Part shown: positions 1 through 64,000 of the stretch, in pieces
How positions within the stretch are numbered: position 1 is the stretch's first letter
How the letters are laid out: each line of letters begins with the position of its first letter
Source: a virus
Strand: one strand, 5' to 3'
Virus genome (UHGV): UHGV-0229283
Length of the DNA stretch: 64,000 bases
Program-made: the position numbers and the translations under genes
The notes under the pieces: generated by a model
Database searches by the model: none
What the model saw: only the letters and a program-made list of their open reading frames with translations
Told to the model about the DNA's origin: nothing

Positions 1-53
1 CGATAGTGTTCGTTCCGAACAGGCTGCATAACCATTTGAAAAATTTTCGGATT

Positions 54-365
54 TTATTCATTCCAATCTACCTCTTCAAGAATCTCTCTCCGTGGAGGAA
101 CAAGAACCCCGTTAGCTGCTAAAAGGTTAGCAAACTTCCGGTAAACATGCCGAGTTTCTTTTCCCGCCAGATGACACAGTTTGATCGCCCGAACATGCTT
201 GGCCTCTTCAGAGTACATATACTCATAATTGATTACCTTCGCTTGTTGTCGCGTTACACCAAGTAGTTCTGCGAAAACAGAGTGAGGATCAGCTTGTGGC
301 TTACCATAGGCCTCTGCCCAAGCATCTGGGACAAGACCACTAACACCAAGTTCATCAATTAGCAT
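54..365 (-). CDS. hypothetical protein (103 aa)
   Basis: Intact ORF co-oriented with and abutting neighbouring minus-strand genes; no recognisable motif. Confidence 0.45.
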   Translation of the reverse strand: MLIDELGVSGLVPDAWAEAYGKPQADPHSVFAELLGVTRQQAKVINYEYMYSEEAKHVRAIKLCHLAGKETRHVYRKFANLLAANGVLVPPRREILEEVDWNE

Positions 366-639
366 AAAATTCCTCCAAAACTTTCCAGATTGTATTTAAT
401 TCGCCCCCGGACATCAGGGACCAAATCACCATGTCCTGATAACCTTTACGGCAGATGTCAACCTGCCGGAATGCTTTGTGGAAACTTGGTGGATCGCGGA
501 AGTCCACTGGTAGGTCATCTACATTTTTCTTGAAATATGAGAGAACTAACTGTTCTTCCAGATTAGGATTGTCCCCTAAGCTTGCCTCATACATCTCAAC
601 AAACTTGGCACCTGTGCGTTCTTCACGAGTTAAAGCCAT
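355..639 (-). CDS. hypothetical protein (94 aa)
   Basis: Compact co-oriented ORF with a short overlap to its neighbour. Confidence 0.45.
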   Translation of the reverse strand: MALTREERTGAKFVEMYEASLGDNPNLEEQLVLSYFKKNVDDLPVDFRDPPSFHKAFRQVDICRKGYQDMVIWSLMSGGELNTIWKVLEEFYAN

Positions 640-998
640 TCTCCAGCCTCCATTTGTTTCGGTGTCAGAGTCTTTACCTGATTATCATCAACAGGTGCAA
701 ATCCAACAACAGGTTTATAACAGCGCTCTTTCTTTGCATCAAACACATAGAATGATGCCACAGCCTCTGGCTTTGCGCAAGTAGTATAATGGCGCTTATA
801 CATTCCATAACCACCTAAGTAAGTCACTGCCCAGAACATTACCCCAAATATTACGGCTGAAAACACATAAGAGGCCACTTTTCCCTTCCAAGTAAGCCCT
901 CCCGACAATAACCATCCTATGTAGGAAAACATAGCAAGCGGGATCAGGCTAGATACCCAATTGTGATTCATTGTAAACCATTCCCAGAATCCAATCAT
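630..998 (-). CDS. small integral membrane protein (122 aa)
   Basis: Several long hydrophobic stretches (WEWFTMNHNWVSSLIPLAMFSYIGWLLSGG; VFSAVIFGVMFWAVTYLGG). Confidence 0.45.
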   Translation of the reverse strand: MIGFWEWFTMNHNWVSSLIPLAMFSYIGWLLSGGLTWKGKVASYVFSAVIFGVMFWAVTYLGGYGMYKRHYTTCAKPEAVASFYVFDAKKERCYKPVVGFAPVDDNQVKTLTPKQMEAGEWL

Positions 999-1687
999 AT
1001 ATTACCCCCTCCAAAATTGGTTGTTTCACGTAAATTTGAAATGTCTTCCAGTATACCGTCTACAACTTCCGTAAAGCGTTGAATCACTCGCACATCCTTG
1101 TAGGGTTGTTTCTCATAACCAGTCAGCAAGCGAAATATGTTCCTGCACTTTTCTTTTTGCCATGCCAGATGGGCCAATTGCGGATTCTCATAGTAGCCAA
1201 GACTTTTATATTTATTCTCGACCATTATGTAGGCTCTGTATTTCATTCTTGATGAAACCCAGCTAACTCCCAGTGGTAGCTCTTTAATATTCTCTTTTTG
1301 GTGAGATAGTACAGAATTCAATGTTGATGGAACCAGAATGCAAGTGACAGGCGAGTACAGTTTACCATTCCCCAGTATGTCCTTGTCAAGTTGAAACTTT
1401 ACTTCACGTTCTTTAATGGGTAAGTCCAGCTCTTTCAGCCATATATCGTGTTGTTTTTGACTCTGCACCCAAAGTTTAAAAGCCATGAATGAGTGCCAAC
1501 TAGTATCCACAATACAACCCAAATAGGATGGATCACTTTTACCATAACAACGTTTCAACATACTCTTCCACAGAACAAAGTAAGGGCATTTTTTAGCGTG
1601 TACTGTCCTGCCTGCCACTCTTTTACCCGGTTCGGTAACATAGGGGGCGTCATTAACGCCCACCCCGTACACTAGTTTTCTAGCCAT
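995..1687 (-). CDS. AP2-like DNA-binding domain protein, homing-endonuclease-associated family, paralog 1
   Basis: Start at the internal Met (MARKLVYGVGVNDAPY) avoids overlap with pnuC. The YGVGVNDA..W.SML.RCY...Y.G..V...W..F..F..W pattern is that of the AP2-type DNA-binding domain found in phage HNH homing endonucleases. Paralogous to 34269..34895 and 40732..41310. Confidence 0.5.
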   Translation of the reverse strand: MARKLVYGVGVNDAPYVTEPGKRVAGRTVHAKKCPYFVLWKSMLKRCYGKSDPSYLGCIVDTSWHSFMAFKLWVQSQKQHDIWLKELDLPIKEREVKFQLDKDILGNGKLYSPVTCILVPSTLNSVLSHQKENIKELPLGVSWVSSRMKYRAYIMVENKYKSLGYYENPQLAHLAWQKEKCRNIFRLLTGYEKQPYKDVRVIQRFTEVVDGILEDISNLRETTNFGGGNI

Positions 1688-2384
1688 TCTTTCTCCATTT
1701 ATACCAACCATAAAGAGAGTTAAGCCAGAATGTGACCCACATAGCCAAAATTGCAGAACCAGCTCCTTGATGATGAATCGTAGCTTGTACCCACATAACA
1801 ATTGCAACAGTGTTCACCAGTAGCCAAATCAGCCATTGTTCTGCATAACGAACCATCATCAGGTAGGTTGCCAGAACCGACAGGATTGCTGTAGCAGAAT
1901 CGAGACCCGGCATACTCCCTTTCAGCAGGCTAACGAACTCGGCGTATAATCCGATAGTCACCAATGTCCCGATACCAACAATCCAGCGCTGTTTTGTGGT
2001 CAGATACTTCTTGATGACATCCGCACGTTCACCATCCGCAGAGACGGTTAACTTACGCGCCCAGATTACCCCACCAATGACCTGCATGGGGGTGAACAAC
2101 AGGGTGTACATAATCGTCTCACCGTACAACTTGTACGTGAAGGAGATATATGCATACAGCACCGTTGCCACAAAGCCCCAGTAATAACTGGAGAGCTTAC
2201 CTTTTGCCACCAGGATAGCTCCGATGATCCCGGTAACAGAAGAGATGAACTCTACTAACCCACCGCCCATAGTCAAGGAGACAATGGCGATCGATGCCGA
2301 GCAGATGAGGAGCCAAAGATATTCAAGTTTTGACCAGCCATAAAAGTCGGTCCACGCTGTCTTAATGTACAGATTTGTGTTCAT
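1680..2384 (-). CDS. pnuC: PnuC-like nicotinamide riboside transporter
   Basis: 234 aa polytopic membrane protein. The segment VRYAEQWLIWLLVNTVAIVMWV resembles E. coli PnuC RKYVENWLLWVIINVISVVIF. A YGWYKW motif is present. It sits about 1.5 kb from a nadR-like gene. Confidence 0.7.
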   Translation of the reverse strand: MNTNLYIKTAWTDFYGWSKLEYLWLLICSASIAIVSLTMGGGLVEFISSVTGIIGAILVAKGKLSSYYWGFVATVLYAYISFTYKLYGETIMYTLLFTPMQVIGGVIWARKLTVSADGERADVIKKYLTTKQRWIVGIGTLVTIGLYAEFVSLLKGSMPGLDSATAILSVLATYLMMVRYAEQWLIWLLVNTVAIVMWVQATIHHQGAGSAILAMWVTFWLNSLYGWYKWRKNG

Positions 2385-2386
2385 GG

Positions 2387-2644
2387 TTATTCTCCTGTTA
2401 ATCGTTTAAGAAGCGCTTCGATTTTAGGATTCGCTGCGCCGTTACCGTATAACTTATACTTCAGATCCAACACTGCGTCAAGCAGTTCTGGTGCTGCTGC
2501 GATAAGATTTGCATCTTCAATACTATTAATCTCTGAACACACGTCGCTGTAAGATCGCCACCCGGAACCTACCTCAAGAGAGCCTGAGACAATGACCTTT
2601 ATTTCATCGTCATCATGAAATACTTCCCATGTATCTTTAGCCAT
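2387..2644 (-). CDS. hypothetical protein (85 aa)
   Basis: Co-oriented compact ORF. Confidence 0.4.
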   Translation of the reverse strand: MAKDTWEVFHDDDEIKVIVSGSLEVGSGWRSYSDVCSEINSIEDANLIAAAPELLDAVLDLKYKLYGNGAANPKIEALLKRLTGE

Positions 2645-2873
2645 TTTTGCGCCCCTTTTTCTTTTTATTTTTCATTTCTGACCGAACTTTAGTTTGCCAA
2701 GCCATTGCTTCGTCAACAGCATTCGGTCCGTCAAAAACTTGGTTCTTCTCATCTGACTTGAACACAAAATTAGTACCTTTGTTATCCATTGCCTGGAAAA
2801 CCCAGCCTGTCAGTGTCTCCTCGATGATCTTACCGCCGATCAGCAGACCATTACTCTTTGCATGAATTGCCAT
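2637..2873 (-). CDS. hypothetical protein (about 78 aa; start moved to internal Met MAIHAKS with GGAGGG RBS)
   Basis: An internal ATG is preceded by GGAGGG. The longer ORF would overlap its neighbour. Confidence 0.35.
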   Translation of the reverse strand: MAIHAKSNGLLIGGKIIEETLTGWVFQAMDNKGTNFVFKSDEKNQVFDGPNAVDEAMAWQTKVRSEMKNKKKKGRKNG

Positions 2874-2875
2874 TT

Positions 2876-3025
2876 TTAACCCTCCATTACAACTGGTAAG
2901 ACAGACCTGATCCCATCTCGCCATGCTAACCAACACATCACTTGTAGGTTTTCACGCTCCTCTGCATCTGGAAAAAGATGTGCGGGTGCGTTTTTATCAA
3001 ACCAGCCCATAAATTCTTTAGACAT
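2876..3025 (-). CDS. hypothetical small protein (about 49 aa; start at MSKEFMGWF with AGGAGT RBS)
   Basis: An internal ATG with a good RBS removes overlap with 3018..3356. Confidence 0.3.
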   Translation of the reverse strand: MSKEFMGWFDKNAPAHLFPDAEERENLQVMCWLAWRDGIRSVLPVVMEG

Positions 3026-3356
3026 TTTGACTCCTCTGTTTTGCCCATTCGATTGCCGCAAGTATCACATCACAGTGACATGCTACCTCTTTGTTCGGCT
3101 GTTTACAGAAGCATACAAGGTCTTTACCATCCAAGTCAAGCAAATCTTGAATAGTAATTTTCCCCGAACGTATCTGTTGCCATAACCATACACGGTATCG
3201 TTCAATGGTTGCTCCACGGGGTTCATCTTTCGACAACTTATATGGATTGGCAAATTTAGATTGCTTCAAGCCTAGATGGGGCATTGCTCGCCCCATGTAT
3301 TCAGCATTCTCAGGTATCACTTTACCGATGTGGTAAAAGTTGAGAACTTTAGCCAT
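3018..3356 (-). CDS. DUF4326-like phage protein
   Basis: The C-terminal CFCKQ....CHCDVIL motif is typical of the DUF4326 family (recalled from memory). Confidence 0.4.
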   Translation of the reverse strand: MAKVLNFYHIGKVIPENAEYMGRAMPHLGLKQSKFANPYKLSKDEPRGATIERYRVWLWQQIRSGKITIQDLLDLDGKDLVCFCKQPNKEVACHCDVILAAIEWAKQRSQNV

Positions 3357-3594
3357 TGACCAGTTCCGGATGTAGGCGACGGTACAACTCCTGAGTCAAC
3401 TCGCGAATCCAGATAACGATAGGGACTTGCAGATAAGTATCCAGCAGGTCAGAAGGGTCATCTGTCCCAGGTTCTACCAGCAACCAGTTTATAGCGTTAA
3501 CAATATGCTCATCAGACATGTGGCTAATTCGCATATCAAAACCCTCCTGGGTTTTCCAGACCAGGGTCGGCTTAGTTTGCTCCATCTTTATCAC
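3349..3594 (-). CDS. hypothetical protein (81 aa)
   Basis: Co-oriented ORF. Confidence 0.4.
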   Translation of the reverse strand: MIKMEQTKPTLVWKTQEGFDMRISHMSDEHIVNAINWLLVEPGTDDPSDLLDTYLQVPIVIWIRELTQELYRRLHPELVNG

Positions 3595-3937
3595 CTTTCA
3601 GATATGCGATGATCCAGTCTGCCGCTTCTTCGAACCCCTCATAACCAAAGAATTTCCGGCGATTGAAATAGGTATCGTCCGTAGGGATGTTGGTTTGGAA
3701 ATTGAAGTCCCGTGTTGACCCATAGTACACAGTGATCTGGTCACTGTTACGGCATTCAGAGAATGACACTTGACGACAATTATCTTGCCCACCTGAGTAG
3801 TCCAACTTCATGATGGAGAAGCCCTGCTCACGGCAGTTCGCATAGGCCTGGAGGCCCTGGCCTAACTCTGGAGCTTTTTCAAGGACGAGCTTTAATACAC
3901 CAAACGCTTGGTACATACTTGAGTTTGTAACATCCAT
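3572..3937 (-). CDS. hypothetical protein (121 aa)
   Basis: Co-oriented ORF abutting nadR. Confidence 0.45.
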   Translation of the reverse strand: MDVTNSSMYQAFGVLKLVLEKAPELGQGLQAYANCREQGFSIMKLDYSGGQDNCRQVSFSECRNSDQITVYYGSTRDFNFQTNIPTDDTYFNRRKFFGYEGFEEAADWIIAYLKGDKDGAN

Positions 3938-3938
3938 C

Positions 3939-5012
3939 TTATTCTCCTTTTATATTCAGCAATTTACGGACAGCTTCTTCGGCTTTCTGAGTACGTTCTT
4001 TGTAATCACTGCCGGAGATAACCACCACCTTGCTTGTATCGTAAGATGTCCTGATCATTGTGTCAAGCAAAGAATGTGTTTCTTTACGCTTTTCTGGCGT
4101 ATCCTGCAAGCGAAGAGGATCAGCAACCCACGGGACCTCTGGTGTTAGGAACAGGAATAGGTCGTAGAAGTTGTAGCTCTCTTCACGGCTCAGTGTGCGG
4201 AACAGAAGATCGGAGTAGTCGATCTTGTCTGCACAAATACCAGAGAAATGAGTGATCAGGTTTGTGGTGTCAGAGAACATAACCCCACAACCACCCCAAC
4301 CAGCTAACTCCATTTCCTTCAGGCGATGCTCCATTGCGATACGAAGATAGTCTCCACGAGACATTGCTAACTCACTGGAGTGGTATTCACGCTCACAGAT
4401 AAGCCTCCCGATCTCAGGAATCCAACCAGCACCGAAGGTATGCGCCAGATGTTTTGTCAGGGTTGTCTTGCCCGTACTCTCAACACCAATGATGGCAACC
4501 TTCTTCATGAAGCGCTTACGTGCAGGCCACGCTAGGTTGTAGAAGTTGTTGTACGGATCATTACGGATCATCGTGGCTGAGATAGGAACAGCTTTACGTT
4601 CTGCGTCGATAACTACATGCTTCGCTTCAGGGAAGAACTCACTGAAGTAAGACTCATACTCCGGCTCAGAAGAGAAAGCAAAATCGTACTTAACGAACGG
4701 TTGCTTTTCACGGATCAGTTTTGCATAGGCAGCACTGCCTTCAGGGTATCCTGGGATATTCGACTCATCAACGTAGTCAACCTTCACGTTGTCCAAGCCC
4801 TCATCGGCAATAACATCCAGCAGGTCACGATAGCGATCAGCAAGCCCCAGCTTTGGACGGACCCACTCTGGTTGTGCGTCAACAAACTTCTGGTCGTATG
4901 ACAGGAACAGGTACAGAGCACCAACCTGAGAAGCCGCCTGGCGAATGAATTCAATATGTCCGTTGGTCAGCGGTGCAAATTTTCCGAAGATAAGGCCACG
5001 GGTCATAGTCAT
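3939..5012 (-). CDS. nadR: NadR-like bifunctional NMN adenylyltransferase / ribosylnicotinamide kinase
   Basis: The N-terminal GKFAPLTNGHIEFI is the (H/T)xGH nucleotidyltransferase motif of NMNAT. The C-terminal GVESTGKTTL is the Walker A of the RNK domain. Length is 357 aa. Confidence 0.75.
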   Translation of the reverse strand: MTMTRGLIFGKFAPLTNGHIEFIRQAASQVGALYLFLSYDQKFVDAQPEWVRPKLGLADRYRDLLDVIADEGLDNVKVDYVDESNIPGYPEGSAAYAKLIREKQPFVKYDFAFSSEPEYESYFSEFFPEAKHVVIDAERKAVPISATMIRNDPYNNFYNLAWPARKRFMKKVAIIGVESTGKTTLTKHLAHTFGAGWIPEIGRLICEREYHSSELAMSRGDYLRIAMEHRLKEMELAGWGGCGVMFSDTTNLITHFSGICADKIDYSDLLFRTLSREESYNFYDLFLFLTPEVPWVADPLRLQDTPEKRKETHSLLDTMIRTSYDTSKVVVISGSDYKERTQKAEEAVRKLLNIKGE

Positions 5013-5257
5013 TTGCTTTTCTCCATTGATTCAAGGGCAATGCTGTATAGAACTTGAGTCTTCTTCATTTTGGCAAGTTCCACTTCAAGCTCTGCGATTT
5101 TAATTTTCAATTCAAGGGTGTCGCGTTTCAGTAGGGACTTTGCCAGTTCACTATCAACGGACTCGTTAATATCATTCGGGTTTGCTTCAGGATAAAACTC
5201 TGTTGCTTGTGCAGAGCAAGAAAGCGCGAGCAGGGTGGCTAGGATAATCTTTTTCAT
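5009..5257 (-). CDS. small secreted protein or lipoprotein with coiled-coil (82 aa)
   Basis: Signal peptide MKKIILATLLALSCSAQA with a possible lipobox Cys, followed by the heptad-like LELKIKIAELEVELAKMKK. Confidence 0.5.
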   Translation of the reverse strand: MKKIILATLLALSCSAQATEFYPEANPNDINESVDSELAKSLLKRDTLELKIKIAELEVELAKMKKTQVLYSIALESMEKSK

Positions 5258-5290
5258 TTGAATCTCCTCTTGAGATTATTTAGTCAGAAT

Positions 5291-5497
5291 TTAGTAGCGA
5301 GACCACTTCACGCGACCACCGTCGCAGACCAGTTTGTTCTCAACGACAATGCCATCCGCACTGTTTGCCAAGCGTTGTTCACCGTTAGGCTTACAATTAT
5401 GAGTGACGGTATCTGCTGTGTCAACAACAAAAAGCGCCACTACCACAATTATTCCAACGATTACTAAAGGTTTCACCCAAGGCATAAATCCACGCAT
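5291..5497 (-). CDS. small N-terminally anchored membrane protein (68 aa)
   Basis: Single N-terminal TM (PLVIVGIIVVVALFVV) followed by a short periplasmic tail; lies just upstream of the lipoprotein gene. Confidence 0.4.
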   Translation of the reverse strand: MRGFMPWVKPLVIVGIIVVVALFVVDTADTVTHNCKPNGEQRLANSADGIVVENKLVCDGGRVKWSRY

Positions 5498-5799
5498 TAT
5501 ACACCACCATTCTGTTCTAGCAAGAAAGCATATAGCTCAGTAATGATACCATCATCCAAGAAAGTCTCATATTCCCCAGTCGCACCACTTTCCTCCCACT
5601 CATCTAAACCAGTACGAGCGCCTCTAAGTGCGGCAGTCCATGCTTGAGGATACTGACCTTCATGACAGTTTTTCTGAATTTCTTTTGCGTATTCAAATAC
5701 TTTAACAGCTGGAAGCTCTTCAGTGAATTCATTAAACAAGGTGAATTCTTCACTTTTGAAAATGGTATCGTCTTTTTGAAAACCAAGGGTACGTTTCAT
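5497..5799 (-). CDS. hypothetical protein (100 aa)
   Basis: Co-oriented ORF. Confidence 0.45.
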   Translation of the reverse strand: MKRTLGFQKDDTIFKSEEFTLFNEFTEELPAVKVFEYAKEIQKNCHEGQYPQAWTAALRGARTGLDEWEESGATGEYETFLDDGIITELYAFLLEQNGGV

Positions 5800-5868
5800 T
5801 TTTTCTCCTGTTGGTGGTAGTCACTTAACAATAAAGCCCCTCAACCATGAAGTCAAGGGGCTTTTGAA

Positions 5869-6228
5869 TTATTTTTGCAGATGCTTAATGTAGTCCCGCA
5901 AACCGCAAATCATATTATATTTTACCGTTTCTTCTTCGGTGAGCGGCCTGACTTCTTCATCCACACCAACATTGTTGTGGTGGTCCCACCCGGCGTCTAC
6001 ATGGACAAGTACAAGAAACTGTTCATACCCTCTTTTACGTGTTTCCCACACGGCCCGCTCACCAGTAAAATCTGCTGGCAAGCTATAGATGAAGTTCCTC
6101 AGCAGTTCTTTGGTGAGGACATCTGCGAGGTAGTCTGGTGTTTGTGCCTTGACAATATTCATGATCTCTTCATCAGAGATATCTACTTCCACATTCTGTA
6201 CAATAGTTTGTTTGCCAGTTACTTTCAT
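5869..6228 (-). CDS. hypothetical protein (119 aa)
   Basis: Co-oriented ORF. Confidence 0.45.
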   Translation of the reverse strand: MKVTGKQTIVQNVEVDISDEEIMNIVKAQTPDYLADVLTKELLRNFIYSLPADFTGERAVWETRKRGYEQFLVLVHVDAGWDHHNNVGVDEEVRPLTEEETVKYNMICGLRDYIKHLQK

Positions 6229-6273
6229 TTATCCTCCAACACAAAAATGCCCCGAAGGGCCTTGGCGGGCAGA

Positions 6274-6678
6274 TTACAGAGATTCCAGCTCTTTCAGGAT
6301 CTCTTCACGAGACATCGCTGCATCTTTCTCGTTATCCTTCTCTGCCAGCAGGTCCAGAAGTTTACGCTTACGCTCAACCTTCTCTTTCGCTGCCTGGCGA
6401 TCCGCGATCTCCGCTTTACGCACCGAGATGATGTACTTCAGGATATCCAGCTTCAGGTTTGCTTCGCCATTTACAGCACTGGCCTCGACAACGAAACTTT
6501 CTTCAGCAGATGCTTTCACATCACGGTTAGCCAGTTTGGAAACCGTATCCAGGCTGGTATTACCAGTCATCGGCAGATCCCACAGATCTTCTGTGGTCAG
6601 TAGACCTTTCGGGCTTGCAAAACGCAGTTTTTTACGGGTAGCCAGTTCGAACAGGGTCGGTGCGTTGATGATAGCCAT
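6274..6678 (-). CDS. hypothetical protein (134 aa), charged coiled-coil C-terminus
   Basis: Co-oriented ORF with a KE-rich C-terminal helix. Confidence 0.45.
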   Translation of the reverse strand: MAIINAPTLFELATRKKLRFASPKGLLTTEDLWDLPMTGNTSLDTVSKLANRDVKASAEESFVVEASAVNGEANLKLDILKYIISVRKAEIADRQAAKEKVERKRKLLDLLAEKDNEKDAAMSREEILKELESL

Positions 6679-6695
6679 TGTTTTGTTTCTCCTCT

Positions 6696-6914
6696 TTAGT
6701 TTTTTAAGATGCCGCGCTCTTCAAGAATCGCGACTAATTGTGCTTCTGTTGCCCGGTAAGTGAAGGAGTGCAACATCTTCTTTGCAGTAATGTATGCACA
6801 CCCGAACTCTTTACACACTCTTTTGTAAGGATTCTCAACCTCTGGGGAAGAGAACCCTTCCAGACATGCAACAAGTCTATCAGTTACCGGGGTTGGTTGC
6901 AACCCCGTTTTCAT
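6696..6914 (-). CDS. hypothetical protein (72 aa)
   Basis: Its start is coupled to the stop of the 676 aa gene. Confidence 0.35.
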   Translation of the reverse strand: MKTGLQPTPVTDRLVACLEGFSSPEVENPYKRVCKEFGCAYITAKKMLHSFTYRATEAQLVAILEERGILKN

Positions 6915-8944
6915 CAGAATTTAATCTTCAGGGTGCGGTTGAAAGAACCAGTAACCTTCACAACCAACTCGTTACGCTGGGTAGACGAGAAGCCCAGGCC
7001 GCTCAGTTGATCAGTGGAGTGTTCAGCTTTGAGCTTGGAACCCAACACTTCGAACACTTTACGATGCTCATGCAGCTCGTCACGCAGATACTCATTATAG
7101 AAGCCACGAGTATCGTCAGGGTTAATGCAACCTTCCAGCATAAAGAAGTAGTGTTTGTTACCTTTGGTCTGACCATCCCAGAAGTTAGGAGAATTCAGCA
7201 CCAGAGAAACTTTCTGGAAGGTCTCGGTAGAGACGCCCCATACTTCTTTCGATTGCTTAGTATGCCCGATGCTGTCTACAATTTCAACACCTTTCGCACG
7301 AGAATACTTAAAGGTTACAACGGTCTGGCTCTTGCTATTACCCAAAGCTTGCGGGTATGCAAAGTTGAACACTTGGCCTTTGTATTCCATCTGTACTTCG
7401 AAGCCAACGCGATCAGTCATGCGCTTATTATAGTTGTTAACAACAACCTTGTAAACACCTTCCGTGATATTACGCTCATTTTCCCACGTAACGTTCTCAA
7501 CCGGATGGTGTGCGTCTGACTTGCCATAGGCATTCATATCCACATCCAGCGTACCCGTTGAGCGACCACGTTTGTTACCGAAGTAAATTTGACCGCCACC
7601 AGGCTCGAATACGTGCAGGTCGAGGTCATCACTGTTGTACCAGGACAACGAAACACGCAGGTCACCAGTCACGCTACCGCCAGCGGCTTTCACACGCTCC
7701 TTGATGGAGTCAGTTACTTCGCCATTATACGACCAGGAGAAGCCGTTATCCCATTTGAACAGGTTAGGAGCACCTGCGTTTGCCGGGGCAACCAGGCTCA
7801 TCAGGTTCGGTGTCAGACGACCTTCAACCAGCGCTTCGATAGTGTCCGCTTTCGGCAGAACGTTATTGATGAAATCCTCAATGCTGATCTCTTCTACTTT
7901 CGACAGTGACTTCGGCGCGTTTTTGGTTGACGCTGCCAGTTGCTCGAATACGTTCATCTGGGCCTTTGCAGAACGGTCAGCAAACAACACGTTGTTGATC
8001 GTCAGGTCAGAGGTCACCGCAAAGCGACGTGCCAGAGATTCAGTCAAGCCGAGGGCTTCAACCTTCTCTTGTGCTGCCTTGATCATGCCCGGAGTTACCA
8101 GAGCTGTAGTACGCTTGTAGTTGGTCCCTGAGACTTTGTCTTCAAAGGACTTCACTGCGGCTTCAAGATCAATACCTTCTGCCAGATCGCTCATCAGTGT
8201 ACCGATGACATCATTACGGAAGCGGCCCAGTTTACCCAGCGTTTCACTTTGTTTCCAGCAGAAGTTCATTCGCTGATCTTCCGGCGTTTTGTCGTATGCA
8301 CGTTTCGCCTTAATAAAGGCAGCAACAATGTGCTTTTTCTCATCACCACGGTACAGAGAGCCTTGGTTGATCAGGTCCATTACCGTTTCGGCAGAGTCCA
8401 TATCGATATCTTTCAGAGAACGTGCCAGCACAGTTGCGTTGTCACGGTACTCACCCAGGGCAGAAGGGATATCTTCACCACGTTTAACCAGTTCGCGAGG
8501 CAGGGCCTGATGGAAGTGGGTCCAGGTTTTGGTTTTCCCATTTTCCAGGAGAACTACGTTGCTCTCAGTACCAACGCGGCCTTCGAAGTGGAAGAAGCGA
8601 TCGCGGATCTCGGCGCTTTCAACACGCGCTTTCATCGCATCGGCAACAACTTGGTAGTAACCACCAACTTTAACGTCCCAAATAGAGACCAGCTTGCCGT
8701 TGTGAATCGCGACTACTCGGCCCAGAGTACGGATGTAGCTCTTGCAGCAGTTACAGTCATATTCACGGCGCTCTTTATACATCAGATTGGTGCCTTCCGG
8801 GAAAGAGTCGAGGTACAGATCGTACAGTTCATCTTTCGGTACATCGACCGTGTAAAGCGCACCCAGCGCTTGCATGACAGCGAACTGAGCTTTCAGAGCT
8901 TTTACGAAGTCAGCGTAAGGTACGGTTTCATATTTTGCGGTCAT
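6914..8944 (-). CDS. large hypothetical protein (676 aa) with DUF2135-like C-terminal domain
   Basis: Long intact ORF. The C-terminal LRVSLSWYNSDDLDLHVFEPGG...GTLDVDMNAYG resembles the DLDLhV motif of DUF2135/YfaP-type domains (recalled from memory). Confidence 0.55.
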   Translation of the reverse strand: MTAKYETVPYADFVKALKAQFAVMQALGALYTVDVPKDELYDLYLDSFPEGTNLMYKERREYDCNCCKSYIRTLGRVVAIHNGKLVSIWDVKVGGYYQVVADAMKARVESAEIRDRFFHFEGRVGTESNVVLLENGKTKTWTHFHQALPRELVKRGEDIPSALGEYRDNATVLARSLKDIDMDSAETVMDLINQGSLYRGDEKKHIVAAFIKAKRAYDKTPEDQRMNFCWKQSETLGKLGRFRNDVIGTLMSDLAEGIDLEAAVKSFEDKVSGTNYKRTTALVTPGMIKAAQEKVEALGLTESLARRFAVTSDLTINNVLFADRSAKAQMNVFEQLAASTKNAPKSLSKVEEISIEDFINNVLPKADTIEALVEGRLTPNLMSLVAPANAGAPNLFKWDNGFSWSYNGEVTDSIKERVKAAGGSVTGDLRVSLSWYNSDDLDLHVFEPGGGQIYFGNKRGRSTGTLDVDMNAYGKSDAHHPVENVTWENERNITEGVYKVVVNNYNKRMTDRVGFEVQMEYKGQVFNFAYPQALGNSKSQTVVTFKYSRAKGVEIVDSIGHTKQSKEVWGVSTETFQKVSLVLNSPNFWDGQTKGNKHYFFMLEGCINPDDTRGFYNEYLRDELHEHRKVFEVLGSKLKAEHSTDQLSGLGFSSTQRNELVVKVTGSFNRTLKIKF

Positions 8945-9039
8945 TTCGTTCTCCTGTTTGTGAAGTTATTTTGAAGCGAGGTCTCTCGTCTTCATGTGAT
9001 ACACTTTAATGCTATTCGAAACGGCTGTCAACACTATTT

Positions 9040-9267
9040 TTAAATTTCTTGCAAATATTCAATCATGGTCTCTAAGCTTTTATTCTTATAGCGTCTAGAA
9101 GCCAATGACCAGCCGGGGTACTCATTGTCGGTATCGGTAGTGTACACCATCCACTCCCCTGCAACTTTCCTGAAAAAGCTGACATAGTACGCCCAATTAC
9201 CGCCCGGAGTAGGATGTCCTGGATACATAAAATAATGGGTTGCTTCTTTAGGTTTGTTCGGAAACAT
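9040..9267 (-). CDS. hypothetical protein (75 aa)
   Basis: Co-oriented ORF downstream of a terminator. Confidence 0.4.
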   Translation of the reverse strand: MFPNKPKEATHYFMYPGHPTPGGNWAYYVSFFRKVAGEWMVYTTDTDNEYPGWSLASRRYKNKSLETMIEYLQEI

Positions 9268-9280
9268 GATTTCTCCTATG

Positions 9281-9305
9281 AAAAAAAAAGGGCCGAAGCC
9301 CCTAT
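9281..9305 (-). terminator. rho-independent terminator after the DNA polymerase 3' exon
   Basis: The minus strand reads AGGGGCTTCGGCCC (UUCG tetraloop hairpin) followed by T9. Confidence 0.55.
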
Positions 9306-9307
9306 CG

Positions 9308-10003
9308 TTAATGGCAATCGCTCCAATTACGACCAGTCAGGTATGCCCCTGTGATATGTACAGGACTGCCCATGATACGAGCGGCCTTCTCTACACATCT
9401 TACGACCATTTCACCTACAGGGCAATACTGGATGTGAATTTTACCATCCTCTCCAAAAATACCCTCGTAGACTGTATTGCCTTCCGCATCCTTGACTTTA
9501 TCACCGTTGTCATCTTTGACGGCCTTTCTCCATTCATGTCCGTCAAATACCCGGCCTTTTGCTTCCCATTCTTTAACGAAAGCTGTTGCCTCTTCCAGGG
9601 TGTCAAACTCCCACTTCTTCAAGTATTTCTTAGGAACCTGGAGCTGGTATTCATCATGGTAGTAAATCAGGCGACGAACGTCATCATCATACCAGCCACG
9701 TTTGATTAGTTCCCAATGAAGAAGGATACCCACCAGATCGAATAGAGATGCACCACCGTTTTGCTGGAAAGCATTCAGAAGAGAGTGCTTAGAACGGGTC
9801 CAAATCTTACGACCATCGAGACCAGGGATATAACGTTTACCCGTTGCTTCCCAGAAGTTTTCAAGCCATTCCTTACGACCTTTCAAACCAAAGTTACTAT
9901 CCCAGAAAGCATCGATTACCGCCTGTGCCTTGTCAAGGGAAATGTGAAGCATTGCTGCAATCTTAGCTGCCTGAGCACCATACATGATCCTAATGTTCGA
10001 CAT
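9308..10003 (-). CDS. DNA polymerase (family A), C-terminal fragment/exon 2, carrying motif C
   Basis: IMYGAQAAKIAAMLHIS matches the Pol I motif B tail (YGMSAFGLARQL). YYHDEYQLQV matches motif C (VHDE). Confidence 0.75.
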   Translation of the reverse strand: MSNIRIMYGAQAAKIAAMLHISLDKAQAVIDAFWDSNFGLKGRKEWLENFWEATGKRYIPGLDGRKIWTRSKHSLLNAFQQNGGASLFDLVGILLHWELIKRGWYDDDVRRLIYYHDEYQLQVPKKYLKKWEFDTLEEATAFVKEWEAKGRVFDGHEWRKAVKDDNGDKVKDAEGNTVYEGIFGEDGKIHIQYCPVGEMVVRCVEKAARIMGSPVHITGAYLTGRNWSDCH

Positions 10004-10121
10004 GGGACGCTACCACCATGCCCGTTCTCTTATGAACTGCTGCATGTTTCCATGCAGAGCAGACTATATCTTCACCCACACTTGGGGTGTCCACCGCTTC
10101 GGGCCGCTTGGCCCTACTCCG

Positions 10122-10523
10122 TTACCGGATAGTCGTTGGGATTTTACCTCTTGCCAAATACCACTCTTCACCACTACAGTAAAGATTGTTGCAAACAGCA
10201 TGTTCTACATTAGATGCACGGCATGATAACTCTATATTTTCCCAGCAATTATTCAATGTGTTTGCATCTAGGTGGTTGACCTCTTCCTCTTCAAGAAGGT
10301 CTCTACCGATCTTTGCCGCACAAATCAACCTGTGCAACAAATAGTGTTTGCCATTTTTCAAACAGATACGCTGATAAAATTTCTTTCCCTTACCTTTGTG
10401 TAGATAGGGCTTCAACTTTCTTAGTTTTCCACGATTGCTGGAGTATATATTACCTTCGTGGTCACAAAAGTATCCGTTTGATATTGGTATTTTAGCCAAG
10501 GTACTTATCTGCTGATTGTCCAT
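10122..10523 (-). CDS. HNH homing endonuclease (HNH_3 type) inside the DNA polymerase gene
   Basis: NGYFCDHEGNIYSS...KLKP......Y..I.L...GK..LHRLI is the I-HmuI-like HNH_3 signature. The ORF lies between the two polymerase fragments. Confidence 0.7.
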   Translation of the reverse strand: MDNQQISTLAKIPISNGYFCDHEGNIYSSNRGKLRKLKPYLHKGKGKKFYQRICLKNGKHYLLHRLICAAKIGRDLLEEEEVNHLDANTLNNCWENIELSCRASNVEHAVCNNLYCSGEEWYLARGKIPTTIR

Positions 10524-10671
10524 TTCATCCTCCTAAAAGGAGAAATCATACATAAATTTTTCAAACTGTCAAGCCCATCCTCGCGGATCACTTTGTAGTA
10601 TTTATGTCTTTAGGATTTCCCAGCAATTCAATGGATGCACCTTATAAATTACTTCATAAGGGGGCTATCAA

Positions 10672-12711
10672 TTAACCGTAGGTTACCCCTTTACCACCGT
10701 TACGCGTTACCAGAGTACCAGAAGCTTTGGTGTATGCCTCGGCGTTTCGTGCGTGGGCATCTCCACTTTCCATGATACGGAGGTATTCACCGCCATCGAA
10801 CTCGTAAGCACCCCAAGCAGCAATCATACCTTCGAGGTTAGAACCATCGATACCGACTTGGTAATATTCATCGGTCACACCCCAGAGACCACGCATCTCT
10901 TTACCCAACAACACCTTAGGATCTGGCTTAGGCATGTTTGCACAAATGGTGTGCTTACAACGCCCGGTGTTAGTGATACCAGAGAAACGAGCTGGAAGTT
11001 TTCCATCAATCGCCAGGCGAGGATGATTCAACAGCCCTGTATCGTTTTTATCCTCGTCAATAGGGTCGAGAACAGAACGACGGTTACGTAATGACAGCCA
11101 CTTAACAATCTGTTTAGCCAAGTGAACATCGATAACTTCAAGGTTAGGACACAGCTTGCCAAAGTTATCCTTCAACTGTGGTGAAGTCGGCAGTTGACGA
11201 GCTTTGCGTCTGAACTTCTTGAAGATCTCCTCGTAAACACGATCAGAACCATGACGATGGTCGAACTTGTTTTCCGAGATATTGAACTTTGCGTCACTAT
11301 TATTTAAGTGCTCAAGAATCAGAGATTTATACTCGGACTCTCCAAGTTCTTCGATGTACTTACGCACCAGACCATCAACCTCCGCATCATCGCGGGTCTT
11401 TTTGAACTGGTCTTTCGTCACATCTTTAACACGCCAGAGCGTTGGTTTCCATCCCGCATCGCGGATCAGGTACTTCTTGATGTCGTCCTGGTTCGAGATC
11501 TTCATCGGAACCATCAGGTCTGGCATCTTTCCAGCACGAAGATCGGCAATTGCCTTTTCCATTAGGTCTGGTGGCAATGGGACAAGGGTATTCTCTTTCT
11601 TTATCTGGCTTCTAATGAAGTCTGGCATCGCTGCCGGGTCTTCAACACCATTCTGGATACAGTATCTTTCCCCTGCTGCACTTACATCACCGTTACCTTT
11701 AAACGCCGTCTTCGGTGGACCTTTGAATTCCAGCGCTTCACGATTAACTGGATATCCCAGCTTGTATTCTAACCAATTCCACCCGTGATGGGAAATTCTT
11801 CCTGCACCATCAAAAGGATTAGCAGGGAATTTTGGCTGTTGAGACTTCGTCATCTCTTTGAGCGGGAGTTGAGGTTCTACTTCTTCCTCAATCTCTTTCA
11901 TCATTACATCAATACGGTCTCTCAGCTTTTCAGCTTCATGCTTATTGAATGGAACACCCTGAATTTCTTGCTCAATCATCAGGTAATCAGTCAACATACG
12001 GCGGCGTAGCGCGTTCTTCCAGTTGATCTGCCGCATCCCTTCCGGCTTATCTTTGTACATGAACTGCTTGTCATCAGGCCAGCGAGCACCTGTAGACTCA
12101 TCGATCAGGGATTGCCATGTCAATTCGTTGATTAAAACGTCTTCCCAGACACGGTTAACGTATTCCCACAATGGTTGGTTACGCCAGTCATCGATCTGAA
12201 CTTTCTTGTTTGCTACGCGGTAGCCCCAGGCCAACAGGCCATGAGGACCTACACGGTCTCGCTTCCCGGTTACCGGGTTAAGAACAGAGTCAGGGCAACC
12301 GTTAGGTAATGGGCGGTCAGGATAAAGCACACGGCTCATAGAGAGGGTGTCGTAGAGATTTACCTGTGTATCCCCAATCGTCCCCATGCACTTCGGGTCT
12401 TTGAACATATCATATTCAATGCCCGATAACTTCTTCCACAGACGCAGGTCATAGCCAAAAAGGTTGTGAATCGCAATGCCGCGAGGCTCCGTTTGCAACC
12501 AAGTGTACAGCTCGTCATAAGAAAGAATCCTAAGGTTAGCCTCTGTCTTGCTACGAGCGTAAGCTACTGCGCTTTCATATTCCGGGTGGTTTGGGTCAAG
12601 GAAGAGGACCCAATTGTTAACACCAAATTCTTTCAGTAGTGTGCAGTGGTACTTTGTAACTTCATCAAGCAGCCCATCTGCTTCATTATCCCCTATAAAA
12701 AGACCTCTCAT
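10672..12711 (-). CDS. DNA polymerase (family A), N-terminal fragment/exon 1 (3'-5' exo plus palm motifs A and B)
   Basis: N-terminal LFIGDNEADGL is exo motif I-like. IDGSNLEGM corresponds to motif A (DYSQIELR). The C-terminus RNGGKGVTYG corresponds to the start of motif B (RRxAKxxNFG). Confidence 0.8.
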   Translation of the reverse strand: MRGLFIGDNEADGLLDEVTKYHCTLLKEFGVNNWVLFLDPNHPEYESAVAYARSKTEANLRILSYDELYTWLQTEPRGIAIHNLFGYDLRLWKKLSGIEYDMFKDPKCMGTIGDTQVNLYDTLSMSRVLYPDRPLPNGCPDSVLNPVTGKRDRVGPHGLLAWGYRVANKKVQIDDWRNQPLWEYVNRVWEDVLINELTWQSLIDESTGARWPDDKQFMYKDKPEGMRQINWKNALRRRMLTDYLMIEQEIQGVPFNKHEAEKLRDRIDVMMKEIEEEVEPQLPLKEMTKSQQPKFPANPFDGAGRISHHGWNWLEYKLGYPVNREALEFKGPPKTAFKGNGDVSAAGERYCIQNGVEDPAAMPDFIRSQIKKENTLVPLPPDLMEKAIADLRAGKMPDLMVPMKISNQDDIKKYLIRDAGWKPTLWRVKDVTKDQFKKTRDDAEVDGLVRKYIEELGESEYKSLILEHLNNSDAKFNISENKFDHRHGSDRVYEEIFKKFRRKARQLPTSPQLKDNFGKLCPNLEVIDVHLAKQIVKWLSLRNRRSVLDPIDEDKNDTGLLNHPRLAIDGKLPARFSGITNTGRCKHTICANMPKPDPKVLLGKEMRGLWGVTDEYYQVGIDGSNLEGMIAAWGAYEFDGGEYLRIMESGDAHARNAEAYTKASGTLVTRNGGKGVTYG

Positions 12712-13217
12712 TCATCCCTCGCAAAAGTGTTATGGTACTTGGCTCTTTCTCTTTTAGCTACATCTGCCGCTTCTTCAAGACTGTCAAAATATCCGCAGTG
12801 GATTTGTTTTCTGTTAACACAGATCTGCACCTGCCATTTACCAGCATGTTCTTTCCAGTAGACACACTTATGGCCGGAGGTGTTAGTGACCCTTTTCCTA
12901 CTATTATGCATGTTTTGGTTTGTTGTTGCGGGTCTCAGGTTTTCTACGTGGTTATTTTGAGGATTGCAGTCTTCGTGATCCACAACATCAGGAAGCCATC
13001 CATGATGGTACAAGAAAATCACCCTGTGAGCGAGAAATCTTCCTAACGGGGTGCTTATCTCAATGTACCCTGTGTTCATCACGCTTCCAGCTTCCTTACC
13101 GCCATACTTGGTATTGAAGGTTTTGTTGAACCTGTTTGTTGCGGGCCTTAATCTGTGGTAAAGTTTACCATCTCTGTATTCAAACAACTTCCTAACGTAC
13201 TCTTGCGAGAGTGTCAT
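12708..13217 (-). CDS. HNH homing endonuclease with AP2 DNA-binding domain
   Basis: HRVIFLYHHGWLPDVVDHEDCNPQNNHVENLRPATTNQN is an HNH_3 motif. HKCVYWKEHAGKWQVQI...YFDSLEEAA is an AP2 domain. The gene is free-standing between the primase-helicase and polymerase genes. Confidence 0.7.
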   Translation of the reverse strand: MTLSQEYVRKLFEYRDGKLYHRLRPATNRFNKTFNTKYGGKEAGSVMNTGYIEISTPLGRFLAHRVIFLYHHGWLPDVVDHEDCNPQNNHVENLRPATTNQNMHNSRKRVTNTSGHKCVYWKEHAGKWQVQICVNRKQIHCGYFDSLEEAADVAKRERAKYHNTFARDE

Positions 13218-13273
13218 TGTTCCTCCTATTCAAGGTGGGCTAGACTGTACCGTCGCCCACCTCTCAGTTGGTA

Positions 13274-15337
13274 TTAAATTACATAAATTGCATGTTTTGC
13301 GTATTGCAATCCTATCGGGGCGAAAGGCGTATCATCGTCAGGACCAAGAGTAGGGACTGGTGTCCTATCAAGATCGATGGTTGGCTTATACTCAGGTGCC
13401 GGAACATTTACCTTTCCAACCGGAGTTTCCAGAGAGAGTTGATGGATCAGACTCTGAGGACGAAGCATAACTTCACCATTAAGCTTGAACATCCCATCTT
13501 CCCATTCCCAGCCGGAAGCATCGGAGAACTGCCCGTTGTCATCCATAACCATTGTATCAGCGATACCCAGTTTTTTGTGTGGGCGGTTCTTCAGCACCAC
13601 GATACGTACACGCCCACGGGAGCGGTCAGGAAGCTCTTCTGGTTCAACACCCAGAACCACCCATGAGAGTTGTTCAAGGGCCGCAGAACCGCGCAGGTCT
13701 TCTTTACGGACCGGATACCAGAACGGCAATAGATTCCCATCTTTATCTTTCGGAAGCTGAAGTTCTTTACGCTTCATGTGGCTGATTGATAAGATGAAAA
13801 CATCGTACTTCTTACAGAAAGCTGCCAGCTCGGTCATGATGTTATCAAGGTCTCGACGTTCGTTGTCGGACTTAAGACCAGAGATTACCATTGACAGGTG
13901 ATCGAGGATGATCCATTTACAACCATCAAGGAACACCATCTGCTTAAGTTTCTGAATAAGCTGGTCTGTCGGGATAGAACCGAAGTGATCAAAGATCTTA
14001 ATCTTATCTTCCCGAATCCAGCGTTGGTGAATCTCAAGGTGTTGCTCTTCGGTTAAGAACTGCTCCGGGTCAGCAACAAATGCCTTAGGGTCCACCTTCA
14101 GCTCTTCAGCATACAAGCTGTTTACAGACTCTTCTTCATCCTCTTCCAGACGGATGATGGCTACTTTCTCACTCTCGGTCCAGCCATCTAGGCGGGGAAT
14201 TGACATATCACGAAGATAATCAATGATCGCGTATTCAATCTTACGAGAGATTGTAGACTTACCACCACCAGACGGGCCTGTCAATGTCCAAAGCTCACCA
14301 GTACGGGGGCCACGGGTCAGGTTATATAGGCCGGGTAGCCCTGGTAATGGAACACCATCTTTTTTCTTCTTGCGAAGATTCTCAATGGTAATATCCTTAA
14401 GACCGATAAGCTTATCAGGAACATAGCGATCGTCTGCTTTGGTAAACATTGCATAAAGCTCGCGTACCTTACCTGCATCATACATGTCACGAATGTCTTT
14501 AAAGCCATCCGGGTCATTACGCTCGTTAGGATATCGCACAACGTAAATATTTTCTGACAGCAGGAAGCTAGCGACATCGTCGGTTGCTTCTTTACCTTTC
14601 TTTATTTTCTTTTCTTTTTCTAATGCTGTGGCTTCGTCGTTATCAAAGCCCAAGACTACCTTCTCATAACTGCGAATGAACTTCTCGTTGTTTGCGAAAG
14701 TATCAACAGCGTTTGCAGTACCACAGTTTAATCCAACATAGGGTAGTGTCGGAAGACCTCCAATGTCCTCGTCGTTCTGAATATGACGGATACCTTTTAA
14801 GATGCTATCCGCCCAGTCTTTAACGCCTTTACTGGCCTTTGGACTGGTGGACATAGCCTTAACCATCTCATACGCTGCCTGCCATGCGGCGCATACGTCA
14901 CCTTCACCTTCCACGATATTGATCTGCTTACGACCAACACCCATAGAGGCTTCATGCTGCCCGAAGAACTGAGATGATGCCTTCACAGCACCAACAGTTG
15001 AAAAGTGTCCTGTCTTTTCCTTCTGTAACGTCCAGTCACGTTTCTTGAATCCCGTCAGTTTCCCATACTTATCATAATAAGGCAAGTATGTTGCTACCGG
15101 GGTGATACCATCCGCCGGGGATACCGCAGAACGGATCTTAAAATACTGTGCTGCTTCAAGAGAGAGACTCATTTCGGGAACAGCCATGATGCGGGTGCCA
15201 GACAGCACTGATTCCAGGGTCTCTTCTACTCGATTGTTACTATAACTCAACTTGCCTCCGCGATTACTTCCAAAACCTGCTCTTGGGTTTTCATTGCCAC
15301 CTTTCCTATAGGCCGCCCAATCTGGTCCATTACCCAT
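13274..15337 (-). CDS. T7 gp4-like bifunctional DNA primase-helicase (TOPRIM plus DnaB-like SF4)
   Basis: 687 aa. Walker A TGPSGGGKSTIS. FILSISHMKR helicase motif. IVEGEGD and FDNDEA are TOPRIM acidic motifs. Confidence 0.85.
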   Translation of the reverse strand: MGNGPDWAAYRKGGNENPRAGFGSNRGGKLSYSNNRVEETLESVLSGTRIMAVPEMSLSLEAAQYFKIRSAVSPADGITPVATYLPYYDKYGKLTGFKKRDWTLQKEKTGHFSTVGAVKASSQFFGQHEASMGVGRKQINIVEGEGDVCAAWQAAYEMVKAMSTSPKASKGVKDWADSILKGIRHIQNDEDIGGLPTLPYVGLNCGTANAVDTFANNEKFIRSYEKVVLGFDNDEATALEKEKKIKKGKEATDDVASFLLSENIYVVRYPNERNDPDGFKDIRDMYDAGKVRELYAMFTKADDRYVPDKLIGLKDITIENLRKKKKDGVPLPGLPGLYNLTRGPRTGELWTLTGPSGGGKSTISRKIEYAIIDYLRDMSIPRLDGWTESEKVAIIRLEEDEEESVNSLYAEELKVDPKAFVADPEQFLTEEQHLEIHQRWIREDKIKIFDHFGSIPTDQLIQKLKQMVFLDGCKWIILDHLSMVISGLKSDNERRDLDNIMTELAAFCKKYDVFILSISHMKRKELQLPKDKDGNLLPFWYPVRKEDLRGSAALEQLSWVVLGVEPEELPDRSRGRVRIVVLKNRPHKKLGIADTMVMDDNGQFSDASGWEWEDGMFKLNGEVMLRPQSLIHQLSLETPVGKVNVPAPEYKPTIDLDRTPVPTLGPDDDTPFAPIGLQYAKHAIYVI

Positions 15338-15896
15338 TACATCTCCTATTACGAACCTCTCTAATAGCAGGCCCTATTATGGTCATCATCTCTTCTACAG
15401 TAAAGAAATCACTTCTAGCCTTGTTGCAGACAGAACAACACGGCAGGACGTTTTCAACAGAGTGCCCAATAGAATTGTCGATACGATCAAGACCAACATC
15501 CCCCTTATCACCACAGTAGATACAAGGGCTTCGTATAATCCTTCTAACATCTTCAAGGGTAAGATCAGAAACTCTACCCTTTATCTTGTCGAGACGAGAA
15601 TAGTTATTGAACAACACCTTATCACGGTTAGACTCCCGATATCTTTTTCCCCTTTCCCTCCTTTTCTTGAGGTACTCAATATCATTTCTTGATGCTAAGT
15701 GCTTCTCTTTCTGGTCTTTATACTGGCACGCCCTGCAAATGGAGGATACCCTATTACCACCTTTTGTATTTATCCTGAAGTTCTTATGGGTACATTCCTT
15801 TTCCTCCCCACATTTCTTACAGACCTGCATTCCACCGTATTCCCTTTTTGAAGAAGATTCGGTGAACTTTCCAAGATCGTCTCTTTCACGAGTCAC
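15330..15896 (-). CDS. HNH endonuclease
   Basis: C-terminal GLDRIDNSIGHSVENVLPCCSVCNKAR is a canonical HNH motif. N-terminal zinc-ribbon cysteines are present. Confidence 0.7.
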   Translation of the reverse strand: MTRERDDLGKFTESSSKREYGGMQVCKKCGEEKECTHKNFRINTKGGNRVSSICRACQYKDQKEKHLASRNDIEYLKKRRERGKRYRESNRDKVLFNNYSRLDKIKGRVSDLTLEDVRRIIRSPCIYCGDKGDVGLDRIDNSIGHSVENVLPCCSVCNKARSDFFTVEEMMTIIGPAIREVRNRRCNG

Positions 15897-16627
15897 TTAT
15901 TTGCCTCATAAACTGCAATTGCCAAAGACCTCGGGGTACAACTGCGTATGTTTTTTGTTTTCAAAGATTTTCCTCCGCATTTTTTCCATCCCGGATTATC
16001 CTTGTATAAGGATGGCAACGGCTTTTTCTCTGGGCCAATAAAGTTATTTCCCCACCAGAGGCAAGTCTTTTTCTTGTACTGGTCCCGTGGGGGATATATA
16101 TGGGGGTAGAGTGGATGAACGTCTATCAAAGGTAGCCAACCACCAAGATCACAAGGATCAAACATATAATCAGGTTTGCGATACATTGAAGAAAGAACAC
16201 CAACAGGGTTTTCAAAGGCCCAAGGGACATTGTATAAATTCCCAACCTTCTCGACCAATAAACAAAGTTCCATTGCTTCCTTCTGGAAGTTAGGGTTAGC
16301 TGCTCTTTTCTTAGCCCAATGACGTGAACCTGCATTGGTCAGGTGAGTACATTCCGGGAAACCAAAGACGATGTGAACATTGTCACCAACCATTTCTTTG
16401 ATCTCTTGAGCTTGTTGAACGGTCTTGTCGTGGAAGAACCACATCCCGACTTTAACAAGGTCACCCTCGCGGGTGACTCCTGGTGAATGTTGACCATCAA
16501 AAGTCCAAACTTCATAGCCAGCCTCTAACCAAGGACGGGCCATGACCGAAGTGTAATCATAAAGAATGATCACTTTCTTCTTCAAACGGCCTCCCTTAGT
16601 GGAAACTGACCCCTTGGTGATCGGCAT
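15893..16627 (-). CDS. divergent C5-cytosine methyltransferase-like protein
   Basis: FGFPECTHLTNAGSRH resembles motif IV (GFPCQxFSxAG) and FENPVGVL resembles motif VI (ENV). The motif I region (YDYTSVMARPWLEAGYEV) lacks the FxGxG loop. Confidence 0.4.
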   Translation of the reverse strand: MPITKGSVSTKGGRLKKKVIILYDYTSVMARPWLEAGYEVWTFDGQHSPGVTREGDLVKVGMWFFHDKTVQQAQEIKEMVGDNVHIVFGFPECTHLTNAGSRHWAKKRAANPNFQKEAMELCLLVEKVGNLYNVPWAFENPVGVLSSMYRKPDYMFDPCDLGGWLPLIDVHPLYPHIYPPRDQYKKKTCLWWGNNFIGPEKKPLPSLYKDNPGWKKCGGKSLKTKNIRSCTPRSLAIAVYEANK

Positions 16628-16841
16628 TTGTTACCGTACCCGTCATGGAAATTGGAATAATTTTAACTAGGGTGTAGGTCAGATATCTAGCGCTTTCAGA
16701 TTGCCCTGCGATAGTATATCCTTCATCAAGATGTTCTGCCAACACTTTAGCCACATAATTTGGACCACTGTGGTTATTGAATTCGAATTCGACGACTTTA
16801 ACTTCGTGTTTCATTAAAACTCCTCCTCTTCCTGGAAGCAA
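16596..16841 (-). CDS. hypothetical protein (81 aa)
   Basis: Co-oriented ORF. Confidence 0.35.
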   Translation of the reverse strand: MLPGRGGVLMKHEVKVVEFEFNNHSGPNYVAKVLAEHLDEGYTIAGQSESARYLTYTLVKIIPISMTGTVTNADHQGVSFH

Positions 16842-17098
16842 CCTACAATTTCAAGATTGCGAATATACTCGCGTAAATGATGGTATAGGACATCATCTGG
16901 AATGTCAACGTAGATCTGTTTATCTCCAGAGAATACAGCATAATACTCCAAATCCTGGAAACCGTTGTAATCTACATCGCTTTCACGACTGTTACGGTCG
17001 CCTTCCATCACAGAATAAAGTGCTTCGACGGTGACGACACCCGCAGTAGGGTGGTCATAACTGAATTCGATCTCTACAGGAAGTGCGGCTTTACTCAT
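16814..17098 (-). CDS. hypothetical protein (94 aa)
   Basis: Co-oriented ORF. Confidence 0.4.
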   Translation of the reverse strand: MSKAALPVEIEFSYDHPTAGVVTVEALYSVMEGDRNSRESDVDYNGFQDLEYYAVFSGDKQIYVDIPDDVLYHHLREYIRNLEIVGCFQEEEEF

Positions 17099-17327
17099 TA
17101 AGTCCTCTCGCTTCTAAATTAATTACGAACGCGCCTTCTCCACGGCGAAGCTCGGTATCATCACGCCAGCCACGGAACATTCCCCCGGCGCGACCATGAA
17201 AATATATGCACTTATCGGTTATCCGGGTAATCTCCCCGAATTCCCACTTTTTTGCTCCAGCATTGCCTTGAGAGAAGGCGATCTTGTCGCCAACTCTCGC
17301 CTCATTCCCAAAACAATCTTTGATCAT
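17091..17327 (-). CDS. hypothetical protein (78 aa)
   Basis: Co-oriented ORF. Confidence 0.4.
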   Translation of the reverse strand: MIKDCFGNEARVGDKIAFSQGNAGAKKWEFGEITRITDKCIYFHGRAGGMFRGWRDDTELRRGEGAFVINLEARGLNE

Positions 17328-17821
17328 TTAGACTCCAGTTCGGCCTTTAATTCAATATTCTGGTCAATCAGTGCCTCGATAAACTGAATTGCATGGACTG
17401 CTGCACTATGACAACCGTCATCAAACAACTTCCGGCTTACATCATTACGTAAAGCGGCTGCATCACCATGCAGGCGAGTTTCCATATAAGTGCTTATGGT
17501 ATTCCACGCGTTAGCACCAGAACTTAGATATTCCAAAACTGCCAGCACATTCTGAGGGCAGGCAGTCGCAATGTATGTTGCATCCATATCATTGCGCCAA
17601 GCCGAAAGATTACCTGTGTTCTCATGGCGCACAACCGGACCCATATTTCCGTCTGTCACAAACACTGTTTCCATGCCAGCATCTTCCGTTGAAAATGCAA
17701 CCATAGCATGACCATGTGAATCTATCCACCACTTACCCGGTGTTGCTTGACTTGCGATGCGTTTCAAATCATCAATAAGTTTACAAATATTTTCACGATG
17801 TTTCATCTTCTGCGCCTTCAT
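17324..17821 (-). CDS. Ead/Ea22-like phage protein (tentative)
   Basis: The PGKWWID motif and overall size resemble the lambdoid Ead/Ea22 family (recalled from memory). Confidence 0.35.
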   Translation of the reverse strand: MKAQKMKHRENICKLIDDLKRIASQATPGKWWIDSHGHAMVAFSTEDAGMETVFVTDGNMGPVVRHENTGNLSAWRNDMDATYIATACPQNVLAVLEYLSSGANAWNTISTYMETRLHGDAAALRNDVSRKLFDDGCHSAAVHAIQFIEALIDQNIELKAELESK

Positions 17822-18131
17822 AACGAGTTAGGGTCAATTTAGTAACAGTCAGGCTCACACCTTCTGAAGTTTCTACCACAAAAGTATTGTGGACACCATC
17901 TAAAACTACGACGATGAAGTCACCAACCGCAGGCGGCAGATCCGCAAGTTTCAGGGCAACCACTGCCTCTGCGTATTCACCATCATTGATGACTCGTATA
18001 GCGATATCATGTCCAGGACCTTGTTCTGTGAAGTCAAATACCCGAACTTCATTTTCTGTGGTTTCATCCTCTTTGGCAAAGAGCCAGTTAATTAGACGTT
18101 TGAACATTCTTCGCCCTCTTGACAATTTCAT
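17793..18131 (-). CDS. hypothetical protein (112 aa)
   Basis: Co-oriented ORF. Confidence 0.4.
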   Translation of the reverse strand: MKLSRGRRMFKRLINWLFAKEDETTENEVRVFDFTEQGPGHDIAIRVINDGEYAEAVVALKLADLPPAVGDFIVVVLDGVHNTFVVETSEGVSLTVTKLTLTRYEGAEDETS

Positions 18132-18381
18132 GAATTATATCTTGGAGTCTTTCCCACGCTTCCAGTTCAGCTTGCTGCATCTCATCGTGATAATCTTGAG
18201 CGATATCACGGAGTTTCATTAGCTTTTCTGTTGTTACCTTACTCAGGTCAGTGAAGTCTTCAACCTGCATTTTTGCTCTCCTCATAGAACTTAATCCACT
18301 TCTTAGTTGATTTGATACCACCTTCCAAAGACTTGTCCCTCTGAACCGCCACCTGCTCAACAATACGGTTCTGTAGAGCAA
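18088..18381 (-). CDS. hypothetical protein (97 aa or shorter)
   Basis: Overlaps both neighbours. The true start is probably an internal Met. Confidence 0.3.
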   Translation of the reverse strand: MLYRTVLLSRWRFRGTSLWKVVSNQLRSGLSSMRRAKMQVEDFTDLSKVTTEKLMKLRDIAQDYHDEMQQAELEAWERLQDIIHEIVKRAKNVQTSN

Positions 18382-18718
18382 AACTCATGCGATCCCCCAA
18401 CCTACGGAATGGATTCCCCTTGTACCCATTGCCATTATGGATGCTAACTGCATCCTGTAACGAGATAAAGAATGGGCGACAAATCTTTTTACATCGAGGG
18501 AATGCAAGCTGGTAGCCAAAGCGACCATCTTTAACTTCTGGGAAGTTAGAAAGACGACGAGGGACATACCCATAAGCAGACATCATCTCGTCAAGAGAGG
18601 CCATTTGGATGTGGGTAGTGTCCATAGCTTTTTCAGAGCGAGGAACCTGCCATTGATTCCATACTTCAAGTTCTTTGCGGAACTTTTCTACCAGCTCCAG
18701 ACGAGAATATGATGCCAT
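18260..18718 (-). CDS. hypothetical protein (152 aa)
   Basis: Co-oriented ORF. Confidence 0.4.
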   Translation of the reverse strand: MASYSRLELVEKFRKELEVWNQWQVPRSEKAMDTTHIQMASLDEMMSAYGYVPRRLSNFPEVKDGRFGYQLAFPRCKKICRPFFISLQDAVSIHNGNGYKGNPFRRLGDRMSFALQNRIVEQVAVQRDKSLEGGIKSTKKWIKFYEESKNAG

Positions 18719-18727
18719 TATTTTCTC

Positions 18728-20035
18728 CTAAAATTTTCCTGGGAATGTGTCTTTGTAGAATTTAACAATTCTTTGGTCTACGATAATATCACGTTCTTTA
18801 ACCGGACGCAACAATCTTAAACCTTTTGTAGAAGTGGCCCTGCTAAAGGCAACATAGGCCATCCCAGGAGCAAAAGCTCCATAACCAAAGTCTATATTAA
18901 CCTCTGGCAAAGTCAAGCCTTGAGCTTTGTGAATGGTCACTGCATAACCAAGGCGAATGGGTAAGTTTGTGTATGTTCCAACAACAATCTTTTCCAATTC
19001 CTCTTCAGTCTTACCATTCTTGATAACCTTTCTTGGGAAGTATTCAACATTTTCCCAGACATTCTTTTCGATCTCTACAACCTTGCCGTCTTCCAGTTCT
19101 ACATCTACCGAAAACTTCCTTAGGGCCTTGATAATACCCCGTGTTCCGTTTACAAATTTAGGACCGTCTTCATCTGGATTCTGATCATTAACGGTGATCA
19201 TGACACGAGTCCCTACCTTGAGGTGTAGACTCTCAGCAACTGGACGCTGGGCAAAATCTCCTGTTTTGGAGGCTTTGTAAATAACCTCTTCACCCGGTAT
19301 CTGATCGTAATGCTTTTTGTTGATACGTTCCGCCGCGGCATTAGTTGAAGTCAGGGTAATCGCATTCAGTGCTGCACCTTTTGAATAGCACTGATTGTTG
19401 AGGAATTTAACTATTTCATCAATACGCTCGCCTTTCCTCATATGATTCAACAACGATGAAAAATGCACACTGTTTTGACGATAAATCTTGTCAAGAAGTA
19501 CAGGGTATGGATTTATCTCTCCCCAAGTGTCTGAGAAACACGATAATTCTGTGCTGTGGAGTTCGAAGTAAGCGTTTTCTTCAGAATCTGTCAGAACTGG
19601 AGGGTTCTGAAAGAAATCACCAAACATTATGACCTGAAGACCGCCGAAAGCTTTCTTAGGCTCCCTTCTCGCAACACGTAGTTTCTGATCCATTTCCCAC
19701 AATTTGTCGGCTCGCACCATAGATATTTCATCAATAATGATACGCTCAAGAGATTTGCTTTTTAAAAGTTTTTTAGGTTTAGTTTTTACTGTCTTACCAT
19801 CATTTTCTGTGGCTATCCCCATTGATAACCCGAAAGCTCGATGAGTTGTCATTCCATCAACATTAAGTGAAGCGACCCCTGTCGGGGCCACTGTTAATGT
19901 TGAACTTGGATACAGGGATTGGATTGTTTTGATCAGATGGCTCTTGCCACTACCACCAGGTCCCGTAATGAAAACGTTTTTGCCTTCAATGATAGCACCT
20001 AAGGCCTCTTCCGTTCCCACTCCAAAATCAGACAT
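18728..20035 (-). CDS. Dda/Pif1/RecD-like SF1B DNA helicase
   Basis: 435 aa. Walker A ITGPGGSGKSHL. The DEISMV motif II and the length are typical of T4 Dda-like helicases. Confidence 0.8.
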   Translation of the reverse strand: MSDFGVGTEEALGAIIEGKNVFITGPGGSGKSHLIKTIQSLYPSSTLTVAPTGVASLNVDGMTTHRAFGLSMGIATENDGKTVKTKPKKLLKSKSLERIIIDEISMVRADKLWEMDQKLRVARREPKKAFGGLQVIMFGDFFQNPPVLTDSEENAYFELHSTELSCFSDTWGEINPYPVLLDKIYRQNSVHFSSLLNHMRKGERIDEIVKFLNNQCYSKGAALNAITLTSTNAAAERINKKHYDQIPGEEVIYKASKTGDFAQRPVAESLHLKVGTRVMITVNDQNPDEDGPKFVNGTRGIIKALRKFSVDVELEDGKVVEIEKNVWENVEYFPRKVIKNGKTEEELEKIVVGTYTNLPIRLGYAVTIHKAQGLTLPEVNIDFGYGAFAPGMAYVAFSRATSTKGLRLLRPVKERDIIVDQRIVKFYKDTFPGKF

Positions 20036-21270
20036 TAATCCTCCTTATCGAGATAAATTTCGTCCAGGATAGCACCCCTTACACCCACAACAATAACATC
20101 AGGAGCACCTGCTGGCTTTTCTTTTCCTGTCAATACCTCATAGCGGCAGCAGCGGCATTTCTTGTTATTGTAGTTATATGGTACGCTAACAATGTCTGCC
20201 GGGTCAACAGATACCTCAACCACATTACCATAATCACGGGCATATTCCTTGGAGGCGATATGTAAACCCTGGCTACAAGCTTTGGTTGGGTCATCTTCAA
20301 CCATGTTTCTTGGCATAGTGACTGTGGTGTTAGCCCAGTTAGGGACCAAGCCTGTGAACCAGTCACGAGGACCATTCTCAGTGCGTTTAAGACCCTTGTA
20401 GGCCAAGATGTTGCCATTCTCCAGAATCTCGAACTTGTTATGCTCCAAGAAGTCGTACAGCATTTCAACCGATTTGTAAGAAGGATTGAGCATCAGCTTC
20501 CGCATGAACTCGACATAACGGTTATCGAACTTCCCCGTCTCGATATCGGAAACAATACGGCGAGCAATACCGCTTTCTTGTTTGATACCGTGCCAGTACA
20601 GAATTCCGTCTAGCAGCTTCATATCCGGTCCAAGGTCGATTGCCACTTCAGCTTTTGCAGCGATCCCCGCTTCAATAAGCGCTACGGCTTCGTCGATCTT
20701 GTTGTTTAACAGCAACATACCGACGTCGTTAAAGATTTCGCTGTTACTGCCCAGAGTATGAATGGTTCCATCTGGAAGTGTGATGGAAACGTTGCCTGGT
20801 GTCATGATGACAATGGGATCAGCTTTCGTGTCATCAACAACCGAAATCTTAATAGGCACAGGTGTAGGTTCTGGAAGCTGAGGAACAGTAACGCTCACTT
20901 CTACATCAGAAACCACGAACACCACTTCCCAGCGCTTACCACGCTTGCCAAGGTCCTTGACAACTCCCTCCTCTTTGTCATGTCCTGCTGTTGTCTTTGC
21001 ATGATCGATAATCTTCGCATTCTGTACAGTCTTAGAGAATGCTCGGGCCTCTCCACGACTCGCAAAGAACATAGAGGCAGTTGGCGCAGGGTAAGTTTCC
21101 ATATCGAAGGAAATCGTCTTTTCCGGGGAAGCACCAATACTGTCTTTGGGGACAACCATCCAACGCCCCTCTGCCAGCACCGCTGGGGATACACCACGGT
21201 CCACAACCTTCATACCACGACTTGCAGCACAAACACGAGCATCTGCACGGGATTTAAAAAGATCACTCAT
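20035..21270 (-). CDS. hypothetical protein (411 aa), translationally coupled between the GHKL ATPase and the helicase
   Basis: The start overlaps the upstream stop and the stop overlaps the downstream start. No recognisable motif. Confidence 0.55.
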   Translation of the reverse strand: MSDLFKSRADARVCAASRGMKVVDRGVSPAVLAEGRWMVVPKDSIGASPEKTISFDMETYPAPTASMFFASRGEARAFSKTVQNAKIIDHAKTTAGHDKEEGVVKDLGKRGKRWEVVFVVSDVEVSVTVPQLPEPTPVPIKISVVDDTKADPIVIMTPGNVSITLPDGTIHTLGSNSEIFNDVGMLLLNNKIDEAVALIEAGIAAKAEVAIDLGPDMKLLDGILYWHGIKQESGIARRIVSDIETGKFDNRYVEFMRKLMLNPSYKSVEMLYDFLEHNKFEILENGNILAYKGLKRTENGPRDWFTGLVPNWANTTVTMPRNMVEDDPTKACSQGLHIASKEYARDYGNVVEVSVDPADIVSVPYNYNNKKCRCCRYEVLTGKEKPAGAPDVIVVGVRGAILDEIYLDKED

Positions 21271-23258
21271 TATTTCTCTCCTTTGCTATCAATAAATTTA
21301 CGATACTCAGCCACCTCTGGTGAGTTAAAATGCTCCATCGAGATGTGCTTCAGTAACGGGTAACGTTCTTTTACCTTGTTAATCAGGCTTTTCCCAACAC
21401 GAATACGTCCATTGACGATTCTCTTCGCAGTTCTTTCTGCACTATAATAACCTTTAACATGGTAAAGGGTACTAGCCATATTAACCTTTTCCTTGTATTC
21501 AGGATCTTTGACAACCTCTACACCTATTCCCTTTAAGTCGTCCAAGAGAGAGCGATACTCACGCTGTCTGGTTAACTGATTAAGATGATAATCCAACAGG
21601 TTTGAACTTGCAACCTTATAAAGGTCGTCCTGTGTAATCATCCTAACATCATCATCCAGCCAACTCACTCGGTTTAAAGGTACGATGTATAATTTATCAT
21701 CAATACCAAGATCTGACAAGAAGGTCTCCGGTTGATGACGGTTAGAAAGGTACGCCGTAGACCCAAGGTCACAAGTCCCTCGTGCCTGACCACCAGAATA
21801 GATCATGGCATATTTGATATCATCAAATTCCGCACGGGAGATACGTGTTTTCCTAATAGCTCCACTCTGCTCAATGATCCATACTGGATGCCCTGGTTCA
21901 TACAGGCTATAGCCGCCATACTTTTTATCCGATTTCGATGCTGGACGCTTTTCCAAATCCGACAGCTTATGGATCATTCCCGCAAAGAATGGATTATCAC
22001 ACATTTGTGCCACACCAAGATTGTCCGTCAGATAGACGGCCTTGCCTGTTACATCAAACAACTGATTACATTTACTTCTAACCAGCTTATTGTCGTCGTT
22101 GTATACAAGATGGTAACCATTCATCATATCCGCATATGAATAGTCTTTGTCAGTTCTACGCTTCTCCCCGTGGCCGTTGTAAGTTACACATTCCTTGACG
22201 CTTACAGAGTCAACATAATCTCTGAACAATTCCGCAATGTATTTTGCGCCGTATTTTGTAGCAAACCACCCGCCAACTCGCTTCATATACTCCAGAACAT
22301 CCGCAAGTTTTGGAAGCTTACGGAGTTCATGGTAAATTTCTTCACCACGGCGATCAAGGGCCGTCTGAACGAATGTCTTAAGGCGCTCTTCGAAGCCACG
22401 GTCATTCTTGCCCTCGATAGTCCATTCACGTCCCGGATTGACATCGCAATCCCCGATTGGGATGGACACCATCATCAGGGGCCATTCAGGGTTATTGCTC
22501 AGAAACTTTGATTTGTACGGCTGTTGTCCCATAACCACAACGCTATCAGCATTGTTAGATACCGACGAATACATTTCCAGCATCCAACCAGATTCTTCAT
22601 CTTTGAACGTATACTGCACCGGGTAGGTACGGTCTCGAATAGATGAAGTCACAAATGGGTCATTGATCTCGTAAGGGAACTTAGCATAACGCAGGCAACT
22701 GATAATTGCACGGCGGTATTTCTCAGTCTCTGCCGGGTCAACGTTGAATTTGATTTCAACACCATTTTCTTCTATGGTTTTTGACTCGTGGAGAGGCACA
22801 ACCTCAGGTATCCCTTGGTCTTTATGAACAGAGTACACAGTTTTAGTACCATCTTTGATGGAGATGACACTGAACATGTCCGTAACGGTGAACGGGGCCT
22901 TGGAACCAATACCTTTCGCACCGATCAGATCGTTGGATTCACGTTTGGTGGACGACCCCAGCATCATGAAGGTCTGGGTAACCATGTCAAAGTCCATCCC
23001 AATACCACCATCCTTGACAGAATACCACGGTTCTAGGTCAGTTGGGGAGTGGATGATAATCGGTTTATCCCGGCATCCGGCTTCTGTGTGTGCATCTACC
23101 GCATTGAACAGGGGTTCACGACAGGCAGCAAGGATCTTGTCCTCATAAATACCATCGATCAAGATACTGAAAGTTTCAGCATTAATCGCGATACCAGCCT
23201 GATAGCGTTTGACGTTGGTACTAACTTCTACCTTCTTCTCATTACGCTCGATTATCAT
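21270..23258 (-). CDS. GHKL-superfamily ATPase (Hsp90/MutL/MORC-like Bergerat fold N-terminus), 662 aa
   Basis: The N-box EPLFNAVDA and the G1 box VKDGGIGMD resemble Hsp90 (ELISNASDA / DTGIGM). The G2 box GAKGIGSKAPF is present. The remainder is unassigned. Confidence 0.6.
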   Translation of the reverse strand: MIIERNEKKVEVSTNVKRYQAGIAINAETFSILIDGIYEDKILAACREPLFNAVDAHTEAGCRDKPIIIHSPTDLEPWYSVKDGGIGMDFDMVTQTFMMLGSSTKRESNDLIGAKGIGSKAPFTVTDMFSVISIKDGTKTVYSVHKDQGIPEVVPLHESKTIEENGVEIKFNVDPAETEKYRRAIISCLRYAKFPYEINDPFVTSSIRDRTYPVQYTFKDEESGWMLEMYSSVSNNADSVVVMGQQPYKSKFLSNNPEWPLMMVSIPIGDCDVNPGREWTIEGKNDRGFEERLKTFVQTALDRRGEEIYHELRKLPKLADVLEYMKRVGGWFATKYGAKYIAELFRDYVDSVSVKECVTYNGHGEKRRTDKDYSYADMMNGYHLVYNDDNKLVRSKCNQLFDVTGKAVYLTDNLGVAQMCDNPFFAGMIHKLSDLEKRPASKSDKKYGGYSLYEPGHPVWIIEQSGAIRKTRISRAEFDDIKYAMIYSGGQARGTCDLGSTAYLSNRHQPETFLSDLGIDDKLYIVPLNRVSWLDDDVRMITQDDLYKVASSNLLDYHLNQLTRQREYRSLLDDLKGIGVEVVKDPEYKEKVNMASTLYHVKGYYSAERTAKRIVNGRIRVGKSLINKVKERYPLLKHISMEHFNSPEVAEYRKFIDSKGEK

Positions 23259-23427
23259 CTACTTCTCCTACTTTTTGCAGTTATTTATATTTAGTCTAAA
23301 GGCCGCTGTAGCCATACCTATTGCGTATGCTCCACAAATTTGTTCCCAATACATGGGCTGTGACAGTGACAATATCACACACAGAGGGGTAATGCAAACA
23401 AATATTACTAAGAATTTCTTCATGAGT

Positions 23428-23985
23428 TCATGCCCCCTGAGAATCTTCTTTCTCTTTATAATATATATGGTTATCGATCCTGACTGTGCGTAGCATGGCC
23501 TTTGTCCAGTAGGGTTTTACTTTTCGTGAATGGTAGTGGGTTGCTCCATGTGTTATGTCCAGAGCATCGTAGACGATCCTGTTTTGTTTATGAATCTTGA
23601 TCAGAACTTTTGCAAACTCTTGTGCCTTCTCCCAGCGATCCTTTTCATAGACTTTAAACGTTGTTCCTGAAGATGTCCAGGAGAATTGTCCGGGCTGGTA
23701 GACGATCTTTTTTACTGTTCCAGGGTACTTATCGTTATCCTTACGATTCAAAGTTACGAATGCGATCGACATTAACCCGGAATCACTCTCTCCACGAGCT
23801 TCTTTGTACATGTTGCAGGCTAAAATGTTTACCACTGTATCATCTTTTTTGCACAGATGAATTACCTTGGGCTTCTTTGCGTTGTCTTTAGCCAGTACAG
23901 GTGTGGTGGCTAGAGAAAACACACAGGCGGTTGCCAGAATCAGATTTTTCAATTTCAAATTTACACTCCAAATTAAAAGCCCCAT
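23428..23985 (-). CDS. SleB-like cell wall hydrolase (Hydrolase_2) with signal peptide; candidate endolysin
   Basis: CNMYKEARGESDSGLMSIAFVTLNRKD...YQPGQFSW is the SleB/CwlJ signature. The N-terminus is hydrophobic. The annotated ATG lies inside a hairpin, so the true start may be the downstream TTG (MKLKNLILATAC...). Confidence 0.65.
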   Translation of the reverse strand: MGLLIWSVNLKLKNLILATACVFSLATTPVLAKDNAKKPKVIHLCKKDDTVVNILACNMYKEARGESDSGLMSIAFVTLNRKDNDKYPGTVKKIVYQPGQFSWTSSGTTFKVYEKDRWEKAQEFAKVLIKIHKQNRIVYDALDITHGATHYHSRKVKPYWTKAMLRTVRIDNHIYYKEKEDSQGA

Positions 23986-25300
23986 TGCGGGGCTAAGATG
24001 CTATAATTTTACTTATGGGTCAACCCCTTATTAAGGATATTTTTTGCAGCATTAATGTCTGCATTCTCAGTATGACCGCAAGAAATACATAAAAATTTAG
24101 CTTGTGTTTTCCTGTTTTCTTTTGATACATACCCACATCCAGAGCACGTCTGAGAGGTATATGCTGGATTAACAATCATTAACTCACTTCCGTACCTGAT
24201 CGTTTTGTAAGCTAACTGCATACGTACCGAGTATAGACTCATATTTAGAATCTCTCGGTTAAGCCCTGTTTTAGCCTTCACATTTTTACCAGGCTGTTCA
24301 ATCGTTCCTTTTGACGATTTCGTCATATTGGAAACTTTCAAATCTTCCAGAACAATTTTGTAGGATTTTGTAGCCAACTTTTTAGTAAGTTTGTGGCAGG
24401 CGTCTTGGCGAATACTCCCTTGTTTGGACTTGCGTACAGTGATCATTTCGCCAAGCTTTTTGTATCTTGCGCTGCCTTTCTGGCATTTGGCTTGCTTACG
24501 TTGAAGAATACGAATACGTTCTTCAAGAGCCTTTAACGATTCTTTAGGATACTCCTCATGCCATGCTGTTTCACTATCTGAATCATAGCATGTTGCATAC
24601 TGTGCAACACCTAAGTCAACACCAACACACATTTCCCTTTTATTAGAGATCTGATAATAATCTTCGTCAGGTATTTCAAAGATGAAAGCAACATACCAGT
24701 CACCAGCAGTTTTGCTGAACGTGGTATTCATAAGTTTCCCATTCAGGATACGTGCAGGTATCTTATCTCCCAGTTTCATCTTTCCAAGTCTGTTGTGGAT
24801 GATGTAAGCCCCAACGTCATCAAGATTCTTTTCCTTTTTGAAGTCTGTATTGCTTAATTTAAAACCTTTCCTGCGATGCTTTGATTGAAACTTGGGTCTG
24901 CCTCCAAGCTTTTTGAAGCATCGCTGCCATGCCTCTTTGAGGTCATACTTTATAGCAAGCTGGCCAACACTACCGGGTATCCCATTTAACCATGTGTGGA
25001 TTCCTGAGCCTAACATTACTCCAGATTTTGTTGGCTTTTTAAAACCGAGAGGGTATTTACCTTGGTTAAAAAATTTATCGTATTCATTTATTTTTGCCAA
25101 TTTCCATTTTTCATCAGGAGATAGGGTTTCTTGGTCTATGAAACATAACCCTAATGCATAATTAAAAGCATAACGTCTGGCGTTGCTCCAATGAAGAAGA
25201 GTGCTGTTTTGGCGATTATTTGTACCAACTTTTGTTTTAAAACCTACCATCATGATAATCATCTACCTGCGCTGTTAAAGTTCATTCCGACAGTACCACA
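23975..25300 (-). mobile_element. IS200/IS605-family tnpB-only element (boundaries approximate)
   Basis: A TnpB gene with no tnpA. A stable hairpin (AGCCCCGCAATGGGGCT) sits at its 3' end where the omega RNA / right end would lie. Exact ends were not determined. Confidence 0.4.
24009..25262 (-). CDS. tnpB: TnpB (IS605 OrfB-family RNA-guided endonuclease)
   Basis: 417 aa. RuvC-I VGVDLGV, RuvC-II IVLEDLKVSNM, zinc finger CSGCG...CISCGH and RuvC-III NADINAAKNI are all present. Confidence 0.85.
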   Translation of the reverse strand: MIIMMVGFKTKVGTNNRQNSTLLHWSNARRYAFNYALGLCFIDQETLSPDEKWKLAKINEYDKFFNQGKYPLGFKKPTKSGVMLGSGIHTWLNGIPGSVGQLAIKYDLKEAWQRCFKKLGGRPKFQSKHRRKGFKLSNTDFKKEKNLDDVGAYIIHNRLGKMKLGDKIPARILNGKLMNTTFSKTAGDWYVAFIFEIPDEDYYQISNKREMCVGVDLGVAQYATCYDSDSETAWHEEYPKESLKALEERIRILQRKQAKCQKGSARYKKLGEMITVRKSKQGSIRQDACHKLTKKLATKSYKIVLEDLKVSNMTKSSKGTIEQPGKNVKAKTGLNREILNMSLYSVRMQLAYKTIRYGSELMIVNPAYTSQTCSGCGYVSKENRKTQAKFLCISCGHTENADINAAKNILNKGLTHK

Positions 25301-25347
25301 CTACGTGAGGAACGTGATAGAATGGAGAGTTCGTGCATACAGTCCAG

Positions 25348-25495
25348 AGGTTATCCCCACATATTTTGGGGGCACCTGATATCTGTGATACGCTAGGAGG
25401 ACTACATCGGTTTATCCCACATTGTGGGGAACACGGGCAGCGATTTGTAGCGATCCGGGTTGGCCTCGGTTTATCCCCACGCATGTGGGGAACAC
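25348..25495 (-). CRISPR. orphan mini CRISPR array: 3 type I-E-like repeats (29, 27, 28 nt) and 2 spacers of exactly 32 bp; no cas genes
   Basis: Read on the minus strand, R3 at 25467..25495 is GTGTTCCCCACATGCGTGGGGATAAACCG. R2 at 25408..25434 is GTGTTCCCCACAATGTGGGATAAACCG. R1 at 25348..25375 is degenerate. The spacers are 25435..25466 and 25376..25407. Repeat flanks GTGTTCCCC and GGGGATAAACCG and the 6-4-6 hairpin geometry match the enterobacterial I-E repeat consensus (from memory: GTGTTCCCCGCGCCAGCGGGGATAAACCG). Confidence 0.7.
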
Positions 25496-25786
25496 TCTAA
25501 CCGTAAACATATGGCAACCTTAGTGTTTTAAGCCCACTTAAAATCTACCGAGTTGTGTTCCCAAATTTGTAGAGATAGGAGCAAAGCTCCTGAAGGACTT
25601 ATGCAACTAAGTTGCAGCCCCCTTCTTCCTTCATAGACTCGCTAATGCTTATCTCCAGAAGCATAACTTCGGCGTTAACCACACCTAGAGGATTGGCTCC
25701 CAACAAGAGACACTATACAGTGTCTCTTAATTGGAGTCAACAATTATTTTCTAAGAATATCCCCTGAAACTGTTTTCACATTACCT

Positions 25787-25978
25787 TCAATAAACTTCTG
25801 TTCTGGTCTCACCACTTTTAATGATCCTCGCTTTTTGGGCATGATAGACAAACTGTTTGTTCTCTTTAACAAACTTTTTGCCCTGTTCTTCGTCTTCGAA
25901 AATCAAGGTATCACACTCGGTGAAAGAATGTCCAGGCCTTTTTTCAACAGACCGCGTTGTGGCTACAATGAGGGACAT
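25787..25978 (-). CDS. hypothetical protein (63 aa) between the RNA ligase and the array leader
   Basis: Its start is coupled to the RNA ligase stop. Confidence 0.35.
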   Translation of the reverse strand: MSLIVATTRSVEKRPGHSFTECDTLIFEDEEQGKKFVKENKQFVYHAQKARIIKSGETRTEVY

Positions 25979-27069
25979 TAGCCCTCCTCACTCAGACGAG
26001 TCATGTACCATGCACGAGCTTTGTTGCTGATAAACTTGCCAACATCTTTCATGGTCATGGAGCTGGCTTCCAGAACATCACCCTCTTCCTTGTTGATGTC
26101 TCGGTTAATCCACCCAATGAATTCACCGATCTTAGTCTTGTCAAGACCGACTTCGCTGACACCCTGCTCAAGACGTGCTTCCGTCACAGCGTACTCAACG
26201 AACTCACGCATACTTGCGAGGCGTTCTGGGTCGATTGCCGCCAGGGTCTTAACTTTGGATACAGAGTGTTTATCACCTTTGACTTTAAACCACAGGCCAG
26301 AGATTTTAGAAAGCTCAGGATCTTTTGGAGACCAGACAATGCCTTCACCGATACCTTCTACGCCAAAGAACTTACCTGCCGGGCATTTGTTTTCCACTTC
26401 ACGAGTCAGTTCTGCCAGGTCATTCTGGACAAGTTCCGGCTCATTGAATGGGATATTAGCCATCCAGTAACCGAAGTCAAGGATACTGTAGATACGAGCA
26501 TCCGGCAATCCAATTCCAAACTGGAACGTTGGTGGTAGCCAGTTGAGGGTATCCGTTGCCTCATCCCGTCCCACAGCCACACGGAAGATAGCAAAGAACG
26601 GCTCTACTTCAGTGATGGCAACACCTTTCTGAATGCCACGCCCAGCCCATTCACCAGCAATTTCAACCGGGAACTGGAACTCGACGTCATTGACTTCACA
26701 CAGGTATTTAACCTGTGAAAGCAACTCTGCGGTGTCTTTTCGAGACATGAAGGCCGCGAAGCCATTGTTATCGTCGCCTACAGTCACGACACGCTCTTTG
26801 GACTGGAAGACAACTTCATCCTCAGAGTGGAATACCACACTGCCATTAGTGCCGTGAAGCTTAACCGTACCGATGTACGGGATCAGGTACGCTTCCGGTG
26901 GCAACACCTTTCGCTTGATATTACCCTCTTCATCAATACCGTCGAACGTCAGTTTATCATGCATGGTGCGGATAACCTGACGGAACTGTGCGGTGCTTGG
27001 GTATTTAATTGGTTTTGTCAATTTTATTCTCCTCAAATAATTTGCTAATGTGTCCGCCAGAAAGTTCAA
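25978..27069 (-). CDS. Rnl2-like RNA ligase (ATP-dependent nucleotidyltransferase)
   Basis: GTVKLHGTNGSV matches the KxDG/KIHGTN motif I of T4 Rnl2. Length is 363 aa. Confidence 0.7.
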   Translation of the reverse strand: MNFLADTLANYLRRIKLTKPIKYPSTAQFRQVIRTMHDKLTFDGIDEEGNIKRKVLPPEAYLIPYIGTVKLHGTNGSVVFHSEDEVVFQSKERVVTVGDDNNGFAAFMSRKDTAELLSQVKYLCEVNDVEFQFPVEIAGEWAGRGIQKGVAITEVEPFFAIFRVAVGRDEATDTLNWLPPTFQFGIGLPDARIYSILDFGYWMANIPFNEPELVQNDLAELTREVENKCPAGKFFGVEGIGEGIVWSPKDPELSKISGLWFKVKGDKHSVSKVKTLAAIDPERLASMREFVEYAVTEARLEQGVSEVGLDKTKIGEFIGWINRDINKEEGDVLEASSMTMKDVGKFISNKARAWYMTRLSEEG

Positions 27070-27262
27070 GAACTACATATCTTTGTTGGTCATCAAAATA
27101 CTGCTTCCCACCCCATGTTGCGTGGACAAGATTCCACGCATTCTTGGCAGCGCCAGAGCTAATCCATCCAATCTTGGCTTTGTGGTTCCAGAGGCATCTG
27201 TCAACAGTGTCATAGATGACAAAAACCAATTTACTCATCAGGACCCTCCAGCTTCCAGCCAC
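27005..27262 (-). CDS. hypothetical protein (85 aa or shorter)
   Basis: Overlaps the ligase start. The true start is probably the internal Met (MSKLVFV). Confidence 0.35.
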   Translation of the reverse strand: MAGSWRVLMSKLVFVIYDTVDRCLWNHKAKIGWISSGAAKNAWNLVHATWGGKQYFDDQQRYVVLELSGGHISKLFEENKIDKTN

Positions 27263-27554
27263 GACTATTCAGCCATTCGTCAATCTGAATACCCGTGCCG
27301 TCACCACTTGGTTTCTCTACCCCAAGTAGTAGTATGGCAAAGCTCTGACCACGAGGGGCGTTATAGGTTAACACCGTATTACCCACATAAAGGTCGATCT
27401 TTTTGGTATGTGCTACCATACCGTCTCTCAATTTAACCACGATAATCCAGTCCCCCCTGTGGATAATCCACATTTTGTCATTTCCCGAATGGCAGCGATC
27501 TGTTCTGATGTCAGAGGGCCGTCGTCTGGAGGGTAGTAACCAGGGATTTCCCAT
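27231..27554 (-). CDS. hypothetical protein (107 aa or shorter)
   Basis: Overlaps the macro gene 3' end. Uncertain start. Confidence 0.3.
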   Translation of the reverse strand: MGNPWLLPSRRRPSDIRTDRCHSGNDKMWIIHRGDWIIVVKLRDGMVAHTKKIDLYVGNTVLTYNAPRGQSFAILLLGVEKPSGDGTGIQIDEWLNSRGWKLEGPDE

Positions 27555-28039
27555 TCTTTCAAGACATAAACTGTCACATCACAATCAAAGAAGATTGATT
27601 TGATCATTGCCTCGATGACGTTCCAGTCACCGCCTGCAAGGCCCGCACCAATTTTAGGGAAGCCAATTTTGTAGTCAGCCATAGAACCGTCTGTAAAGCT
27701 CTGTAAGAGCTTTTTCATTTCAACCATCGAATCATACAAGGCATTGTAGTCGAGGTCCCTGAGGCCCTGTTTACGGAGAGTATAGCCATATTGTGAGTAC
27801 AGATTAAACCCTGCGACTGTACCGTCCTTCAGGAAGGCCATTGTATAGGTTCCAAGTTTGGCTTTATCACCCTTCTCGGTCTTGAGATCCGCAGCGTACA
27901 TTTTGGGGAACGCTTCTTTGACCAACGGGGCGATACCCCTGCCCATAGCGCAATGGCAATTACAACCGTGAGCGAACACGTTAACTTCACCGTTCTTAAC
28001 GGCCTCGATCAGGTCTCCAACTTTATATTTCAAGCTCAT
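27428..28039 (-). CDS. macro domain protein (Poa1p-like ADP-ribose-1''-phosphate phosphatase family)
   Basis: VFAHGCNCHCAMGRGIAPL resembles the Poa1p-like macro signature (hCxs.d..mGaGIA). Length is 203 aa. Confidence 0.55.
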   Translation of the reverse strand: MSLKYKVGDLIEAVKNGEVNVFAHGCNCHCAMGRGIAPLVKEAFPKMYAADLKTEKGDKAKLGTYTMAFLKDGTVAGFNLYSQYGYTLRKQGLRDLDYNALYDSMVEMKKLLQSFTDGSMADYKIGFPKIGAGLAGGDWNVIEAMIKSIFFDCDVTVYVLKEWEIPGYYPPDDGPLTSEQIAAIREMTKCGLSTGGTGLSWLN

Positions 28040-28183
28040 TTACAACTCCTCTCTTTAAACTCTTTCATGGATTCAATAGCATCCGAACGATTTTTCGCGC
28101 AGACAACAAACACCCGATGACGTCGATAGGTGTATCCTGCCATAACACAGTCGGCGGTGTCAAGCCACCAACACTCGTTTAGT

Positions 28184-28390
28184 TCAGAAGCCGGGAATTT
28201 GAATTTTGCCATCTTTTCTCTCCACGTAATAAGGTAATCGCTTGATCAAGTCTTGAGGAGCACCATTTTCTGTCCAAGTGAGGCCTTGGTCACCAGAAAC
28301 ATAGCCTTTACCGTTAACAAACTTGCGCCAGATATTACGAAACTGGTTTTTGTAGATCATTCGATCACACTCCAGCCTTCGTCCTGCCAT
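28184..28390 (-). CDS. hypothetical protein (68 aa)
   Basis: Co-oriented ORF. Confidence 0.3.
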   Translation of the reverse strand: MAGRRLECDRMIYKNQFRNIWRKFVNGKGYVSGDQGLTWTENGAPQDLIKRLPYYVERKDGKIQIPGF

Positions 28391-28611
28391 GCTTCACCAC
28401 GATACCAGTCTGCCATAGGGCAACCGTCTTCTGCGTAGATACGCCCATCAACCATTTCGAACCATTCATCAGAAGTGAAATATTGGTTACGGATACGTTT
28501 ACCTTCACGCATGGCCTGCTTTGCTTGTTCCCAGGTTAAACAATGCATATCAATCATCCTTTCCGAATTTAACAACGTCTTCGTAGGACAACCCCGAACG
28601 AAGAAGAGCAT
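28357..28611 (-). CDS. hypothetical protein (84 aa)
   Basis: Co-oriented ORF. Confidence 0.35.
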   Translation of the reverse strand: MLFFVRGCPTKTLLNSERMIDMHCLTWEQAKQAMREGKRIRNQYFTSDEWFEMVDGRIYAEDGCPMADWYRGEAWQDEGWSVIE

Positions 28612-28912
28612 CTTTAACTTTTTGTTTTTTCTCTTGCAAAACCTGCAAGTTTGATTTTACAACACCTTTGAAAGAACCACCTTCATAACAGGGGGGTTCG
28701 ATCTCCGCAATCAAGTGATTAAGATCTGATTCTGGAGTTGCTTCAATGACCAAGCTATTCTCAACGTCAATCCAGTATTGGTAGTGAGCGTGTTTGCCAA
28801 TACTTTCCAGGAATTTGATTGCATGTGCCGGACTGTTTGCCTTTACGTAACCAAGTAGTTTAGTTGTACGGCCTTCGCAATCACCTTCGGTAGTAACTTT
28901 GTAAATTTGCAT
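28550..28912 (-). CDS. hypothetical protein (120 aa)
   Basis: Co-oriented ORF. Confidence 0.4.
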   Translation of the reverse strand: MQIYKVTTEGDCEGRTTKLLGYVKANSPAHAIKFLESIGKHAHYQYWIDVENSLVIEATPESDLNHLIAEIEPPCYEGGSFKGVVKSNLQVLQEKKQKVKDALLRSGLSYEDVVKFGKDD

Positions 28913-28973
28913 GAGTCTATCCTCGTTTTGTTTGATACATGAAGAATAACAGCCCCAAGAGGGGCTGTCAATA

Positions 28974-30171
28974 TTATTTTCCTTCGATAAGCTTAATATC
29001 TTCAGCGTAGTTGACCTGGAAGTCTGCCATAATTTTCATTATGATGGGCTTTGCCTTCAACAAACGTGCAGGAAGCTTGTCACGGTTGCTTGCAGTGGTC
29101 AACAGCGCCTTACCGAATGCATTTTCCTTGATGAACGACAAGAAAATAGAGCTTACGAAGTCTCGGTTCTGGTCCATAAAGTGATCATAAAGATACTGTA
29201 GGAAGTTTCCAGAGAATTCAATAATCTGGTCATCCGTGTAGTTGGTATCTGCAATAGCCTTACGCAACCAAATAGCGCCTTCTGAACCCAAAATCCACAG
29301 GCTATCGGATGGAAGGTCTCCAGGATCTTGGGCAGTACCGTTCATAACGTCTTCGATCGGGACCATATTACGAATCTTAGTGTGGTATGCCCACAGTTCA
29401 GCCATTAAAGGTGTGCCAATGAAGCCCTGAAGAGCAACCTTAGCCAGGTTGGCAGGCAGCAAATTAGCATCGTAATCGTACAATACATCACTGGCGTAAG
29501 TTAAAGTACGCGGTGTGGCGAAAGAAGGACACCCGATATCCAGCATTTCTTCATAGTTTTCAATAGCACTGTTCTTACGAGACAGAAAACCAATGATTGA
29601 CGAATGAATACCGTTCTGCATGGCATAGTCTTCGATGAAGACCGATGCGCTATAGGTAAGCTCTACCAGCATCATACGGTTAGCCAAAGGAGCTTCCAGT
29701 GCAGTCACGGCAGTACCATCCCCAGCACGGTTACCCGCAGCAACCAGTACAGCCCCTTCAGGGAACTGGTAGGTCCCGATTCGACGGTCCAGCATGATTT
29801 GGAATGCCAGTTTCTGAAGGTAAGGCTCTGCGTGGAGAAGCTCATCAAGAAACACAATACCTTTCCAGTTAGGATCACGGGGCCAGAAATCCGGCAAGGC
29901 GTACACTGTGCGAGTAACACCATTGTCATCGGTGTATGGAATCTGCACCCCGGTGAGGTCAGTGTTATCTTTATCAGCCAAGCGGAAGTCTACCAGGTTA
30001 TCACCAGGCCCGAAAAGAGAGTCTGCTATTTGCTTCACGGCCTGACTTTTACCAATACCTGCCCCACCGAAGATCATCAGTGAACGTTTGTGACGCTGGC
30101 AAAATTGTACGAGTGGTGGAAGATCTCGCAAAGTGATCCAGTTACCAGAAAAGATATTACGACTTGACATT
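28974..30171 (-). CDS. MoxR/CobS-like AAA+ ATPase (AAA_5)
   Basis: Start moved to MSSRNIF, which is preceded by AGGAGA. Walker A GGAGIGKS. Walker B VFLDELLHA. The arginine-finger region is AAGNRAGDG. Confidence 0.7.
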
Positions 30172-30233
30172 ATTTGTCTCCTGTAAATGAAATTCGGGAG
30201 AAGGATACATTTGATCCTCCCCCATTGCAATGA

Positions 30234-30656
30234 TTATTTATCCACCCATACGCGATTTTCATCACACCAATCATAAAAATCTTTCATGATGTCGTTGAAT
30301 TCCCGCAAGGGTGTATAATGGCGAATAGGATCAGCATCATACCCCTCATTTTCACATTCTGCAATAGAGGCTAGCCAATCCGGGTATGTTGGAACATCCC
30401 GGAAATAGCCAATTATATCACACAGCTCATAATCGCAGCCATTATCCCAGTTGTCGTAGTTTGACTCGCGAGGGAATTTCCGTTCAAGACGGCGGGCTAT
30501 CTCTTTAGCAAGCTCATGCACCGTTTTATCTGTCCAGTCTTCCCGACCACATTCACCACTCCGCTTATCCCAGATGTCGCGGAGGTCCAGAGTTGTTTTC
30601 CAGTTAGGCATTGTTCCTCTCCTTATATCTTCCTCGCCAAGGGCCGAAACGCCCAC
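30234..30656 (-). CDS. hypothetical acidic protein (140 aa)
   Basis: Co-oriented ORF rich in D/E/W/Y. Confidence 0.45.
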   Translation of the reverse strand: MGVSALGEEDIRRGTMPNWKTTLDLRDIWDKRSGECGREDWTDKTVHELAKEIARRLERKFPRESNYDNWDNGCDYELCDIIGYFRDVPTYPDWLASIAECENEGYDADPIRHYTPLREFNDIMKDFYDWCDENRVWVDK

Positions 30657-30751
30657 ATTTTAGACATTCCCAGCTGCGTTGCCCGTAAATGATGATCTTG
30701 CCGATTTCTTTATTTCGACAATTTGGGCAAGAGTATACTATCTTACCACCT

Positions 30752-31279
30752 TTAGACAGCATTTTTCACCTTCCTCAACTCGAATTCATCGCCATAGCCT
30801 ATCATATGGCCTTTGGCCGTGATCACCTTTTCTCCAAACACACTGCCAGTGCATTTACCAATGAAAACTTCTGGCATATCTTCTTCTGAAAGAAGAATAT
30901 CCACAGTAAATTTACCATGATAGTGCCTTGCGTTGTAATGCGGCCCTTCATCATCTGTTTTATACCAGTATTTACCATTCCAGCGGTATTTGTTATGCCT
31001 GTACCATACATATGACCCCCAGGTGTCTTGTGCTATATGGTCCACTTTGGTAGTAATAAGTCGGCCTGTATTACGAAGTAGCTCGTCATATTGCTTTTCG
31101 TAAACTTCCACACGATTTTTCATACTGTTGTAATAGTTCTGGTAACGATCAGCTCTGTTGACCATAACCCTGAGAAGGTTCTCAATAGGCGTACCTTTCT
31201 CAAGATGTTCTTCATAAAGTTGTTGACTTGTTTTGCTTTCCATATCAAATCTCCTTAAGAAATTCATGACAAATACCAT
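30752..31279 (-). CDS. hypothetical protein (175 aa)
   Basis: Co-oriented ORF. Confidence 0.45.
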   Translation of the reverse strand: MVFVMNFLRRFDMESKTSQQLYEEHLEKGTPIENLLRVMVNRADRYQNYYNSMKNRVEVYEKQYDELLRNTGRLITTKVDHIAQDTWGSYVWYRHNKYRWNGKYWYKTDDEGPHYNARHYHGKFTVDILLSEEDMPEVFIGKCTGSVFGEKVITAKGHMIGYGDEFELRKVKNAV

Positions 31280-31449
31280 TTAAAACCACAGTTCGGGCAA
31301 CAAGGTTCCTTAATCCGAAGCTGATCGGGGGCCTTTACAGGAGCATCTTTCAGGTTATAAGTCGAAAAACATCTCGCACATACTACAACCTTGTCAGGAA
31401 TTTCCATTTCGAACCAAGGAAGGCCATTTAATTTTTTCGTAATGATCAT
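31264..31449 (-). CDS. small zinc-ribbon protein (61 aa)
   Basis: CARC...CCPNCG four-Cys motif. Confidence 0.4.
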   Translation of the reverse strand: MIITKKLNGLPWFEMEIPDKVVVCARCFSTYNLKDAPVKAPDQLRIKEPCCPNCGFKWYLS

Positions 31450-31955
31450 AATGTAGCCAACATGTTGATCGCTTCGTGGTGTTCTTTCATCTTTGTCAGA
31501 CGAAGATACATGTCATGATACTTACGGACACGTAACAAATCCTTATCTGTCAGGCCTTTCAGGCGACGAACATCAGAGTTATGGCGCAGGTCTGCAAGCT
31601 TCACACGTACCGCATCATAGTTTTGGGCCAGGCGGTTAAAATACTCTTCCGGTGTCTGATTAGGGGTTTTCGTCAGAAGAACCACAGCATCCTTCACACG
31701 GTTCGAGAAGCCTAGCAGAACCAGATCCGCAGCGGTAACATCGGTGTCTTCAACCACATCATGAAGCGCGGCGATAGCCATAAGCTGAAAATCATCGGTC
31801 TTCAGGTAGTGCATTACCTTCAGCGGATGAAGGATGTACGGGTTACCACCCTTATCTTTCTGATTCAGGTGGCCTTCTGCTGCAATTTTAATTGCTAAAG
31901 CAAGTTCTTGGGCCGGACTTAAAGCTTGAATACAACTCTTGTCTGTTGATACCAT
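31446..31955 (-). CDS. HD-domain hydrolase, SpoT/Mesh1-like small (p)ppGpp-type hydrolase
   Basis: NPYILHPLKV...AALHDVVEDT matches the RelA/SpoT HD hydrolase signature. Length is 169 aa. Confidence 0.6.
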   Translation of the reverse strand: MVSTDKSCIQALSPAQELALAIKIAAEGHLNQKDKGGNPYILHPLKVMHYLKTDDFQLMAIAALHDVVEDTDVTAADLVLLGFSNRVKDAVVLLTKTPNQTPEEYFNRLAQNYDAVRVKLADLRHNSDVRRLKGLTDKDLLRVRKYHDMYLRLTKMKEHHEAINMLATL

Positions 31956-32914
31956 TTGACAGCTTCCTCTAGGTTAAAGGGTTTTATGTTCAGTCTATCG
32001 AAAGATTTTACGTTGTCAAGCCAAAATTCATCTTCATACCCTGCGATCGACATCATCATCAGTTCTTCTTCTGTTGGGGAGTCCCCCTCCATCATACTCT
32101 GTAACTTGGGGTCATATTCCAAGTGGAACATTGTTTCTTTCGGGGAACAAACGAACATTGCCTTACGTGCCTTATTAGCGATCTTTCTGTTCATGATGTT
32201 GATAACCGAATGATTCAGTTGGCTACAAACACGATCGAACGCTGAAGGCTCAAGATAGTCAGAGTAAAGAACCAAATCACCACTGATAATCCTTACATTT
32301 TTAAGGGTGAATCTCTCCCCATTATGGGCCATCCAAGATTGGATAGGGGCATTTTTTTGATAGCCGGTGTATTCGACAACCAAACGGAGATCAAGATCAT
32401 CTCCGTGTGACATCCCTACCAAAAGCTGCTTTACACACTCAAGAAAATACTTAGTATGGTAGTTAAAATTCCAGAACCCACTAAGAAATGCTTCGCCAAA
32501 ACCATGACCGTGAATATTGATAGAGACTGTTTCTGCGAAGCGATGTGTCCAAGGGTCACCACCCGTAATATGTGTTTGGTGGTCTATTTCCATACGTGAA
32601 ACATTTGTCTTCCGATTCATATCAAAACTATAATCCATGACATCCCCTGGAAGCCATTGCCAATAAAAAGGGCTACCATGCGTAGGAAGTTTATCAAGAC
32701 ATGACAAAACTATTTCCAATATCGGGTTAGAGTCCTGTACCCCTTGGAGATAATCTCTAAAGCGGGTGATGGGATTGTCAACATATTTGTCCATCTCAAG
32801 AGTTGACAGAAATCTCTCTTGAGCAGCCGCCTTCCCTTGTAACAACTTATCTATGAAATCCCGCTCCTCATCCCAAGTATAGTTTGGTTTTACATTAATA
32901 TCTACTTTGCTCAT
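31919..32914 (-). CDS. hypothetical protein (about 331 aa; start at MSKVDINV with GAGGG RBS)
   Basis: First gene of the minus-strand block. An internal ATG is preceded by GAGGGTAAGTG. Confidence 0.5.
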   Translation of the reverse strand: MSKVDINVKPNYTWDEERDFIDKLLQGKAAAQERFLSTLEMDKYVDNPITRFRDYLQGVQDSNPILEIVLSCLDKLPTHGSPFYWQWLPGDVMDYSFDMNRKTNVSRMEIDHQTHITGGDPWTHRFAETVSINIHGHGFGEAFLSGFWNFNYHTKYFLECVKQLLVGMSHGDDLDLRLVVEYTGYQKNAPIQSWMAHNGERFTLKNVRIISGDLVLYSDYLEPSAFDRVCSQLNHSVINIMNRKIANKARKAMFVCSPKETMFHLEYDPKLQSMMEGDSPTEEELMMMSIAGYEDEFWLDNVKSFDRLNIKPFNLEEAVKWYQQTRVVFKL

Positions 32915-32980
32915 AATCTCACTTACCCTCTTATACAAATAATGAACAAAGATACACCGCCACTTTTTAGAAATCAAGGG

Positions 32981-33009
32981 TTGACAACTCTTTTCCGAAT
33001 GGTGATAAT
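32981..33009 (+). promoter_or_regulatory. sigma70-like promoter for the plus-strand block; -10 lies inside perfect palindrome GGTGATAATCACC
   Basis: TTGACA, then 17 bp, then GATAAT. The palindrome 33001..33013 could be an operator. Confidence 0.5.
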
Positions 33010-33047
33010 CACCTTACTAAGAACGGGTAAGACCCAAGGAGTTAGAA

Positions 33048-33959
33048 ATGTTTGATGTTAAAAAGAAATTTACCAACAGCGAGATTAAAAGTCTAGAAGA
33101 ACGGTATCATAAAAAGGTAGAACGCACAAAGAAAAGGGGTTTAGAATTCTCCTTGACCCTTGATGACTGGTTCATGATGGGAGAAAAGCTTTTGGGCATT
33201 GGCCCGTGCGACTACACCAATATGAACTTTAGCACGAGGTCGGTACATGGCGAAAAAGACCCATTGTATCCGACAGTTGAGCGCATTGACGATAAGAAAG
33301 GTTATGTTCGTGGAAATGTATGCGTTGTCTTGCAAAGAGCCAATGAATTGAAAGATCGTTTGGTTGACAAGAAAACAGCCATCACTATAATTGATCCGCT
33401 AGACCGTGAGATTGTGCAGGCTATGATGCTGAATATGTCTAAAGACCATCTCGAAAAACTGAAAACTAAATATATCCCACAACAGGAGACAAAAATGGAC
33501 ATGAAAGAACACATGGCAGAAGTAGAAAAGAATCACAACACCGACTACAAAGAGCTTGCTGAACACGAACACAAACAACCGCCTGCGGCAGAAGAAACCA
33601 CTGCACCTGTGGAAGTGGAGGCTGAACCGAAAGAAGCTATCAGTGTTGCACTGCCAGAAGATGTAGCTGTTGCGCTTGCCTATGCAAATTACTGCAATAC
33701 TTTTGCAAATGTCGGTATGAAAGTAAGTGTGACATATGCTCAGTTCAAGGCCAAATATATTCGCAGCACCTGCGCAATGACCGGAGAGAAGCTTACTGGT
33801 GAGCCTAAATCCATTCTGATTCTGGATCTTAACATTGGCTTTGCCAAAGATAATTTCATCATCGTTTCCAAGAAAATGGAAACGGCTATGACTCAACTGA
33901 TGATCCAGACGGGCCTTAGCCTGCCAAAAGTTACAGCAATGCTGAACAAGGTGGTGTAA
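33048..33959 (+). CDS. hypothetical protein (303 aa)
   Basis: First plus-strand gene after the strand switch. GGAG RBS. Confidence 0.55.
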   Translation: MFDVKKKFTNSEIKSLEERYHKKVERTKKRGLEFSLTLDDWFMMGEKLLGIGPCDYTNMNFSTRSVHGEKDPLYPTVERIDDKKGYVRGNVCVVLQRANELKDRLVDKKTAITIIDPLDREIVQAMMLNMSKDHLEKLKTKYIPQQETKMDMKEHMAEVEKNHNTDYKELAEHEHKQPPAAEETTAPVEVEAEPKEAISVALPEDVAVALAYANYCNTFANVGMKVSVTYAQFKAKYIRSTCAMTGEKLTGEPKSILILDLNIGFAKDNFIIVSKKMETAMTQLMIQTGLSLPKVTAMLNKVV

Positions 33960-34219
33960 TGTACGAGGATATCTTGGGCAGGCCAGCATCCCCTCCAGAG
34001 CAAAAAATGCTGAATGCTGGCTTCAGGCCGGGTCTTAGTTTCGGGGATCTGGTAGAGACTTTCACAGAGAACGCGATTCGCGGAGCTATTGATGGGATCG
34101 TCTTGTTTGCTGTTCCTCACCTTCCTGGAGCGCCGGGTCCGCAATTGGCCTGGGGTTTCAGGATTGAAGGGATAGATGAATTTTTACCCCAAATTGCATT
34201 GCAAAGGGTGATGAATTAA
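33959..34219 (+). CDS. hypothetical protein (86 aa)
   Basis: Its ATG overlaps the upstream stop (TAATG). Confidence 0.4.
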   Translation: MYEDILGRPASPPEQKMLNAGFRPGLSFGDLVETFTENAIRGAIDGIVLFAVPHLPGAPGPQLAWGFRIEGIDEFLPQIALQRVMN

Positions 34220-34227
34220 CCTATAAT

Positions 34228-34255
34228 AAGGCCATCGTAACTGATGGCCTTTTTT
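34228..34255 (+). terminator. rho-independent terminator
   Basis: AGGCCATCGTAACTGATGGCCT followed by TTTTTT. Confidence 0.5.
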
Positions 34256-34268
34256 CTTGGAGAAGAAA

Positions 34269-34895
34269 ATGAAATTAGTTTGTGGTATCGGTATAAATGA
34301 CGCAGATTACAACGTAGTCCAGTTTCGGAATGGTAAGCAGGTTTGGATATGCCCTCACTATAGGGCGTGGAAGAGTATGTTGGGAAGGGTTACTGGTGTG
34401 TACACAGACGTGACGGTTGTTAACGCATGGAAGACTTTTTCAAATTTTAGGTTGTGGTCTGTAAAAAATGCTCCACGTTCGATGGAAGGTTATGTATTGG
34501 ACAAGGATTTATTATCTTTTTCGAAAAAAGTATATGGCCCCCTTACGTGTGTATACATTCCAAAAACTTTGAACTCTTTACTGACAGTCGTCAAAGTAAA
34601 CAAAAACGGCCTACCGCTTGGTGTGTCCAAGATGGATGATTTATTTGTTTCCCAGATTTCATACCTCGGGAAGAAGAAAGGTCTAGGTAGGTTTTTAAAT
34701 CCTTCAGATGCTCACCGAGCATGGCAACAGGAAAAAGTAAATAATCTTCTTGACTATTCAACCAAGTATTATAAAGAATTGGATTTTAATCCCGTTGTTT
34801 ATGATGCTATACTAACTATAGCAATGAAGATTCATAAAGAAGAGGTCTCTGGATTAGAAACAGTAAATCTCTTTACCAACAACATAATCTACTGA
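34269..34895 (+). CDS. AP2-like DNA-binding domain protein, paralog 2
   Basis: MKLVCGIGINDADY...YRAWKSMLGR...W..F.NFRLW is the same family as 995..1687 and 40732..41310. Confidence 0.5.
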   Translation: MKLVCGIGINDADYNVVQFRNGKQVWICPHYRAWKSMLGRVTGVYTDVTVVNAWKTFSNFRLWSVKNAPRSMEGYVLDKDLLSFSKKVYGPLTCVYIPKTLNSLLTVVKVNKNGLPLGVSKMDDLFVSQISYLGKKKGLGRFLNPSDAHRAWQQEKVNNLLDYSTKYYKELDFNPVVYDAILTIAMKIHKEEVSGLETVNLFTNNIIY

Positions 34896-34906
34896 GGGAA
34901 ATAACT

Positions 34907-36334
34907 GTGTATAAAGACGAGTCGGAGATGATCTCCAAGCTACAAGATTCAGCACTGAAGAAAGTTCAGTCTGCCCGCATCGCTTTACTTACTAATCGAC
35001 CATTCTACGGGACGCTATTAAGCGGTATGCCGCTGATAGTTGACTGTGCATGGCTTCCAACCGCAGCGACTGATCATCGCAACCTATACTTTAACCCAGA
35101 GTTCATTATGGGTATGCCTGTTGATCGCAAGAAAAAAGTCTTTGCTCGTATTGACAAGCATCCGATGATGACACAACAGCAAAAAGATGAATATAAAGAA
35201 TATGTGGATGTCTTCTATCGTCAAAAAACCATGAAGGAAATTGTATTTATTCTAATGCATGAGGTCCGCCATGTCACCAACGACCACATGTCTCGTGGGA
35301 AAACATTTGACCGTAGACGTTTCAATATCGCAGCCGATCACTATATCAACACTGATCTGGTCAAGGAGTTGGGCCAGAAAGCTGAGAGTTTGAAATGGTT
35401 CACTCATAGACAAGTGTTTGATAAGTCAAAAGAATTTGGATTCCTTGCTTACTGCTATTGTGACTATCAGTACGAGGGGAAAACGGCTGAAGAAATTTAT
35501 GCTCTTTTGCCTGGTGAAGCCGGGGATAGTAAAGGTAAGCCGCTGGGGGCGCACATCGGGGATTATGATAAAAACCTAGATATTCTGGGGTATACAGACC
35601 CACACCCACAGAAGTCTCCTGATCAGGAAGATGAGGATATGTCTTGGTCTGAGGACATGATTGACGCCGCTATGAAAGCCGCTGGCGGTGAAGGACCGAA
35701 AGAAGCCAGAGAATTAATCGCACAAAAAGGTAAACCGAAGATTAATTACCTGCAAATAATTAAGCAACGGATGATTTCTCGTGTTAAATCTGATCGTACT
35801 TATCGGGTTTTAGGTCGTCGGTCCGGCGGGATGACAAAAGTTCTTCGTGATCACGGTGCTTTAACTAAGAAACAGTTCATGGTTATGCCGGGTAGAAAAC
35901 GAACAGAAACTGTAGATATCGTAATCGGTTTTGACGTTTCAGGTTCTATCTCTCGTCAAACAATGACACGTATCTTTAATGAGATCATCGCTTTGAGCAC
36001 CCTGTACCAATGTTTCCGTATCACATTGTTCTGTTGGTCAACCCAAGTTGGCAACGTCAACGTGTACACACAGGACAACATAAAGGAAATTCTGGATTAC
36101 AGAGTTACATCGACTGGTGGAACGACTGCGGCATGTGCTTTTGAGTACATCGATGAGTTTATTCCTAAGGCAAAAGAGGTTATAATCTTCACAGATGGTT
36201 ACATCGAGGACCTGAGACATCGTGGCTCAAGCTGGGGACGTAAGTACAACACTCTCTGGGTTATCTGCGGTGGTCGTAAGGGTTGGTTAGCTCCATTCGG
36301 GAAGGCGGTAGATTTGGATGAGCACTTTAAATAA
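34907..36334 (+). CDS. VWA-domain protein with N-terminal zincin-like metallopeptidase domain (DUF2201/CoxE/CobT-like), likely partner of the AAA+ ATPase
   Basis: HExxH (ILMHEVRHV) in the N-terminal half. A C-terminal VWA-like MIDAS region (DIVIGFDVSGS). This architecture commonly pairs with MoxR ATPases. Confidence 0.55.
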   Translation: MYKDESEMISKLQDSALKKVQSARIALLTNRPFYGTLLSGMPLIVDCAWLPTAATDHRNLYFNPEFIMGMPVDRKKKVFARIDKHPMMTQQQKDEYKEYVDVFYRQKTMKEIVFILMHEVRHVTNDHMSRGKTFDRRRFNIAADHYINTDLVKELGQKAESLKWFTHRQVFDKSKEFGFLAYCYCDYQYEGKTAEEIYALLPGEAGDSKGKPLGAHIGDYDKNLDILGYTDPHPQKSPDQEDEDMSWSEDMIDAAMKAAGGEGPKEARELIAQKGKPKINYLQIIKQRMISRVKSDRTYRVLGRRSGGMTKVLRDHGALTKKQFMVMPGRKRTETVDIVIGFDVSGSISRQTMTRIFNEIIALSTLYQCFRITLFCWSTQVGNVNVYTQDNIKEILDYRVTSTGGTTAACAFEYIDEFIPKAKEVIIFTDGYIEDLRHRGSSWGRKYNTLWVICGGRKGWLAPFGKAVDLDEHFK

Positions 36335-36725
36335 GAAAGTTGTCCACAATTTAGATTTTGAGGTTTACTTGATGGGGCTTGGTTGTTGTCTCATTGTGAA
36401 CTTTGAAGTACAAAATGGTCATGATCTGACTGGCTATAGGTATGACATCTTCTGTAACAGGAAGATTGTCGAGGTATATGGTGCCGGAGAAGGTGGTGAG
36501 AGGGAGATTATCATTTCCAGGGATTTCACGGATGATCCCCTCCATATCACAGAAGAAGAGCTAAGTCTGGTCGAAGTTATGATGACACACTTGTCTCCAT
36601 TCGAGAGAAGTTTGCACAAACTTGGATGTGATCTGGCTGTTCTTCACTACAATGATGCATCTCAAGAGTATGCCCAAGAGGTTGTTAAAAATCACTTGAA
36701 TAATTATCTGGAGGTAGAAACATGA
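36318..36725 (+). CDS. hypothetical protein (135 aa)
   Basis: Co-oriented and coupled ORF. Confidence 0.45.
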   Translation: MSTLNKKVVHNLDFEVYLMGLGCCLIVNFEVQNGHDLTGYRYDIFCNRKIVEVYGAGEGGEREIIISRDFTDDPLHITEEELSLVEVMMTHLSPFERSLHKLGCDLAVLHYNDASQEYAQEVVKNHLNNYLEVET

Positions 36726-37018
36726 GAATCTCTAAGAGTTTCAGTGTTTTATGCTCTTATGGGATGATATCCAATCTGAAGTTATCTTCAACGGATATCC
36801 GCATTTACCTGTACTTGAAATTCAGGTGGCAGTTCTTTCACAGCAAAGGCTCAGAGTTTTGTGAATCAACCACCACTATCTCTGAAGAGGTTGGTGTTTC
36901 TGAAAGGACTGTTCGTCGGTCTATGGAGAAATTAGAAGAGTTGGGATACCTAGAGGTAGTCAACCGACCAGGAAAAACCAGCCTGTATATCACCAAAGAT
37001 GAGGTGGCTATTAAGTAA
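36722..37018 (+). CDS. winged-helix DNA-binding protein (replication-initiator/regulator-like)
   Basis: ISEEVGVSERTVRRSMEKLEELGYLEV is HTH-like. Confidence 0.45.
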   Translation: MRISKSFSVLCSYGMISNLKLSSTDIRIYLYLKFRWQFFHSKGSEFCESTTTISEEVGVSERTVRRSMEKLEELGYLEVVNRPGKTSLYITKDEVAIK

Positions 37019-37241
37019 CCAACCCCGGACACTGGTGACCGGACACCCAGGACATGGATGACCTACGACATAATAAAGAATAAAACAATAAAGATAATAA
37101 AACCTAAAACATAGATCTTTATAAAAAGATCTTGATCTATGGTTTAGTTAGTGTATAGTTAGTTTCAAGAGGAAGTGATGAATCACTTCAGATGTGTGGA
37201 AGTGCAATGTGTTCGGAGCCACGGGCGACAGGAGCTTCTAA

Positions 37242-37493
37242 ATGCGACGATTAACTGGGGGCGGCGCGAGCCGTACTGAGATGGAAGTTATAAAACTACG
37301 AAAAACGTGGAATAACCTTGTTGGTGGAAGACGAGGTACGGTAAAAATGCATTTGGTGGCCAGCTTTATTGACCAAGGTCAACACGTTGCAACATATCGT
37401 TGGTGGTCAAGAAAATATGGCTGGCAATATGAGACCAAACCTGCATACCTTTATGCACAGACATGGCGGCTAATGGAAAAATGGAATGACTAA
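37242..37493 (+). CDS. hypothetical protein (83 aa)
   Basis: Co-oriented ORF. Confidence 0.4.
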   Translation: MRRLTGGGASRTEMEVIKLRKTWNNLVGGRRGTVKMHLVASFIDQGQHVATYRWWSRKYGWQYETKPAYLYAQTWRLMEKWND

Positions 37494-37556
37494 ACAACAA
37501 GCTTGGACACTTGACAATGGCGAAGCACTAGATTCAACCCTAAACAAGGATAAAAA

Positions 37557-37817
37557 ATGAAAACGATCCGTATCCGTCAACACCGTGGTGGCCTGTTGGA
37601 AAGCAAACAAACAGAGAAAGAAATTCCTGCCACCAAAGAAGCTGTGCTTGAATACGTTGTAGATTCTGGTATGATTATGACTATGCTTCCTCTGGGAGCT
37701 GATGATGTTGTAGTTGTGCCTTACTATGAAGATGGTAAGGACAAGATTTATATGGTGAAGGTATTTTCCATGCCCTTCGGTTTTATCGAAACTGTTGGAA
37801 ATTTAACACTTAACTAA
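37557..37817 (+). CDS. hypothetical protein (86 aa)
   Basis: Co-oriented ORF. Confidence 0.45.
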   Translation: MKTIRIRQHRGGLLESKQTEKEIPATKEAVLEYVVDSGMIMTMLPLGADDVVVVPYYEDGKDKIYMVKVFSMPFGFIETVGNLTLN

Positions 37818-37842
37818 AGTTATCTTAAGAGGAGATTACAAA

Positions 37843-38499
37843 ATGGGTTCATGGCCTTTTCTGATTTATGTGATTGATGTTCTGACTACAGACGGTAATT
37901 ATGGTGGTTGGGTTGCTCTGATGCTTATCTCTGCTCTCGCATACGCCGCCTGCTATTTCGGTCAGAAGATTTATGAAGATCTTGAGAAGAATGGTACAGC
38001 CTTAGGGTATCAGTTCTTCGAAGGTGAAAACCTGATTCTTAACCAAGACTGGAATGGATGTAAGGCCGGGGATACGATTGAAATCGTTACGGTATGGAAC
38101 AGTGATAATACGCTTCGAGTTCGCTTGCCGAATGGAAGGGTCTCCAGCAACGATATTAAGCAGTCCACAATCTACAAAGTAACCCGGAAGGAAGGCCAAT
38201 CAACAACACCTGTTGTGGTAAAGGATGTTACCAAAGGTCCACGTAAGATCGCAGTCTTTGGCATGGTTATATGTTTCCTAGGTATCCTGTACGCTAACTT
38301 TATGCCGCAGAAAGAGACGGCCTATAAGATGCTGGCAGCGTATGTAGGTCAGAATGTGGTTGAGTCACCACGTACACAACAACTGGCGGACAGTACGATC
38401 AAGTATCTTGATGCTCAAATCAAGAAATATACTGATGAGCTTGATGCCACTACGAAAAAAGAAAAGGCAGAGAAATCTAAGGCGGAGGATAAGCAATAA
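37843..38499 (+). CDS. membrane protein (218 aa, N-terminal and mid TM helices)
   Basis: Hydrophobic N-terminus (WPFLIYVIDVL; WVALMLISALAYAACYF) and a mid TM (IAVFGMVICFLGILYANF). Confidence 0.5.
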   Translation: MGSWPFLIYVIDVLTTDGNYGGWVALMLISALAYAACYFGQKIYEDLEKNGTALGYQFFEGENLILNQDWNGCKAGDTIEIVTVWNSDNTLRVRLPNGRVSSNDIKQSTIYKVTRKEGQSTTPVVVKDVTKGPRKIAVFGMVICFLGILYANFMPQKETAYKMLAAYVGQNVVESPRTQQLADSTIKYLDAQIKKYTDELDATTKKEKAEKSKAEDKQ

Positions 38500-38753
38500 T
38501 GGAAAAATACTTAGAGGTTGAAGAGGATACTGAATTTTACCGTGGTCGAGCACAAGTTATGGAATCTTGCTGTAAAGGAATGATTCTTATCCAACTGTGG
38601 ATGACGGATAAGACCACTGATGACCTGGACAGTGCAGGCATTCGTCTCACTCGTACTCAGGCCCGTCAGGTAGCAAACCACCTGAATAATCTGGCAGATC
38701 AACTCTTCTTTGAAGAACAAGAGAGTAAAAAAGGTGCAAATGAAACTATTTGA
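38499..38753 (+). CDS. hypothetical protein (84 aa)
   Basis: Its ATG overlaps the upstream stop. Confidence 0.45.
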   Translation: MEKYLEVEEDTEFYRGRAQVMESCCKGMILIQLWMTDKTTDDLDSAGIRLTRTQARQVANHLNNLADQLFFEEQESKKGANETI

Positions 38754-39093
38754 TCGTAGGCGGATAGCACTTGACTTTGATGATACTTTCACGTTAAATC
38801 CAACCATGTGGCAACACATTGTTGACCTGATGATCATCGAGGGTGATTTTGATGTTCGTTTCGTTACCTTCCGATATCCGACTGATAATAACTCGGACAT
38901 TGAGTTCTGGGCTAATGAGCTGGATATCAAAGTAATCTACTGTGGTGGTGTACAAAAGGCCCAAGTGTGTGCAGAAAACGGCTGGACACCAGATGTCTGG
39001 ATTGATGATATGCCAATCCTGATCCCAATGAAACAACAACTCCAGGGCATGATCCTTGGTATTGAAAAGAACGAGGGTAAGCATGAAAAATAA
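38740..39093 (+). CDS. hypothetical protein (about 117 aa; start at MKLFDRRR)
   Basis: The ATG is preceded by AAAGGTG. Confidence 0.45.
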   Translation: MKLFDRRRIALDFDDTFTLNPTMWQHIVDLMIIEGDFDVRFVTFRYPTDNNSDIEFWANELDIKVIYCGGVQKAQVCAENGWTPDVWIDDMPILIPMKQQLQGMILGIEKNEGKHEK

Positions 39094-39235
39094 AGAAAAG
39101 TATGCAGATAGTCTATATAAGATGCTCTATGATATCTGCAAAGCTCGACCAATAGGAAGCTCAAGAGGCTTCCTGATTGCAAAGGCCAAACGTCTCATCA
39201 AAGAGATTGAAGAAGAGGAAAAACTCAATGGCTAA
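39083..39235 (+). CDS. small hypothetical protein (50 aa, not in the ORF track)
   Basis: An ATG at 39083 is preceded by GAGGGTAAGC. Its stop overlaps the next ATG. Confidence 0.3.
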   Translation: MKNKEKYADSLYKMLYDICKARPIGSSRGFLIAKAKRLIKEIEEEEKLNG

Positions 39236-39638
39236 GTTAGGAAAGCGTGGATATCCAGCACTATACCTGAAAGGCAGTAATGCTTGGTATACCGGGTATG
39301 CCCATGACTGGAAGATGGAAGATAAGGTGGATGTTTCCGATCGTCATGAAATTCGCGAGCTGAAACTCCAGTACACTGGATTCAGTCGTGGTCGTTCTGC
39401 TGCGAATATTGAAATGGTCGATCAAGACGGGAACAAGTTCCTGATGTCAATGTCTGGGTTTGATTTGTTGATGAAAATAGTCGATGCACCAGCAAGTGTC
39501 AAAAGACCAGAAAAGCTTGGTGGGTATGATATTCTCCGCGTCACCCAGCATGGCGGCGGCGGTGTCTGGTACATTGGTTCATTTTGTCAAACAAAACAAG
39601 GCCAGAACTATTTTATTGAACCTGTGGAGGTAAGATGA
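39228..39638 (+). CDS. hypothetical protein (about 136 aa; start at MAKLGKRG)
   Basis: The ATG is preceded by GAGGAAAA. The longer track ORF starts at TTG. Confidence 0.5.
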   Translation: MAKLGKRGYPALYLKGSNAWYTGYAHDWKMEDKVDVSDRHEIRELKLQYTGFSRGRSAANIEMVDQDGNKFLMSMSGFDLLMKIVDAPASVKRPEKLGGYDILRVTQHGGGGVWYIGSFCQTKQGQNYFIEPVEVR

Positions 39639-39793
39639 TGAGCTTGGAAAAACGATCTAAATATTTGGTTTTTAAGTTCTGGGAGACCATGTATGATGTC
39701 TGCTACCTGGTGTTTGGAAACCTCCCGGTAACTTTCGATGTCAAACACAAGATGAATATGGCGTATATGCGCTACCAAATGAAACGTGACTGA
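39635..39793 (+). CDS. small hypothetical protein (52 aa, not in the ORF track)
   Basis: ATGATG with a strong GGAGGTAAG RBS, overlapping the upstream stop. Confidence 0.4.
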   Translation: MMSLEKRSKYLVFKFWETMYDVCYLVFGNLPVTFDVKHKMNMAYMRYQMKRD

Positions 39794-39898
39794 AAAACAG
39801 ATGCTATGATACCCCGTATGATGCGTAGAAACGCCGTGGCGGGGTTTTTAGCACATAAGGTAGGAAAACGTACTGCCTTTTCATAAAACCCCTCAGAA

Positions 39899-40735
39899 TT
39901 GATTACAGGACGCTACACGATGACTACTATTTTAAACACTCTCGAACTTATCCCCCATAACAAGGTTAGTTATGATTTTCCTAACGTGCGCGGCGACCTT
40001 GAAAGGCTTTACCTTGATGCAGTATATGCCCTTGGTGGTGTAGAATTCTCTACTGACGAGACTGATGAGAGGACTTTCAATCAGGCCAAGGCCAGCGTGG
40101 AAAGTGTGCTTGATGACCTTAAGCAATACGCTACAGGTTCAGAGGTTGAAGGGCTTCTCGATTATGCAAAAGACACTGAACGTGCCTTTGTTGAAAGAGG
40201 TGAGTATGTACTCAATGCCATGCGGCGCATGAACAAGTTCAGTAAGGATATCTTAGATATCGACAATACCTGGAACAGAGAAGACATTGCAAATGGTGTT
40301 GCCTGGATCGCAGAGCAACTGGGTGAGATGTTTGATGGAGGCTCCCATATACGGTACATGATGCAGAATCGAGGATGGCGAGACCTGTATCTTGATTACC
40401 TCGTGAACCTTGTCGGTAACCCGGTAGTAGAGGTGCTTGCACATTATTCTTCTGCTCATGATTTGGTGTATGGTGTCGATGGTCGTATCAAGATTTCTGA
40501 TAATACCGTTACACTTATGAATGGCCCTACTTCCTTGGTCCTTTCTCCTATTCCCGGTGATATGCGTATTGTTTACACAGTCCCAGGAAAGACAGAACGG
40601 TTCCTGATTTCTGTATTGAGCACATTTTTCATTGACATTTGTAATCCGACTCCAGATGAGATTCAAATGTATGAGATTTCTACAGGTACAACCTATGATA
40701 TCCGTAAATGGAAGGAGATATTTGGAGGTAGATGA
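39899..40735 (+). CDS. hypothetical protein (278 aa)
   Basis: Co-oriented ORF. Confidence 0.5.
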   Translation: MITGRYTMTTILNTLELIPHNKVSYDFPNVRGDLERLYLDAVYALGGVEFSTDETDERTFNQAKASVESVLDDLKQYATGSEVEGLLDYAKDTERAFVERGEYVLNAMRRMNKFSKDILDIDNTWNREDIANGVAWIAEQLGEMFDGGSHIRYMMQNRGWRDLYLDYLVNLVGNPVVEVLAHYSSAHDLVYGVDGRIKISDNTVTLMNGPTSLVLSPIPGDMRIVYTVPGKTERFLISVLSTFFIDICNPTPDEIQMYEISTGTTYDIRKWKEIFGGR

Positions 40736-41310
40736 TGAATTTAAATTCTGAGATGGAATCAATACCGTCTACAAAACATCGAGGTAAGGTCTGTGGTATA
40801 GGGGTTAACGATGCGCCTTTTACCACCAGTATGCGTAAAGATGGTAAGATGTATCACCACACAGCCTATAAAGATTGGCATAACATGATAAATAGGTGTT
40901 ATAGTGGAAAGTACCCATCTTATCGGGGGGTTGTTGTATCTGAAGAATGGCACCACTTCATGGATTTTTATCTTTGGTGGCAGATGAATTATCATGATGG
41001 TTTTCAACTTGATAAGGACCTCTTTGGTGATAAGTTAAAATACAGCCCTGCAACATGCAGATACATACCTTTGTGGATGAACTGTTCTTTACATGGTGGT
41101 GGTAAACCTGGTGTACATTACCACAAAGCCTCTGGCCTTTATCGCTCAGGAAAGGATGGGATATTTGGTACATTTGAGGATGAGGATTCTGCTTGGAAAG
41201 TTTGGCGTAATAATTTTGTAAATACAAAAGATTATGATATTTGGAACAGCCTGGATATTTCAATCAGGGAGAGATTTTGTAAATTGAAAGACATTTGTAT
41301 GATATTTTAA
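40732..41310 (+). CDS. AP2-like DNA-binding domain protein, paralog 3
   Basis: KVCGIGVNDAPF...YKDWHNMINRCYSGKYPSYRGVVVSEEWHHFMDFYLWW. Confidence 0.5.
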   Translation: MMNLNSEMESIPSTKHRGKVCGIGVNDAPFTTSMRKDGKMYHHTAYKDWHNMINRCYSGKYPSYRGVVVSEEWHHFMDFYLWWQMNYHDGFQLDKDLFGDKLKYSPATCRYIPLWMNCSLHGGGKPGVHYHKASGLYRSGKDGIFGTFEDEDSAWKVWRNNFVNTKDYDIWNSLDISIRERFCKLKDICMIF

Positions 41311-41548
41311 TTTTACATGATATTTTAAAATTCGAAATGGTTTTCAAAATCGTTTTTGAAACGGATTTCATCTTCCCTGCAAATTTTTAAATAAAGAGTT
41401 TTGGGAGTAGGTTATCTCAAACCTTTGTGGAAGCTATGTCGAAAAATGATGCACAAGTGTATGATTGCTATAGGTATCTTGGCATCAAGATTGGACATTT
41501 ATCTCAAATAGGCGAAAAAGATATCTCAAATTTTCAGGTAGAAAACTC

Positions 41549-41760
41549 TGGGTTCTCGATCGACTTTTCGTTTTCAAAAACGTATTTGCTCTCACTATCA
41601 AAAAATTTTTCTCTATATCAACCGGGTTCTCGATCGGTTTTTCAAAATCGAGATCGTAAATGTTTTTTCTCTAGAAAAAATTTTTCGGCCCGGTTCTCGA
41701 TCGAGATCTCAATTTCCAGATCGTATTTGTTTTCTTACGCGAAAAAATTTTTTAGGGGTA
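41549..41760. repeat. three tandem direct repeats of about 70 bp (GGTTCTCGATCG...CGTAWWTG...AAAAAATTTTT)
   Basis: Units begin at 41549, 41622 and 41688. Each starts with GGTTCTCGATCG and ends with an A6T5 tract. They sit in an AT-rich, palindrome-rich intergenic zone. Confidence 0.6.
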
Positions 41761-42131
41761 TCGCTCAGTATATCACATGAAAATCAGAAGTCAATATTTA
41801 AATTTTTTGTTGAATGAGAAGCATTCTTATTTAGTTATTTGAATGATAATCATTCTCATTTGCTGAATGACAGGCACCCCCGGTGTTTTGTACTCCGGTT
41901 TCAATGTTCCCGCTATGTGTATAATATAGGATACACGGCCCCAGGTTGCAAGCGTCTTTACAATTCTTTACAAATAGACTTTAGGCGAGCTACCGGCGAT
42001 CCACCTTCCAACCAGGTCTCCGCGCCTGGTATGTTAGCCCCGCCTTTCCGCCGTGGGGTGGCGTCTCTTCTCCTGTCTGATAAATATAACCCATGTCGGG
42101 GCCGTTTGCAAGCCCCGCGATAAAATATTTT

Positions 42132-42317
42132 TTACTCCCAGGAGTCCGCGAGCACTTCCCCATTTTCCGCTACAATTCTCACCCTGGTAAATCCTGCATT
42201 ATACATTTTCAACGCGAAGGGTAAAGGCACGATCCTAACCTGGGGCGCTGCGCTTTCCGTCTCCCAGGTGGAAAGGGTGACCATTGTCTCACTCGTTGTT
42301 ACTTTTGCGTTTTCCAT
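42132..42317 (-). CDS. small hypothetical protein (61 aa), divergently transcribed from the small-gene cluster
   Basis: It carries the same AAAGGTAAACGAAATG initiation region as the plus-strand cluster, but on the minus strand. Confidence 0.45.
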   Translation of the reverse strand: MENAKVTTSETMVTLSTWETESAAPQVRIVPLPFALKMYNAGFTRVRIVAENGEVLADSWE

Positions 42318-42420
42318 TTCGTTTACCTTTATTTGTGGGCGTCCTTATATAGTACACTAACCAGGCCTGGGCGCAAGCCCACACGAACAAAAATATTTTT
42401 AATTTATTTTCATCCAGGGG

Positions 42421-42449
42421 ATTGACGGCAATTAGTAAAGCGCTTACTA
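42421..42449 (+). promoter_or_regulatory. sigma70-like promoter (TTGACG, 17 bp, TACTAT) for the first cluster gene
   Basis: Hexamers and spacing read directly from the sequence. Confidence 0.5.
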
Positions 42450-42497
42450 TCCATCTCATCAGGTCCCCCGTCGCCCACACTTAAAAGGTAAAATAGA

Positions 42498-42791
42498 ATG
42501 AAAATTTCCGCTAACAAACAATTGATCGACACTGTAAAAAATTATATCCGCCACCCGTATGAGTTCGGTGGGTATCCGAAAATTTTAATTATGCGTGATG
42601 GTGGTTGCCTTTGCTCAAAGTGTACGCATGAAAATTTTACCCGCCTATTGGAAGAATTAAGGGATGAGAGTGATCTGGCATGGATGCCAGCCGATGTGGG
42701 TATTTTCTGGGAAGGTGCGGATTTCCCATGTGGTAATTGCCAGACTCCGATCCCTAGTGCATATGGAGATCCCGAAGAAGAAGAAGAATAA
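42498..42791 (+). CDS. hypothetical Cys-containing protein with acidic tail (97 aa)
   Basis: AAAAGGTAAAATAGAATG initiation region. CLCSKC...CGNC cysteines. DPEEEEE C-terminus. Confidence 0.55.
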   Translation: MKISANKQLIDTVKNYIRHPYEFGGYPKILIMRDGGCLCSKCTHENFTRLLEELRDESDLAWMPADVGIFWEGADFPCGNCQTPIPSAYGDPEEEEE

Positions 42792-42799
42792 ATATTTAA

Positions 42800-42829
42800 T
42801 TGACACGGGCCAGTGTCCGGGGTTACAAT
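42800..42829 (+). promoter_or_regulatory. promoter with -10 (TACAAT) inside hairpin CCGGGGTTACAATCCCCGG
   Basis: TTGACA, then 17 bp, then TTACAAT. A perfect inverted repeat flanks the -10. Confidence 0.45.
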
Positions 42830-42879
42830 CCCCGGACCTGACAATCAAAACAAAAAACTACACAAATCGAGGTTACAAC

Positions 42880-43047
42880 ATGAAAAACATTTCTTTTACT
42901 ACCCGTGACCAGGCCCGCGCTTTTGCCCGTAATGTTAACAGCAAGGTAACCACGGCGGCGCGTTTACGTCAACCTGTTAAAGATGGCGCCGGGCAATGGG
43001 TTATCCCTGGGATCAACCACGGCAAAACCTTATCCCTGGCTAAATAA
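42880..43047 (+). CDS. small hypothetical protein (55 aa)
   Basis: ATG after CGAGGTTACAAC. The longer track ORF starts upstream inside the promoter. Confidence 0.45.
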   Translation: MKNISFTTRDQARAFARNVNSKVTTAARLRQPVKDGAGQWVIPGINHGKTLSLAK

Positions 43048-43140
43048 AATATTTTATCCTGGGCGCTTGCTTTCAGTTAGCGCCTTTGATAAAGTGTTTT
43101 CTCAGGCGGCAAGGGCCGCGATAAATCGAGGTAAAAAGCA

Positions 43141-43926
43141 ATGTCTACGTTTAAACTTAATAATGGTCTGGTTGTCAACTCTGAATCCGAGATCGTGCAT
43201 AGTGTACCTGGTAAAAAATCCACAGCAAAAAAGGGTTATGTATTATATAAAGGCCCGTCAGTCCTGGATAAGGCCCCGATCGTGGTCATTGCTACAATGT
43301 CAACCGCTAACGATAAAACAGGCGACATGGTTCAAACCTGGATCATGCGAGAAGATGTTAGCCCACTGGAAGCAAGCGCGAAAAAACTTGATTCCTCCGT
43401 TTGCGGTATGTGTCCCCATCGTACCAGCTTAAACGGCGCTTGTTATGTGACGCTACACCAGGCCCCACTGTCAGTCTGGAAGTCTTACAAAAAAGGCAAC
43501 TATAAAGACCTTGATTCTCGCGATCTGGTACATTTTGCGGGTCGTCATATTCGTTTAGGTTCCTACGGTGATCCGGCGGCGGTTCCTTTTGAGGTATGGC
43601 AAAACATGATCAACCATACGCAAGGTAATACGGGGTACACTCACCAGATCAACCATAAGAATTTTGATCATCGTATCGCTACCATTTGCCAGATCTCCGC
43701 CGATACGGAAAAACAAGCGATCACAGCATGGCGCAAGGGTTATAAAACTTTTCGCGTGAAAACTCCCAACATGCGCCGCCTGGAAGGGGAGATCACTTGC
43801 GTTAATACAACTCACAATATTAGCTGCTTAGATTGCGGCTTATGCGATGGTAAACGCGCCAACGTCGTGATCGACGTTCACGGCAGATCCGCAAAAAGAT
43901 TCGATAAATTCGAACGTATCATTTGA
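43141..43926 (+). CDS. hypothetical Cys-rich protein (261 aa)
   Basis: CGAGGTAAAAAGCAATG initiation. Several CxxC pairs. Confidence 0.55.
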   Translation: MSTFKLNNGLVVNSESEIVHSVPGKKSTAKKGYVLYKGPSVLDKAPIVVIATMSTANDKTGDMVQTWIMREDVSPLEASAKKLDSSVCGMCPHRTSLNGACYVTLHQAPLSVWKSYKKGNYKDLDSRDLVHFAGRHIRLGSYGDPAAVPFEVWQNMINHTQGNTGYTHQINHKNFDHRIATICQISADTEKQAITAWRKGYKTFRVKTPNMRRLEGEITCVNTTHNISCLDCGLCDGKRANVVIDVHGRSAKRFDKFERII

Positions 43927-43951
43927 CAACCGCCACACGATAACAGATAAT
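43923..43951 (+). promoter_or_regulatory. sigma70-like promoter (TTGACA, 17 bp, GATAAT) followed by 5'-UTR hairpin GCCGGGGAATTCTCCCCGGC
   Basis: Read directly from the sequence. Confidence 0.45.
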
Positions 43952-43999
43952 ACAAATCAGCCGGGGAATTCTCCCCGGCCCTAGCAAGGGTAAAATATC

Positions 44000-44269
44000 A
44001 TGGCAATGAATCTCAGGTCTTTAAAGCTTATGCGCGATTTTAACAAGTGTTTTCACCAGGTCGCCCAGTATGGCGAGTGTATCAGCATATCAAAAGAGGC
44101 CTACAACGTGGATCACTTCCATCACGGCCCTGATTGCCTGATCTCAGTCCTTGTTAAAAAATTTAACTATCTTGGGCATGAATTCACCTTTAAGATCTCA
44201 GATCTTGATAATAAATATTATCTAGCTGGCGATATATGCGCCGCTGGCTGGAAAGATTTAAGAAAATAA
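44000..44269 (+). CDS. hypothetical protein (89 aa)
   Basis: AAGGGTAAAATATCATG initiation region. Confidence 0.5.
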   Translation: MAMNLRSLKLMRDFNKCFHQVAQYGECISISKEAYNVDHFHHGPDCLISVLVKKFNYLGHEFTFKISDLDNKYYLAGDICAAGWKDLRK

Positions 44270-44274
44270 TATTT

Positions 44275-44303
44275 GACACCAGGCCCGGAAAGGGCCTATA
44301 ATT
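44275..44303 (+). promoter_or_regulatory. consensus sigma70 promoter (TTGACA, 17 bp, TATAAT) with hairpin GGCCCGGAAAGGGCC in the spacer
   Basis: Perfect -35 and -10 hexamers at optimal spacing. Confidence 0.6.
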
Positions 44304-44345
44304 ACCAGGCACCAACAAACTAAACACTAAACGAGGTAAAATATC

Positions 44346-44858
44346 ATGGGCTGGACTGGCATTTATTCTAATCTTAATAACAAAAAATTTGTTGAAAATT
44401 ATCTGACTGATAACCGCGTGATCGAAACTTCTGTTGTAGGCAATGAAGTTTATCAACTTGCAAGGGCGAGGGATGAAAGTCTTTACATTCGTGTAACAAT
44501 TCTTTCTCGTAAAGATGGTATGGTCTTTTATAAAGATATGGATGAAACCTGCGGCCCGTGTTATTATAACTGTCCTGAAAAATTCCTTAAGCGATCCATG
44601 CAAAAAGATGAATTTTCCGTTAATTGGCGTGCCGCTTGCCGTAAACATGCCAAATACAAAAAAGAGCAGAAAGCATTGATTGACCGGATCAAGATCCTGA
44701 AAAACGGCGATCGCGTGGAAATGGTATCCGGTCGTGTGGTTGTCTTTGAGTTCCCACATAACCGCGCCCGATTTGCTGGACGCCTGGCGGATGTTGCACC
44801 AGGTAAACAAAATTCTCTTTTTGCATGGTCTTATAAAGACGTTGCAAAGATTCTTTAA
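44346..44858 (+). CDS. hypothetical protein (170 aa)
   Basis: CGAGGTAAAATATCATG initiation region. Confidence 0.55.
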   Translation: MGWTGIYSNLNNKKFVENYLTDNRVIETSVVGNEVYQLARARDESLYIRVTILSRKDGMVFYKDMDETCGPCYYNCPEKFLKRSMQKDEFSVNWRAACRKHAKYKKEQKALIDRIKILKNGDRVEMVSGRVVVFEFPHNRARFAGRLADVAPGKQNSLFAWSYKDVAKIL

Positions 44859-44917
44859 ACCGCTATACTGATTAAAGCCGGGGAATTGTCCCCGGCATAA
44901 CCTAAAAGGTAAACAAA

Positions 44918-45301
44918 ATGGCCTACATGAATAAAGAGAAGAAAGCTAAAATTGTTGAAGCGGTTAAAGCTGTATTGCCGAAGGGTTGGAAAGTTACGTT
45001 TAAAGTAATTCACTATTCTACGATCCGTTGTACCGTTCGATCCGCGCCGTTCAATTTGAATGATGTTTTAGATTTAACAGATTGGGAACGGGAAAACGGG
45101 CACAAGGATTTAAACACATACCACTATGAAAGATATTGCAAAACTCCTGAATTCAAAAAGGCTGTTGGCGAAATCATCGAGGCATTAAATACAGATAATT
45201 ATAACAATAGTGATATAATGACAGATTATTTTGATGTCGGTCACTATATCGGCCTACATTTTGGCGGCCATGATAAGCCATTTAAAAACAGCGCCGCGTA
45301 A
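44918..45301 (+). CDS. hypothetical protein (127 aa)
   Basis: AAAAGGTAAACAAAATG initiation region. Confidence 0.55.
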   Translation: MAYMNKEKKAKIVEAVKAVLPKGWKVTFKVIHYSTIRCTVRSAPFNLNDVLDLTDWERENGHKDLNTYHYERYCKTPEFKKAVGEIIEALNTDNYNNSDIMTDYFDVGHYIGLHFGGHDKPFKNSAA

Positions 45302-45303
45302 TA

Positions 45304-45665
45304 TGAAAGAATTGTTGATTCTACTCATATTTTGTTATTATGCAAAAATTCACGTCAGGATCTGGCGTGTTATAAAATGGTTTTACTACTGGTACAGGGT
45401 TAAAACAATGTTCCACTATATAGAATATCGCTTCCAGGGGGAGGATTACCACACCAGGAGATCCGGGCCGTTAAATGATTTGGAGGGTAGCGGCCTGATT
45501 TGTGAGATTAAACACCGGGGAGGCGTGGTCCTGGTACATAAAGAGGGATCCTTCGACTACATCGAAGAGCTGATCGAATATCGCAAAAAACAGATCGCGG
45601 AATGGCGAGCGGAAACATACAACCACAGGGGATCAAGATATGACAGCAAAAAGCCGCAACTTTGA
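45304..45665 (+). CDS. hypothetical protein (about 120 aa; start at MKELLILL)
   Basis: Its ATG overlaps the upstream stop (TAATATG). The longer track ORF overlaps the preceding gene. Confidence 0.45.
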
Positions 45666-45855
45666 GAAGATGACAAGCCAGCGCGATCGCCTTGCTTTTG
45701 GTGAGACTAACGAGCGGCGCGAGCGTAACAATAAACGGCATAAGCCGGAACGGATCGCGGTTCAATGGTCGCCGGACCAGTATGATCCGAAGCTAAATAA
45801 ACGCATCGCCGATCGTAAGCGTAATTTGCAGCGATACGCCGTAGCAGGTGAATAA
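45640..45855 (+). CDS. hypothetical basic protein (71 aa)
   Basis: R/K-rich. Overlaps the upstream gene end. Confidence 0.45.
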   Translation: MTAKSRNFEKMTSQRDRLAFGETNERRERNNKRHKPERIAVQWSPDQYDPKLNKRIADRKRNLQRYAVAGE

Positions 45856-45860
45856 CCAGT

Positions 45861-45886
45861 CCGGGGAATTATCCCCGGTTTTTTTT
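45861..45886 (+). terminator. rho-independent terminator (CCGGGGAATTATCCCCGG plus T8)
   Basis: A perfect hairpin followed by eight T residues. Confidence 0.65.
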
Positions 45887-46189
45887 ATGCAAAAAAGTGA
45901 ATTTAGCGAGATCTCAGCGTAGCAATGCACTTACCAGGGTTACAGATTGAAGCGCTTAGAATCGATTTGAGGGCGTTTTAGATGGTATCCGATAACCGCG
46001 CCCCGCTCAAAACGTCGCAAATTTAGTTACCGGTTGAAACTAATTGCATAACAGCGATTTTCTATGCACATCACTGCATATGAGAACAGTTCTCAACAAT
46101 TCTTAAAAATATTTGTTGCATCCTGGCGGCGTTATGCTATCCTTTAATCAGTGGCGGAATTCACCGCCACACTGAAAAAGGTAAACACT

Positions 46190-46366
46190 ATGGAAAAGCA
46201 AAACATGTATAAAACGGCCTATAGTTCTGAATTTTGTTGTTATGTTGGGATTAATCGCGCTTGGAAAGATTCAAATGGTAAATGGATTTTTGAGTGTTCA
46301 AATGTGGCAAAGGGCCTAGATAATTTCCTTTTTCGTGAGTCAGAACTAGAAAAATTTTGTCTTTAA
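46190..46366 (+). CDS. small hypothetical protein (58 aa; start MEKQNMYK)
   Basis: AAAAGGTAAACACTATG initiation region. The longer track ORF starts at GTG inside a hairpin. Confidence 0.45.
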   Translation: MEKQNMYKTAYSSEFCCYVGINRAWKDSNGKWIFECSNVAKGLDNFLFRESELEKFCL

Positions 46367-46369
46367 TTG

Positions 46370-46399
46370 TTGACACTGGTTAATGTGTGGGGTTATACT
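46370..46399 (+). promoter_or_regulatory. promoter/operator module copy 1 (TTGACACTGGTTAATGTGTGGGGTTATACT...CACATTGACAAGTG)
   Basis: TTGACA, then 17 bp, then TTATAC. The -10 is flanked by the inverted repeat AATGTGTGG / CCTACACATT. Nearly identical to the module at 47870. Confidence 0.55.
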
Positions 46400-46444
46400 T
46401 CCTACACATTGACAAGTGAAACAAATAACCAAAAGGTAAACAAC

Positions 46445-46729
46445 ATGCAAAACGTAAAATCTGAAATCGCCGCTCTTGAATCAAAATTCCTGGGCAAAAT
46501 GGTGTATCATAACTATGGTCAAATCGCTTTTGGCGTGGTAACCGGAATCGATGATCGCGATCCCAATAAATTACGTTTACGCGTGAAGTTTACCCGCAAC
46601 AATACTCCGGCGCATATCAAAAAATATGACAACCGCGCGGATCGTGTTCGTTGCTTACTCCCTCAATCTGTTACCGTGTCCCGTGTTCAATATGGGATCT
46701 ATAATCAGACAAACCAGATCAACAAATAA
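46445..46729 (+). CDS. hypothetical protein (94 aa; start MQNVKSE)
   Basis: AAAAGGTAAACAACATG initiation region. Confidence 0.5.
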   Translation: MQNVKSEIAALESKFLGKMVYHNYGQIAFGVVTGIDDRDPNKLRLRVKFTRNNTPAHIKKYDNRADRVRCLLPQSVTVSRVQYGIYNQTNQINK

Positions 46730-46767
46730 TCAATAGCGGGGCCTTGCGCCCCATTAAGGCGGCTACC

Positions 46768-46986
46768 ATGTTTGGATTTATTATATTGGCTTGTCATATT
46801 TCTGTTAGTTCGATGGCATTACAATGTGATTGGAATGTTAAAAAAACATTCCCCACGGAACAGGCTTGCAACGTGTACGAAAACGAATACACGTTAGGCA
46901 AAGGCGAGCAGATCGGGATCTGCGATGAGTTAGACCCCGGCGTTAAAGAAGGCGATAAGCGCCCTATTCTCACCCTCAAAAAGTAA
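46768..46986 (+). CDS. small secreted Cys-containing protein (72 aa)
   Basis: ATG after TAAGGCGG. Signal peptide MFGFIILACHISVSSMA. Four Cys in the mature part. Confidence 0.45.
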   Translation: MFGFIILACHISVSSMALQCDWNVKKTFPTEQACNVYENEYTLGKGEQIGICDELDPGVKEGDKRPILTLKK

Positions 46987-46996
46987 GGTAACGATC

Positions 46997-47188
46997 ATGT
47001 TTGAAGTATTCGCGGGTATGTGCTTTTATGGTGCGCTGGCTTTAAAACAGTGTGATGATTATGTAGTAGAAAGCTATGATGATCAATTGACTTGCGAGAT
47101 CGTCGCCGTTGACTATCAGCGCCAGGGGCGCTGGATTAATCCGGCCTGCATACCATCGCCGGAAGTCGAACCGATGCCGGAAAGCTAA
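46997..47188 (+). CDS. small secreted Cys-containing protein (63 aa)
   Basis: Hydrophobic N-terminus MFEVFAGMCFYGALA. Cys residues. Confidence 0.45.
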   Translation: MFEVFAGMCFYGALALKQCDDYVVESYDDQLTCEIVAVDYQRQGRWINPACIPSPEVEPMPES

Positions 47189-47271
47189 AATAATCATTGA
47201 TCCCCCGGCCCGGTTAGGTTATATTACTTGGACCGGGCAAGATTGGCCCACTAACAAAAAGGTAAAATAGT

Positions 47272-47595
47272 ATGGAAAAGGCAAACAAATTTTTCTTTCT
47301 GGAAAATGTTAATGACAATGTTAATTGTGACTTTAATCGCCAGGGTGAAAAAACCATGCTAGTATTTTGCCATGAGAATGACAGCGAACAAACGGACCGT
47401 TTAACCGTCCTGATCCGTACTGAAAAATCTATTCAATCCCATAGCGGAAAACTTGAAAACCGCCACTTTATCGCCTACACGCTTGAAAGAAGCGGAGTAA
47501 CAATAAAACAGGCTGACAGCCTGCCTATAACTACCCCGGATCTGGTCTGGATGTTTACAACTGCTATTGTTAACGATGTTTTCCGTTCTAACTGA
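47272..47595 (+). CDS. hypothetical protein (107 aa)
   Basis: AAAAAGGTAAAATAGTATG initiation region. The preceding hairpin has TTATATTAC in its loop. Confidence 0.5.
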   Translation: MEKANKFFFLENVNDNVNCDFNRQGEKTMLVFCHENDSEQTDRLTVLIRTEKSIQSHSGKLENRHFIAYTLERSGVTIKQADSLPITTPDLVWMFTTAIVNDVFRSN

Positions 47596-47612
47596 TTGAG
47601 AAAATTAATCTG

Positions 47613-47651
47613 AAAAGTCGCTTGCAAACGTGAGCGACTTTTATTATATTT
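47613..47651 (+). terminator. rho-independent terminator
   Basis: AAAAGTCGCTTGCAAACGTGAGCGACTTTTATTATATTT. Confidence 0.6.
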
Positions 47652-47700
47652 AATGCACAGGGCGGCAATGGTGCGACGGCCCAAAATAAAGGTAAACGAA

Positions 47701-47865
47701 ATGAAACTTTCCCAGCAATTTGCTCAAGAATGCCGCGAAGAAGCGAAGTATTATTTTGATCGCGCCTTGCAAGCGAAAGCAGAAGGCCTGAATTATTCCC
47801 GCCGTGTTTGCTTACAGGTCGCTTTATTGAATCGCAAAAACGCCCGTAAATGGGCCGCCGAATAA
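47701..47865 (+). CDS. small hypothetical protein (54 aa; start MKLSQQ)
   Basis: AAAGGTAAACGAAATG initiation region. Confidence 0.45.
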   Translation: MKLSQQFAQECREEAKYYFDRALQAKAEGLNYSRRVCLQVALLNRKNARKWAAE

Positions 47866-47869
47866 TTTG

Positions 47870-47899
47870 TTGACACTGGTTAATGTGTGGGATAAGATA
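47870..47899 (+). promoter_or_regulatory. promoter/operator module copy 2 (TTGACACTGGTTAATGTGTGGGATAAGAT...CACATTGTCAAGTG)
   Basis: The first 25 nt are identical to the module at 46370, and the same inverted repeat flanks the -10. Confidence 0.55.
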
Positions 47900-47951
47900 C
47901 CCGCACATTGTCAAGTGAAACAAAAAAACCACACAAAACGAGGTAAACAGA

Positions 47952-48722
47952 ATGACCACTAAAATCACCGTTACTTATTACATCGACTCCGGCAAGCTGA
48001 ATGCAATGTATACATTGCGCCGCCGTAATTTTGGCGGTGGCGTTTTTGTAGATTCTTACATTTGCAATCTTTCAACCGATCCCCAAAAAGCAGAAAATAA
48101 AGCAAAGGAATATTTTGATCGAGTAACCGCGCGGATCGCCAATACAGAAAACTTTGAGCAAGTTTTTGCAGGCTATGCGGATTTTGAGCTGGGGCAACGT
48201 CGCGGTAAATTGTCGATCGTCGATACGGCCCGGATCGAAGAAATCGAAGCGGGGCGCTTTCCGTTTGGCAAGCATTGCGGTAAAACGTTTGCCGATGTTA
48301 AAGAATCATATGTTTTATTTTTTGCTGATATGGCAAACAAGCCAGACAACGGCCCGGTAATGGAAGCATTAAGCGCGGCTTGTTTGGGCTATGCTCTTGA
48401 TCATGGGTACATTGCAGCCCGTGACCAAAAACGCGCCGAGCGTAAGGCCGAGGATTTAAAAAGCAACTGGATCGGCAACATTGGCGATCGCCTGGTTTTT
48501 GAGGGTGAGATCGTTTTTTCTTATCTAAAAATTGATGAGTGGAGTTTATCATCTTACTATATTATAAAAATTCGCCAGGGTGACGATCTGGTTACCTACA
48601 TCGGATCAAAAGAGTTAGGCCCGGTTGGCGCGGTTATTAAGTTTAAAGCTACCGTCAAAAAACATGATACATATCAAGATGTTAAAACAACCGTTGTAAA
48701 CCGTCCCGCCATTATGGCATAA
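47952..48722 (+). CDS. hypothetical protein (256 aa)
   Basis: AACGAGGTAAACAGAATG initiation region. Confidence 0.55.
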   Translation: MTTKITVTYYIDSGKLNAMYTLRRRNFGGGVFVDSYICNLSTDPQKAENKAKEYFDRVTARIANTENFEQVFAGYADFELGQRRGKLSIVDTARIEEIEAGRFPFGKHCGKTFADVKESYVLFFADMANKPDNGPVMEALSAACLGYALDHGYIAARDQKRAERKAEDLKSNWIGNIGDRLVFEGEIVFSYLKIDEWSLSSYYIIKIRQGDDLVTYIGSKELGPVGAVIKFKATVKKHDTYQDVKTTVVNRPAIMA

Positions 48723-48770
48723 TGTACACCAGGCCCCGGATCGCCGGGGCAACTTTTAGAGGTAAACAAA

Positions 48771-49061
48771 ATGAAAAATGTTAACGCGCTGTTAGAAAAG
48801 GCTGAAAAATTAGTCTGGGCGGAAATAGAAAAGAAAGTAACAAAAATTCTACTGAGTGAACGCAACGCAGCGCGGGGCTTTATTTGTTGTATGGGCGGTT
48901 ATTTCTGGATCGACAGCAACGGCGATGCAATAGACGATCGCGCCTGGATGAATCCTGTTTTCAATATCTTTGATAAATACGATGATGCTTTCAAGCTTAC
49001 GGGGATCGGTTGGCGCTGGGATCTGGTTAATGGCGAGGTTGTAAAAACAACCGATTGGTAA
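48771..49061 (+). CDS. hypothetical protein (96 aa)
   Basis: AGAGGTAAACAAAATG initiation region, after hairpin GCCCCGGATCGCCGGGGC. Confidence 0.5.
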   Translation: MKNVNALLEKAEKLVWAEIEKKVTKILLSERNAARGFICCMGGYFWIDSNGDAIDDRAWMNPVFNIFDKYDDAFKLTGIGWRWDLVNGEVVKTTDW

Positions 49062-49217
49062 ATGCAAATGATACGTTTTCTCAATATGCGATCTGGTAAA
49101 ATTTATCGCTGGATTGAAAACCGTGTTTTGGTTGAAACGACAAAAGGCTGGCGACGTGTAGATCACTTGCGCCCCGCCGATCTGGCTTGCTTTCCTTTCA
49201 TGGGGATTAAAAAATGA
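49062..49217 (+). CDS. small hypothetical protein (51 aa, not in the ORF track)
   Basis: TAAATG overlap with the upstream stop. Its stop overlaps the next ATG. Confidence 0.3.
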   Translation: MQMIRFLNMRSGKIYRWIENRVLVETTKGWRRVDHLRPADLACFPFMGIKK

Positions 49218-49681
49218 TTAGTGTACGAATGTTTTATTACGATGAATTATCAGAACAGGCAAAAGCCGCCGCCCGCGCTAACGTTGTGATCCCCGAGGTG
49301 GAAGCACTGATTCGTAATGTTGGCAACGCTCGCCAGGCCTGGAAGGAAAACATTCACCGGGCAATTAATGACCCTTATCACGTCCGCCGGATCTACAATG
49401 GACAAATGGCGCTTTACAAAATCCGGCACCAGGGCGAGGCTTATTTGATACCCTACATCCGGCAAAACTGCACAATTTATCTGGCCGATGGATCATATGT
49501 TTACTATGATTGCAACAAAAAACGGATCGCTATTGTTAACAGTGGTTATCATGGATTATTACCCGACGATCTCCAGGTGGCGGCGCGTGATGAATATGTA
49601 AGAGTAAACGATCGAGGCCCGGCATACTTTAGAAAATTATATTCCGACATTGCAAAGGCGAAGAGATCCGGCCCGGCATGA
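49214..49681 (+). CDS. hypothetical protein (155 aa)
   Basis: Co-oriented and coupled ORF. Confidence 0.5.
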   Translation: MISVRMFYYDELSEQAKAAARANVVIPEVEALIRNVGNARQAWKENIHRAINDPYHVRRIYNGQMALYKIRHQGEAYLIPYIRQNCTIYLADGSYVYYDCNKKRIAIVNSGYHGLLPDDLQVAARDEYVRVNDRGPAYFRKLYSDIAKAKRSGPA

Positions 49682-50048
49682 TAGGAAAATCTTTACAATT
49701 CCAGGGCTTGTTTTCGGTCCTGGTTTTTGTTATTCTGTTTTTGAAGCGGCAACGATGGACACCGGAGGAAAGTCACCGGAGGTGCCCGCCATTCTGGTAA
49801 TGAGAATTACTCTCAACAACGCCTAAAATCTTATGCAAAATAGTGAATATGGCGAGATCTCCGATAAAATGGACTAGGGTACAGCCTGGACGAAAAACCG
49901 CTTAAAACTCGTTACAGGGCGTTTAAAGGCCATATAAAAACAACTTGACACGGGAAAACGGCTAAAAAGTAATTTCACCATGAAATCAATTGCATAGCGA
50001 TGCATAAAGATGCAAAAAGTGAATAATGTAAAGATACGTAAAGAGCTA

Positions 50049-50077
50049 TTGACAGCGATCCCCGCTTATATTATTAT
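50049..50077 (+). promoter_or_regulatory. sigma70-like promoter (TTGACA, 17 bp, TATTAT)
   Basis: Read directly from the sequence. Precedes the gene at 50127. Confidence 0.5.
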
Positions 50078-50126
50078 TTATCTCGTAGGGCAAACAAACG
50101 AAAACAACTTAACGAGGTAAACGAAA

Positions 50127-50486
50127 ATGACTATCATCAATCTGAATTCTACTGTTAAAGGTAAAGATTTTGGCGGCGTAGTAGATCATGATCCGATGTG
50201 GTCGCTTTCAGTTTTCAAAGGCGATTTAATCGACGTCGTTACCCTGGATGGCCCGAGCGACGATTACAAATGTGAAATTCATCTCACTAACTGGTACACT
50301 AACAAAACTTATGCTCTTGATCGCGTGATTATCGGTAGAATTGAATCACTGACAGACGAAGAGACCGGGCAAGATTTTGATTATTATATCAATAGCTCTG
50401 ATCGCGCTGATCGTCTGCTGCAAAAGATTAAAGAAAAAGGCGTTATTGATTTAGCTCTTTGGGTGGACGTTACAGAAAGCAACTAA
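50127..50486 (+). CDS. hypothetical protein (119 aa)
   Basis: AACGAGGTAAACGAAAATG initiation region. Confidence 0.5.
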   Translation: MTIINLNSTVKGKDFGGVVDHDPMWSLSVFKGDLIDVVTLDGPSDDYKCEIHLTNWYTNKTYALDRVIIGRIESLTDEETGQDFDYYINSSDRADRLLQKIKEKGVIDLALWVDVTESN

Positions 50487-50561
50487 GTTAACAGATTAAA
50501 AGGCGTTTAGATGAGCGCCTTTTGATAAGTTATCACCAACAATCAAAAGAGGTAAAAAACA

Positions 50562-50891
50562 ATGACTAAATCAGAATTCTTTAAAATGCTGGATAATCAT
50601 CTAGAATCACACAACTACACTTTCGATCATTTTGGAAATCGAATCAAGCGAGAGGATCGCCAGTATACAGCAAACGAGATCGAGGCCTTCACACATAGCG
50701 AACCAGAAGAGAAGATCGTGAAACTTAAAGCGGCGGATTCAAATTATCCTTGGATTTTTCATTCTTCCGGTTGGTGCCTTGCGGATTGTTGGTATATCAC
50801 CGCTATCTCACATAGAACAAAAGCGGCGGCAGAAAAGCAACATAAGATTTTTACCCGCTGGATCGCTGAGTATAAAGAGCTTAACAAATAA
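50562..50891 (+). CDS. hypothetical protein (109 aa)
   Basis: AAAGAGGTAAAAAACAATG initiation region, after a weak terminator hairpin at 50501..50524. Confidence 0.5.
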   Translation: MTKSEFFKMLDNHLESHNYTFDHFGNRIKREDRQYTANEIEAFTHSEPEEKIVKLKAADSNYPWIFHSSGWCLADCWYITAISHRTKAAAEKQHKIFTRWIAEYKELNK

Positions 50892-50939
50892 TCAAACCGG
50901 GGCGCTAGCCGCCCCGCTATCCTTTGAGGTAAAGCAATT

Positions 50940-51170
50940 ATGATTAATATTAGTGTTGACAAGTTAGCCGAAATCATCCAGAAGGCAGGAGATGAGAAAT
51001 ACGGCGTAAATGATTTTTATTTCATCGGGCAGTATGAGGACGGTCGCTATTATGGCGTGTTGTCTAACAAGGTGAAAAGCCGTAGCAGCGCCGCACAATT
51101 GCGCCGCCCGGAGTTTTTAGAACAAAAGGGCCTTAAAGTAATAAAAGTAATGAAACGCAAAAAAGGTTGA
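50940..51170 (+). CDS. hypothetical protein (76 aa)
   Basis: TGAGGTAAAGCAATTATG initiation region, after hairpin GGGGCGCTAGCCGCCCC. Confidence 0.45.
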   Translation: MINISVDKLAEIIQKAGDEKYGVNDFYFIGQYEDGRYYGVLSNKVKSRSSAAQLRRPEFLEQKGLKVIKVMKRKKG

Positions 51171-51382
51171 TGATTATGAAAACTGTAAAAGCAAAAGATT
51201 TAAAAGGCGGAATGATCATCGAATTACCGGACATTGCACCAGGCTTTAAACCTGGTTTAGTGACTATCACACAAATAGAAATCGAAGCGCCCCACATTGT
51301 GGAAGTATCTTTCTATTACAAAAAGCGCTATATGGCCGACCTTTATCACCCTGAGGCGGAATTTAAACTAATCAGTGAATGA
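51167..51382 (+). CDS. hypothetical protein (71 aa)
   Basis: ATGA overlap with the upstream stop. Confidence 0.45.
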   Translation: MMIMKTVKAKDLKGGMIIELPDIAPGFKPGLVTITQIEIEAPHIVEVSFYYKKRYMADLYHPEAEFKLISE

Positions 51383-51485
51383 GGCTGTAAAGAAAAGGCA
51401 AACCGCTTGCCTGGCCAGATGTTTTCGACTATTATTTATTTCAGGGCGGGAAGATAACCAACCCGCAAAACCGAAGGTAAATAAA

Positions 51486-51656
51486 ATGTCAAATATCCGC
51501 TACAATATCAAAAGCACTTCAAAAACCGGTTATGTGTCTTATGTTCGCCAGGGGTCTACAATGGCTTGGACCTTTGAAGAATGTATGAAAATTGTTACTA
51601 CGCTTTCAGGTGATGATCGCTATATGGGCGTTTTATTTGAGATTGAATTAGCTTAA
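51486..51656 (+). CDS. small hypothetical protein (56 aa; start MSNIRYNIKS)
   Basis: ACCGAAGGTAAATAAAATG initiation region. Confidence 0.4.
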   Translation: MSNIRYNIKSTSKTGYVSYVRQGSTMAWTFEECMKIVTTLSGDDRYMGVLFEIELA

Positions 51657-51661
51657 ACATC

Positions 51662-51688
51662 GGGGCGCTATTGCAGCGCCCTTTTTCG
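51662..51688 (+). terminator. rho-independent terminator (GGGCGCTATTGCAGCGCCC plus T5)
   Basis: Hairpin followed by a T run. Confidence 0.55.
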
Positions 51689-51730
51689 TGTGTTATTCTT
51701 TTACCTCCCTCATTAAACGAGTAACACCAA

Positions 51731-51994
51731 ATGACAAACATGATTTACACTGTAAGCAAAACAAGCCTTTTACGCGCTACCCTGCTGGCTTGCCTTATTG
51801 CTTTAGTGTCTAATACGTGTTTTAACTGGCTGGCTTGCCTGGTAACGACGGAAACAATGGCGCAAGGGTTTAACACCATGATCGACGTTTTACAATTGAC
51901 GTTTTACACTCTGATTAAACTTAATCGCTTTAATCGTTTAGACCGTTATGATCTCCCTTTCTTGATCGCTGGCCTGCTGGCTATCGCGCTGTAA
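51731..51994 (+). CDS. small membrane protein (87 aa, 2-3 TM)
   Basis: LLRATLLACLIALVSNTCF and LPFLIAGLLAIAL are hydrophobic segments. Confidence 0.45.
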   Translation: MTNMIYTVSKTSLLRATLLACLIALVSNTCFNWLACLVTTETMAQGFNTMIDVLQLTFYTLIKLNRFNRLDRYDLPFLIAGLLAIAL

Positions 51995-52019
51995 GGCTCC
52001 ACTACTCCCCAAAAATAAT

Positions 52020-52048
52020 GCCGGGCAACTCCCGGCTTTTGTGTTTTT
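52020..52048 (+). terminator. rho-independent terminator ending the small-gene cluster
   Basis: GCCGGGCAACTCCCGGC followed by TTTTGTGTTTTT. Confidence 0.5.
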
Positions 52049-52407
52049 ATATGTTAGGTTTTATCAATCAATAATCAAAAAGTGATAGGTGACTAAAACC
52101 TGCATAATCGAGATCTCCAGGCGGTAACCCACTAGCCAGGGTAAGAGATAAAGCCTCTCAGAATGGCGCATATTGCGCTTAAAAGGGTATGGCCCTACCT
52201 AACAACCCCAACAATTAATAACGCATGTTATTAACTGAATAAAACATGCATTTTTAAGCATTATGTATGCATAGTGTGAGAATCACTCTCAAATGATAAC
52301 TTTTATCATCTAACCTATTGTGTGAACTGGTTTTATTGAGCATAAAAATAAAATCTTGTCAAATAAAAATCGTTCGCGTAATCGTGGGGAGTGGCGCGAG
52401 CGTAGCG

Positions 52408-52613
52408 AGCGACACAATAACACTAGGGTAACTCAAATGCGAACAAATCGCATTCTCGTTCGCGTTATCGTGGCTCGTAGACGCTACGATCAAGGACGAA
52501 ATTATTACAGTGTATTATCATTACATCCGTAATGATTAGCAATGGAACTTTATCACATCGCCACGATAACACCGATCAACTATCGTTGATCGCCCTAGTG
52601 TTATTGTGTCGCT
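52408..52613. repeat. 21 bp perfect inverted repeat pair (AGCGACACAATAACACTAGGG / CCCTAGTGTTATTGTGTCGCT) flanking a 164 bp palindrome-rich core
   Basis: The left arm is 52408..52428 and the right arm is 52593..52613. The core contains internal palindromes (GATCAACTATCGTTGATC, CATTACATCCGTAATG, GCGAACAAATCGCATTCTCGTTCGC). Direct and inverted GCGTWATCGTGG copies lie around it. Confidence 0.6.
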
Positions 52614-53739
52614 GGTGATGGTAACACCCCGTTATTATTATGTGATTAAATGAAATTTAATGGTTGACAAATAGCAATAAATCACTTGCCAATGTGGGCC
52701 TATGGCCTATGGAAAGGCCTGTTTTTGAGCATGGAAGAAGTGTAAACTGTCAAGTGTTTTTATTATCGAAAATTCCTATCAATGCCTTGCGTGGCAATAA
52801 AGAAAATAGTTACTTATTGTAACTATTTCAATGCTTTAGCATTGCCGGGTATCCGGTCCGTAACGGGCTTATGTGAGAATAGTTATCATTGGGGAAATGC
52901 TCAAAGTATAGCTGTGTGTTAAACACGATTCTCTCTCCTTGTCAAGCTTTTATTTATAAATTTACAAAATATTTATATTTGCGGAATGATTCTCATTTCG
53001 AAATTGAATTCGAAATCGAAATAATAATGATTCTCATTCGTCATCTCATTCACAAAACAACCCTAAAACATGAATAATCACACATGAAACTATCACCACA
53101 GTAACAGTCACACCATGTAATGACCTGAAGCGGCTGGCCTATGCGTCACACTGGTAACATTGGGGCATTATTAGCTTGCTATGTGTTGTTGGTCAGTGCG
53201 TATAACGTGTTTTATGTTAAATGGTGTAATTCATATAAATATAAGCTTGTCAATAGCAAATCGTGCTCTAAGCTGGCAAACCATATGCTTGCTATATGTC
53301 ACATTTGATTATTATTAGTTTCGGCAAGTAACTATCATGCCTGAAGAGGCCCCGAGGAACCGGGAACCGGATCGACCTTGCCCATGATATTTTGTAAAGA
53401 TCCGTAAAAATATTTGACGCCCGGAGCTGTCCGTCTAGCACCGCAGATGGTGAGAACAGGATATTTTTCGGCAAGTGATATTTTCGGCAGGGGGCCTGTT
53501 TTGATTTCCCCACGGGGGAAGGGGTGGTTATACGGGGAAAACAGGGGCCTGTTTACGGTATCGACATATCGGGGAGTCCCTTCAGATTGTGTGTTAATGA
53601 AATGAGTACGTAGTACAATGAGAATCATTCTCATTTACAGACAACCGGGCAGGTCCGGTGATTGTTTCGTGCAGCCTCAGCACCTGTTGCTGTGTGCAGG
53701 ATAACAGGGTTGCCTATTCAGGTCAACCCCTTCGTGCGG

Positions 53740-54027
53740 TCACCACTGATGAAATCTTTTGTGCTCCCATCTCGCCCGGCTGATGATACACCACATAGCC
53801 TGTTCATCATAGAAACCAAGCGCTTTAAGCTCTTGCTTCACATCGCTCAACTGTGCGTATAAATAAAGCTTTTTACTACCTTGACGCAGGAGGATAGCTG
53901 GTACAAGTGTCTTTGCATAGTCCAACAACACCTCTATTCTCTGCCTTTTCCCTTCAGATTTCTTGCGTGGGCAATTCCTGATGTGTGCCAGTTTTGCTGG
54001 CGCTTTTACTACTTTGTTGAAAGCCAT
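53740..54027 (-). CDS. hypothetical basic protein (95 aa)
   Basis: First minus-strand gene after the noncoding zone. Confidence 0.4.
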   Translation of the reverse strand: MAFNKVVKAPAKLAHIRNCPRKKSEGKRQRIEVLLDYAKTLVPAILLRQGSKKLYLYAQLSDVKQELKALGFYDEQAMWCIISRARWEHKRFHQW

Positions 54028-54443
54028 AGAGGTTCCTTAAAGAATGGTTGTGATGATCAGACATTGTTGTGTGGTTCTCATCATTGCATGGGTGGCCTGG
54101 CCCGTTGGAGGGTCGTTATTGTCATCATCGTCATCTACGAATAAGGTAAGGACCACCACCACGATGGCAACAATCCCCAACACCCAAAGAACTATAAGTC
54201 CCATCATTCATCCTTCTTAGCCACTGGCCCAATAGATACGTACAACATCATCCCATAAGGGATAAGGATCAGGAGCACTGTAATCAGCATCCCTAGTAAT
54301 AAGAAACCCATGTCGTCCATAAAATTCTCCTCGTGTAATTGATAGAGGGAGTATAATCGCCGAGCCTGTTTACGTCAAGGTAAATTGATGCTCCACTTTA
54401 GATAAAAGAAAAGGAGCCTCTTCAGACTCCCTTGTGGTGTGGG

Positions 54444-54872
54444 TCAGATATTCTTGACTGCGATCAGGTTTGGGACATACGTACATGTTGGGGAGTAAGT
54501 GGTGTCCTTCCTGCGAAGCTGTGTCTTGCACAGAGAAGCATGTGATTGTGTGTCCACAGGCTCTCGGTCATAGAACGGATATCCGCTGCACATGTACGGG
54601 CGATCCTCGTAAATTGAGCACTTGTTGTCTTTCAGCTTTGTGCAGGTAAAGTAGCTGGTGAAGTGATTTGTTCCTTTACCAACTTCCTCACGACCTGCAA
54701 CAACAAGAGGATTCCGTTTGTAGGCCTCATCCCTGGAGATTGGTTTCATCATCTCCCCGTGGATAGCAGATATTCTTCCGGCCCTGATTTTTTCGTGGAA
54801 GTCTTCGTGGGTGATGTTGTCTATGGCGATAACTTCACAACAGGCACTGCAATTATGGCAATGTTTTATCAT
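54444..54872 (-). CDS. YkgJ-family Cys-rich protein (putative zinc- or Fe-S-chelating CxxCxxCC domain)
   Basis: N-terminal HCHNCSACCEV plus C-terminal KCSIYEDRPYMCSGYP. Confidence 0.5.
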   Translation of the reverse strand: MIKHCHNCSACCEVIAIDNITHEDFHEKIRAGRISAIHGEMMKPISRDEAYKRNPLVVAGREEVGKGTNHFTSYFTCTKLKDNKCSIYEDRPYMCSGYPFYDREPVDTQSHASLCKTQLRRKDTTYSPTCTYVPNLIAVKNI

Positions 54873-55157
54873 TTATAACCTCATCCAGGTTTGATAGTCA
54901 GCTTCTGTGTGGTGCTCATCCCGTGCAACCTTTTGTGGTGGAGCAGGGTTCTTTGCAGCAGCTTCCATGATTCCCCGTGGGTCGGGGTCTTCAATCAGGT
55001 GTTTGTGTTCATCACAGGCGTAATGCTTGTACCAGTCACGCAGTCCCCACGGTGGTTGGTATTTCGTCATAACTGTGCAGCGCCTGCGGATGCCAATGGC
55101 TTTGCAGAATTTGCAGTAGGTTATAGGTTTGCACTTCTTCAGCGGGATATGTTTCAT
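54873..55157 (-). CDS. hypothetical Cys-rich protein (94 aa)
   Basis: CKPITYCKFCK...CDEHKH. Confidence 0.4.
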   Translation of the reverse strand: MKHIPLKKCKPITYCKFCKAIGIRRRCTVMTKYQPPWGLRDWYKHYACDEHKHLIEDPDPRGIMEAAAKNPAPPQKVARDEHHTEADYQTWMRL

Positions 55158-55360
55158 TAATAGTAATCCTCAGGTCCACCCATATACCAGGAGTCTGGTG
55201 CATCACCCAGATCAGCCTCTCCCCAGTCACGGCTCTTTTTGCCTTTGGTCTGTTCCTTTCCAAAAAGAGCAGTCCCGTCAAGAAGGTGGCCCATAGCTTT
55301 CTCGCCCTTTTTGACGATCCTTCCACGGGCATTCCATTCTTCAAATGTTCTGTAGGCCAT
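55157..55360 (-). CDS. hypothetical protein (67 aa)
   Basis: Coupled ORF. Confidence 0.35.
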   Translation of the reverse strand: MAYRTFEEWNARGRIVKKGEKAMGHLLDGTALFGKEQTKGKKSRDWGEADLGDAPDSWYMGGPEDYY

Positions 55361-55369
55361 AATTTTCCA

Positions 55370-55648
55370 TCACCAAAGAATTACATAGTTATGCTTCAAG
55401 CATCTCTTCATACCATGAAGGTCGGCCTGAATGCACAAGATGACCAGCTCACGATCGAAAGATGTCATGCCGTCTTCATGGCAACTCTTTACATAGTTTT
55501 CGATCCAAACTTCATCTGTTAACAGCGCCTCTGTGGTAGCAATTTCTTGCTTTATCCACTCACGCTCTTCAGGTGTTATTGGGGTCCCCATCCTTGCATC
55601 CGTAAAGATATTCATGGTGTCATCTCCCACCAAACATTGAACATCCAT
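55370..55648 (-). CDS. hypothetical protein (92 aa)
   Basis: Co-oriented ORF. Confidence 0.4.
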   Translation of the reverse strand: MDVQCLVGDDTMNIFTDARMGTPITPEEREWIKQEIATTEALLTDEVWIENYVKSCHEDGMTSFDRELVILCIQADLHGMKRCLKHNYVILW

Positions 55649-55845
55649 GCTGAAAGAAATGCATGGGCAATCATCATGAGACCAGGGAAAACAAACGGAT
55701 CTTCTTTTTTACGAAGCAGGAGTGTTAATCCCTGCAACCCACAGCAAACCGTGTTCAAAATGAACAAGAAAAACGTAAATACTAAGACAAACATATCCTT
55801 ACTCCCAAAGACCAAAGTGATTAAGTACCGCGATGATGAGAACAA
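55612..55845 (-). CDS. small membrane protein (77 aa)
   Basis: Two hydrophobic helices. Confidence 0.35.
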   Translation of the reverse strand: MFSSSRYLITLVFGSKDMFVLVFTFFLFILNTVCCGLQGLTLLLRKKEDPFVFPGLMMIAHAFLSAWMFNVWWEMTP

Positions 55846-56006
55846 TGGCTACGACTTTCAGGATAAAAGGCAGACATCCGAGGTTCTCATAAACACCGCT
55901 TCTTTCCGCATTGAAGTGATCGCGGACGATCGCTCTCATTATCCAGAAATTCATAGCTCCTCCTCTTGATTAGATACCCTGAGGATATATTACTATCCAT
56001 GAGGTG

Positions 56007-56324
56007 TCAAGGCTCTTTTCCAAAAAGAATACGATCATGACCGACAATAGCCTTCGTCTTTTCCTTCAGAGCGAACCGCTTTGTCCAGTCAGCCATGTCC
56101 TGAATGTACCAACAAGCCTCTGCCGCTGCACGAATATTCGCTACATATTCGAGTGCGCCCTGATACCCACGAGAAACACCCTCCGCCCACCGGATACCGC
56201 CCCTTTTTGCTTCCAGATGCTCTAATGCCTTCTTAACATTTTCCATCATCGACCTCCAGCAGATATTTTTGCCAGCGGCGCATACTGACATCATGGAGTT
56301 TACGACTGCCAAGGAGATTTGCAA
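56007..56324 (-). CDS. hypothetical protein (105 aa)
   Basis: Co-oriented ORF. Overlaps its neighbour. Confidence 0.35.
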   Translation of the reverse strand: MQISLAVVNSMMSVCAAGKNICWRSMMENVKKALEHLEAKRGGIRWAEGVSRGYQGALEYVANIRAAAEACWYIQDMADWTKRFALKEKTKAIVGHDRILFGKEP

Positions 56325-56547
56325 TCTTCCATGATTTTACTTCAGGAAATTCCTTTTTTACAACACCTTGAAGATGCCCGTTTATTTTTCTACGGGTCTC
56401 CACTGCACGTTTATAACCTTTAGTTTTGAACAGGCTACACCAGGTGTCTCTGGTATTTGCATCGATGCTGAAACTTCTCATCACTAACTGGAAGATACGC
56501 TGGCGGTGGCCCGTGCATGTCTCATCGAGGACATAATAATTTTTCAC
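56233..56547 (-). CDS. hypothetical protein (104 aa)
   Basis: Co-oriented ORF. Confidence 0.35.
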   Translation of the reverse strand: MKNYYVLDETCTGHRQRIFQLVMRSFSIDANTRDTWCSLFKTKGYKRAVETRRKINGHLQGVVKKEFPEVKSWKIANLLGSRKLHDVSMRRWQKYLLEVDDGKC

Positions 56548-56634
56548 AAGAACTCCTTCACAAAAAGATCGACGGCAAAATCCAGGCCCCGGCGTAGCGG
56601 GGGTACTGGATTTGGACGGCGCGGCGCTTCGCGC

Positions 56635-57183
56635 CTATACACGATCCCCAAACAGTTTTTCAAAGCTAGCCATTCTTTCTTTCACCCGTTCAGGGTCTGC
56701 GGACAAGAAGTGGCGACTATCGCCCCTGATAAGTGTTCCAGTGTAGCCGATACTTTTATTAAAGGCTGTGGCGATGTCTTCCACAGCATATCCTCTCTTG
56801 TGCAGTTCCCTTATGACCGCGACATCCTCGTCACTAAGTGCTTGATTTCCAGCCTTGATGTTCTTAGCAGTACCTTCGGGACCATTTTTACCCTTCACCA
56901 TCCCTGTAACCTCATAAAAGTATTCCGGGATTCTTGAAGGAACCAGCACAGGATCTCTTAATCGGACGGCCTTTATAACCTTGTGGTATGAGATTCCCAT
57001 CATTTCGGCTACTTTCGTCAAAGGCCATTTGGTGTACTTCTTGATGGCTTTCAGAAAGATAACCTCCTCGTTTGAGAGCGATCTCCCATTGGGGGTCCCA
57101 CTCGGGTCCCACCATTGGTAATCTCTTGCCATCTGCTGTAAAGACTGCGTTCCCATAGCCATATTTTTGCTTTCTATCTTCAT
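56635..57183 (-). CDS. DNA-binding protein with two HTH-like repeats (182 aa)
   Basis: LTKVAEMMGISYHKVIKAV and YAVEDIATAFNKSIGYTGTLIRG are HTH-like. Confidence 0.45.
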   Translation of the reverse strand: MKIESKNMAMGTQSLQQMARDYQWWDPSGTPNGRSLSNEEVIFLKAIKKYTKWPLTKVAEMMGISYHKVIKAVRLRDPVLVPSRIPEYFYEVTGMVKGKNGPEGTAKNIKAGNQALSDEDVAVIRELHKRGYAVEDIATAFNKSIGYTGTLIRGDSRHFLSADPERVKERMASFEKLFGDRV

Positions 57184-57350
57184 TCACCGCCACTCCATCT
57201 TTACGCAACCGTAGCCTTTGTCCTTACATTTTACCATCTGCCGAATGGCCTCGTCAAAGCTTTCGCCCTGCCAGAATACGTAATATTTATACTCACCCTC
57301 GTGGGCGTTTGTCCAGTATTGGACAGTAAAAGTGCTTCCCATATTAACTC

Positions 57351-57533
57351 CTAATGATCGCCAAAAATACGTAGAAGGGAGAGATTAGTCCAGAAGGCAA
57401 AGGACATCCCAAACAGCAACATCCCGACAAAATCATGGGACTCGGCAGTTTGTGCCAACCCAGTCCCCATCACAAAGGACATGAAAACACATCCCAGGGT
57501 TTTCCAGATTTCAATCATATAGACCCTTCCCAA
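57351..57533 (-). CDS. small membrane protein (60 aa)
   Basis: Hydrophobic ORF. Confidence 0.3.
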   Translation of the reverse strand: MGRVYMIEIWKTLGCVFMSFVMGTGLAQTAESHDFVGMLLFGMSFAFWTNLSLLRIFGDH

Positions 57534-57760
57534 ATCTCAAAGTTGTTGCCGAGACTGGGGAGGACGTGCTCATTAATCTGAGTGCATCGATAGCCCTCTC
57601 CTCCAAACATGGTTCCCAAGCTGTAGACTATGTACAGACTACCTTTTTGAGAAAGGTAGGTGTAAATGCCCTGCAACCACTTCGGGTCCCTGAAGTAAAT
57701 TCCATTGCTCCGAGATTTCTTCAGAGCAGACTTTATCAAAACCAAATCATCGTAAATCAT
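57515..57760 (-). CDS. hypothetical protein (81 aa)
   Basis: Co-oriented ORF. Confidence 0.35.
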   Translation of the reverse strand: MIYDDLVLIKSALKKSRSNGIYFRDPKWLQGIYTYLSQKGSLYIVYSLGTMFGGEGYRCTQINEHVLPSLGNNFEIWEGSI

Positions 57761-57772
57761 ATTTTATCCTCA

Positions 57773-58129
57773 TTAAGGCTTGGAAGGAGGGGCTGGTGGT
57801 GGGCCTGGTCGCAACATCTTAGCAGAGACTGCGGCGATAATCTCTTCCCGTGTGGGATAGTAAATGCACTCATCCTCTTTTTCCTGGACGTGCTCTGCAA
57901 TCTTTGACATTGCACTTTCTTTCGTCAAAGAGGGATTCCAAATGGTTAGCCACAGGAACCCAAAGAATTTTTCCTGCACCCACCATCGCCCACCCTGACA
58001 TTTTAGCCTAAATTTATTCATTGTAAGAAACCCCCTTAACATAACGCCAAGTTTTACGGTAATATGCCAGCCACTTGGCAAGCTCGTCTTCACCGACACC
58101 AGATTTGCACAAATACCAGCCGTTGTCAA
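57773..58129 (-). CDS. hypothetical protein with Pro-rich C-terminus (118 aa)
   Basis: Co-oriented ORF ending RPGPPPAPPSKP. Confidence 0.4.
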   Translation of the reverse strand: MTTAGICANLVSVKTSLPSGWHITVKLGVMLRGFLTMNKFRLKCQGGRWWVQEKFFGFLWLTIWNPSLTKESAMSKIAEHVQEKEDECIYYPTREEIIAAVSAKMLRPGPPPAPPSKP

Positions 58130-58293
58130 CGCTTACCCGTCCATAGATGCAAAATTTTTTCATACGCCTCCCCATGATTTCTCCTTTGAAATTGTTTATC
58201 TTGGCATTATGACAGAAAGAGAGGTCTTGTCAACAGTTGATTGATACCAAATTTGTTGGTATAATCATTTAAAAAATATGGAGGGGGGTTGTT

Positions 58294-59259
58294 TTGGAAC
58301 ACCATGTTACCACACAATATAGAAGATCTGGGGTACTAGTTTATATGGTTTGTATTGTAGGCTACGAAGAGTTCGGAGGTTTCGAAGTTCCCGCGTTAGT
58401 TTATAATTATCGGAAGAACGAAGTCAGAAGCCTGCTTAATCGTAAAGTAGTGGAGTTCAAAAACCTGAAAAAGGAGAGAGGCCTAAAGGGGGTCCCACCT
58501 AAGATGGAAAAACCCCCTAAGAAAATTTCCAGAGCTGGCCCAGCAAAGACGGCGAAAAAAGGGATGTATAAAGTCAGAGAATCTGAAAGAACCAATGCAA
58601 AAGGCCACCATGTGTATATCGATTACAAGTGCCCTGTTTGTCGCAAGGATGTGTTTTCAAAGGCGGGTATTTGTGATGGTTGGTTCACTATGAGGAGATC
58701 CGATTTTGAAAGCGGGAAACTCGCGTGCAGGTGTAGTAGTAGCTATAGATACACTGAAAGACAAAGAATTTTCCAGATTGAGAGCGTGGCGAGAAATTTG
58801 GAATTTATTGGTTGGGTAAGTGGGTATGAAGGCAAGAATGCAAAGACACTAGAGATCACGATGAGGTGCCAAAAACATGGTGATTTTATTACTACCTTCG
58901 ACCGACTTTACCATAAGGGGTGTGGGTGTCCTGAATGTGCGGGTAAAAACCAAAAGTTTTCATATATCCATCTTATCGAGGGTGAGCAAGGTTTTAAATT
59001 CGGTATCAGTAAAGACCCAAAATATAGGATATCAAAGATGAACTCCATGAACAGGGCCAAGGCTAAGAACATAGGTGTCTGGGAGTTCTCCTCAGCAGAA
59101 AAGTGCAAAAAAGCAGAGAAGGAATGTAAAAAAAGAGTAGTCACAGGCTTTATATCAAAGGAATACATGAAAGATGGGTGGACTGAAACAGCTTCTGTGC
59201 TAGACTTAGAAAAAGTCATCTCCATCTATGAAAAACATGGTGGAAAAAGAATCAAATAG
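58294..59259 (+). CDS. T5orf172/GIY-YIG-like domain protein with zinc ribbons (homing-endonuclease-like, free-standing)
   Basis: SYIHLIEGEQGFKFGISKDPKYRISKMN resembles the T5orf172 (GIY-YIG-like) motif. CPVCRK, CRCSS and CGCPEC are zinc-binding pairs. It is on the opposite strand to its neighbours. Confidence 0.5.
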   Translation: MEHHVTTQYRRSGVLVYMVCIVGYEEFGGFEVPALVYNYRKNEVRSLLNRKVVEFKNLKKERGLKGVPPKMEKPPKKISRAGPAKTAKKGMYKVRESERTNAKGHHVYIDYKCPVCRKDVFSKAGICDGWFTMRRSDFESGKLACRCSSSYRYTERQRIFQIESVARNLEFIGWVSGYEGKNAKTLEITMRCQKHGDFITTFDRLYHKGCGCPECAGKNQKFSYIHLIEGEQGFKFGISKDPKYRISKMNSMNRAKAKNIGVWEFSSAEKCKKAEKECKKRVVTGFISKEYMKDGWTETASVLDLEKVISIYEKHGGKRIK

Positions 59260-59267
59260 GAGATAAA

Positions 59268-59507
59268 ATGTCAGAACAAATTCTCGAACAAGACAAGTAC
59301 AAAATTTACGAAATCGTCCTCATCGATGGTCAATACGAGGCAACCATTCGGGATATCTATACCCGGACTGTCCGCAAGGACGAGGATACCGTTGAGGTCT
59401 ATGTGTCTTATCGTCTTCACGAGAAAGATTGGTGGTATGAGGAGATTCTCCCACACCGTGTACAAAAGCTAAATGGCGAACTTAACTTTGGAGATAAAAA
59501 ATGCTAG
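59268..59507 (+). CDS. hypothetical protein (79 aa)
   Basis: Co-oriented with the T5orf172-like gene. Confidence 0.4.
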   Translation: MSEQILEQDKYKIYEIVLIDGQYEATIRDIYTRTVRKDEDTVEVYVSYRLHEKDWWYEEILPHRVQKLNGELNFGDKKC

Positions 59508-59797
59508 AATTAGAAGATAGTGGTATGCCTGATCGTAACGAGCCAGACCATAAGGTTTGTGTTGATTCCATCTGCCTGCTGTATGGATTCTCGGAGGATA
59601 ATATCCTTAATGGAAAACGCTGTCTTGTGCTGGAGAAGACCATCCTCGGTGTAAATGGATATTACCCTCGTCACGAATCTTGGTTTCTTTGCCACGTTGA
59701 TGGACTTCCATATCTGCATGATATCCGAGTTGATCACTTGATGCACTTGGATGATTCAGATCATCTCGTGATAGAAAAGCTATCCAAAGGTCAATAA
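59501..59797 (+). CDS. hypothetical protein (98 aa)
   Basis: Ends at a bidirectional terminator. Confidence 0.4.
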   Translation: MLELEDSGMPDRNEPDHKVCVDSICLLYGFSEDNILNGKRCLVLEKTILGVNGYYPRHESWFLCHVDGLPYLHDIRVDHLMHLDDSDHLVIEKLSKGQ

Positions 59798-59824
59798 AAA
59801 AAAACCCGGCAATCGCCGGTTTTT
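59792..59824. terminator. bidirectional rho-independent terminator (A9, CCGGCAATCGCCGG, T10)
   Basis: A hairpin flanked by an A run and a T run, between convergent genes. Confidence 0.65.
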
Positions 59825-59826
59825 TT

Positions 59827-60201
59827 TTATACATCTTTCAACCATTCATTCCTTTCGGTATAAATCATACGGTTTTTCTTCTTCCTGTTGAGGGCAGCAG
59901 GTATCACCTGAATATTATCACCACAGTTAAGGCCGGACACTTTAGTTGCCCTGAGGGGAAGCATGTGGTCTGGTTCCCACTTTATTCCAGTATCTTCACA
60001 GCGAACAGAACACAAGTGGTCAGCCTCATCTCTGACAAACTCATCCCACTCACTATGGAGGGTAGCACGTTTCTCTGCTTCAATACGAGCAAGACGAATA
60101 CGAAGTTGTTCTGCTTTACCTTCCGGTGTGGAACGCCGCTGACGATCAATCTCACGACGACGGGCGGCATACTGACGATAATACTCCTGACGATCTCTCA
60201 T
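59827..60201 (-). CDS. HNH endonuclease (124 aa)
   Basis: EPDHMLPL...GLNCGDNIQVIPAALNRKK is an HNH motif. Confidence 0.65.
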   Translation of the reverse strand: MRDRQEYYRQYAARRREIDRQRRSTPEGKAEQLRIRLARIEAEKRATLHSEWDEFVRDEADHLCSVRCEDTGIKWEPDHMLPLRATKVSGLNCGDNIQVIPAALNRKKKNRMIYTERNEWLKDV

Positions 60202-60213
60202 AAGAATCTCCTC

Positions 60214-60693
60214 TTAGTGCAAGGTCAGAAATACCGTCAACAGGCCGTAGAGAACTGCCGCCAGGAGAAACCAGCGGTTATTGGAATTTCTGAACCAGTC
60301 TTTTACTCGGTATTTTACACCTAGCGTTTTCTTGTGTTCACTGATAATCCTATCCAACGATCTATAGAGATCACGAATAGAGGCTTCGAACCCTTCATAA
60401 CTATCAAAGGCCTCTTCCAGATGTTCTGGATCGAGCTTCCCCATGTCTCCAACACGAAAAGTGTAAGTTGTTGGTCTTATGGTATTTGAACCCCTAGTGA
60501 CATCCAGACGACCAACTTTTATAGAAAAAAGGATGCCGTTTTTGGCATCCCTTATGACGAGAACTCGTTCTTCTGTCACAGGCTCCCTTACGAGAGCGAT
60601 GCAACCTTTTGAGTTTTCTATAAAACCCTTTTCCAGCAGAGTATGCCAGTGCTCTCGAAGGATAGGGTGTTCACGTACAATCTTTTGAAACAT
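60214..60693 (-). CDS. hypothetical protein (159 aa)
   Basis: Co-oriented ORF. Confidence 0.45.
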   Translation of the reverse strand: MFQKIVREHPILREHWHTLLEKGFIENSKGCIALVREPVTEERVLVIRDAKNGILFSIKVGRLDVTRGSNTIRPTTYTFRVGDMGKLDPEHLEEAFDSYEGFEASIRDLYRSLDRIISEHKKTLGVKYRVKDWFRNSNNRWFLLAAVLYGLLTVFLTLH

Positions 60694-60765
60694 ACTAACC
60701 TCCTATCTTAATGATAGATCCATTTTATCATGAAAAACAGGGTTATCATATAAGATAGGGACGAT

Positions 60766-60996
60766 TCAGCACTTAAAACTGCACTTGGGACAAGGACAAG
60801 AGATACCGTGGAAGCATAAACCCGTGCCATCTTTTCTAACACCAGTGCCACCACAATTCGGACAAGAGTCATGCAAGCACTTCACAGTTCCGGTATCACC
60901 TGAAGAAGGCCATACAACTTTCTCGATGCATTGCTGGGCATAGTATCTTTCTCTCATAATCTTTGCCTGTTCTGGAGTGAGAAGACCATAACTCAT
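60766..60996 (-). CDS. small Cys-rich zinc-ribbon protein (76 aa)
   Basis: CPNCGGTG...CPCPKCSFKC. Confidence 0.4.
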   Translation of the reverse strand: MSYGLLTPEQAKIMRERYYAQQCIEKVVWPSSGDTGTVKCLHDSCPNCGGTGVRKDGTGLCFHGISCPCPKCSFKC

Positions 60997-61155
60997 ACTG
61001 TATACCCCTTACATTGTAGCCAAACAAAGAAATCCTCCATCCAATCTTCCTGATCTCTGGTGTCGGGCCAGTTCTCAGGCTCTTCGGAGAGATTCCTGTG
61101 CATTTTATATTCTGATTGCCATTCTGAAATCAGTTCTACCATTCTACCCATAAAC

Positions 61156-61368
61156 TCAAGCTGTCGCATTTCTTCTCCTCATAACATAGTGGATTAAGGC
61201 CCCGAAGGGCCATGCAAAACCGATGGCAAAACAAATTTCAGACCAATCCCGATCCGTCTTGGCCTTATAGATTTGCTTCAGGACTGTGTCCTTTTCCATC
61301 CTGATTGAGTATACCACGGCTATGATTGAATATGCAACACCAAATATCCCTACCAGCGCTTCAATCAT
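61156..61368 (-). CDS. small membrane protein (70 aa)
   Basis: Two hydrophobic helices. Confidence 0.35.
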   Translation of the reverse strand: MIEALVGIFGVAYSIIAVVYSIRMEKDTVLKQIYKAKTDRDWSEICFAIGFAWPFGALIHYVMRRRNATA

Positions 61369-62438
61369 ACCAGTTTACTCCAACACATATCTTGAGCCGT
61401 CATGAGAACCCTGGCAAACAGGTCAAGATCCGCCATTTTAGGAAGCTGTGTCTTTTTGTACAAATCTCCCCGGATATAATGGTCCTTCTCGTCAGCCCAT
61501 GAGAGCAGTTCGTCAAGAGTCCACTTACCAGCCCGGATATCGAGGAGTTCCTGAGCATCAGGACGCTTCACGAGGACCTTCCCATCAGAAAGAATCTCTT
61601 CTGCCATACGCATCAGCCGTACAAGGTGCATCGCATGTTTCGTGTCATAACCAAAATCAACTTCGAGCTGGTGACGAACTTCATTTCGGTTCTGTTTCCA
61701 TGTCCAATAGTTACGATGCTTCTCTTTGGCCTGCTTGTGTTCCTCTGCCAAATATTTGACAATAAAGACAGGTTTTCTCCGCTTGTCAGAATCAGAAAGT
61801 TGCTGATAGTCAACATGGCGAATTGAACCGTCAGCATTGAACATCCCTGAGCTACTGAAGTTTTCCATCACCCCATAGATATCGTTCCCATAAGGTACAA
61901 GGATACACATATCGTTGAGATTGTTCATTGCTTCCATGAAACGATCATGTTTAATTGCCCCGGCAAGGAATTCGTTCTCACTATAGTTGTGAACTAATCG
62001 GAAGAATTCCTTTTGCGTAGGCTTTTCTTCAGGTTGCGGATTGCTGATCCACTTATCATGACCGCGAATACGCTTAAGCTGTGCCATCGCATAGCCAGAA
62101 AAGGAGAACGCTACCTTACTGGTCAGTAGCGCCGGAGCCATTGTGCGAAGATATTCATAAACTTCAGAGGTTTGCAGAATATCCTTATCATCGACAAACA
62201 TCAGTTCGATAATGTTGGGGTTCATCTCTGCAAACAATTTCATGAAGTTTGTCAGCTCATAAATCTTCCCATCCTCTTCATCTTTCAGCGTCTGCTCTTT
62301 GATGTTAAAGAACGGAGTGCGAATGAATTTAGGAGGGGCGCAGAACAGACCCCGGATATCCACATCACTAGTTGGCAGATTTGTGCCATAAGCCAAACTT
62401 CCTGAGTGGCATCGCATCACTTCGAAATTTTCCATCAT
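61365..62438 (-). CDS. Pol-beta superfamily nucleotidyltransferase (possibly RlaP-like, RNA-repair associated)
   Basis: HSGSLAYGTNLPTSDVDIRGLF is the GS...D.D minimal nucleotidyltransferase motif. Length is 357 aa. Confidence 0.5.
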   Translation of the reverse strand: MMENFEVMRCHSGSLAYGTNLPTSDVDIRGLFCAPPKFIRTPFFNIKEQTLKDEEDGKIYELTNFMKLFAEMNPNIIELMFVDDKDILQTSEVYEYLRTMAPALLTSKVAFSFSGYAMAQLKRIRGHDKWISNPQPEEKPTQKEFFRLVHNYSENEFLAGAIKHDRFMEAMNNLNDMCILVPYGNDIYGVMENFSSSGMFNADGSIRHVDYQQLSDSDKRRKPVFIVKYLAEEHKQAKEKHRNYWTWKQNRNEVRHQLEVDFGYDTKHAMHLVRLMRMAEEILSDGKVLVKRPDAQELLDIRAGKWTLDELLSWADEKDHYIRGDLYKKTQLPKMADLDLFARVLMTAQDMCWSKLV

Positions 62439-62444
62439 CTCTCC

Positions 62445-62819
62445 TTAGGAGGTTACCAGTTTCATCGGGCGTTTCATATCCCAAAAGTTCAGGAGGCCCT
62501 GACACAGTTGCTTTGTTGGCAGACCATCTTTATTCATCGGGGCTTCGTCACGCAGACGGCGGATCTCTTCAAGCAGAAGGATTACCTCATCTGGATAATA
62601 ACCAGTAGGCTCTTCCGCCTTGATCATACAGATACCAGGTTTCCACTTAGACAAAGAGTAACGACTCTCGTCTTCTTTCCGGTTAGGGTATGCATCAACC
62701 AACACCTTAGCCAGCTTGCCACGGATCTGCTTTACAATGCCGGGTTTTAGTTCATTGTACCCGAAATAAATATAAACAGAGTCGCCAACCTTGAGAGTAT
62801 CGCCACGAACATCATTCAT
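62445..62819 (-). CDS. hypothetical protein (124 aa)
   Basis: Co-oriented ORF. Confidence 0.45.
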   Translation of the reverse strand: MNDVRGDTLKVGDSVYIYFGYNELKPGIVKQIRGKLAKVLVDAYPNRKEDESRYSLSKWKPGICMIKAEEPTGYYPDEVILLLEEIRRLRDEAPMNKDGLPTKQLCQGLLNFWDMKRPMKLVTS

Positions 62820-62820
62820 G

Positions 62821-63312
62821 CTATTCTCCTTTCAGTCGGAAAGATTTGATCATGGTAATCAAGTCTTTCTCCACTTGGGTATAGTTGTGGATAACATTTC
62901 CCATCTCATCACGATACTGATTCGCAATTTGTGGACCTGACAGTTGACCTGGTCGGTATACGAGATCCGCAACTTCCATGTATTGTGGATTGTACATATA
63001 CTCTGGTAGTACAACAGCAACTGCCGTCATTGCCCCGTTAAGAGCATCCTTTTCCTCGCAGAACGAGGCCCACGGGTACGTAGCTGAAACAGGGATCAGC
63101 TTTTCACACAGGGATTGAAGGCTTGACTGATAACCGCCATTAAGAACAATGATAGTCTTATCTTCATCAGCCCATTCCAATACTAACTTACCTGCCTTTG
63201 TCTTGGCAGGGGTGTAGTCACGGAATACCTCAGCGATCGCATGAGCGGACTGAATTCCGGCATGGATACCTGCAATATACTGATTTACTACGCAATACAT
63301 ACGTGTCTTCAT
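62821..63312 (-). CDS. possible PTH2-like peptidyl-tRNA hydrolase (tentative)
   Basis: GIHAGIQSAHAIAEV resembles the PTH2 AAQCSHAA region. ...KTIIVLNGG...SLQSL... resembles the PTH2 core. Weak. Confidence 0.3.
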   Translation of the reverse strand: MKTRMYCVVNQYIAGIHAGIQSAHAIAEVFRDYTPAKTKAGKLVLEWADEDKTIIVLNGGYQSSLQSLCEKLIPVSATYPWASFCEEKDALNGAMTAVAVVLPEYMYNPQYMEVADLVYRPGQLSGPQIANQYRDEMGNVIHNYTQVEKDLITMIKSFRLKGE

Positions 63313-63527
63313 TATTTCTTTCTCCTGTACACAACTGTCCTACTATTCAGATGCTTCCCTACCCAACCACAAATGGCACATAAAATAGCTAACCACCAAA
63401 AAACACCACAGACCAGGGAAATTAAAATATCTTCGACCCTCAGTAAATCTTGTTCACGAAGGGTGTGGTAAATTACAGCCCCTGCCATGATGATACCGAG
63501 AACAATATAAATAATGGCAAAAATCAT
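63312..63527 (-). CDS. small membrane protein (71 aa)
   Basis: Two TM helices. Confidence 0.35.
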   Translation of the reverse strand: MIFAIIYIVLGIIMAGAVIYHTLREQDLLRVEDILISLVCGVFWWLAILCAICGWVGKHLNSRTVVYRRKK

Positions 63528-63880
63528 TTCCCTTTCCTTTCCTTCACAAACTTAACCAGAAGAAACATCCCCAAGCCTATGGCCGCAGTTATGGCAAAGA
63601 ATATAAATGCGGGAAGAAGCAGAACCCCCAGCCCTATGATTACCGGAAGGAATAAACCGCACATAACAGCTATAAACGCTGGGATTCCATATTTATCCCA
63701 TGTGGTGTCGTCCTCTGCACGATAAACGAGACCAACACACAATCCAGCCAAGACACTTAGAACGACAACCAGCAATTCTGCGTTATTAAAGATAAATCTC
63801 CATACAGGGAGTACAACGTCATCAAGATAATTCATTTTTCTATCCTTTTTTGAAGAACTCTGTGTATTTAAACATAGCAC
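63524..63880 (-). CDS. membrane protein (118 aa)
   Basis: Three hydrophobic helices. Confidence 0.4.
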   Translation of the reverse strand: MLCLNTQSSSKKDRKMNYLDDVVLPVWRFIFNNAELLVVVLSVLAGLCVGLVYRAEDDTTWDKYGIPAFIAVMCGLFLPVIIGLGVLLLPAFIFFAITAAIGLGMFLLVKFVKERKGK

Positions 63881-64000
63881 CCTTGTAGCTTGGATGCAAG
63901 CGATAATTACAACCTTTTTCGATACACCAGGCTGTGGCCTTGTTACGCAGGGCTACTAAACCACACCAAGCACAAACTTGCTTCCCTGCATGTTTGTCCA

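Follow-up and report, generated by a model that had tools for sequence, protein, structure and literature searches.

In phages T7 and T3, a hairpin end reportedly forms just left of the terminal repeat, with the promoter phiOR nearby, as Chung, Nardone and Hinkle (1990) and Chung and Hinkle (1990) are said to have found. In T7 this end is reported to correspond to the palindrome at 39568–39608; the same palindrome is the best inverted repeat near the right end of T7 and lies 170 bp left of the T7 repeat. Phages of this type must duplicate their terminal repeat in the course of concatemer processing, and a hairpin form of the DNA has been seen, as stated in a passage of PMC4281155 that cites Chung & Hinkle 1990 and Molineux 2006 for repeat duplication and the hairpin form.

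The locus described here belongs to a Klebsiella Mydovirus (Vequintavirinae) whose genome type is that of a 145-kb dsDNA myovirus; the 64-kb stretch that was analysed is called the window below. Similar to T7 and T3, it would have a linear genome with short direct terminal repeats (here predicted by homology) and a T7-type replisome (as described for rV5-like phages, PMC3606486), and its inverted repeat is separated from the right-end repeat by a few hundred bp on the inner side (170 bp in T7, 308 bp here). Before packaging, the terminal repeat has to be duplicated in both types of phage. The two inverted repeats do not resemble each other in sequence. The one in T7 is an imperfect palindrome of simple build, 19 nt long with a loop of 3 nt, and the role of its hairpin is itself only a model, whereas the one found here has perfect 21-nt arms, which enclose a 164-nt nested four-way fold with invariant blocks.

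Other systems resemble the locus in part. Lambda cosB, P1 pac and SPP1 pac are also non-coding, single-copy sequences located beside a packaging cut, with short motifs in both orientations, but they act as duplex at a fixed spacing from the cut. Here, the spacing ranges between 217 and 403 bp, and pairing within a strand is the dominant signal. The phi29 pRNA is likewise a structured nucleic acid encoded near a phage genome end; unlike it, the present element has no Rfam match and is known from DNA sequence alone, and phi29 packages protein-primed, unit-length genomes instead of cutting at terminal repeats with a terminase. Single-strand initiation signals, i.e. the complementary-strand origins or primosome assembly sites of G4 and phiX174, the single-strand origins of plasmids and Frpo of the F plasmid, are multi-hairpin ssDNA folds of 70–300 nt that recruit priming enzymes and are active only when the DNA is unwound. 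They share with the present element the multi-hairpin fold and stems kept by compensatory change. However, these signals are strand-specific and occur in ssDNA phages and in rolling-circle or conjugative plasmids, while the element described here folds equally on both strands and sits beside the terminal repeat of a dsDNA myovirus.

The arms of the inverted repeat, AGCGACACAATAACACTAGGG (52408–52428) and CCCTAGTGTTATTGTGTCGCT (52593–52613), are 21 nt long, 100% complementary and separated by 164 nt. A preliminary description of this DNA had reported the repeat as perfect and as too long and too perfect to be due to chance, and both statements hold: it is the longest and the sole perfect local inverted repeat in the window, and the folding energy of the region is far below that of shuffled sequences (z = −9.8 for the + strand and −10.4 for the − strand as RNA, −9.2 for the + strand as DNA). 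The repeat is the closing stem of a non-coding, four-armed fold of ~245 nt (52369–52613), which consists of an upstream hairpin (P0) and a four-way junction of P1, P2, P5 (containing P3) and P4. The parts of the fold, in window coordinates, are:

52369–52613: the whole structured element, detected by covariance model R1 in one copy per genome
52370–52387: copy 1 of a direct repeat, TCGTTCGCGTAATCGTGG
52371–52402: P0 hairpin, in which CGTTCGCG (52371–52378) pairs with CGCGAGCG (52395–52402)
52408–52428: 5′ arm of P1, the 21-mer of the preliminary description; both-sided change in 12 of 21 pairs
52429–52435: joiner between P1 and P2, TAACTCA, almost invariant across all genera (alignments A1 and A2)
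52436–52454: P2 hairpin, 7 bp; both-sided change in 5 of 7 pairs
52456–52473: copy 2 of the direct repeat, TCGTTCGCGTTATCGTGG, invariant in all homologues
52464–52474: 5′ strand of P5, GTTATCGTGGC; all 11 pairs invariant in 23 sequences
52475–52559: variable domain within P5, always with at least one perfect hairpin; sequence and length vary by phage (A2)
52517–52524 and 52529–52536: the two strands of P3, the hairpin of the variable domain in the window
52560–52570: 3′ strand of P5, GCCACGATAAC, which pairs with 52464–52474
52573–52592: P4 hairpin, 8 bp, abutting the 3′ arm of P1; both-sided change in 3 of 8 pairs
52593–52613: 3′ arm of P1, the exact reverse complement of the 5′ arm

The three further palindromes that had been noticed in the core are found at 52436–52454, 52517–52536 and 52573–52592, and there is an additional 5-bp palindrome at 52476–52488. 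The copies of the motif GCGTWATCGTGG, previously placed around the repeat, occur at 52376 (+), 52462 (+) and 52561 (−, one mismatch), against a chance expectation of 0.22. The first copy is indeed outside the arms, but the other two are within the core, where they pair with each other to form the 11-bp stem 52464–52474/52560–52570. The direct repeat has a true length of 18 nt (TCGTTCGCGTWATCGTGG, starting at 52370 and 52456). Beyond what had been described earlier, the inverted repeat closes a larger multi-helix fold, and a 514-bp terminal repeat begins 308 bp to its right.

The abundance of short motifs brings up an array of protein-binding sites on duplex DNA, in which the hairpins would be incidental, such as an iteron-type origin or a pac site for the terminase small subunit. 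The sites would be the 12-mer GYGTWATYGTGK, with five related copies in alternating orientation at 52376(+), 52412(−), 52462(+), 52561(−) and 52598(+), and the 18-nt direct repeat, whose copies are 86 bp apart. The two 18-nt direct copies and the inverted or degenerate 12-mers form no regular tandem array. In line with such binding sites, the repeat copy at 52456–52474 and its inverted partner never vary, an AT-rich stretch (52340–52369) is located just upstream, and the element is found beside the packaging cut sites. Furthermore, packaging of plasmids by T7 requires an origin plus a concatemer junction, judging from the title of Chung & Hinkle 1990 as cited in PMC4281155.

The element is present in one copy per genome in phages of the genera Mydovirus, Seunavirus and Henunavirus, and it occupies the same locus in all 64 matching phage records of these three genera. 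Covariance model R1 finds 27 loci at 114–299 bits, each the single copy in its genome. The 21-mer has no second occurrence in the window at up to 3 mismatches (shuffles predict 0 matches), and no direct repeat of 2–10 bp flanks the arm boundaries. R1 was also run on 200 of the loci from public collections: 80 bacterial genome loci gave no true copy, and 120 metagenome loci gave one true homologue, which is truncated. IMG/VR contributes nine loci, mostly from the same isolates, and in metagenomes and bacterial genomes, scanning with 15- and 16-mers gave chance matches. Relatives with terminal repeats may not all have the element, since the segments examined in FV3 (Vequintavirus) and KP2025, located via a conserved 87-aa last ORF that is not terminal in these two phages, contain neither a long inverted repeat nor an R1 match with an E-value below 0.6.

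These results remove the first of three interpretations offered in the preliminary description, a miniature transposable element (MITE) with the 21-bp arms as terminal inverted repeats, and leave the other two standing: a site for replication or packaging of the hairpin type, and a long stem of RNA. The resemblance to a MITE is that perfect, terminal-looking inverted repeats (21 nt) bound a short non-coding core (164 nt) and that in some relatives the element contains inserted small hairpin cassettes, one such cassette being flanked by a 13-bp duplication. Unlike MITEs, however, the element is single-copy, has a fixed orthologous locus with no presence/absence polymorphism and no target-site duplication, is deeply conserved and contains covarying internal helices. 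The 79-nt and 53-nt cassettes do not constitute a MITE family either, as each occurs once per genome and at this locus only. We regard a transposon origin as extremely improbable.

The arms pair through an exactly complementary core of 17–22 nt in 30 of 30 loci in which both could be located, and their sequences fall into at least nine distinct versions. In a MAFFT alignment, 98.3% of cells pair, with both-sided changes in 29 cells and one-sided changes in none. In a model-based alignment of 23 sequences, 98.5% of cells are paired, compared with 21–54% when the partners are slid, and 21 of 55 pairs show both-sided changes. In none of 500 shuffles was the paired fraction, the number of covarying pairs or the covariation score as high as observed. 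Judging from these compensatory changes, which strongly back the reality of the stem, intrastrand pairing is under constraint. In the putative P0 helix, one pair occurs as C-G, T.G and T-A, while the remaining pairs, including a T.G pair on the + strand, are invariant; pair changes thus support this hairpin weakly.

Changes in the stems are almost always clean double changes, and intermediate states are missing. This is also what templated correction would give, and the region gains and loses hairpin cassettes, so that one could envisage a cluster of palindromes with no function of its own, which a recombination-prone genome end keeps perfect by template-switch (quasipalindrome) correction. 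Such neutrality does not account for the sequence of the unpaired parts. Between genera, 52369–52613 is the best-conserved non-coding stretch and exceeds the neighbouring genes; in the Erwinia phages it is nearly the sole island of nucleotide conservation. The flanking protein genes have diverged past recognition at the nucleotide level, whereas the three genera share invariant unpaired joiners and invariant P5 strands, and purifying selection on the sequence is therefore required. Neutral upkeep as the whole explanation is very unlikely, but template-switch correction could in part, instead of selection on each pair, keep the arms perfect.

The spacer between the arms varies from 152 to 255 nt among homologues. 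The P2 loop has a 53-nt insertion in Mydo, NDO71, SalP219 and NINP13076, the centre of the P4 palindrome can carry an insertion of about 24 nt, and in Hena1 an additional hairpin is inserted in the P4 loop. The hairpin of the variable domain differs from phage to phage, e.g. ATCATTAC/GTAATGAT versus ATGATTAC/GTAATCAT (A2). Overall, the insertions in the loops and the variable domain span 20–79 nt and are themselves hairpins. A fold would accept such insertions, but they would be incompatible with a site for a dimeric protein in duplex DNA; the central insertions in P2 and P4 would destroy such sites. The sequences of P1, P2, P4 and P3 also change freely while their complementarity is kept, whereas positions free of protein contact would be expected to drift in each arm on its own. 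The ORFs next to the element match neither a replication initiator nor a family of DNA-binding proteins. The duplex binding array consequently appears rather improbable to us, and the skew analysis of rV5, by which its authors could not place an origin (PMC3606486), counts against it as well.

Compensatory change is a signature shared by RNA and single-stranded DNA and fits both alike. A structured non-coding RNA gene of ~250–360 nt, with the four-way junction as the fold of its transcript, has more in its favour than the duplex array, although we still consider it unlikely. A + strand transcript could end at a hairpin plus T-run (52704–52725), and a − strand transcript could start at a promoter-like site straddling the boundary of the terminal repeat; the RNA might act in regulation, anti-defence or even packaging. 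Multi-helix junctions with strong covariation and near-invariant single-stranded joiners are typical of RNAs, and the loops accept hairpin expansions. On the + strand, P0 would have an invariant U.G pair in addition to the series C-G, U.G, U-A, and both the window and SPLA5a have a terminator-like hairpin 91 nt further downstream. On the − strand, TTGACA-18-TAGCAT at the repeat boundary, with a score of 10/12 in 4MG, is directed at the element.

Against a transcript, no sigma-70 promoter or intrinsic terminator is shared at equivalent positions by the four genomes compared (the window, 4MG, Hena1 and SPLA5a), and such sites are no more numerous than in shuffled sequences. The element occupies the point of convergence of two transcription units and has a strong bidirectional terminator in front of it. 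An RNA helix of 21 perfect pairs would be a substrate of RNase III. No known RNA family covers the region: none in Rfam, including phage pRNA, GOLLD, ROOL and group I/II introns, reaches its gathering score there, and at E-values up to 10 only chance-level matches to snoRNAs and CRISPR repeats appear, all outside the element. G.U accounts for only 3 of 81 pair types. The + strand is the more stable one in 8 of 23 sequences with RNA parameters and in 6 of 23 with DNA parameters, and since there is no bias between the strands, folding energies do not single one out. DNA is favoured over RNA because G.U is scarce, the pairs change on both sides in almost every case, a strand bias and a recurrent promoter or terminator are absent, and Rfam gives no match. 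The invariant T.G pair of P0 points the other way: it would be an A.C mismatch on the opposite strand, a weak hint of + strand specificity that goes against a DNA element working on both strands.

The surroundings of the element, from left to right, comprise:

52020–52036: bidirectional intrinsic terminator at the end of the rightward gene cluster, annotated also in phage Mydo
52150–52368: non-coding block on the upstream side of the element, likewise conserved, which contains TTGAGCAT (52336–52343) and TGTCAAA (52357–52363)
52614–52921: spacer of variable length between the element and the terminal repeat, with invariant short motifs
52664–52671, 52725–52732, 52748–52754 and 52897–52904: the spacer motifs TTGACAAA, TTGAGCAT, TGTCAAG and ATGCTCAA, respectively
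52704–52719, + strand: terminator-like hairpin in the spacer
52922–53435: direct terminal repeat of 514 bp, predicted by homology, which would make 52922 the left and 53435 the right end of the genome

The terminal repeat of KPP-1 was determined from coverage and with PhageTerm (PMC9862379). This repeat and the repeat_region of DP, both 514 bp long, map to 52922–53435 at 97% identity, and Hena1 has its own annotated repeat of 519 bp with the same boundary motifs. The element lies 308 bp left of the terminal repeat in the window and 217–403 bp left of it across the three genera, a variation that makes a measuring mechanism unlikely. Searches of the neighbouring ORFs against Pfam and PHROGs returned nothing useful, and no replication initiator or DNA-binding family among them. 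The rV5-like phages have a primase-helicase of the T7 gp4 type and a polymerase of family A (PMC3606486); a split ORF in the window matches DNA_pol_A weakly, at 20.5 bits, below the Pfam cut-off of 34.3. The literature examined on these phages contains no account of the element, no transcriptome and no origin mapping.

The reading we favour, with a probability of roughly 45%, is that of a cis-acting DNA fold-back element that serves terminal-repeat duplication, priming or packaging. The fold is kept a few hundred bases inside the terminal repeat in three genera, which makes a role in copying or packaging of the end most likely, as opposed to that of a transposon; we infer both the action as DNA and this role, while the fold itself, its conservation, its occurrence as one copy and its place beside the repeat are observed. 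The fold-back would work in the processing of concatemer junctions. Once a nick, replication or strand displacement has opened the duplex, either strand could fold into a compact four-way junction, in which the nested hairpins P2, P5/P3 and P4 would shorten the 164-nt spacer and the two 21-nt arms would meet. A single-stranded stage is needed, as a spacer of 152–255 nt argues against simple cruciform extrusion from intact duplex. The product would be a paired 3′ end, or a site for priming or assembly, just left of the single terminal repeat, and the repeat would thereby be copied ahead of cleavage by the terminase, at 52921/52922 and 53435/53436. The invariant blocks TCGTTCGCGTTATCGTGGC, GCCACGATAAC, TAACTCA and GCGAGCGTAGCGAGC may be recognition sites for a phage protein, for which a nickase, the terminase or the primase-helicase are candidates.

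There is a small chance that, with this element, rV5-like phages mark their genome end by a class of structured nucleic acid not described before. It could be a self-priming DNA four-way fold-back that solves the duplication of the terminal repeat, or an end-region RNA in packaging or end recognition, similar to phi29 pRNA in function and unrelated to it. Either version, if true, would provide the first sequence-defined and genetically testable handle on the processing of short direct terminal repeat ends outside the T7 group. In any case, the element is a sharply defined candidate cis signal, backed by covariation and adjoining the cut sites, in a group of phages that is widely isolated for therapy against Klebsiella, Salmonella, Cronobacter and Erwinia. 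In practical terms, the element and the true ends must stay intact in genome engineering and rebooting, and the inverted repeats of this region break assemblies.

In public records, the region is labelled “hypothetical protein” or carries no annotation. A protein-coding role of the ORFs over the element (52356–52532, +, and 52359–52493, −) is rejected, as indels of 1, 2, 10, 52 and 56 nt among homologues break the frame, and the reading frame of the small CDSs annotated over it in DP, KPP-1 and Mydo is not preserved. The SalP219 record ends within the right arm, at ...GTGTC; this end, considered as a physical end or nick, is accounted for by an assembly overlap of ~127 nt between the start and the end of the record.

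The preliminary description reported a perfect 21-bp inverted repeat in this Klebsiella myovirus (genus Mydovirus, Vequintavirinae, rV5-like; 98% identity to vB_KpnM_BIS47 over the region), with three palindromes in its core. The arms are indeed AGCGACACAATAACACTAGGG at 52408–52428 and its exact reverse complement at 52593–52613, separated by 164 nt, and the palindromes are hairpins at 52436–52454, 52517–52536 and 52573–52592. Chance, as had been argued, does not explain the arrangement: zero chance matches are expected for the 21-mer, and folding energies of the 260-nt stretch lie far below those of shuffled sequence for both strands (z = −9.2 to −10.4). Among local inverted repeats across the 64 kb, the reported one is the longest and the only one that is perfect. 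The motif GCGTWATCGTGG does recur, in three copies (52376, +; 52462, +; 52561, −, one mismatch) versus 0.22 expected, but two of them lie inside the core rather than around it, where they pair together into an 11-bp stem. The suggestion of a MITE is refuted and its probability is negligible: no second copy of the 21-mer turned up in the window when up to three mismatches were allowed, and the homologous stretch is present at one copy per genome in 64 records from phages of Mydovirus, Seunavirus (PVP-SE1, 4MG, GAP31) and Henunavirus (Erwinia phages). Besides the reported repeat, the window has just two long local inverted repeats: an A/T-run hairpin of 21 nt whose loop is 11 nt long, a probable bidirectional terminator (59786–59838), and a 20-nt pair with 193 nt between its members and 85% complementarity (44596–44828).

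In alignments of homologues the inverted repeat proves to be the closing stem of a larger fold (the element), which consists of a four-way junction and an upstream hairpin.

Features of the end region and the fold (helices P0–P5, 5' arm / 3' arm)
up to 51994, +: rightward genes
52020–52036, both strands: bidirectional terminator
52371–52378 / 52395–52402: P0, upstream hairpin
52408–52428 / 52593–52613: P1, closing stem
P1 to P2: joiner TAACTCA
52436–52442 / 52448–52454: P2
P2 to P5: joiner CTCGTTCGC
52464–52474 / 52560–52570: P5, enclosing a variable domain
52517–52524 / 52529–52536: P3, hairpin within the variable domain
P5 to P4: joiner AC
52573–52580 / 52585–52592: P4, abutting the P1 3' arm
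near 53335, −: end of leftward genes

The element region is non-coding, because indels of 1, 2, 10, 52 and 56 nt break the overlapping ORFs, which were therefore ruled out. Small hypothetical CDSs annotated across it in relatives such as DP (UYA58284), KPP-1 (KPP_12131) and Mydo (CPT_Mydo_079) are almost certainly spurious, and in OY978796, OY757067 and OY979426 this non-coding region is labelled with products that are plainly mistaken (terminase large subunit, major head protein, tail fiber protein). The inverted repeat also appears to disturb assembly, and assemblies break there. The two ends of the SalP219 record (comparison loci L012/L036) overlap by ~127 nt and terminate in the right arm, and a metagenome contig (L124) ends inside the element.

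Scanned without an alignment, 30/30 loci in which both arms could be located have an arm core of 17–22 nt with exact complementarity; at least nine different arm sequences occur, with 152–255 nt between the arms. The Erwinia phages carry GCCACCTATAAAAGCAAGTAG or AGCCACCTATAAACGCTGATAG in place of the window's arm. Aligned with plain MAFFT, 14 sequences have 98.3% of their cells paired, compared to 21–51% in slid controls (helix partners displaced along the alignment); nine pairs (29 cells) changed on both sides and none on one side. A covariance-model alignment of 23 sequences, which is fitted to the structure and leans towards it, gives 98.5% versus 21–54%, with both-side changes in 21 of 55 pairs (90 cells) and one-side changes in only three cells; none of 500 shuffles reaches its paired fraction, covarying pairs, covarying cells or covariation score. 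The arm scan and the MAFFT alignment, not so fitted, agree. Pairs changed on both sides are found in P1 (12/21), P2 (5/7), P4 (3/8) and P0 (1/8), and P5 is invariant in sequence among the aligned homologues. The covariation proves intrastrand pairing; by itself it does not specify DNA or RNA.

Insertions into the element are confined to places where a fold would tolerate them and are themselves small perfect hairpins. A 53-nt cassette sits exactly in the P2 loop of Mydo (locus L002, ~3701–3753), NDO71, SalP219 and NINP13076. Hena1 has a ~24-nt insertion in the P4 loop, and VIK251, KE23 and LNA4 have 20–52-nt insertions in the variable domain. In PVP-SE1 (locus L010, ~1772–1864), SSE121, GEC_vB_MG, RUS_R7, SEW_6S, AV124 and others, a 79-nt hairpin-rich cassette follows ...GTGTC in the P1 3' arm, flanked by a 13-bp arm duplication (GTGTTATWGTGTC) that creates two alternative 3' arms. 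Both cassettes are single-copy; the 53-nt one consists of three perfect mini-hairpins and is common to different genera, and the 79-nt one, found at this locus only, is common to Seunavirus and a Mydovirus-like E. coli phage. An array of duplex protein-binding sites (an iteron origin or terminase site) would account for five related 12-mers and the invariant P5, but it leaves both the free covariation and the insertions at palindrome centres unexplained and is unlikely.

The structured element, located at the genome end in three genera of Vequintavirinae, is real, deeply conserved and strongly supported by covariation. Nucleotide alignment of Mydovirus with Seunavirus hardly works for the flanking small genes, whereas 52150–53300 aligns almost fully, with an identity peak of 88–93% inside the element; the Erwinia phages have hardly any conserved island besides it. 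In FV3 and KP2025 the segments scanned, chosen by the conserved 87-aa ORF described below and not by a mapped genome end, gave no counterpart. Functionless palindromes maintained by template-switch correction are highly improbable, as unpaired blocks are invariant although the neighbouring genes have diverged. A literature search found no description of the element, and no transcriptome or origin mapping for these phages.

The element lies in a ~1.3-kb gene-free zone between two converging gene clusters. The last ORF before it (51731–51994, +; 87 aa, PHROG 17242) is conserved across Vequintavirinae, including Vequintavirus proper, where it has paralogues and is non-terminal. A terminator or insulator role for the element was rejected: a long-range 21-bp stem around 164 nt is no terminator, and a proper bidirectional one already precedes it. 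KPP-1 has 514-bp direct terminal repeats, identified from doubled read coverage and PhageTerm (PMC9862379). This repeat and the annotated repeat_region of DP both map to 52922–53435 (97% identity), the annotated 519-bp terminal repeat of Erwinia phage Hena1 starts at the homologous base, and the boundary motifs (left ...TG(C/T)TA|AACAC..., right ...TGTCCGTC|) are kept in three genera. By homology to these relatives, the physical genome ends are predicted at 52922 and 53435. This puts the element within the concatemer junction, at the right end of the genome and 308 bp to the left of the repeat.

Element and repeat are separated by a spacer of variable length (217–403 bp), which keeps the invariant short motifs TTGACAAA, TTGAGCAT, TGTCAAG and ATGCTCAA, with covarying small hairpins between them. 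In its entirety the end region resembles a control region acting in cis, and the element is its most constrained part. Several motifs, invariant across genera, may be protein-binding or promoter elements: TTGAGCAT / ATGCTCAA at 52336–52343, 52725–52732 and 52897–52904 (inverted), TGTCAA(A/G) at 52357–52363, 52748–52754 and 52940–52946, and TTGACAAA at 52664–52671. Upstream, 52150–52368 is a conserved non-coding block (72–90% identity to Seunavirus) with small palindromes of its own, e.g. TTAATAACGCATGTTATTAA. Within the terminal repeat (52985–53038), two AATGATTCTCATT copies (52985, 53026) flank the tandem pair TTCGAAATTGAA / TTCGAAATCGAA (52997, 53009), together forming a 25-nt imperfect palindrome. 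An optional ~68-nt spacer cassette (~52798–52866) of three or four small hairpins resembles those inserted into the element in other phages; the window, KB57 and PVP-SE1 have it, and DP, VIK251, EspYZU15, SPLA5a, 4MG, GAP31, EC152 and FENT2 lack it.

Phages with short terminal repeats replicate as concatemers with one repeat per junction and must duplicate the repeat before or during packaging. Models of this duplication in T7 invoke nicking together with synthesis that is started by primase or proceeds by strand displacement; a hairpin form of the DNA has also been seen (PMC4281155, referring to Chung et al. 1990). The best inverted repeat near the T7 right end (39568–39608) lies 170 bp inside its repeat, compared to 308 bp from the repeat in the window. 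We take this palindrome to be the T7 hairpin end. Given the need for duplication and the T7 precedent, we propose that the element folds back after strand separation and acts in end processing. For example, the − strand could be nicked at the left boundary of the element, and its 3' end would pair back with the complementary arm and serve as primer for rightward synthesis across the spacer and repeat, making a second repeat copy and displacing the old + strand. That strand folds just as well and might itself attract priming. By shrinking the 164-nt loop to a junction, the nested hairpins would allow the arms to meet; the role proposed for the invariant blocks is that of recognition sites for proteins. 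The variable element-to-repeat distance fits priming or strand displacement better than a measuring pac-to-cut mechanism. The most plausible role of the element is that of a DNA fold-back signal for duplicating the terminal repeat, for priming or for packaging; it would then be a variant of a type of cis element already known at the T7 concatemer junction.

The main alternative, a structured RNA, is possible but less probable than DNA as the acting molecule. Wobble pairs are nearly absent (3/81 pair types), and changes are almost all clean double changes, many of them transversions. Folding energy is strand-symmetric in the 23 homologues (mean differences <2 kcal/mol), the + strand being more stable in 8/23 with RNA and 6/23 with DNA parameters. 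Sigma-70 promoters and intrinsic terminators recur at no equivalent position around the element in the window, 4MG, Hena1 and SPLA5a, where their counts are at shuffle level, and zero Rfam families match. An RNA duplex of 21 perfect base pairs would be a target of RNase III, which we count for DNA, and the element holds its place beside the physical genome end. The junction architecture with invariant joiners speaks for RNA, as do, on the + strand, an invariant T.G pair in P0, a C-G, T.G, T-A series at its outer pair and, in some genomes, a terminator-like hairpin 91 nt downstream of the element; on the − strand, a promoter-like site at the repeat boundary faces the element (10/12 in 4MG). This sigma-70-like site (window 52916–52945; 4MG, locus L009, 2020–1991) spans the left terminal-repeat boundary, with −35 TTGACA in the repeat and the −10 immediately outside, weaker in the window (TAACAC) than in 4MG; the terminase cut site lies between its −10 and its spacer.

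Elsewhere in the window, a group I intron (Rfam RF00028, 66 bits; 10040–10683, −) carries an HNH endonuclease ORF (Pfam HNH_3) and splits a gene whose downstream part is a weak family A DNA polymerase match. The ORFs at the intron are:
10672–12711, −
10122–10523, −
9308–10003, −
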